A DNA stretch of 51,670 nucleotides, filler included, from Sphacelaria rigidula (lineage: Eukaryota), in assembly GCA_964200075.2 (NCBI GenBank). It is 4 parts of 4 records of this genome, joined end to end, with 100 filler letters (N's around TTAATTAATTAA, not from the genome) between each part and the next. Parts side by side here need not be neighbours in the genome. Positions count along the whole stretch, not along the records: positions 38,829 to 51,670 come from CAXNAA020003371.1; 3 more parts are not named here. The stretch is one strand, 5' to 3'. The position numbers were made by a program, and so were the translations under genes. Shown in pieces: positions 1 through 51,670 of the stretch. The notes under the pieces are model-generated. The model did no database searches and was not told the origin of the DNA. It worked only from the letters and a program-made list of their open reading frames with translations. Position 1 is the stretch's first letter. Every line of letters starts with the position of its first letter.

Positions 1-1143
1 GGAACATTACTCTCGTGGCTCTCAGGCCGGTTTTGGCCCCAAAAGTGCAGACCCTATCGCAGCATCACTCGGTGAGTGCATGAAGTGACGGCTACTGCGC
101 GTGAAACCTGCGTGTGAAGCCTGGGGTAGTCAACAATGATACGATCGCAACCGGGACAGGCATACCACCGCAAGCGTGGGGAATATAAGTCATGAGGTCA
201 TGGGCTCCGACGCGGGGGAAGAGTGGCTGCTCGGTCCGCCCCCGGGTTTGCGGGGATGCGAGGTACGCGTTTGTCGATGACATTTATCGTCATAGGCATT
301 CAAACACAAACGCGCCCAGCAATCTTTGCTATCAATGCTTAGGCACGTCTTACTTCATGCAAGACGCGCCTTCTGCTCGTTGAATATTTCAACGACTCTA
401 TATCACCGCCAACGGCTTCACATGCTTGCTTTCCCACACGCTTCTCCGAATCATATGTTGTCCGGAGCTTGAAGTCCTCCAGTAATCTCTGGGAGGTTGT
501 TCGAAACATCTCCTGCCGCCGGATTGTGGTTCATCAAGTACAGAACATCTTGTAGATAAAACGCTCGATATAAACTCTCCATGATTCGAGATGTATTTTC
601 CCACTAGATGTTATCCTTGAAGTTATCCAAAAAAACCAACAGTTGTGTTCATGGAAGCTGTCTATGACGAACAGCCAGCGACTAAGCGCACCTGAAGTAT
701 TCTGAATCCAATGTGAGAGACTCTCCCGAAGATTATTGGGAACATTACTCTCAGTGATTCATTCGTCAGGCCTGAGTTTCCCTTGCATGGAATGTAGTGC
801 GAGCGATGCCAAGATGTGGGTCGATCGAACGATTACGTCGAGATCCGTTTGTATGCGAAATCATATGGCAGTGCCATATACAAGGTCTTCCTTATTCAGG
901 AAATCGGGATTTGAGAACAATGCCACCGACACTTGCCCTTCCCCTTGCTGCAGTCTCCCAGACGTGTTACTAAACAGAATATGACTAGCGATGTCGCGGT
1001 AATTAGTTCGCCCAACACTCGAATTTGTGCCATTTGCTGTGTCCAGGGCGAGCAGACGTCATTGCCTTTATTTATTTATCTAGTGCGCTTTATTTTTCAC
1101 AGCTACTTCTGGATCAAACATGTAAATTTTGTTGCGAGTTTAC

Positions 1144-4100
1144 CTGCCGATACATGCCACTGAAGCCGGTGTAGAAGGGCATGAGACGATCGTCCTCGTT
1201 GTCCTGATAGCATCCCAACTCTTCCCACCCGGTATCTGAGGTGCCACCCGGCAAAAAGAAACAGCACACCGCACTTCACGATGGGCATTTACTGGGAGAA
1301 AATAGCAGACGACATCGATCCGTACAGCATGATCCTGAATACCGCCAGCTTTAAAATTTCGAAGGATCCCAGTTTTGTGGGTCAACTTGATTATTTCTAT
1401 GCCTCCATGCTTCTAGATCTCGCGTTTGCAATGACGCGCAAGCTCAAGAGGGTCGATAGCCACGGGCTCTAGCGAGCTGCATGGAGCTTTCGCACTGACA
1501 TCCTCTTAGCTCGGATGCATGAACACTTACAAGACGCCGCTTCGGGACTGTTGGTCGGCGGGGGCAGGATATGTAGTGGCGACGGGGTGACAATCAATTC
1601 GTCCTGGACAACGACACCAGATCGGGGCAGGGGGGGGAGGGACGTAGGGATAGCAAGTGACGACGCAAGTGGAGTACGATTGTGATAAGGATGCATGTGC
1701 GCCCGCGCGCACTCGTTTGTTTGAGCCGTACGCGCCTCGTACGAAGGAAATAAATTCAGTCGCTTTGAACTGTTGCTGCAAGCAGAAACATCCATTCAAA
1801 TGCCCATGGTATTGACATAGCGCACAGATTCATGCCGTTGACAACGTTTCCACACAGATGGAAACCCACCACGAGTGTGTGAGGTCGTGTAACATACTCA
1901 TGGCTCCACATTTTCGTTCAACTACCCCCCTTCCTTCCCCCTCCCCACAATGTCGTAGGATCACCCTGACGATGAAACAAAAACACAAGATTGCATAGAA
2001 GAAACAAGAGCCTCTATCCATCACCCCACGAAGGGTAAAAGCCTACATTTGAACGTATAGTGTCTTGCCCCAAACAGGCCTGCATTTGACTTCTTGACAA
2101 ACACGAATTTGCTGTTGGATCCAGTTTGCAAAGGAAACTCTTGAGCCTAAGGAGAAGTTCAAGCAGCTTGTCTTCTCTGTGCGTATCACCCTTTAGTGCA
2201 ACTGATGGACGGCATTACTTGTTCTGTAAGAGCCGCTGGCGAGCGCAGATTTGCAATGGGCATGCAAACTTGCACTGCTTGTACCCTGGTTCCTTGAAAT
2301 GGCCTTACGGAAGTACTGCAGTGTGCTTTATTGCGGGTGATGATTCGTCACTATCGATTTCGAGAGCTTATATGAACAGCTGAACATATTTCCACCCCGA
2401 GACATACTGCACGTGCCAAATGTTTTTCACGCCGTAAGTCGAGTGAAACTCCACATGGGTGGTCACTGGGGTGCCTGCAACCTCAAACTTGAACGTTACA
2501 GACGTTGCACAAGGTCTGTAATGTCCAAATTTGAGGTTACACACATCCCAGTGGCCACCCATGCAGTGAACCAGTGCCACTAGCGTTTGCCAAGATTTCA
2601 TACCCTGGACAATAGAATAGACGGTCAGAAAATGCACTGCGTACAGTATGGGATCTATTGCCTATTGCAATAGACAATATATCCCATACTGTACGCAGTG
2701 CATTTTTTTACCGTTTATTCTATTGTTCAGGGTATGCAAGACTTCGCAACGGCGATGTCTCTCCTTTTACACCGTGAAACATCAGCTACTTGAGAGATCA
2801 TATTCACCCAAGAAGAAACTACACGGTACCTTCGCAAGTTACTTGCAATCAGCCGTAGCTAAGCGGAACACAACCACTATGTCAGGATCGTACCCGTCAA
2901 TTGTCAGAAGTACAAAGTTTTTCTTCAATTTTTTCGTCAAACTATCCAAGGATATACCGGTACACGCCTGCGGTTGCCCGAAACCACTGCACTCAACGCC
3001 TAACGAGAAAATTACCACGAGAGGCACGGACGTCCTGTACACGGCCAGCTGCCAGTCTCCACCGCACTGCTCAAGGGAGTTCCCGCCACAGGGACGCTCC
3101 TCACATGAGTCGTCGATCAGGTTCCCCGTGCGGGAGTATATGACCTCGCCGTGCCTGTCATATTCATCGCCACACCAGCACTGGAACCAGCACGGGCGAG
3201 AACCGAATAAACAGAACCAAATACGAACACAAATACTGGATGACAAGTTCCACGTCGTCACTCATTTCAAACAGTAGCGAGTCACCTGATCCCTTCATCG
3301 TCTACTTTTAACGGTTGAAAGCATTTCTGCGACTTGATCAACCTATGTGCTTTTTCTATCCACATAACACCGAAATGTCTGGGGCAACAGAACAAGAGGT
3401 GTTTGCTGGCATATCTGGCTTCAATGAACAACGAACAACGCGGTGTACACTGCCGCGAGTACATAGGGCGCCGCAGATGAGGGAGATACAAGGCCAAGAA
3501 CCGACCGAATACAAACGAAACTACGGAGGACGAATCAGTAGCGCTGCCTACACGAGTCACACGCAAAGGATTCAAATGTGCTGTTTTATACCTGTTGTAA
3601 GCATGTGCTCCTTTATTGTGGGATATGCCGGCGAGAGAAGCGGTAGAGCAATTTTCGAGACGCCGACTCCCTCCTTCTACACAAACACGGAGTTCCAACA
3701 CATGTGGCAAAGTCTGCACGGTATTCTGGTGTACATCGTACATACCTCTACGCCATATTCCAGGCCGTAGTACTCTGTCCCAGCTTCTTCGCAGCGTTCT
3801 TGACACATCTAGTCGCACGAAACAAGTAGGAGAGGGCAGGGGTGGAGCGCGGATTCCACGCTGGGAGTGCGTTCAGTGCAGGCAAAAGCACGCGTTTCGT
3901 CTTTAGAATATGTTTTGAATCGCCACGGTTCAACACACTCTTGAAATTCACCCCCGGTAAAGTGCTCTGTACTATTGTGCGTGTTACCCCCCAGACCTAA
4001 ATTCCCCCGTGATGTCCTGGGAGATGTCGAGGCGCCCTTAGAGGTTTCACTGAGACGCCGTGTCGAGATTTCAGGCCCTGCGGACGCGCTGACGGCACAG

Positions 4101-6187
4101 AAGGCAGTAGGGGCACAACCCCCACCATCGTCCTCGAAATATCCCTCCGGGGCCTATGTATCGAATTTTCCCAACGTCGCAGGGAGAGTTTAATCTCGTC
4201 GGGACGTCCCGATCATACCTCCTACCCGATATTTTGGGAGGCCCTTCCTGGAGTTGGAGATACCGTCGGAACGTTCCCCTATCTGATACGTAACCGTCAC
4301 GTGAATATATCTGTTTCTCAGGATGATAGGGGCACCCACCACCAAGCTATAACGCCTTGAGCGTCCAGCTTCTCATTTGCCTACACCTGCATCAGTTTTT
4401 ATGTTGAGGTGAAAGTCGATCCTACTTACTGTCCCACTTTTTTTCCGTCACCCGAGGATTTCATGTCACCGGTGGAACGGCTTGCGGCGGTGGAGTAGCA
4501 TCTACCGTGTGGTGCTGACATCTTCACCGAGAGTTGTACCCGAAGGTACAAAAGTAGTAACACCGTATGATACTTAGTGTCTCTCTTTTGTAGCAATTGC
4601 GCATAGTCATCTCATCGCGGTGAAAGTTATACTCGCAAGAATAGCTTGCTTCCGTATTCCTTGCCGCCCCATATCGGACTGGCAAACGGTTCCCTGGAGA
4701 AGCGTCAACTATGCGCGTATATACGGCATCGAGAAAGTATCCATGCATCCCATGCAGTTCCACAGGGTACGCTTTGGTAGAATACCGAGATACACGGCGG
4801 TCCGATGCACTCAAGGGGGAGCATTTGACAAAACTGAGATTGTTGCGTTCTCACCGCCCTGGTCAGGTCGACGGAAGTGTACTTGGGCGTAGCATCCATC
4901 GCGCGAGGCAAGGCATCGTTGAAACACCCCACTCGCGGGTTCACGCCTTCGAAGAGTTTCATCTCGTACACGTTCATCTTGTTGCGCCTGTACCAGCACA
5001 AGTCAACGATAGAGCAGCGAAACAATTGCGCCGTGAATGTCCCCTGAAGGGAGCAGAGACAACTGTATCTGTACCAGCAGGACGAAGTGTGCACAAGTGT
5101 TGACCGTTTCAACAGTTCCAAGTAAGGCGAAACGGCAGCGATAGCAACAACACTACCGATTGCATACTTCGATAGTTCAGCAGCTTTCCTTTGTCCGAGT
5201 AAAACAAGCTGCAAGCGAAGAGGTAGGTCATGTGCCCCGACCTATGGCAACCCGAGTTCACCATTCCACGCGGGAGCAGATCCTGTCCAACCGTGTGCGT
5301 GACCTCGCGGAAGGTCGAGTGGTATGCATCTCCATTAGGGTATGAGATAACGACGTGGACGAGTGAATGTTTCGTTCAACGCTCAAGACGCTACACGGAT
5401 AGCACCGAAAATATGCAATGCCGTTCTACAGAACAAGGACGATAAAAATCCGCACGAATACGTTGGAAGCAACCGACGCCAAGAGTCATCTGCCCGTGTT
5501 CTCTGTCGATTGAGTCGCTGATAATATCCCCGGTGGCGTTATACTTGCAGGGCGAAGAGGTGTAGCAACGCGTTTTGTTCAAAACATGAGCTAGTCGCCT
5601 ACATCCACAGCAATACTCCCTAGCTCATGTCAGAGAAGGCGGCGTCTTTGCTCTCATAATTCTCCCTTTGACCAAGTGATAATAATTATTCTGATTCGTT
5701 CTAGAGACGTATGAGGCGGTAGTAATAAAGATGGGCACCCCACACACCGTACTCTGAAAAATCCTCGCACCTTTGGTCAGATACGGCGCGTCATTACGTA
5801 CGAAATGTTGGGTGCTTGGAAGCTGTCGTGAACATTGTAGAATGGCTACTTCTACAATGTATTGGTGCGTCTGGGGCTTACATCCCTTGACACGTTGTTC
5901 TCACTCTTTTTACAAAAGAAAGTTCCCAGGTACATGGATTGCCAGCACTCTGTTTGTGCGTAGGGCAGAATCTATAGCCGCCGGGTTTGAGCAGGACAGA
6001 TCTCAAGCACCACTCCGTATCTGTACGCGGCACAGTAGTACAATAGTGCAGTAGTGCTGTATGGTGCAAAATGTTCTCACCCGCCACATGTCTGGGAAGG
6101 GGTGGCGCACTCCATGTCGCATTCATACGTCGCCAACTTGGAATCTTCGAAAGCCTCGTGCTCGTCGACGTCGACACCGCACCAGCA
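1144..6187 (-). CDS. Multi-WSC-domain (carbohydrate-binding) protein, partial; exons 6081-6187, 4855-4987, 3746-3808, 3016-3180, 1531-1603, 1144-1235
   Basis: All six exons have AG acceptors and GT donors with compatible phases. They splice to CWCGVDVDEHEAFEDSKLATYECDMECATPSQTCGG-RNKMNVYEMKLFEGVNPRVGCFNDALPRAMDATPKYTSVDLTRA-MCQERCEEAGTEYYGLEYGVE-CWCGDEYDRHG...SCEERPCGGNSLEQCGGDWQLAVYRTSVPLV-DELIVTPSPLHILPPPTNSPEAAS-YTGWEELGCYQDNEDDRLM. This matches the WSC pattern (GCFxD..R..T..C...C..yyGleyG.ECWCG..C..C.G...CGG...VY): one complete domain plus halves of two more. Start and stop codons not located. Confidence 0.9.
2454..2563. other. 110-nt imperfect fold-back hairpin in a WSC intron (pre-miRNA-like or MITE relic)
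   Basis: Left arm CATGGGTGGTCACTGGGGTGCCTGCAACCTCAAACTTGAACGTTACAGAC is complementary to right arm GTCTGTAATGTCCAAATTTGAGGTTACACACATCCCAGTGGCCACCCATG; most mismatches are transitions. Confidence 0.75.
2599..2736. mobile_element. Palindromic MITE-like element (CAYACCCTGGACAATA termini)
   Basis: Almost fully palindromic: CATACCCTGGACAATAG...CTATTGTTCAGGGTATG. Termini are related to those of 31155-31310. Confidence 0.75.
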
Positions 6188-7866
6188 CTGTCAACGTACC
6201 AAAACGTCCAGGCGAGACCACGGGCACAGAAGAATTGTTGCCTGGATGCAATATCATACTACAGCAGCGCTCGAAAACGCCTGAGGGTGGGGCGCTAGGC
6301 GATGGTGTTGGGAAACCGAATGGGATGATTTCATCGCGCGGTCAGAGATTTCGTGGCAGTACACGATCGCCCACGTAGCGTGGATCTGACGTGATAGGCT
6401 GCATTGGATGGAGGCGGCACAGGCGTCATTCACAACGACCGCGCGCTTCGCTTCTTCACTTATTCATATCCGCTTGATCCATACATCAACCATCAATTTA
6501 CGACACGAGCGCAGAACAGTAAAGGCCAACTCCAAATTTAACGCAGCGGGAATCTCAGATGCGAACACTCCCCCTAAATTATGTTCGTGTGCGATATCCC
6601 CACACCCTCACGAGGGTAGATGACACACACGTGAACCGAGCTACGGCGTTGAGCGCTATGTCAAATCGGGCGATCACCCGCGGTAGCGCGACAACGACAT
6701 TTTGCAACCATTTGGTAGTTCCCTTTGGGCGCAAACATATATATCTATCGCGCATTCGGTGCATTATCTGCATCACGTGGTGTCGGCGGGCGCTCGCGGG
6801 TTGAGAGTTGTGTGGACAATACTCGTGTGTTAGCTGGCACTTCTCGTCATATCAAACCTTTTCCCCGAAGTGTGACGATTCTCCTTTTCTGTTTTCTCTC
6901 AAGCATATAACTTGGTGTGGAACGGAGAAGTATACTACGTTTAAAACATTTTCAAGAAACACTTGCCGGGTACCCTTCTAAGTGCTGCATAACCGATTAT
7001 TCGGCGAAGATGTCACTCATCTCTTCTTCAGGCCATCTATTCCGTACCTTATGCGCGTACTGTCGGTCAGGAGGGTACAGATTCGTAGTATAGCATCGGA
7101 AGTATGACTTATGTCATTGTCCCACCATACCTTATGCGCTACGAATCCAGTCGTGGTCGCACGATAGACAGATACAAGGGACACGGAAGAAAACACCCCT
7201 GAGAGAGAGGTCGAGTACCCAACGTTCGCAAAGATTGGAGCGAAAATACAAATCCCGAGGAACGTACGAAGCGAAGCTGAAAGCAATGCTGGACTAAGAT
7301 CGATCGGCCCGGAGAACAAATGTCCACCAGGTGCCTGACAGACTCCCAGTCTTGGATTGTAAAGGAAGCCAAGCCATGGGGAACTAGGTTTTGGCTCGAT
7401 CAGATATTGGTAAACCGTATGGTCAAGAAGAAAATTTCAACCATGAAGATCTGGGCAAATAATATACAAATATCCGAAGGGGCACGCGGGAACAACCGGG
7501 GCGGGAGGGGCAGGGTGTAGACGCACATTTGGTTAACCTCAGTCGAGTTTGCTTCGGTCGAAAAAAAACAAAAGCTCGGTCTGAAAGAATGAACAAGCAT
7601 TGCAAGAGAATCATCTCGAAACAAATACTCCACGAGCAGTACCATACCTCATACAACACACAAGAAAAAATGTGGTTTATCCAAACATAAATATCAAGTG
7701 GAATCTCAAAGTTAAAATCAAGGTAAACTTCGTATGGTTAGCTTCTGCGGAGAACCCAAGCAGCGCCAGAACCACGTAACATTACTTCTTGAAATCCTCA
7801 ATCAGTTGCCTCCTTCGCGGTAACTGCCCCAATATCAACTGATGTTAATTTTCAAATAGATCCACC

Positions 7867-8213
7867 TGTCGGGAATACATCTTTGCAGTGACATATCAGA
7901 GACTAAGACCACACGTGTATGAAGAGCCAGAGCAAGCAGGCACAAGTAGGAATGGTCCGAATGGACCAGATTCCGAGGACCCTGTAATGCCGACGTAACT
8001 AGACAACTCGGGGTGATGCCAGGAAGAGCCTAATATAGGATTGTCCAACATCCCCGAGGCCCTGGTCGTCTATGGCGACCACTTGTCGTCTGACCCTCTT
8101 CTTGCCTACACATACAAGAGGAAATCATCGCCAGCCTCGGAGTTCCTTCGGCATCAGGACGGCAGTCTCCCCCTGTAGGTCTCTGACTACTCTAGCGATA
8201 CACCTTCCTTACA
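7867..8213 (+). repeat. Gypsy 5' LTR
   Basis: TG...CA ends; direct repeat of 12647-12843; followed by a TGG-initiated PBS. Confidence 0.8.
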
Positions 8214-10169
8214 TTGGTGACACTAGAACAGAACTCAGGCAAGACAGGCTTTAGAAATGAAAAACTAGAACAATAACCGACTGCTCCCCGACACCGGAAG
8301 CACTAGGGTCCTCCAAGGAACGCTACTCCAAGTGAAACGTATGGGTTATTATGTGCATATTTTATTCGAGTTGAGAGATTATTGGAGTCATGTGTTCAGG
8401 TCAACGCAAGATTAGCCCCTTCAGTGTGCATTCATATGTCATCAGCATAACTAATCAAATAGCAGAGCGCGAAGGTAGACTCCTCAAGGTGCAGTATATG
8501 CCACCTATGTGGCTAGTCAAACAGCGAAAACGCGAAATTAGTTCCATCAGAGTGCATAGGATGTCACCAAGACGGTTAACAAACAGCGAAGCCACACGTG
8601 TCAACCAACCTTGAACCAGCACAGTGCTAGAGGCACGGCAATTAATCAAGCAGGCCGACCTCTGGAAACGTGGAGACTCGAAATAGGACTAACAAAAACT
8701 TTACTCAACCTGCGAATGCACGACCTTGTCATTCCCTACCATTTAGCAAACGAAAGAAAGGGGGGTGTATTGGATGGTCTCACAGCATCCCAGCTCGCAA
8801 GCTGAGAGGAGTTGTAACCTACGAGCAGTTCGATATTCCACACCTCAGTACGCATGAAATGGAGAAAAGTTTCAACCGTCAGGTGAAAAACAAATCGGAG
8901 AGAAACAGGTTTCGTAGTCAGTACAATAACTCACTCCTCCAGAAGGGCACCAAAATAGCCCTCAGATGTGGTGTGAAAATACGTACTAAGAGCAGAAGCT
9001 GGAAAGAGCACGATGAGAGTTGGCCCCTAAGCAGCCTTCAGAGCAGCTGTGGAAAAAACAATACACCACACGAAGGACCATCATGAAACAATGTACCACA
9101 ACTTGTTGAAGCTCTCAAGTGTGTTACATTCTGCGCCGTACCCCAAGGGATCGGTAACGTTACATCCCGTTGTAAGCAGGGGCTGTTGATTCCGAATCGA
9201 AACACCAGTCTCCCCTTTGCAACCCGATCTTAGACGATCACTGTTATGGCTCGTAACAACGCATCATAACCCGCCAGGTATACAGAAGCGCCCATAGGGC
9301 TATCCTGTGCACCAGCCCGCCTTAGAGTCGCAGCCAGAGTAAACGGTACCCTCGCTGGAAATAAACACAATCAATTCCGCAGCAGATGTACCGTATAACA
9401 GCAAACGTTCATAGATGAACAACAGGCCACCATGACTGCCGATGATACAGAACCAGTACGGCCAGGTCTCCTCGATTTCAGAAACGCGGATGGCTCTCCC
9501 ATAAAAAAAATCCGAGGGTTCCGGCATAAAATGGCAGTACTAGTTGGAAAGGAAAAAAATATCGGTCAACTACCGAGTGGTAAAAGTTACCTCACAACAG
9601 CTGTCGTGGAGCCGCACATATTAACCGATGAAGACACTTGATCGCCTTATGTACCTCAAGCATTCACGCGCGTCATTGCTTCAAGAACAGCATGCATGTA
9701 GTCGACGGATAAAACGGAAATGGTACAAACAGCCAACCCGTTGGGCCGACATGTAAACCCGGTAAAACTTCATGATAATGACAAGAGACAAAAACCGGAG
9801 AAACTTCATGTTATACCGCACATCCTCTCACGACTGTTTGCGCTACTACAACTAAGTGGTAACGTGCCAAAAGACCATGCGTTGCAAACAGCCGAACCAC
9901 ATATCACCGTCAAATGTCAGCTGAGAAGCTCGACCGTTTGAATCTAGTGCGAAGTGACCGAGAGCGGTCATTCAACCGCAAAACAAGAAACTTCAAAAAG
10001 AGCGAAGACGGGAATGCCACACTATGTCACGATTACCAACGCCGGGAAAACGGTCCACAAGCGGCCAAAACTCGCCGATGGGACACGTTACGGTAAGACG
10101 GCTATACGAGAGAGCGCCAGCAAACCCAGTCAAATGAAAAACAACTTCGATGTCAAAAGCTGGAGTGCC

Positions 10170-10980
10170 AAAGATGTACTGTCCGTATTGGATCACCTCA
10201 CAAGGTATGCATTGCTCATTCCGGCGCCAAAAAAAACAGACCACATCAATATAGCCAAAACGATAATTGCCAAAAGTCTCTACGGTATTTGGCATCCCGG
10301 GAAAGCTGCGTTCGAATTAAAGAGCGGGATTTTAGAACAAATTAACATACGCACTGCAACAAGAGTTAGGTTTCAATAAAACTCGCACGACACTGCCACG
10401 CCCGCAAGGTAATTCAGTGTCGGAACGAGCTCACTCCACTATCGCGTGATGTTAGCTATGCATATGTCGGTCGGGAACAAAAACTGGGCATCCATGCTTC
10501 CATTCGTCCAAATGGCGTACAACACTTCTTATAATAATACAGTACAATAAACACCGTGGTTTTTGTTGTTCGGAAGACAGTCCAGATGGCCAACTGACGT
10601 TATTTTCGGCATACCTGAAAAGAGCCAAGCGGCAAAACCCGAAGAATTTTCCAAAGAAACACGGGGAAACCTACAGTTTGGATTTGAAATCGCGAGACAA
10701 GCCCTACGAGAAGAGCCAACCCGCAAGAAAACAAGATGATTCAAATCTTTCACGGTGTTCAAGCAGTCAAAAGGTACTCTTGTACCCACCACACCAGGAC
10801 TCAAGAAGGTCGAGCCTGAAACTCCAATTTACATGGAGAGAACCTTTCATGGTAACCGAGAGACGATCGCCGGTTGCGTACGTGATCAAAATAGGCGACG
10901 ACTCTAGAGAAACGTCAGTACATCTCGCTCATATGAAGAAATATCAACCGCGAGAAACAGCGCCGGCACCGGACTTTGTC
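10170..10980 (+). pseudogene. Gypsy integrase core and GPY/F region, frameshifted
   Basis: VLDHLTRYALLIP...PQGNSVSERAHSTI...NWASMLPFVQMAYNTSYN..TPWFLLFGR and KLQFTWREPFMV..RSPVAYVI..VHLAHMKKY, spread over several frames with stops. Confidence 0.88.
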
Positions 10981-11543
10981 AAAGGGTTAGCTGAATGCTC
11001 ACATCCGGAGTCGAAACAAGAAAAATACCGGGTAACGGAAATGGATGTGACTGTTTAACAGACTGTTTGAGCGTGTTAGCAAAACGCTCAAAGGTTGAGC
11101 AGCAACCTGAGATCAAAATTCGGAGATTAATGAGACTCGAAAGCTACAACTCAACAGTTGACCTAAGCTATCGAGCTGACGAAACAACACAAAGTAGACA
11201 CCTCCTCGATATATACCGTCATGACAACGGGTTAGCAAAGCGCTCACATCCGGAGTCGTAATCCAAAAAATACCGGGTGACGGAAACGGATATGATTGTT
11301 CAACAGACTGTTCGAGCGCCCTAGCGAAGCGCTCAAGGGTTGAGCAGTAGCCTGGGGTCAAAATTCGGAGATCAAGGAGAGTCACAAGAGAAAAAAACAA
11401 AATGACGTTAGAACGATGCAGACATGAACGGAAAAATATCCGACATATCAACGGTGACTGGGGAAACTTCTCAAGGAAGATAACCTCTCAGCAATCGGGG
11501 TAGTGTTGATCATTTTGACGATGTTTAGAAAAAAAAAAAAAAT

Positions 11544-12360
11544 CACAATGCTCACAGGCTGAAAACATCGTATCCACCGCTTCGTTACTGACACGAGGAC
11601 GTTGTACTATTTCGGTGTCAGTGGAACCGAAGGTATCCCAGAACCCGGACATAAAAAAACAACAGGCGCCCATGGACTGATCAGTGTCCCAGTGCCCAGG
11701 CATGTAGAAACAGCAGATGCATCCAGCACCAAAGTGCAACGCATCTTGTGGAAATAGATCACATGAGACAAACTTATATGTTATAAAATGATACGAAGCG
11801 AAGAACATGTCGATGTTTCACCAATGAGCACAATGCTCGCAAGATAAACAAGCATCAGACCCACCGCTTTGGCACTAACGCGAGGACTTCGTCCTATACT
11901 CCGATGTTGGTGGAACCGAAGGCATCCCAGAACCCGGGTAAGAATACCTCAAGCTAGAACCCGGGCAGAAATACCCCAAGCGCCCGTGGACCGGTCCGTG
12001 TCCCAGTGCCTAGTCGGGTATACCTAATTGATGCAGCCGGCACCAAAGGGCAAAAAGCATCCCATCAAAAATGTGTCACTCATGATGCATCTATTTGACA
12101 CAATACAAGAAGCAAAGGTCATTTAGACCGGGTGTGGACAAAAGAGCACAATGCTCACAGGTGAAGAAAAATACATATATGTATCTGCAACACCGCCGTG
12201 TTACTAACCCGAGACTTAATCCTACTCAGGTGTCCGCGGAACCGAAGGCATCCCAGAACCCGGGCAGGAATAACCCAGGCACCCGTGGACCGATCAGTGT
12301 TCCATTGCCCAGTCATGCATACCAGCAGATGCAAGTAGCACCCAAGTGCAAATATATCTG
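11544..12360 (+). repeat. Three diverged ~290-320 bp tandem units in the Gypsy 3' untranslated region
   Basis: CACAATGCTC...GGAACCGAAGGYATCCCAGAACCCGG...GCACC recurs at ~11544, ~11829 and ~12147. Confidence 0.85.
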
Positions 12361-12646
12361 ATGGAAACATGTCGTATATGACAGAAACATATACATATAT
12401 ATATATATATTAGAAGGTTTGGAATACATGCACTGTTACTGACCAAATGTAGCTAAAATTCACTGGGGGTGTTTACTGAATACCACAGGATAGAGAAGGG
12501 CTACATTTGCGATTAGTGGTGGCGTGACTCAATCAATGGTTGTCACTCAAAGAAACCTTCATGATTATATCATCAGCGAAGCTGATGATCGCCTCGTCCC
12601 ACCAGCCATAGCCTCGATGGGCTAGAGGCGCATAAAGGGGGGGAAA

Positions 12647-12843
12647 TGTGGAAGATATCTCTTTGCAGTGACATCCCAGAGACTGATGCCACACATGTAT
12701 TCAGACTCAGCGCAAGCAGGGACAAGATAGGAACGTGCCGGAAGGACCAGATCGCCGAGGACCCTGTAATGCCGACGTAACTAGACAACTCGGGGTGGTG
12801 CCAGGAAGAGCCTAATATAGGACGGTCCAACATCCCCCGAGGC
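12647..12843 (+). repeat. Gypsy 3' LTR (partial)
   Basis: Follows the polypurine tract; homologous to 7867-8060. Confidence 0.8.
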
Positions 12844-12943
12844 NNNNNNNNNNNNNNNNNNNNNNNNNNNNNNNNNNNNNNNNNNNNTTAATTAATTAAN
12901 NNNNNNNNNNNNNNNNNNNNNNNNNNNNNNNNNNNNNNNNNNN
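12844..12943. other. Artificial contig spacer
   Basis: N44-TTAATTAATTAA-N44, with stops in all six frames. Confidence 0.98.
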
Positions 12944-26149: not shown

Positions 26150-27204
26150 AGAGGAAGTAGCGCGTTTGGTTCAGGCTCTGGTGCTGAGCGTTGGCGGCAG
26201 CACTCACGAGACGTATGGAGCGCGTTTTGAAGTGTGGGAAAAGATGCGCAATGCACAGGGAAAATCACCATGGATGACTGAGAACGATGACCCGGATGAC
26301 GTGATCAATGCACTGACCGATTTCATGGCTATGCGATGTTTCGTACACGACAACCAACACTCCACCTTAACAGGTTACCTCGCCGCCATCAAGTATTTTC
26401 ACAAAGCATATGTCGGATGGGACTTACCTACAACGCACGGCGGGATTCGGGCGGTAGGAAAAGGGATTGACAAGGGCACACGGGTTGACTCAAGGGAAAC
26501 ACATCAGGCTGCCATCGACTTCGGCATTGCGAAAACAAGGGCGACAGACATTCATCGAAGACCCGGACGGGGGTCATGTCATGTGGTTTGGTCTCGCGCT
26601 CTTGTATTTTTTTCTGCGCAGGACATCCGAGTTGTGGGCGTACCCCGACGGTACCGTCCATCCAGAATTCTGCTTAATCCGCAATTGCATCAGCCTTTTT
26701 CCGGGGAGGCTTACAGTTAGATTTTGCGAACCGCGCGTTTGCGAACCAAGTGGAGATTCGTTTTGTCGCCTCCAAAATCCGACCAAAAAAAGACAGGTTG
26801 CATCATTACGAGAACGAGGACAGTTGACTTGGTTCGATCGGGCGGATCACCGGCGGGCGCGTTCGAGGTGCTGTTGGAATTGTTGGACGTGCACCCACGA
26901 CTGCCAGGCAACGCACCTCTGACCACGAGAGCCACGCCGACGGGATGGAAGGCATTTATTCGAATTAAAGGCAGTAACCGCGTTAAGAACCATGGTCGGC
27001 CGTGCGGGTAGATATTCATCTCAATACGCTTTACATGGGGGCAGGATAGGTGGGGCCACGCAACTAGCGGCTCGAGGACTCCCCGAACTGCAGATCCAAC
27101 GAGCAGGACGGTGGAAGTCGAGGGCGTTCATGCTATACATCAGGGAGGCGGGGGAGGGCGCAGAGGGCGTCTCCGCCGCGCTAGGGGAGCAGAGAGTAGG
27201 GTAG
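26150..27204 (+). pseudogene. Tyrosine recombinase of a DIRS/Ngaro-type YR retrotransposon (or Crypton), frameshifted
   Basis: SAM-like N-domain (STHETY...STLTGYLAAIKYFH), YFFLRRTSE (catalytic R), SKSDQ (K), YALHGGRIGGATQLAARG..IQRAGRWKSRAFMLYIR (HxxR, W, Y). Split over four overlapping ORFs. Confidence 0.9.
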
Positions 27205-27514
27205 CCAGATGTTGAAGGATGGGACCTAACAAGATACTCGACTGTCGATCAGGCTTGCCTGATGGGGGAGAGGTGGATAGCTCCGCAGGGGATAGCAATA
27301 ACATAATCGTCAGCGTCGATTTTCGGGTTAGCCTGATTAATAGTATGTAGTGGTTGATGAGTTGATGGGGACAAAAATGCACCGAGTGCATACCGCAGTG
27401 AGTTTGATTTGTGTCGGTTGCGGGTACTTTAATTTGTGGTACTTCTAGTGGGACAATGCCGTACGCAGAAACGGGCCAACACATGATACCAGAATTCTCG
27501 AGCTGAAGTAAAAC

Positions 27515-27670
27515 AATGTTTTCGTGATATTGAGAGTCTAGGATACGATTGAGAGTGAAAAGCGGTCAATTGATGAATGAAAATGTTTCAGTTCCGAAGT
27601 GCCCATCTGGGCCTTCTATGTGAGGCCCGACACACTTTCTGTACTAGCTTGCCACTGAAACCTTTGCTAT
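27515..27670 (+). repeat. Interspersed repeat, second copy at ~28875-29020
   Basis: Shared GATTGA.AGTGA.AAGCGGTCAATTGATG.ATGAAAATGTTTCAGTTCCGAA...CACTTTCTGTA.TAGCTTGCCA.TGAA. Confidence 0.8.
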
Positions 27671-29049
27671 ATAGTACATCCCTGAGCAGGGTATTGACGT
27701 GCAGCTGCAAGCACACGACAGTGTTACAAAGAAAAAAAGCACACACAAAATGCAAAACTGGTTGGTTGATTAGAGCGAACAACGAAACTTGCTATCAGCA
27801 AGACTGAATCTCACGAAAACACTGTGGTGGCTGGGTGGGTTTTGCAGAGAATGACCAAGATGATACAGGAATTACGGGAAACGTTTTTTTTTTTTCCATT
27901 TTCGAGACAGAGTGGAAGGAATAATAGCCGGTAACGGTGCACGTTTCTCTCTGAATATGTTTTTAGAGCCATGTTTTCAGCGTCGTCAGCGGAACGAAAA
28001 ATAATCACGCCCATCTTCACCACCATGATCACAGTCAGTTCGAAATGAATATACCCCAACAAGCAAAGTGGGACATCCATCACAACTGTCGCGCTCATCA
28101 AAATGGGCCATTCACGAAGTAGAAACGCTTGGCATCGCAGTCAGAAGACCTCCCTGACGCTGCCACGGTATCAGCATTCGCTCGGTTGTGTTGCGTCAAA
28201 ATTCAGATGCTCGGCGGGTACACGACGTTGCCTTGGGTGAAGTTCCTCACTCTTGCCAGCTTCAGCTAGGAGAAGACGGTGTGAACGATTCGTAGTCTAC
28301 ATACAGCGCAAAAGCAGTACTGCACTTGACTGCACTGTCATTCCGTTAGGGATGATGGCGTCTTGCACCACCGTTATGGGTGGCATGTTGGAAAATCTTC
28401 ATGATACGGCCTTGTCTGTTGTTTGAAAGTGCCGCGTACTGCACGACTGTACAACTGTCTGTACGGTATCGCTGTAGTTCACCGTACCGCAATGCACTGC
28501 TGTAGGGTTTTGCATTGCACTGTCTTTAGTACTGCACAGCGCTATGGCACTACAGCACTACAGTGCCCTGTAGTGCGCCGTAGGGGATTGAAGTTCTGCA
28601 GGTGCAGTGAAGCGTAGTGTACGGTACGTACGGTGCCGTAGGGTACGGTGCAGTCAGTGTTATGCCGACCTACGCATTTTCAAAGTGTACGCTGGCCGAT
28701 CGCGCATTTGGCGGGGTAACCTGCGGCTATTCCCTGCGACAAAAACAAATCACGTCACGCCAGGTCACATCAGCTTCCGCCATGAACTTTTTAGTGTCCA
28801 CTCCGACGTGTCGAAGCTTCCCCTCTGGACTCTGACTCTATGATGAGAACCAACATTTTCCGAAACTCTCTGATATGTTGGTTTGGTGAGATTGAGAGTC
28901 CATGATACGATTGACAGTGACAAGCGGTCAATTGATGGATGAAAATGTTTCAGTTCCGAAATGCTCCTCCACGACGCCTGACACTTTCTGTAGTAGCTTG
29001 CCAATGAAGCCTTCGATATGTCTGAGGTACGCTATTGATGAGATAAGCG

Positions 29050-29670
29050 GTTGCGGGTAAGGTTTTCTGCGCAACCTCCACACCCTTCCCGACAGTTTCT
29101 GTGAGTTCTGTAAGCCTCCCATACCCTCACCTGACAGTTCTGTGAGTTCTGTGCAGAATGATTACCCGTACCCGAAGCGCGGGCATGATCTTGAAGAAAT
29201 AACCGATTGCCGGTACGGGGTTCTGTAAGTCTCCCATACCGTACCCGACTAGGGCTGTAATTTCTGTACGACTTTAAAACCGGCACGCGACAGTGATGTA
29301 ATTTCTGTACCACGATTAAACCGGTACGCGACAGTGGTGTAATTTCTGTCAGGCCGCTTCTCATAGACTGAAAAAAAGTCCTCTAAGAACTGCCCTTTTG
29401 AACCTTTCATGACGGATTATTGGCGAAATACGGGCCTTGGTGGATTTGGCCTCCTCGGAAAGATTCGCTACATGTTTCACGAGGATTCTAGCGAACTTTT
29501 CCGATTGTTTGTACGACCAGATTTACTTTTGACCGGATCCTGATTTTTTCAGTCATCCGAAAAAACTTCGAGTTGTCAGGGAAAATATGTCGGTTCCCGA
29601 TACCCGATATTTTCGTAAGTTCTGTGAGGAATCTCATACCCGGTGGAACATACCCATACCCTACAGCACA
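29050..29670. repeat. Interspersed repeat with internal TTCTGTGAGTTCTGT / CCCATACCC / TACCCG subrepeats
   Basis: Recurrent ACAGTTCTGTGAGTTCTGT, CTCCCATACC and CGACAGTG.TGTAATTTCTGT motifs; no ORF with a recognisable domain. Confidence 0.6.
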
Positions 29671-30083
29671 CAGCCTTGCATGATACATTCAAATCTCATT
29701 CAAAGCAGTGAGCGATTCAAGAACCATTCATCTGTAATATGCAGTAGCATTCTCCGTGAGGAGAGGAGGATGCAATTAAGCCAAGACTGGCAGCACGCGG
29801 GGATAAGGTAAGCTATATCAAGAAAAAAAAGCAGCCTTCCTTTTTTTCTGCGAGAGGTATGGGCGTTCTCGTAAAAAAATGGTCGTTACCATACTAGAAC
29901 GTCGTAGAGCAGTTAAAGAAAAGAAAACTGATCCACTTTTTTGGGTTCATGGTCATTATGCCCTAGCGAGGTCCTACACAAAATTTCAATACAAAACAAT
30001 CAAACGTGGGTTGGTGAGTGGCCTGCAAAAAACTGTTCCGCATTATACCCATCCGGATTTTACTCGGCCCATCCACATTTTAA

Positions 30084-30315
30084 TACTTGGAGCTGGACAC
30101 TAGAATTTGGCATAGAAAATCAATGGAGCATGAAAAAAAAAAGTCATGTGTGGACCGAAGGAGTGTTTTCTTTCATGATTTAACGGCATTTTACTGAAAC
30201 CTAAAAACTGATGATTGCCTTCAACTCTTGGAAAAAAACTCTTTCGGTCCATACACAATTTTTGTTTTATGCCCTGTTGATTGTTTGTACCAAATTTTAG
30301 GGTCCAACTCCAAGT
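30084..30315. repeat. ~88-bp-arm imperfect inverted repeat, related to 18255-18385
   Basis: ACTTGGAGCTGGACACTAGAATTTGG...GGACCGAAGGAG pairs with CTCTTTCGGTCC...CCAAATTTTAGGGTCCAACTCCAAGT. A similar sequence (TTGGAGTTGGACCCT...GGCATTTTACTGA.ACCTAAAA) occurs in contig 2. Confidence 0.7.
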
Positions 30316-30510
30316 GTCAAATTGCGAACGGATGCGCAAACTCCGAATCCGCTTCTCGGCTGACTCAGCTCGTACCACGGGTACTGTCTGTACGAGTACT
30401 TGTACTGCTGTCAGGTGCAGGCCACAATTCTACCTTCATTTTGTTCCTAATAATGTAATACACGCGGCCATTCGGCTACCCTCGTTAACTCCCTCTATCG
30501 CAATTTTCGT

Positions 30511-30604
30511 CCTCTCGAGGGTGAAATACCCTCTCGAGGGTGAAATACCCTCTCGAGGGTGAAATACCCTCTCGAGGGTGAAATACCCTCTCGAGGGTAT
30601 TTCA
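30511..30604. repeat. 19-bp minisatellite (CCTCTCGAGGGTGAAATAC) x4.6
   Basis: Four perfect units plus a partial unit ending in the palindrome GAAATACCCTC-TC-GAGGGTATTTC. Confidence 0.95.
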
Positions 30605-31154
30605 TCCCCAGGTGCGGTCATAAACGATTCCTCTGGAGGGCATCTGATGCCCCAGTGACTTCTGAAGTCTGAATCCCCCGAGAGTAACAAAAAAGATGGT
30701 GCTCTGGAGGCGTTTGATTCCTCTGGAGGCTCGTAAAGTTGACCGGAACAGAGTATTTTGGGGGGTAGCCGAATTGCCGCGTTTGAAGCATCTTTGTAAC
30801 AAACTCACCATACTAAAATTGGTACAAAAATAGCCGGTAACGACAAACTTCAAATAAGCCGGATAAACTGGAGTCCTCATCACCAGTTCCAGTTAAACTC
30901 CGGTTCCAGTTTAATCCCCAGTACAAACTGGTCCAGTTCACAGTTATACTTTTCTTGTTATTTCAGGAAACAAATATCTCAGGATCAGAGTGCAGAATAA
31001 AAAAAACACATCATCGAAAAAAATTCAAGGGGATACCACATTTGACGGTGGCGGAACTCATTTTTCGCTACACTCTGATCCTGAGATATTTGCGCTCTGA
31101 AATGACAAAAAAGCGTTTTTCTAAACTCTCTGATATCCCGTCCTACATATATTT

Positions 31155-31310
31155 CACACCGTGGACAATATTTGGTCAGTAGATGGAATAGACAAGAAAA
31201 ATACTGGGTAAAGTATAAGCCTATTGCAACCATTGACACAATAGGTCCATACTTTACCTAGTACATTTTTCGTCTATTGCTCCTATTGACCACATATTGT
31301 CCAGGGTGTG
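31155..31310. mobile_element. Palindromic MITE-like element
   Basis: CACACCGTGGACAATAT...TAAAGTAT..CCTATTG pairs with CAATAGG..ATACTTTA...ATATTGTCCAGGGTGTG. Confidence 0.75.
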
Positions 31311-34300
31311 ATATAATTATGGTTGTTGCCACCATCAGTCGCTGAAGGGTCAACTTTGACCGCCACCATCCTGTCAAATTCGCTAATATTTCGTACACAA
31401 AGGAATTAGGATAAAATTGTCAAGATGCAACACCACGTCTCCAATACTTGCGCGAACCAGTGGATACTGCGAACTTGCACGGAAATTTCTGACAGCTCCC
31501 GAGAACCTCCATCGGTGAAGTGATTTACGTGTGTGCTCATATGTGCTTTGTAGTACAGGTGGTGCTGTACTCTCACCACCAACACGCACTGCTGGGATTT
31601 GCCAATAGCATCCATCGATCCATCCATTGCCTTTAACCTTTGTCGTCCCCGTCTTGGTATTTTCAAAGTACCGAGCAGGTATATTTTTTTTCGGCTTGAA
31701 ATACTCTTGTATACAGACAGTAGTAGGTAGAGTTCCAAACGTTTCGCACAAATTGCGCCGCGCTGTACTATGCGGAGGGCGTCGTCGGCACTGTTGCTGG
31801 ATACGAGTATTGTGTTTTGCTGTCTGCATGCCCGTTGTTTGATTTCCGTTTAATTCCCCCTTCGATGGCTAAAGTAAACTGTGCTGTGTTACCACTGCGC
31901 CCCGATGGTCTATTTAGTATAAGTCAAACCAGTGAGAAGGGCGAAATATCTCGGGTGCGATGTGGGTTCGGGGTTCAATGTCCGTCCAGAAAGGTGTTGT
32001 GGTTTCCCTTGTTGAAAGCATCATGACCTGAGTACTGACTGCAGGGGAGATCATGTACTCGACGAGAATAGACGCCAGATCGACGCGGAGCGGCGGTAGT
32101 ACTGATTCGATATGCGACACCGAACGTAAGATGTGTGCAGAACCGGGGAGGATACGGGGTGATCCCTCATGATCATGGACTCGCTCCGACGAAGGGGAGG
32201 CGTACACCCCAACTCTGAAAACTCTAGGCTGGACTCTCACTCTAACAATTACACCCTATAATATTCTCGACAGAGGGAGAAATTGAAGGTACGGAGAGTA
32301 GTCACAGTATGTCGCGAAAAAAAGGCCGCAGCCGTCGCTTCTCAACTGCAGACGACAGTACAACGGTAGGTAGTCTACGCTGTTTCTGTTCGCAGGCGAT
32401 CGGTGCCACGGTGTGCTCGATGCGCTCGCTCTCCTCATACTTTTGAGTGATTGATCGATTGCTTGTCGCACTCTAACTTATACTGGAGGAGGCTTTCCGT
32501 TTCGAGGACGAGCTGGGCCAGCAGTAAATCCCGCATTCGCTTTCCACACCACAACTTCTCAACTCAGTGTTTTTTCTTTTCAATAATATGAAGACGGTGT
32601 ATTTCAAGGTTAGACGTCAAGAAAATCCACACTTCACTTGTGAAGACGCCGAGACTTGGAGGGTGTGTTGATTGGTACTAGAGCGAGGTGTCGGAGCCGC
32701 AGCCGTGGCTACACAAGGCGCTGAGGGCTCGGTCTGCATTAACACGGTGGATACCATTCTCATCAAATTCTATTTTTTTTCATTCTGATGACGATTACAG
32801 TAGGTACAATTTTTCGGTCAGGCTCGCAGACCGCAACGGATCCTTCCGGCTTCATCGGTAAATTTCGCCCAGTTAGGGATAAACGCTCGCAGAAAACCAG
32901 AAAAGAATCAACATCTAGGCCCTACCATACATCTGAGGGTCTAGGCTGAACGTTTGCCGGGTCGAAAAGCTCGACACGTCAAGGTCAAGCTTCTCTCACG
33001 CGACCGCTGCGTTCGGCCATGAACCCTTCTCCACGTACCCGACAAGTGGGCAACATCCCCGTACAGACAGTAGCAATGCTAGCGGATTCAAGATCCTGAC
33101 ACTCTCGCAGCCGGCAAGGTGGTTATTGCGGTGTCTTTCTGGCAATATCAACTTACAGTGCACCGGGGCAGGGTTTGCAGGTGAATATTTTGGCGATTGC
33201 CCCACCTGCAGTTCGCCCAGTTGTTGCGGATTTTTTCACGATCTCACAGACTGGAATTATATGTGGAAATATACCAGACCACGAACAAAGAGAATTGAAG
33301 GATTCTACAGTCAGTACGAACACAATGTGAAAAGTGTACTGTGTACAGTATAAAATATGTTGCCGTAATTCCTGTAATTTGTGTAATACTCCTACTCGTT
33401 CTTGAAGCCTGCAACGCTACACTTCGAGACAACAGTGTGTAAAAATCTCCAGGGTGTGAAATGATACAGGCTGCTTTTGCGCCATAGCGGCTGTGTTACC
33501 ATACAGCTTCGCCCAAAATACAGGCAGCCATTACAGCAGCGGAGGCTGCCTTTCGCTCCGGCGTGCGCGCCTTGGGGCAAACGCACGCTGCAGCTGCAAC
33601 ACGGAGAGCTTAACGGAATGTGCGGTAGCGATATAGCGCGTAGCGAGGGGTGATATCCCGCCTACACGTTGGTCGCAGATCCAAGCGATTGCGCTCATGA
33701 TGTGGCGAACTGCATAGGGCAGCGCGAAATCAATGCAGCACAGGGATAGGATGTGATGTCCTGTGGCGTGCTTTGTCACCCTGCACCTTGCTGCTGTGCA
33801 GTGAGCACGTAGTACCGGCCAAGGCGTCACGCTGCGGTAGGTACGCAGTGTCGAAAACAGCACCAAACGCATATTCATGGTACAAGGATATGTGTTTCAA
33901 CACAGATGCGCATAGAGTGGGGCCTGCGTCTAGAGAAACCTGCACCAACTTCGGCCTGTTCTAGCGGATACCGACATCCTTTCAGCAAAAACCGCTTGCG
34001 ACATGTGCTGTAACGTATCTCGTGCGTCATGCAGCTTTCTCCCATGTGGAGCATCGCCGGTGAAGCGAGCTGTTGAAGCTGACAGTGCCTAGCCCTCTTC
34101 CCACGATGACCTCCTGTCTGAGCTCGAGATAATTGAAACTGCGGAACGTGACTTCATCTTAGAACGTACACGTCAACGTGACAAAAGCTTCCATATTATT
34201 GAAAAGTAATAACACTGAAGTTTTCCCAATCTGCGCGACTTGAGCATATCGCTGTGAACTGCAGACCAACCTGGTAACAGACGGCACCGCCGCTGAATGA

Positions 34301-34352
34301 ACAAAAATATGAAAAAAAATGTGCTGAATAATGTGTAACCTTAACGACGGAC

Positions 34353-34420
34353 GAAAAAAAGAGGACCTGTCGGGATTCGAACTCATGACCTCAATGAGTC
34401 GAGTCTCCTTCATCACTTGG
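34353..34420 (-). pseudogene. Degenerate tRNA-like/SINE head
   Basis: Minus strand GAGGTCATGAGTTCGAATCCCGACAGGTCC (B-box) followed by T7; A-box and D-arm poorly preserved. Confidence 0.4.
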
Positions 34421-35312
34421 ATTCAAGGGGTGCGGCCGTGTCACACGAAAAGTGCGATGCGGCGCCCAAATTGTATTTTTTGCCGAAACTTCACCAGGAT
34501 GTCCCTAACGCGAGTGCCCACGACGTTGTTCAGGGTGCAGTCGTTTTATCAATTTTTAACGCAATTTTAGCATTTTTCTTGTTTATGCTGAAATTTAAAG
34601 TCGTTTCCCCCCTCCCCCAACCTCTGCACCTCCAATAGGGCTGCGGGTGTTGATAAAATTCGGGGCAAAAATTCAGCACCCGATGACTCTTGGAGTTACC
34701 AATCGCATCGCCACTCTTCATTGCAAAATCACTGTCAGCTGGCCCAGCTCGTTATGAATTTGAAATCAAGTCACTGAAACCTTCACCTTTTACACCAGAC
34801 AAACTGAACTCAAAAACGAATGCCTCGCAGCCTCAGAGGTGACGGGTTCACGGTTCAACCCCATCGGACATTCAAGTCCCCTGGCGAGATCGACCGCATG
34901 TGTACGGTGCATCAAAGGAAACATGTGAAAAACAGCTGCCTAGATTGAGTGAACACATCGTGCGTCATCATCAGGGGTTGCGCTTGCGAGCCGAGAAAAA
35001 CTCCACAGCGGAGCACCGGGGCTACCAACTTTGAAGATCCGTTGGTTATACTGTTCCGAAAAGAGGTCTAGCGTCGGCTAGAGCTATTTTGACCGACAGT
35101 CCCGCGGATGAATTCGGTGCGGCGTCAAGTCGGGGACGGGCGAGGAGGGATATGCGGAGACACTGAACAAGTAAAACTACGACTTCAAACACCGGCAGAT
35201 GACTACCCGAGTCTGGCCAGCACTTTCCGAATGAAGATGATGACGAGTCAACAGATGGCCTGTCTGAGCCTCTTATCTTTCCATGTCAACACAAAAAAGG
35301 ATGCTTGGTTAC

Positions 35313-36568
35313 CTGAGGTGTCATTTGTGGTCTTATTGGGGCGTCTCGGGTCGAAATGGGGTAAACCAGTGGAGCAGTCTAAGCAGTTGAATCACAAGTC
35401 TGATACTGATCTTTCGAGTGCAGGTAATACCGATTCGACGGACCGGCCGCATTCATCGTGCGCAAAAACGTGTCAAAGATAGCAAGTAAATCCACAATTG
35501 CCCGCCGACATAGCCCACCACGACCGCCGTGTCGTAGTATATTGCCCCTGTCCAGTACCGCTGCAAGGAATGAAACTTGCTGCTGGTGCCTCTACTTGCA
35601 CTTTCCATCGGACCGTATGTTACCGCGACCAAAAAAAGACGTGTGAAAGGTTCAAGTGTTCAAAATCAGCACGTTGAACAGTCAACGCAACCGTAGACCC
35701 GCCCGGCGACCCACCAACACGCTGCTTTGGACGCTTATTTCCTTTCACGCTTCTTGTTTTGGCCTCGATAAGTCACGGCCTTGTATACATTTTGCCTTCG
35801 TACATGTACGTCCAAGCAAAGAACACCTTTCTGTCACTTGCGAGCGGCAACAACTAGGGAATAAAGAGTACAGTACTGTAACAGACAGTTTACAGACAGT
35901 ACAACGACACCATAGACAAGAGAAGTGGGGTACGCAAACGTGTATGAACGCTAATGTTGAACAGTCAGTACTACACGCAGTCCGGTATAGTCTGGTACGA
36001 TACAATAGTGCACATAATCTTGAACAGAACGAGACGCAGTCCGGTGCCGTCTGGTATGATTTTACAAGTTCAGTATCGACAGCAGTACTTGCAGTCGACA
36101 TATACACAGGACGAAACCGTGGCTATCAGACTTCACGCTTCCAGCCAAAAATTACTCCAAAAATGGGGAAGCAGCCGACTGCTGAATGCCCTGTGCGGCT
36201 GTATTGGAGACAATCTCCTCGAGACCTTTCCAAGCAGGACATACTCGATATTATATGGCCTCGGTTCTGACTAAAATTATTGGCCCTTTGAGTGCATAAG
36301 CGTGTTCATCTGTTGCATCGGCATCACTTTTACTCGAGTGTAAGACTCACGTCTCCATCTGGAGGTGCTGAAAGGGTCGAGGGTTTAAAGACGGAGCACC
36401 AGGGGGTGTTGTATCCCGTCACGTACGGTGACGAAACGGGCTGAAATCTAAACGAGCCTTACCTGCTGTGCTGCGCGCTGGCCTCTTGGGAAGATGCAAG
36501 ACACCAAAGCAGTCGCCGCCCAGGTTGATCCGCTCACAGGAAATGGTAGACAAGACGGCGTCTCTTTC
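35313..36568 (-). CDS. Two candidate phase-compatible exons (36463-36568, 35313-35378) of an unknown transcript
   Basis: TAG acceptors and CAG|GTAAGG, CAG|GTAACC donors; open joined frame ERDAVLSTISCERINLGG...-DCSTGLPHFDPRRPNKTTNDTS. No domain recognised. Confidence 0.25.
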
Positions 36569-38654
36569 CTATATACTCGTGAGTCCCGAAGTTGCATGCA
36601 TATATATGTTCACAGGTGACCGCTGATGTATTTTTACTTTTATACATATGTATCATGTCTCCGACCCGCAAAACAAAAAATATATCATTATTGTTCCTAA
36701 GTTGACTCTCAGTCGTTGGTTATTACCGGCCGGATTTGTTTGCTGTAGTATATCGATTCCGCGACCAGTTTTCCAGACGTGACATCTTCAGCAGGCTATT
36801 CGCAGATTCTACCCTCACGCGTCTCATCATTTTTTCATATTATGATAATACATTAAATGAAAAATACAGTGGGAAAATACTTACAACACCATTCACCAAC
36901 CAAGTCAAATCCGAGCAAATAATGCATGTGTGCATTGTTTAAGCTCACGACTTCGTGCGCTGGCAGATAGGCGGACACCACCAGTGCGTGGTGTTGATCA
37001 ATCAAGTGAACATGATGCCGATGCAACGGACAAGAGGGCATTCCTGGCAGACCAAAGGGTTGGTGAATACGCTGCTACACAGCATTATTTACCTCGGTTT
37101 CTTGCGCAAATCGCTTGCTCATGGGTTTGCTGATGTTACCGAGTATAAACCCGCCCTTCCCTGCCTTTGCTTTCTTACGGATGCGTGGTGAACCCTTCGA
37201 GCACCGCCCTAATGTTGTTGAATCGGCATCATCATGCGATCAACTTGAAATTCGAATCCTCACCATCGGCAGGCGCCCGAAGAGGTGATCATCCATATAG
37301 CTGAATCGGCATCATATTATTCACTTGATTAAATAACGGATGGCGGGCGGCATCATACAGACTGGCCACGCTTTGAAACCAAAATTCAACACAGCAAAAA
37401 TATTTTCCGCAATACCCAATATCTGCAGTGGTATTGTACAGGGTAACATACTGTACTTGTACTCACGGCATGGACAACTGAACAGAGCGGAGTCATACAC
37501 ACCAGATTTTTGTACGGTCGTACAGCACATTGAACAAGAGAGTGGGTGATCTGGTGTCACAGTCATTCTCCAAGCAATAATAATGCCGATTCAACAGAGA
37601 TGACCCACCCCGTTTGTCAAGAGTTTGATCCTTATTATCAGATGGCGAGAGTAGGTCATCTCATCTGTTGAATCGGCATCAATTTAGCTTGAAAAATGGT
37701 TTTTTTTTTCAACGTTTCTCCGCTCTTTCAACGGATCCCGGGATCCCGGGGTGGTGACCTAAGGAAGCCGGTGCATAATGCCTCGGAACGCAGAGAAAAA
37801 ATTGCCTCCTGGGATACGAGTCGAAGGAGCATTTTCGTTTAAATAACGCAGTAGAGGTAGCTCAAGGCACCTGATGGGGAATACTCGCTGGTTCATGGGA
37901 TCTACGGCACGTAAAACAATGCCCATACTATCCGGAGAGAGACAATTTAATCCTCCTCTGTCATCCAAGCGTTTCAAAGTTGGAAAATAATCCAACCAAG
38001 TTGCAGGAGTAGCAGTGGAGTGTGGCTGCATTGACGTGAAAAATGTAGCCAAAATACCCTCTGTTTCTACTAACGCCTGTGGGACTGGACTCCCAGAAGC
38101 ATGTGTGTGGTTTGCACGCAGGGGCGTTTCTATGAATCGGCATTGTCTTCACTTGGAAATAAATGAAAATAGTGCCGATATTCACAAAAATACCCCTGCA
38201 TGCAAACGACATTGTTCTGGGGGTCCGGTCCCAAAGGGGTTCATCCTTAGGCAGCAAGGGTGGTCTACTACACGTTGGTTCACGCTTACTACCCAAAATT
38301 GTATCAGCAGATGCCTTTCGCAATACCAACCCAATAGTCGCATACATTATATCATCATACTGACCGCCATGGACAGCTGAAGCGCGTGACATAGCCGGAT
38401 TTGTGTGCAAGGCCCTAGTGGTGAGGGCGAAAGGGTATATCGACCAATCAGTGCCCGCCAAAATGTTCCGAGATCGAAATTACGAATTCCAAGCAATCTC
38501 CAAATGCGTAAAATCGTAGTAACCATCATCGGCTCGGGAATTATTGTTACTACGGGCGTCAATTATACCCGAAACAGTGATGTTTCGGTGATGTCGGGTG
38601 TTGGCGCGTCGTCTAATTTCCCCTCATGATACGCACGAAATACCCAGGGAGCCC

Positions 38655-38728
38655 ACGAGCTGGGCCAGCCTAAAAACGGATTTAAGCTCCAAAAGCAATA
38701 TCTCATCGACACAGACGAGTTGGGCCGT
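38655..38728 (-). repeat. Interspersed repeat shared with 18961-19035 (+)
   Basis: CCCAACT.GTCTGTGTCGA.GA...GAGCT.AAATCCGTTT.TAGG.TGGCCCAGCTCGT occurs in two different contigs. Confidence 0.8.
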
Positions 38729-38828
38729 NNNNNNNNNNNNNNNNNNNNNNNNNNNNNNNNNNNNNNNNNNNNTTAATTAATTAANNNNNNNNNNNNNNNN
38801 NNNNNNNNNNNNNNNNNNNNNNNNNNNN
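38729..38828. other. Artificial contig spacer
   Basis: N44-TTAATTAATTAA-N44. Confidence 0.98.
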
Positions 38829-39278
38829 AATCCAGATCTGGAAAATTCCTATCTGCTTCTGCACAAAAGCTCGATTCTTCTCGAACACAGAATCGAACAT
38901 TTTCGACAATCTCTGCAGTTTGAGTGTCATACGCTGGCAACAGCACAGTGTGCCGGATTTGGACAGTAAAGGCTGCTCGCAAGTCTTCTCTTTGCCCAAT
39001 TTCAAGTAAAATTGGGGATCAGAACGAGCACTTATTCCGAGAATCCTTTGCTGTACATCTCCCACATGCCAGTGTATGGAGTTTAACAGCAGGGGTTGTC
39101 CGGGGTTCATCCTCGTTTTTCCTCATTTGGAATTTCTCAAAAGAAATCTGAATTGGGCAAAACGAGGATATAGAAAAAGGACGATTCAAACCCTCGATTT
39201 TCCAAATTTGTCGTTTAAAAAATGAACAGAAATCCAAGTCGGGGAAAACGAGGATTTACTCTCTTCTTATTGCGTACG

Positions 39279-39350
39279 TCCATCATGAGACCACGGCTGG
39301 ACCCCTAGGGGGTCAGCTCAGGTGCGACAATCAAACAACCAATCAATCAA
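39279..39350 (+). mobile_element. 5'-truncated non-LTR retroelement 3' end with (CAAT)n-type tail
   Basis: ...GACCCCTAGGGGGTCAGCTCAGGTGCGACAATCAAACAACCAATCAATCAA; terminal motif shared with the SINE at 21075-21193. Confidence 0.55.
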
Positions 39351-39523
39351 CCCCGAACAACCCCCGCGCTGCACAATTTGCAAATGTGCTGTAGCAAGTA
39401 TGGGATTTCAGAAACATGCCCTCTGGAGGATTTCGATGTTGGCACATAAATATAAATGACCCCGTCATGATGTTCACTCACGCGACAAGCTGCTGTGTCA
39501 AGCAACTCTCCACTGCAACCTCG

Positions 39524-39987
39524 TGTTGGATATTATTCGCTGGCACGGCACTGTCTCACTGGACAGTTAAGCAGAGGCTTGCACTGTAGTGGTTAAGCTA
39601 CTTGCGAGGAGCCAGTGTAGTAAGATCAAGATAGTGTAGTTCGGCGCTTCTGGCCTGGAATATCAAACAGCCTCTTTTGTAAGAGAGAGCTGTGGAAGCA
39701 AAACTGGGTTGCTGGGGAGAGTGAGAAGCGAGGGGCGAGCGAGAGCGAGCCTCAATACTTTCCACTCTCTGGACGAAAACCAATGCTGTACCTAAACCAA
39801 AAATATCTTAAAATGTATCCTATATTACCGTGAAAAAGGTACAGTGAAACAACACATACGGGGTTTACAGTTCACCTGAACCGTAACAAATAACATTCAG
39901 TCGTGCCGCTTATGCAGTACAGTAACTTGGAGCGTCGATTTCAATCACACACAAAAAACCTGGACTGTCCTGTCTAAATTTGCAGCA
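39524..39987 (-). repeat. Copia 3' LTR
   Basis: Near-identical to 46187-46651; preceded on the minus strand by the PPT. Confidence 0.92.
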
Positions 39988-40162
39988 CTCCCCCGTGATT
40001 GACATGTCGCTATCAAAGAAAAGTAGTGTACCGCACACGCTATGTGTAGCAAGCGAATACTATCAGCCGAACTATGTTGTACTGACAGTACCCAAAGTCA
40101 ATCGTCGAGATACGCACTCGTACTGTTGTACAACTCACATCTATACTGTTAAAACGACTTAA

Positions 40163-40363
40163 CCCCTAGACCCCGAGATTAGTCTTTCTAGATCATGCAT
40201 ACTTTTTTTGCACTTGAAATTGATGCCTATTCAATAGAAGACTAACCTCGCTGTCTAGGGGTTAACCCTCAGACCGCGAGGCTAGTCTTCTGTTGAATCG
40301 GCATCAATTTCGAGTGAAAACAAATATACATGATCCAGAAAGACTAATTTCGCGGTCTAAGGG
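40163..40363. mobile_element. Two adjacent ~98-bp piggyBac-like MITEs (40163-40261, 40266-40363) in opposite orientation
   Basis: TTAA-CCC...GGG-TTAA-CCC...GGG-TCAA with ~24-bp TIRs CCCYTAGACCGCGAGRTTAGTCTT. Duplicated at 46827-47027. Confidence 0.85.
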
Positions 40364-40938
40364 TCAACCCTTGGACCAATTTAAGAAAATAAACTAGTCA
40401 CTGTTACAAATCTCCGCTCACATGCGCATGTATTTGCATGTGCATCAGATTTCCGTGAGCTCCAAAAAAAAAGTTAGCAACCAAAAACAATTGTGCGGTA
40501 ACATCAAACCGCGAATTGTTTTTATCCTGTGACGATGTAGCAATCAACGATAACTTACAAATGGCAAATATGTTTCCCCCTCTCTCTCCCCTCTAAAAAA
40601 GCACCCTTGCCAAAAGAAAGAAGAAAAAAGGACAAAGTAGGCAAGGACGGAAAGAACATCGCAAACCTAGAGGTCGTTGCGCGCATTGTTCCTACAGCGT
40701 GTTTTCTGGACCTTGTTTAATAAATGCAGGAGTTTGCACACTGTGGTTTTAGCATGCTCCTCTGGACCTTGAGACTGCACTCGAATAAAACAAAAGCAAT
40801 CAGAACAAATTCACCCAACGCAGGTAATTTTGCCGCGCTTTCTATATAATGTACGAGTATTACAGGCATCTTACACCTACTTGGGTTCTTTCACTCAATC
40901 ACATTTCTTAACAGAAAAATCGAACTAAGTCAAGTTCC

Positions 40939-41511
40939 TCAAACTCCGGTGACCGCGTTTGGGTCTCTGTAGTAAATGGTTGGTCGATTAGGACGAGAAA
41001 TCAACCGGATTCCATATAATAATCTGTCAGTCTGGGGGTCGTATATCCTCCTCAGCTCAAGAAAGTCGAATTCCAACGGGCGTTCGATGTGGCATGCCTT
41101 GACTAAAAAGTTGAAGATCCTAACATCAATAAAAATAAAGCAAGGCGTTGTGGAGGTACAACTGTGGTAGGCTCCTCAAAAATGGAGGATATTGGGGTAC
41201 TCTCGATCATCGGTGAACCCGTACGTCTTGAGTGTATCCGCCATCCTCGCTCGCTCCTCTGGTTGCTGCTCGGGAATAAGGATGTCCAGACAAATGGAAG
41301 CTCGGGCTCCCCAATCGATGTAAGGCATTACACGTCCTTGGACTTGTAGTGGTTGATTGTTTAGGCGTGCCCGTGCGTTGGGCGTCACCCCGTGTCTTGA
41401 TCTCTGGCGGTACGCGGTGCGCGGTGCACGACCATTAGTTGCAGAGTTTTGTGCGGATTGTCTGCGCGTGTTTCTCGTTCCGTTGTTGTGGGTGTTGATC
41501 CGGTAGCTCAT
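40939..41511 (-). CDS. Extra ORF of unknown function in the Copia 3' region, interrupted by one in-frame TGA (41176-41178)
   Basis: ATG at 41511; 111 codons, TGA, then 78 more open codons in the same frame (GAYHSCTSTTPCFIFIDVRIFNFLVKACHIERPLEFDFLELRRIYDPQTDRLLYGIRLISRPNRPTIYYRDPNAVTGV*). Confidence 0.5.
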
Positions 41512-41644
41512 ATTGTTGGAGAGTGGTGAAGGTTAGATTTTGAAAAATAGATGTTGGGGGTTGATGAATGATGTGGTGTGGTGCCCCTGGGATGGTCGAG
41601 ATGTCGCTTGGGTGATGACACTCGAACAAAATTAGAAGGTCGAA

Positions 41645-41768
41645 GATGAGCGTTGGAGATGATGGTAGTGGTTGAGCGTTGACGATGATGATCGAAGTTG
41701 AGCGTTGACGATGATGATCGAAGTTGAGCGTTGACGAAGATGATCGTGGTTGAGCATTGACGACGATG
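41645..41768. repeat. 26-bp tandem repeat (GTTGAGCGTTGACGATGATGATCGAA) x~5
   Basis: Lies just after the pol stop codon; duplicated at ~48309-48432. Confidence 0.9.
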
Positions 41769-41801
41769 CTAAAAATAGATGTCCTGCCGGATAAATATCC
41801 G

Positions 41802-44800
41802 TTATCTCCCGAATTCGGTTATGGCCTTCAGCAGTCTCTGATGTACGATTCTATCACAGCTTTTGGTGAGAAGATCCGCTAACTGTTCCGAAGATCGTAC
41901 ATAGTTTATTCTTAGTTGTCCGGCTCGAATCATATCTTTTAAACTCAAGAATCGTATCGCCAGGTGTTTCGAGCTGGTGCTGAAGTTGGCGTTTGAAGAC
42001 AGATGAAGTGCGTCTTGTGAATCCGAGTAGATAGTCGCGGGCTCACTAGATGACCATCCAAGCTCTCGTAACAGATTGAAGAGATACGTTCCGAATTCGC
42101 CGCATTTCGAAAAGGCACTCAACTCGGCTTCTGTCGTTATAGTGGCTGTTATACGTGGTAAGCTCGAAGTGAAACGAACTAGCCCGTCAGACAGAAAAAA
42201 TAACGTCCCCGTTGTTGATCGCATTTTCCCCTGAAGTCCGGCATTACCACAGGTTGTGGTTCTTCTGTCGTTGGGTCGAACGTCTCGAAGCCAGGCGCCT
42301 GTCTGCGGAATACTGTTACCCGTAGCTTGCCTTTCAAAAAAGCAGTTTGTACGTCTAGGGCTGAAATGGACCGATTTTTTCGCAGTAGCAATTGCCAGTA
42401 ACAATCGCTGGCTTTCCAACCTGCAAAATGGAGCGACCTGTTCAACTCCGACAGTGCCTATGTACTGACATACCATTTCCAATGTTGCTGCAGCATGCTG
42501 ACCCGCAGAAGACATGAAAGCTAGTCGCTTTAGCTCACTGGCTTGCCGTTTGTTAACGGGTCCAGGAGGATGATGATTGGGACCACCGGCTGAACGCAAC
42601 CTCCTTCGGGCGATAGGCGGCCCGGTAGTCGGTGAGTTATTCTCCGTGGTGCTGTCCTCTAGCTGAGCTATACCATCGTTAATATTGTTGTTGAAGTTGT
42701 TGATATCGTCGTGTTGTTCCTAATCAACTGCAGATACGTCGGGTTCCTGGATATCCAAAGCCGGAAAATCTTCATCGCTGCAAGGAGCTCCTGTTACTTG
42801 TTCGATGAAAGTGACGTTTCTGGAGCTGGATATTTTGCCCGAGTAGCGGTTGTAAATGCGGTACGATGGACTATCGGAATCATACCCTACTAGCACTCCT
42901 TCCCAAGGCTTTTCTTCTAAGTTACTGTGATGACGCTCCCTGTGCACAAACGCCCTCGAGCTGATTGTCCGCAAGGATGATAGCTTCGGTTGCTTGAGAA
43001 ACATTCAAAAATATGGTGTATCGCCGCCGATGCTCGTGTGCGGTAGGCGGTTGATTAAAAGGACCGCAGTTGCAGCAATTTCTCCCCAAAGAATTTTCGG
43101 CAAATTCGATTCGTTCAGGAGACAACGTATAACGTTCAAGATGCTCCGCCCGTCTCTTTCACTGATGCCATTCTGCTGAGGAGTATATGGACTGGTGAAC
43201 TCTTGACGGATGCCCGTAGTCTTGCAGTACTTCAAAAATAGTCCGCGATGTATTCACCCCCACGGTCTGACCGCAGACGGTGTACACGGAGTCCTAAAGG
43301 AATAGCCAAATCTTGGATGAACCTGCAGAGCGTAGTTAGGGTCTCATCCTTCGTTTTGATGAAGTAGACTACATTGAAGCGCGAGAAGTGATCCGTAAAC
43401 TTTGCCATGTTGCGGTAGCCGCCCTGCGCCATAGGCGTAATCGGCCCTGTTACGTCAGTGCTGAGCAATTGCAGTCGTTCCGAAATGTTTGTGGTGTCTA
43501 CGGTCTTTGGGTGGTCCTGCTGTACACTCTTATTAAGCTTGCACGTTACACAAGGTGACAGTGACCCCTCAAAGTTCACACCTGATTCAGGAATATTCAG
43601 TAGACGGCGCATGACCTGCTCCGTGGGATGTCCAAGTCGCCTATGCCAGATGTCTGCTCCTGTCGTGGTAGTCAAAGCTGTCGGTTCTGCTCCCGCTGTG
43701 GCAGACATGGCTGCTGAAGATCCCGGCATGTCGTGGTGAATGGCTTCTGCAACAATGGCTGACCCGATCCCCATAGATTCTCCTGAAATAATTGTAGCTG
43801 TAAATGCTGAGCTTTCATTAATATTACCTTGTTTCCGAGAAGCTCTCACGCTGATGTACTGTAACGCTCCGTTGCTGTCACTGTTGATTGGTACTTTAAA
43901 CTTTGCAAGGTCGACATGGGACTCGTGAAAAAATATAGTCGAAGCCCCCTTTGCAAGAGCTTGCACAGCGGAGAACAGATGCTTCCCCAAACCTGGGACA
44001 ATTACGGCTGGGAGCCGTACAGAACGTTGGTACCCCTCAGAGTCAATGACCACGGTGTTCAGAACTCCTTTTGCTGTACCATGTAGTAGATGGCGTCCCG
44101 CTGTTAAAATAGTCATCGGTGGATCGAGTTTGACCAGCTCGACCATTTCACGGTCGATATCGGGTGGCAACTCATCATCCAAAAAGTGTCCAGTGCTGCC
44201 GCTATCCACTGTCAACTGAAACGAAATTTGATCTGATGTATCAGTGACATGTGAACCAGAAAGAAAAGAAACTCCCATACCGTTTGGTGGTAAGGATGCA
44301 TCTATCACTGTTGCAGCTGTTGATGAAGAAGTTTCCAGGCCGTTGTTGTTCGATGGTACGGTTGTGGAAGCTGGGTCGGCGACGGCTGTGTTGGCGTGGC
44401 ATTGATGTCCGTTGGAGTTGTTGCTGCCGATGTTGCTGTTGTGGTTGCTTCTGCTGTTGTTGCTGCTGCTGTTGTCACTGCTGTTACTTCGATGGCGGGG
44501 GTTTCTACGATGATGATGGTTATTGTTGTTGTTTCTAGCGTTGATGGCTGCATTCCCGCGGTTTTGTTGAGATCTACACTCAGTATCGTCATGCTTGTCA
44601 GTGTGATGGAAACTGCACCATTATACAGGCCTGTTCCCATTTTCTGACTGCAGTTGGGAGCGACAGTCTCTGGCCTGATGTCCAGGTCTCCCGCAGGTGT
44701 AGCAATTTCCACGGAATTTCTGGGGTTGATTCAAAGATTTCGACAGTGATGTCACCAGCAGTGATGAATCGCGGCCATGCGATTTCCCGGAGGTATATCT

Positions 44801-45650
44801 ACGCGCCATGCGATTAGCAGCATACATATTTCGCATTGTTGTTTCGATGCTCTGAATACTGAGATCTGGATCACGCTCCGCATTGTATTTGATGAGGTCA
44901 TACTCACTTGTTAAACCTTCGATCACTATGTCAGTCAGCCTTTCTTAGGAAATGACCTCGCCAACGTTGTCCAGTTCGTCCCGAAGCTGATACACTTCGC
45001 TCAAGAAAGTATTAGGGTCTTGCCCTGGTGACATAGTGACGCTATTGAGTTCTCTCATCAAGATCCTGATTCTCTGCTTCGAAGAAGTTTGATACTTGGA
45101 AATCAAACCCTCCCATGCACGTTTGGCGTTTGGTTTCTCTGAACCCTTCGGCTGGAAACGCAACAAATAACTCACTGCAGGACCAGTTGTAGACAGATAC
45201 AAGACGTGGAACAATTGTTGACTGCATCGGTCCCAACTTTCTATCTCACGCGTGTTACAAACCCGTCTCACATGTGACACCACGCTTGGAAAACGAGATT
45301 CTCGTGAAATATGATCGTCTTCTTCGGCAGGCCGAGTCTCATCCACCGCTGCAATCGTCTCGTCCCCCGCGGTTGCCTCCGCCGATGAGAAGGGCGGTCG
45401 AACGGACGACTGCTGGCGGGTGGTTTGAGAACGAGTTCTAGCAGGGGTAGCTCTTGTGGCAGCAGGTTGTGGAAGATCTACCTAAGAAAACATTTCTTCT
45501 AATTCCGCGGGGTGTTTGACCCCGTAAGGATATCCGCAATCCCTGGACGAGTTAAAGAAATGATAGCGCGCGTGGAGTGCATCCACTCGACGAACTTTGT
45601 ACCGTCGAACTTGTTGATGCTCTTGATTGATGAGACACTTTCTACAATAG
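41802..45650 (-). pseudogene. Copia gag-pol, disrupted
   Basis: Gag (KFDGTKFVEW; RAWEGLISKY; CYTCGRPGHQARDC zinc knuckle), protease (LTVDSGSTGHF), pre-integrase (WHRRLGH..CVTC), integrase (STDVTGPI, LRSDRGGEY, PQQNGISER), RT fragment (ALDVQTAFLKG), RNase H (RSTTG, TEAEL, IYSDSQ, SKHLAIRF, QLADLLTK). Contains stops and frameshifts. Confidence 0.95.
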
Positions 45651-46059
45651 CCCCCCCCCAAAACCAGCTAAAAGTGTCACGAAAGAAATGGCCATAGAGC
45701 GCCTCATGTTCGGGTTTAGGCTGCATGAAACGCCTCATATTGGCGACATTAGCTAGAACGGACCCAAGCGTTGGAATTCCCAGCTTCTTGTTGTGCTCGG
45801 CGTTTCCCATTTCGATTTACGTGAAGATTTTGCCTCCCAGAACCATGCACATTTGGGGGAGGGGCTATCGTAGAAAGTGTCATGAGCTGAGTTGCAGATG
45901 TCTCTCCCGACATAATCATCTGCCTCACGTTACTAATAAAACTATTCTCTTCACCCCTGCAGATCTTTTCGAAAGATCAGGGTTCTTGGACTCTTGATTG
46001 TCGCTGCTGTGGCGACCTTGATATGACATCTCCTCGCTCGTGCTGACCGATGTAGTTTT

Positions 46060-46186
46060 GACGCGAAGGCTGATGACCTGAAGACCTAGGTGGTCGCGAA
46101 TCGAAGGCACCTGTTGGCCTGTGTGGTCGCGAACCGAGGCTGATAGCCTGTTGATCTATGTGGTCGCGAATCGAAGGCTCGAAACC
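46060..46186 (-). promoter_or_regulatory. PBS region with 3-4 reiterated LTR-end/PBS-like units
   Basis: Minus strand: CAACA|GGTTTCGAGCCTTCGATTCGCGACC...CAACAGGCTATCAGCCTCGGTTCGCGACC...CAACAGGTGCCTTCGATTCGCGACC...CAGGTCATCAGCCTTCGCG. Confidence 0.6.
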
Positions 46187-46651
46187 TGTTGGAAACTATT
46201 CGCTGGCACGGCACTGTCTCACTGGACAGTTAAGCAGAGGCTTGCACTGTAGCGGTAAAGCTACTTGCGAGGAGCCAGTGTAGTAAGATCAAGATAGTGT
46301 AGTTCGGCGCTTCTGGCCTGGAATATCAAACAGCCTCTTTTGCAAGAGAGAGCTGTGGAAGCAAAACTGGGTTGCTGGGGAGAGTGAGAAGCGAGGGGCG
46401 AGCGAGAGCGAGCCTCAATACTTTCCACTCTCTGGACGAAAACCAATGCTGTACCTAAACCAAAAATATCTTAAAATGTATCCTATATTACCGTGAAAAA
46501 GGTACAGTGAAACAACACATACGGGGTTTACAGTTTCACCTGAACCGTAACAAATAACATTCAGTCGTGCCGCTTATGCAGTACAGTAACTTGGAGCGTC
46601 GATTTCAATCACACACAAAAAACCTGGACTGTCCTGTCTAAATTTGCAGCA
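46187..46651 (-). repeat. Shared Copia LTR (5' LTR of copy 1 = 3' LTR of copy 2)
   Basis: PBS region on one side (<46187) and PPT on the other (46652-46658). Confidence 0.92.
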
Positions 46652-49600
46652 CTCCCCCGTGATTGACATGTCGCTATCAAAGAAAAGTAGTGTACCGCAC
46701 ACGCTATGTGTAGCAAGCGAATACTATCAGCCGAACTATGTTGTACTGACAGTACCCAAAGTCAATCGTCGAGATACGCACTCGTACTGTTGTACAACTC
46801 ACGTCTATACTGTTAAAACGACTTAACCCCTAGACCGCGAGATTAGTCTTTCTAGATCATGCATACTTTTTTTGCACTTGAAATTGATGCCGATTCAATA
46901 GAAGACTAACCTCGCGGTCTAGGGGTTAACCCTCAGACCGCGAGGCTAGTCTTCTGTTGAATCGGCATCAATTTCGAGTGAAAACAAATATACATGATCC
47001 AGAAAGACTAATTTCGCGGTCTAAGGGTCAACCCTTGGACCAATTTAAGAAAATAAACTAGTCACTGTTACAAATCTCCGCTCACATGCGCATGTATTTG
47101 CATGTGCATCAGATTTCCGTGAGCTCCAAAAAAAAAGTTAGCAACCAAAAACAATTGTGCGGTAACATCAAACCGCGAATTGTTTTTATCCTGTGACGAT
47201 GTAGCAATCAACGATAACTTACAAATGGCAAATATGTTTCCCCCTCTCTCTCCCCTCTAAAAAAGCACCCTTGCCAAAAGAAAGAAGAAAAAAGGACAAA
47301 GTAGGCAAGGACGGAAAGAACATCGCAAACCTAGAGGTCGTTGCGCGCATTGTTCCTACAGCGTGTTTTCTGGACCTTGTTTAATAAATGCAGGAGTTTG
47401 CACACTGTGGTTTTAGCATGCTCCTCTGGACCTTGAGACTGCACTCGAATAAAACAAAAGCAATCAGAACAAATTCACCCAACGCAGGTAATTTTGCCGC
47501 GCTTTCTATATAATGTACGAGTATTACAGGCATCTTACACCTACTTGGGTTCTTTCACTCAATCACATTTCTTAACAGAAAAATCGAACTAAGTCAAGTT
47601 CCTCAAACTCCGGTGACCGCGTTTGGGTCTCTGTAGTAAATGGTTGGTCGATTAGGACGAGAAATCAACCGGATTCCATATAATAATCTGTCAGTCTGGG
47701 GGTCGTATATCCTCCTCAGCTCAAGAAAGTCGAATTCCAACGGGCGTTCGATGTGGCATGCCTTGACTAAAAAGTTGAAGATCCTAACATCAATAAAAAT
47801 AAAGCAAGGCGTTGTGGAGGTACAACTGTGGTAGGCTCCTCAAAAATGGAGGATATTGGGGTACTCTCGATCATCGGTGAACCCGTACGTCTTGAGTGTA
47901 TCCGCCATCCTCGCTCGCTCCTCTGGTTGCTGCTCGGGAATAAGGATGTCCAGACAAATGGAAGCTCGGGCTCCCCAATCGATGTAAGGCATTACACGTC
48001 CTTGGACTTGTAGTGGTTGATTGTTTAGGCGTGCCCGTGCGTTGGGCGTCACCCCGTGTCTTGATCTCTGGCGGTACGCGGTGCGCGGTGCACGACCATT
48101 AGTTGCAGAGTTTTGTGCGGATTGTCTGCGCGTGTTTCTCGTTCCGTTGTTGTGGGTGTTGATCCGGTAGCTCATATTGTTGGAGAGTGGTGAAGGTTAG
48201 ATTTTGAAAAATAGATGTTGGGGGTTGATGAATGATGTGGTGTGGTGCCCCTGGGATGGTCGAGATGTCGCTTGGGTGATGACACTCGAACAAAATTAGA
48301 AGGTCGAAGATGAGCGTTGGAGATGATGGTAGTGGTTGAGCGTTGACGATGATGATCGAAGTTGAGCGTTGACGATGATGATCGAAGTTGAGCGTTGACG
48401 AAGATGATCGTGGTTGAGCATTGACGACGATGCTAAAAATAGATGTCCTGCCGGATAAATATCCGTTATCTCCCGAATTCGGTTATGGCCTTCAGCAGTC
48501 TCTGATGTACGATTCTATCACAGCTTTTGGTGAGAAGATCCGCTAACTGTTCCGAAGATCGTACATAGTTTATTCTTAGTTGTCCGGCTCGAATCATATC
48601 TTTTAAACTCAAGAATCGTATCGCCAGGTGTTTCGAGCTGGTGCTGAAGTTGGCGTTTGAAGACAGATGAAGTGCGTCTTGTGAATCCGAGTAGATAGTC
48701 GCGGGCTCACTAGATGACCATCCAAGCTCTCGTAACAGATTGAAGAGATACGTTCCGAATTCGCCGCATTTCGAAAAGGCACTCAACTCGGCTTCTGTCG
48801 TTATAGTGGCTGTTATACGTGGTAAGCTCGAAGTGAAACGAACTAGCCCGTCAGACAGAAAAAATAACGTCCCCGTTGTTGATCGCATTTTCCCCTGAAG
48901 TCCGGCATTACCACAGGTTGTGGTTCTTCTGTCGTTGGGTCGAACGTCTCGAAGCCAGGCGCCTGTCTGCGGAATACTGTTACCCGTAGCTTGCCTTTCA
49001 AAAAAGCAGTTTGTACGTCTAGGGCTGAAATGGACCGATTTTTTCGCAGTAGCAATTGCCAGTAACAATCGCTGGCTTTCCAACCTGCAAAATGGAGCGA
49101 CCTGTTCAACTCCGACAGTGCCTATGTACTGACATACCATTTCCAATGTTGCTGCAGCATGCTGACCCGCAGAAGACATGAAAGCTAGTCGCTTTAGCTC
49201 ACTGGCTTGCCGTTTGTTAACGGGTCCAGGAGGATGATGATTGGGACCACCGGCTGAACGCAACCTCCTTCGGGCGATAGGCGGCCCGGTAGTCGGTGAG
49301 TTATTCTCCGTGGTGCTGTCCTCTAGCTGAGCTATACCATCGTTAATATTGTTGTTGAAGTTGTTGATATCGTCGTGTTGTTCCTAATCAACTGCAGATA
49401 CGTCGGGTTCCTGGATATCCAAAGCCGGAAAATCTTCATCGCTGCAAGGAGCTCCTGTTACTTGTTCGATGAAAGTGACGTTTCTGGAGCTGGATATTTT
49501 GCCCGAGTAGCGGTTGTAAATGCGGTACGATGGACTATCGGAATCATACCCTACTAGCACTCCTTCCCAAGGCTTTTCTTCTAAGTTACTGTGATGACGC

Positions 49601-50200
49601 TCCCTGTGCACAAACGCCCTCGAGCTGATTGTCCGCAAGGATGATAGCTTCGGTTGCTTGAGAAACATTCAAAAATATGGTGTATCGCCGCCGATGCTCG
49701 TGTGCGGTAGGCGGTTGATTAAAAGGACCGCAGTTGCAGCAATTTCTCCCCAAAGAATTTTCGGCAAATTCGATTCGTTCAGGAGACAACGTATAACGTT
49801 CAAGATGCTCCGCCCGTCTCTTTCACTGATGCCATTCTGCTGAGGAGTATATGGACTGGTGAACTCTTGACGGATGCCCGTAGTCTTGCAGTACTTCAAA
49901 AATAGTCCGCGATGTATTCACCCCCACGGTCTGACCGCAGACGGTGTACACGGAGTCCTAAAGGAATAGCCAAATCTTGGATGAACCTGCAGAGCGTAGT
50001 TAGGGTCTCATCCTTCGTTTTGATGAAGTAGACTACCTTGAAACGCGTGAAGTGATCCGTAAATTTTGCCATGTAACGGTAGCCCCCCTGCGCCATGGGC
50101 GTGATCGGTCCTATTAGATCAGTGCTGACCAGTTGCAGTCGTTCCGAAATATTCGTGGAGTTCACAGGCTTTGGGTGGTCCTGCTGTACACTTTCGTTAA

Positions 50201-50400
50201 CCCGTAGACCGCGAGTTTAGTCTCCTGTTGAATCGGCATCAATTTCAAGTGAAAAACAATATGCATGATCCAGCAAGACTAACCTCGCGGTCTAGGGGTC
50301 AAGCCTTAGACCGCGAGGTTAGTCTTCTGTTGAATCGGCATCAATTTCAAGTGAAAAAATGTATGCATGTTCCAGAAAGACTAATCTCGTGGTCTAAGGG
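50201..50400. mobile_element. Two head-to-tail piggyBac-like MITEs (50201-50298, 50303-50400) inserted in the integrase region
   Basis: Flanked by TTAA (50197-50200) and TTAA (50401-50404); copy 1 has a single TTAA at 43533-43536. Confidence 0.92.
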
Positions 50401-50767
50401 TTAAGCTTGCACGTTACACAAGGTGACAGTGACCCCTCAAAGTTCACACCTGATTCAGGAGTATTCAGTAGACGGCGCATGATCTGCTCCGTGGGATGTC
50501 CAAGTCGCCTATGCCAAATGTTTGCTCCTGTCGTGGTAGACAAAGCTGTCGGGTCTGCTCCCGCTGCGGCAGACATGGCTGCCGAAACTCCCGGCATGCC
50601 GTGGTGAATGACTTCTACAACAACGGCTGTCCCGATGCCCATGGATTCTCCTCACATAATTGTAGCTGTGAATGCTGAGCTATTATTAACACTACCCGGT
50701 TTCCGAGAAACTCTCACGCTGATGTACTGTAACGCTTCGTTGCTGTCACTGTTAATTGGCACTTTAA

Positions 50768-50864
50768 CCCTTAGACCGCGAGGTTAGTCTTCTGTTGAAT
50801 CGGCATCAATTTCAAGTGAAAAAAGTATGCATGATCCGGAAAGACTAATCTCGCGGTCTAAGGG
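50768..50864. mobile_element. Single 97-bp piggyBac-like MITE
   Basis: TTAA-CCCTTAGACCGCGAGGTTAGTCTT...AAGACTAATCTCGCGGTCTAAGGG-TTGA; empty TTAA site at 43896-43899 in copy 1. Confidence 0.92.
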
Positions 50865-51670
50865 TTGAACTTTCCAAGGTCAATATGGGATTCGTGAGAA
50901 AATATAGTCGAAGCCCCTTCGCAAGAGCTTGCACAGGGGAGAATAGATGCTTCCCCAAACCTGGGACAATCACGGCTGGGAGCCGAACAGAACGTTGGTA
51001 CCCCTCAGAGTCAATGAAGACGGTGTTGAGAACTCCGTTCGCTGTACCGTGCAGTAGATGGCATCCCGCTGCTAAAACAGTCATCGGGGGATCAAGTTTG
51101 GCCACCTCGACCATTTCACGTTCGATATCAGGTAGCAACTGATCATCCAGAAAGTGTCCAGTGCTGCCGCTGTCCACTGTCAACTGCAAAGAAATTTGAT
51201 CGGATGTATCAGTGACATGTGAACCAGAAAGAAAAGAAAATCTCATACTCTTCGGTGGTGAAAATGAATCTGTCACTGTAGCAGCTGCTGATGAAGAAGT
51301 TTGGAAGCCGTTGTTGTTCGATGGTACGGTTCTAGAAGCTGGATCGGCGACGGGTGTGTTGGCTTGGCGTTAATGTCCGTCGGGGTTGTTGCTGCCGATG
51401 TTGCTGTTGTGGTTGCTCCTACTGTTGTTGTTGCTGCTGTTGTCGCGGTGGTTATTTCGATGGCGGAGGTTTCTACGACGATGATGGTTATTGTTGTTGT
51501 TTCCGGCGTTGTTGGTCGCATTCCCGCTGTTCTGTTGAGATCTACACTCAGAATTGTCATGCTTGTCAGTATGATGAAAGCTGCACCATTGTACAGGCCT
51601 GTACCCATGGTTTGACTGAATTTTAGAGCGACAGTCTCTGTCGTTATGTCATGAGGTTCTTGTCTTAGTA

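Follow-up and report, generated by a model that had tools for sequence, protein, structure and literature searches.

A probable accessory gene, conserved, unnamed and broken, between pol and the 3' LTR of a decayed Copia retrotransposon of Sphacelaria rigidula

Plant LTR elements are known to carry additional sense ORFs after pol and ahead of the 3' LTR, and those treated in the relevant sections of PMC7264820 are mostly described as Env-like. The plant aORF-3S described there, in Sirevirus-type Copia, Athila and Bagy2 elements, are found in many copies of a family, and their function is unknown. Bdelloid rotifer LTR retrotransposons carry captured additional ORFs as well, which according to the corresponding part of PMC5408684 come in addition to gag and pol and are common to element families. 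In Ectocarpus, the Copia-1, -3, -6, -11, -12 and -13 families are 7-9 kb long, and the comments on them, which include "internal tandem repeat" and "internal stop" for some, list gag/pol ORFs only and no extra ORF in the rows of PMC12477816 devoted to these families. A full-text search of the literature together with these Ectocarpus Copia rows, the texts that were covered, gave no description of an ORF such as the one reported here.

The gene that concerns us lies at 41511-40939 on the minus strand of the window, the 51,670-nucleotide stretch of S. rigidula DNA that was analysed (four parts of the assembly joined end to end, filler included), where it is sense to a Copia element and placed between its pol and its 3' LTR. 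Among the additional ORFs of LTR retrotransposons it counts as a non-Env one, with an unnamed family and an unmatched fold. The place and the orientation are those of the plant aORF-3S, and the differences are equally clear: the plant frames are described as Env-like in PMC7264820, whereas the algal gene is short, basic and soluble-looking, is without a membrane segment and shows in our searches no relation to any family so far described. Like the rotifer ORFs of PMC5408684 it is an ORF additional to gag and pol, in a different host group. The Ectocarpus Copia families resemble its carrier in being 2-4 kb longer than a minimal Copia element and in having internal tandem repeats (PMC12477816, family rows).

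Self-comparison of the window shows that the carrier occupies the minus strand as a tandem array of the form LTR-internal-LTR-internal, in which the middle LTR is common to both copies. Positions 39524-43528 recur at 46187-50192 with 99.2% identity, the next block of the same duplication (43533-44682) corresponds to 50401-51650 at 88-92%, and between the copies there are 0 differences over 40253-43372 (~3.1 kb). The repeat opens with TGTTGGA at both 39524 and 46187, adjoining the leader of copy 1 at the latter, and the outer LTR end reads ..CA at these two positions; a short PPT-like GGGGGAG is followed by TG. Position 39524, where the duplicated block starts (equivalent to 46187), is firmly the outer end of the copy 1 3' LTR, a putative 464-bp TG..CA repeat at 39524-39987 on the minus strand. 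Its inner end is placed, more provisionally, from the short putative PPT (GGGGGAG, 39988-39994, minus strand), and its bins (39524-39969) show a contig depth above that of the internal region. The shared LTR at 46187-46651 (minus strand) serves copy 1 as its 5' LTR and copy 2 as its 3' LTR, and the far LTR of the array falls beyond the window limits.

Directly inside the 5' LTR, in the region of the primer-binding site, there is a 37-bp tandem array of 3.5 copies (46067-46191), followed in the leader or at the gag start by a 248-bp nested MITE with 30-bp terminal inverted repeats (45634-45881; depth 7-9.6e5). A gag remnant with Retrotran_gag_2 and zf-CCHC occupies 44621-45481 and a decayed pol 41802-44620, both on the minus strand, the latter with PR/gag_pre-integrase/rve, SH3_retrovirus, a remnant of RVT_2 and an RNase H-like end. 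The Pfam order from 45481 to 42179 on the minus strand is Retrotran_gag_2, zf-CCHC, gag_pre-integrs, rve, SH3_retrovirus and RVT_2, and because the integrase thus precedes the RT we place the carrier in Copia (Ty1/Copia, Pseudoviridae). Stops interrupt the gag frame at 44945-44947 and 44621-44623 and the pol frame at 43005-43007 and 42720-42722, which makes four in-frame stops for gag-pol. The integrase has at least one frame shift, at ~43232-43253, and the RT remnant lies in a second frame. What is left of RVT_2 in copy 1 covers only profile positions 73-106 of 244, and copy 2 gave no match in the frames tested. The RT catalytic core is deleted and the carrier is a decayed, non-autonomous member; it is this deletion, together with the interruptions of gag-pol by stops and frame shifting listed above, that leads us to call the element dead.

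The extra gene is broken too. An ATG at 41511-41509 starts a 111-codon ORF on the minus strand (41511-41179), which is closed by a TGA at 41178-41176, beyond which the same frame continues for another 78 codons before a TGA at 40941-40939 ends it. A reading of the same DNA made earlier from the sequence alone (hereafter the sequence-only reading) had reported this frame with its single internal TGA, and its second occurrence at 47603-48175. The location stands, as does the openness of the frame for 78 codons, and the second copy (48175-47603, minus strand) has an identical translation with the same frame shifts; the nature of the stop is another matter. In a six-frame HMM search of the window, a third piece appeared between the two that were already apparent. 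Against a profile built without the window sequence (A6), the N-terminal piece (41176-41511), with an Arg/Asn-rich arm, a β-hairpin and the first helices, matches profile positions 23-88 (E 1.8e-17), the C-terminal piece (40939-41175, 78 codons plus TGA) matches 103-164 (E 3e-15), and a piece in another frame (41129-41206) matches 88-104 (E 0.033), all on the minus strand. The three pieces therefore tile a profile that owes nothing to the window, and the middle one fills exactly the gap left by the outer two. It reads F-L-R-S-L-P-Q-L-Y-L-H-N-A-L-L-Y-F, which is the S-L-P-x-L-Y motif of the family, whereas the same stretch in the frame of the sequence-only reading gives G-A-Y-H-S-C-T-S-T-T-P-C and no match. 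The frame is left at a T run at ~41176-41182 and regained at a T run at ~41128-41140, in both copies, and ~15 codons are scrambled in between. The internal TGA is thus a by-product of two compensating one-base frame shifts. Read-through or recoding of the TGA was considered and rejected, since the motif continues in the third frame and the pieces tile the profile. The frame shifts may have arisen by mutation or, being at homopolymers, by assembly error; the stops in gag-pol argue that the element has truly decayed. As they stand, both copies of the extra gene in the window are dead. Their agreement, which had been noted as a recurrence, is real and provides no independent support, since with an identical 40253-43372 and a shared LTR the two copies count as one observation.

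The frame belongs to a protein family. Searching with the read-through peptide, in which the stop was written as X, retrieved P0001 (228 aa, E 1.3e-39, 47% identity, 97% query coverage) and P0002 (255 aa, E 5.8e-35), so the earlier statement that no homology is recognised has to be given up: homologues exist, and they are unannotated. The alignments of P0001 and P0002 are unbroken across the position of the TGA, where the sequence-only reading had proposed to look for a sense codon in other copies. Both proteins have an M-S-x-R start behind spurious upstream extensions, a start also present in P0004, and they have in common with the window the C-terminal end R-P-T-I-Y-Y-R-D-P-x-x-x-T-G/A-V/I, while the end of the P0005 alignment also agrees with the C-terminal piece of the window. 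The frame, on whose conservation the sequence-only reading had made its case depend, is kept together with this start and this end in homologues at 23-50% identity. A profile search of 1.84 billion representatives yielded 44 proteins at E<=1e-3, of which 18 also pass E<=1e-10. They are 41-279 aa long; four (P0001, P0008, P0014 and P0024) span nearly the full profile and the rest are pieces, P0004, P0021, P0022 and P0043 having unrelated tails, as after a frame shift. Fourteen proteins came from a word-index search, nine of them new (P0046-P0054), in ENA and Logan assemblies, and among these matches are multi-member clusters (15, 17 and 6 members) as well as proteins encoded on contigs of 575-784 kb. 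A gene carried by a repeat would look like this, with decayed copies in large number and several of them in an assembly. It may be added that three relatives (P0027, P0046 and P0051), on long contigs, are without the basic arm.

Other collections added nothing to this family. The window pieces match 0 Pfam families, none of 43 members has a Pfam match below E 0.03 (the best, at 0.038, being among matches of single members), and a sequence-profile search of the PDB gave no match (best E 0.75, PrgX), which bears out the earlier suggestion of an undescribed protein. Scans of IMG/VR gave 31 and 84 pattern matches and scans of JGI metagenomes 92 and 113, none of which was confirmed. In the ESM Atlas there was no usable match for P0001, and residues 150-279 of P0024 retrieved unrelated rows only, at 0.90 or below. 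Profile-profile comparison with the gag piece and the PR-IN piece of the element itself showed no relation (probability 0.2% and 0.05%, respectively). A captured viral gene, one of the origins that had been suggested, finds nothing in its favour in IMG/VR or BFVD. We hold it very probable that the extra frame is a real, conserved and unnamed protein-coding gene that is broken here.

How often the gene accompanies its carrier was assessed from contigs of two DNA runs and two presumed RNA runs that match 39524-46186 with at least 85% likeness, the summed contig depth being a rough measure. The pol bins (41754-44652) have a depth of 3360-6649 (X2) and 1427-3949 (X1), as expected of a Copia family present in very many copies. 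For bin 40862-41084, within the C-terminal half of the ORF, it is 2727 (X2) and 1335 (X1), which suggests that many copies of the family carry this half. Over the N-terminal half (bins 41085-41530) it is 597-712 (X2) and 286-330 (X1), below the pol bins by ~5-11 fold and ~4-14 fold, respectively. One contig form, present in each of the two DNA runs, passes directly from 40917 to 41689 and is without the ORF, with 6 nt of shared letters at the ends of the skip, as in a simple deletion. From the lower depth and the skip we therefore conclude that some copies are without the ORF or very diverged over its N-terminal half. Read in this way, the depths point to a conserved half in most copies, a fast-diverging basic arm and some deletion derivatives. 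The divergence of the arm as judged by depth agrees with the protein alignment. The presumed RNA runs cover the element thinly, one 347-nt contig touching 41107-41322.

These observations bear on the possibility that the gene is a passenger, i.e., a small host or foreign gene picked up by transduction and without a role in the life cycle of the element. Captured genes on the sense strand are known in LTR elements, as the plant and rotifer sections of PMC7264820 and PMC5408684 attest, and a contig form without the ORF, a lower depth over its N-terminal half and relatives on long contigs that lack the arm would all be in keeping with such an origin. No longer or cellular-looking relative came to light, however: 0 of 7999 candidates of 490-2000 aa scored in a search for fused or longer forms, a result that the tool itself rates as weak evidence, and the representatives end at 279 aa. 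The multi-member clusters and the abundance of fragments with frame shifts (P0004, P0021 and P0022 among them) likewise make the pattern of a repeat-borne gene. A passenger is, on this balance, unlikely. We lean instead, with the linkage to Copia resting on one element family in one window and on two copies identical over 3.1 kb, towards an integral accessory gene of the Copia lineage, which we think probable.

A second possibility is that a small mobile element was inserted in the 3' untranslated region of a Copia ancestor and brought the ORF with it. From the pol stop (41802-41804) to the putative PPT (39994-39988) there is ~1.8 kb on the minus strand, the distance given in the sequence-only reading. 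Two nested MITE-like units of ~105 bp, with terminal inverted repeats of 28 bp, account for ~209 bp of this distance (40159-40367); the pair lies outside the extra gene and has a summed contig depth of ~7.8e5 versus ~4e3 for pol. More MITE copies are present in copy 2 of the element, at 50173-50405 and 50764-50866. The nested MITEs in the interval and the contig form that skips 40917-41689 would be in keeping with such an origin. Around the ORF block itself, however, terminal inverted or direct repeats, the sign of a nested insertion, are absent. The only repeats near it are a 16-nt direct pair, one 16-nt imperfect inverted pair and the 26-bp tandem array between the pol stop and the gene, which the sequence-only reading had correctly placed ahead of the ORF (41640-41768, 5.0 copies by TRF; 41609-41794 by repeat search). 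The sense orientation of the ORF and the deletion-like ends of the skip also speak against a nested element, which we regard as improbable.

An intact member of the family is ~190-280 aa long and consists, after a Met-Ser-x-Arg start, of a variable, disordered arm rich in Arg, Gln and Asn, a β-hairpin (Y-I-D-W-G) and a helical domain of ~110 residues with the motifs P-G-Q-S/T, R-x-x-M-A-x-x-L-R-x-x-G-F-x-D-x-x-E-Y-P-T, S-L-P-x-L-Y, D-x-R-I/V-F-N-F-L and F-D-F, ending in a conserved C-terminal Y-Y-R-D. The Arg/Asn-rich arm reported from the window is basic (residues 1-55: R+K 0.20, D+E 0, pI ~12), and among the family arms computed, the four of P0002, P0008, P0014 and P0024 have a pI of 12.0. 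AlphaFold2 gave a mean pLDDT of 75 for the window reading (43 sequences), with blocks of 77-94 over residues 61-160, and blocks of 89-98 over residues ~111-210 of the intact homologue P0001 (48 sequences). In these models the arm is below 50, the first 40-100 residues being predicted as disordered, and the predicted fold comprises a β-hairpin (window model) and then six or seven helices. The C-terminal half that had seemed globular is accordingly modelled as a confident helical domain. Rev/Rex-type accessory proteins of complex retroviruses are small, are encoded 3' of pol, have an Arg-rich stretch beside a helical region and need a subgenomic or spliced mRNA. The product of the extra gene is likewise small and encoded 3' of pol, has a basic Arg-rich stretch beside a predicted helical region and would need such an mRNA; there is no match in sequence or fold, and the parallel is an analogy only.

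The predicted helical domain weakly resembles DNA-binding modules, at a level that allows a lead and no classification. Foldseek found nothing at E<=0.001 in the PDB (both models) or BFVD (first model), and its globin rows have an rmsd of ~8-11 A. With an aligner independent of Foldseek, the best structural rows for both models, all of them weak, were N-terminal core-binding domains of tyrosine recombinases and their relatives: residues 1-100 of the Ndc10 DNA-binding domain (3sqi_A; Z 5.9, rmsd 3.2, 89 aligned), Phi3T SroF on DNA (9rd5_H; Z 5.2, 101 aligned), D1 of K. lactis Ndc10 (Z 4.7) and Cre (1kbu_A; Z 4.5), with IntB, IntS, XerD and archaeal Xer also among the weak rows. A BEN domain on DNA (8yzs_C) was similarly weak (Z 4.6, rmsd 4.3, 94 aligned). 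By the aligner's own guide, a Z below 8 is common among unrelated helical proteins, and every fold match falls below this value. The core-binding (SAM-like) domain of tyrosine recombinases and domain 1 of Ndc10 are, like the domain modelled here, helical and ~100 residues long, and their weak alignments extend over most of that domain. Unlike the recombinases, the family is without a catalytic domain and without a Phage_int_SAM match (0 of 43 members at E<=1), no PDB recombinase came up at E<=10 when the profile was searched, and Foldseek fails to retrieve any of these domains. Pfam BEN was also matched by 0 of the 43 members, as was every other Pfam DNA-binding family. The nucleic-acid-binding role proposed in the sequence-only reading therefore fares in two ways: the architecture, a basic disordered arm with a predicted helical domain, is compatible with a nucleic-acid binder, whereas the Pfam searches and fold rows with a Z of 5.9 or less do not single one out.

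The same models weigh on the suggestion that, from its position, the gene encodes an Env-like protein of a Sirevirus-type Copia element. Its place, after pol and before the 3' LTR, and its sense orientation are what such a protein would have, and sense aORFs in this place are often Env-like in plants, going by the sections of PMC7264820 concerned. A segment of transmembrane strength is nevertheless present in none of the nine long members, the Kyte-Doolittle maximum, KD(19), being 1.29; 190-280 aa is short for Env-like aORFs, which are expected to have several hundred residues; and a compact helical domain is predicted behind a basic disordered arm, with no viral structural match in BFVD. The env-like position noted in the sequence-only reading hence does not imply an Env, an identity that we consider highly improbable, and our best guess is an accessory factor and no envelope protein.

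That the ORF stays open merely by chance, in a 3' untranslated region that happens to be long, has next to no probability: when the 1809-nt interval was shuffled by dinucleotides, 229 of 2000 shuffles contained an ATG-initiated sense ORF of 111 aa or more, so that its length alone is not beyond chance, and the two copies are not independent, but chance is refuted by homologues at E 1e-39, by a 44-member family and by a window-free profile that matches both halves at E 1e-15 to 1e-17, and is opposed as well by the confident predicted fold.

The explanation that best accounts for these observations as a whole, and which we judge probable, is that the frame is a broken conserved gene, probably for an accessory protein of its Copia carrier that may bind nucleic acid. 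For an intact member, the following may be envisaged. The protein would be made from a subgenomic or spliced transcript, for which a CAG|G ~75 nt ahead of the ATG at 41511 is a candidate acceptor, and its basic arm would direct it to the nucleus and/or to nucleic acid. The helical domain might then bind RNA or DNA of the element itself or a host factor, and this binding could help the expression, packaging or integration of the element. Within this scheme, nucleic-acid binding in the nucleus is itself a tentative proposal, somewhat short of an even chance. A far more specific version can be formulated, to which we attach little likelihood: the protein would be a regulator, borne by the element, that binds nucleic acid in a sequence-specific way through a new helical fold with a distant likeness to recombinase core-binding or BEN domains, and that recognises the 26-bp and 37-bp arrays and controls RNA export or packaging, or steers integration. 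If this were true, a Rev/Tat-like or targeting function would have evolved independently in an algal Copia lineage.

Extra genes of LTR retrotransposons matter because they are the raw material for retroviral envelope and regulatory genes. For almost none of them is the function known, and most of those described from Copia elements are Env-like. For genome annotation, the family described here marks as repeat-borne a set of genes that are now called orphan "hypothetical" genes. If the gene is a regular part of such elements, it would represent a new class of retrotransposon accessory protein, and may offer a candidate for a new nucleic-acid-binding fold, in a lineage whose transposon biology has been little explored.

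The two decayed Copia elements on the minus strand are joined head to tail across 39524-51670 as LTR-int-LTR-int, the middle LTR (46187-46651) being common to copy 1 and copy 2. The copies are 99-100% identical over the 3' 3.8 kb and only 88-92% identical in the 5' part, from gag to integrase, and the change between the two levels is abrupt, with 22 differences/130 nt near 43373. This pattern suggests that two subfamilies have recombined or exchanged sequence by gene conversion, or else that the switch is an artefact of the assembly.

Both copies also carry other repeats. A MITE-like unit of ~105 bp, whose 28-bp terminal inverted repeats begin with TTAACCCC (40159-40367; also 50173-50405 and 50764-50866), forms an inverted pair within the interval between the pol stop and the LTR in copy 1 and copy 2, and the pol of copy 2 has additional insertions of it. 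This unit is among the commonest repeats of the Sphacelaria rigidula genome, because its summed contig depth in sequencing run X2, a rough measure, is ~7.8e5, roughly 200x that of Copia itself. A second MITE of 248 bp (45634-45881), unrelated to the first and bounded by 30-bp terminal inverted repeats, is inserted in the leader/gag start of copy 1 and has a contig depth of 7-9.6e5; the ORF at 45499-45816 that looks like a "gag start" passes through it.

On the inner side of the 5' LTR, at the position expected for the primer-binding site, lies an adjoining array of 3.5 copies of a 37-bp unit (46067-46191) that includes TGGTCGCGAA(T/C)CGAAGG. Contigs from other Copia copies join 46148 directly to the LTR end, and those copies therefore have fewer 37-bp units. 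The array may be a repeated primer-binding site.

Elsewhere in the window, a weak match to a Tf2-type integrase SH3 domain at 10456-11055 (+), below the cut-off (E 2.4e-4), suggests a Gypsy-type remnant, and a thioredoxin-domain exon at 22973-23590 (-; E 3.4e-7) is probably part of a host gene. Three N runs share an identical pattern of 44 N, 12 bases and 44 N (12844-12943, 25787-25886 and 38729-38828), and three 10-N runs begin at 13805, 16405 and 17741. All six were classed as scaffold gaps or masked stretches, a description that applies to the 10-N runs, the patterned ones being the filler between the joined parts.

The breakpoint of the RT deletion in the Copia elements lies at 42193-42260. 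Several contigs from the sequencing runs X1 and X2 cease matching at 42193, and one X6 contig continues through 42073-42366. The family seems to exist in RT-deleted and other forms, and the RT-deleted, non-autonomous form may itself have multiplied.
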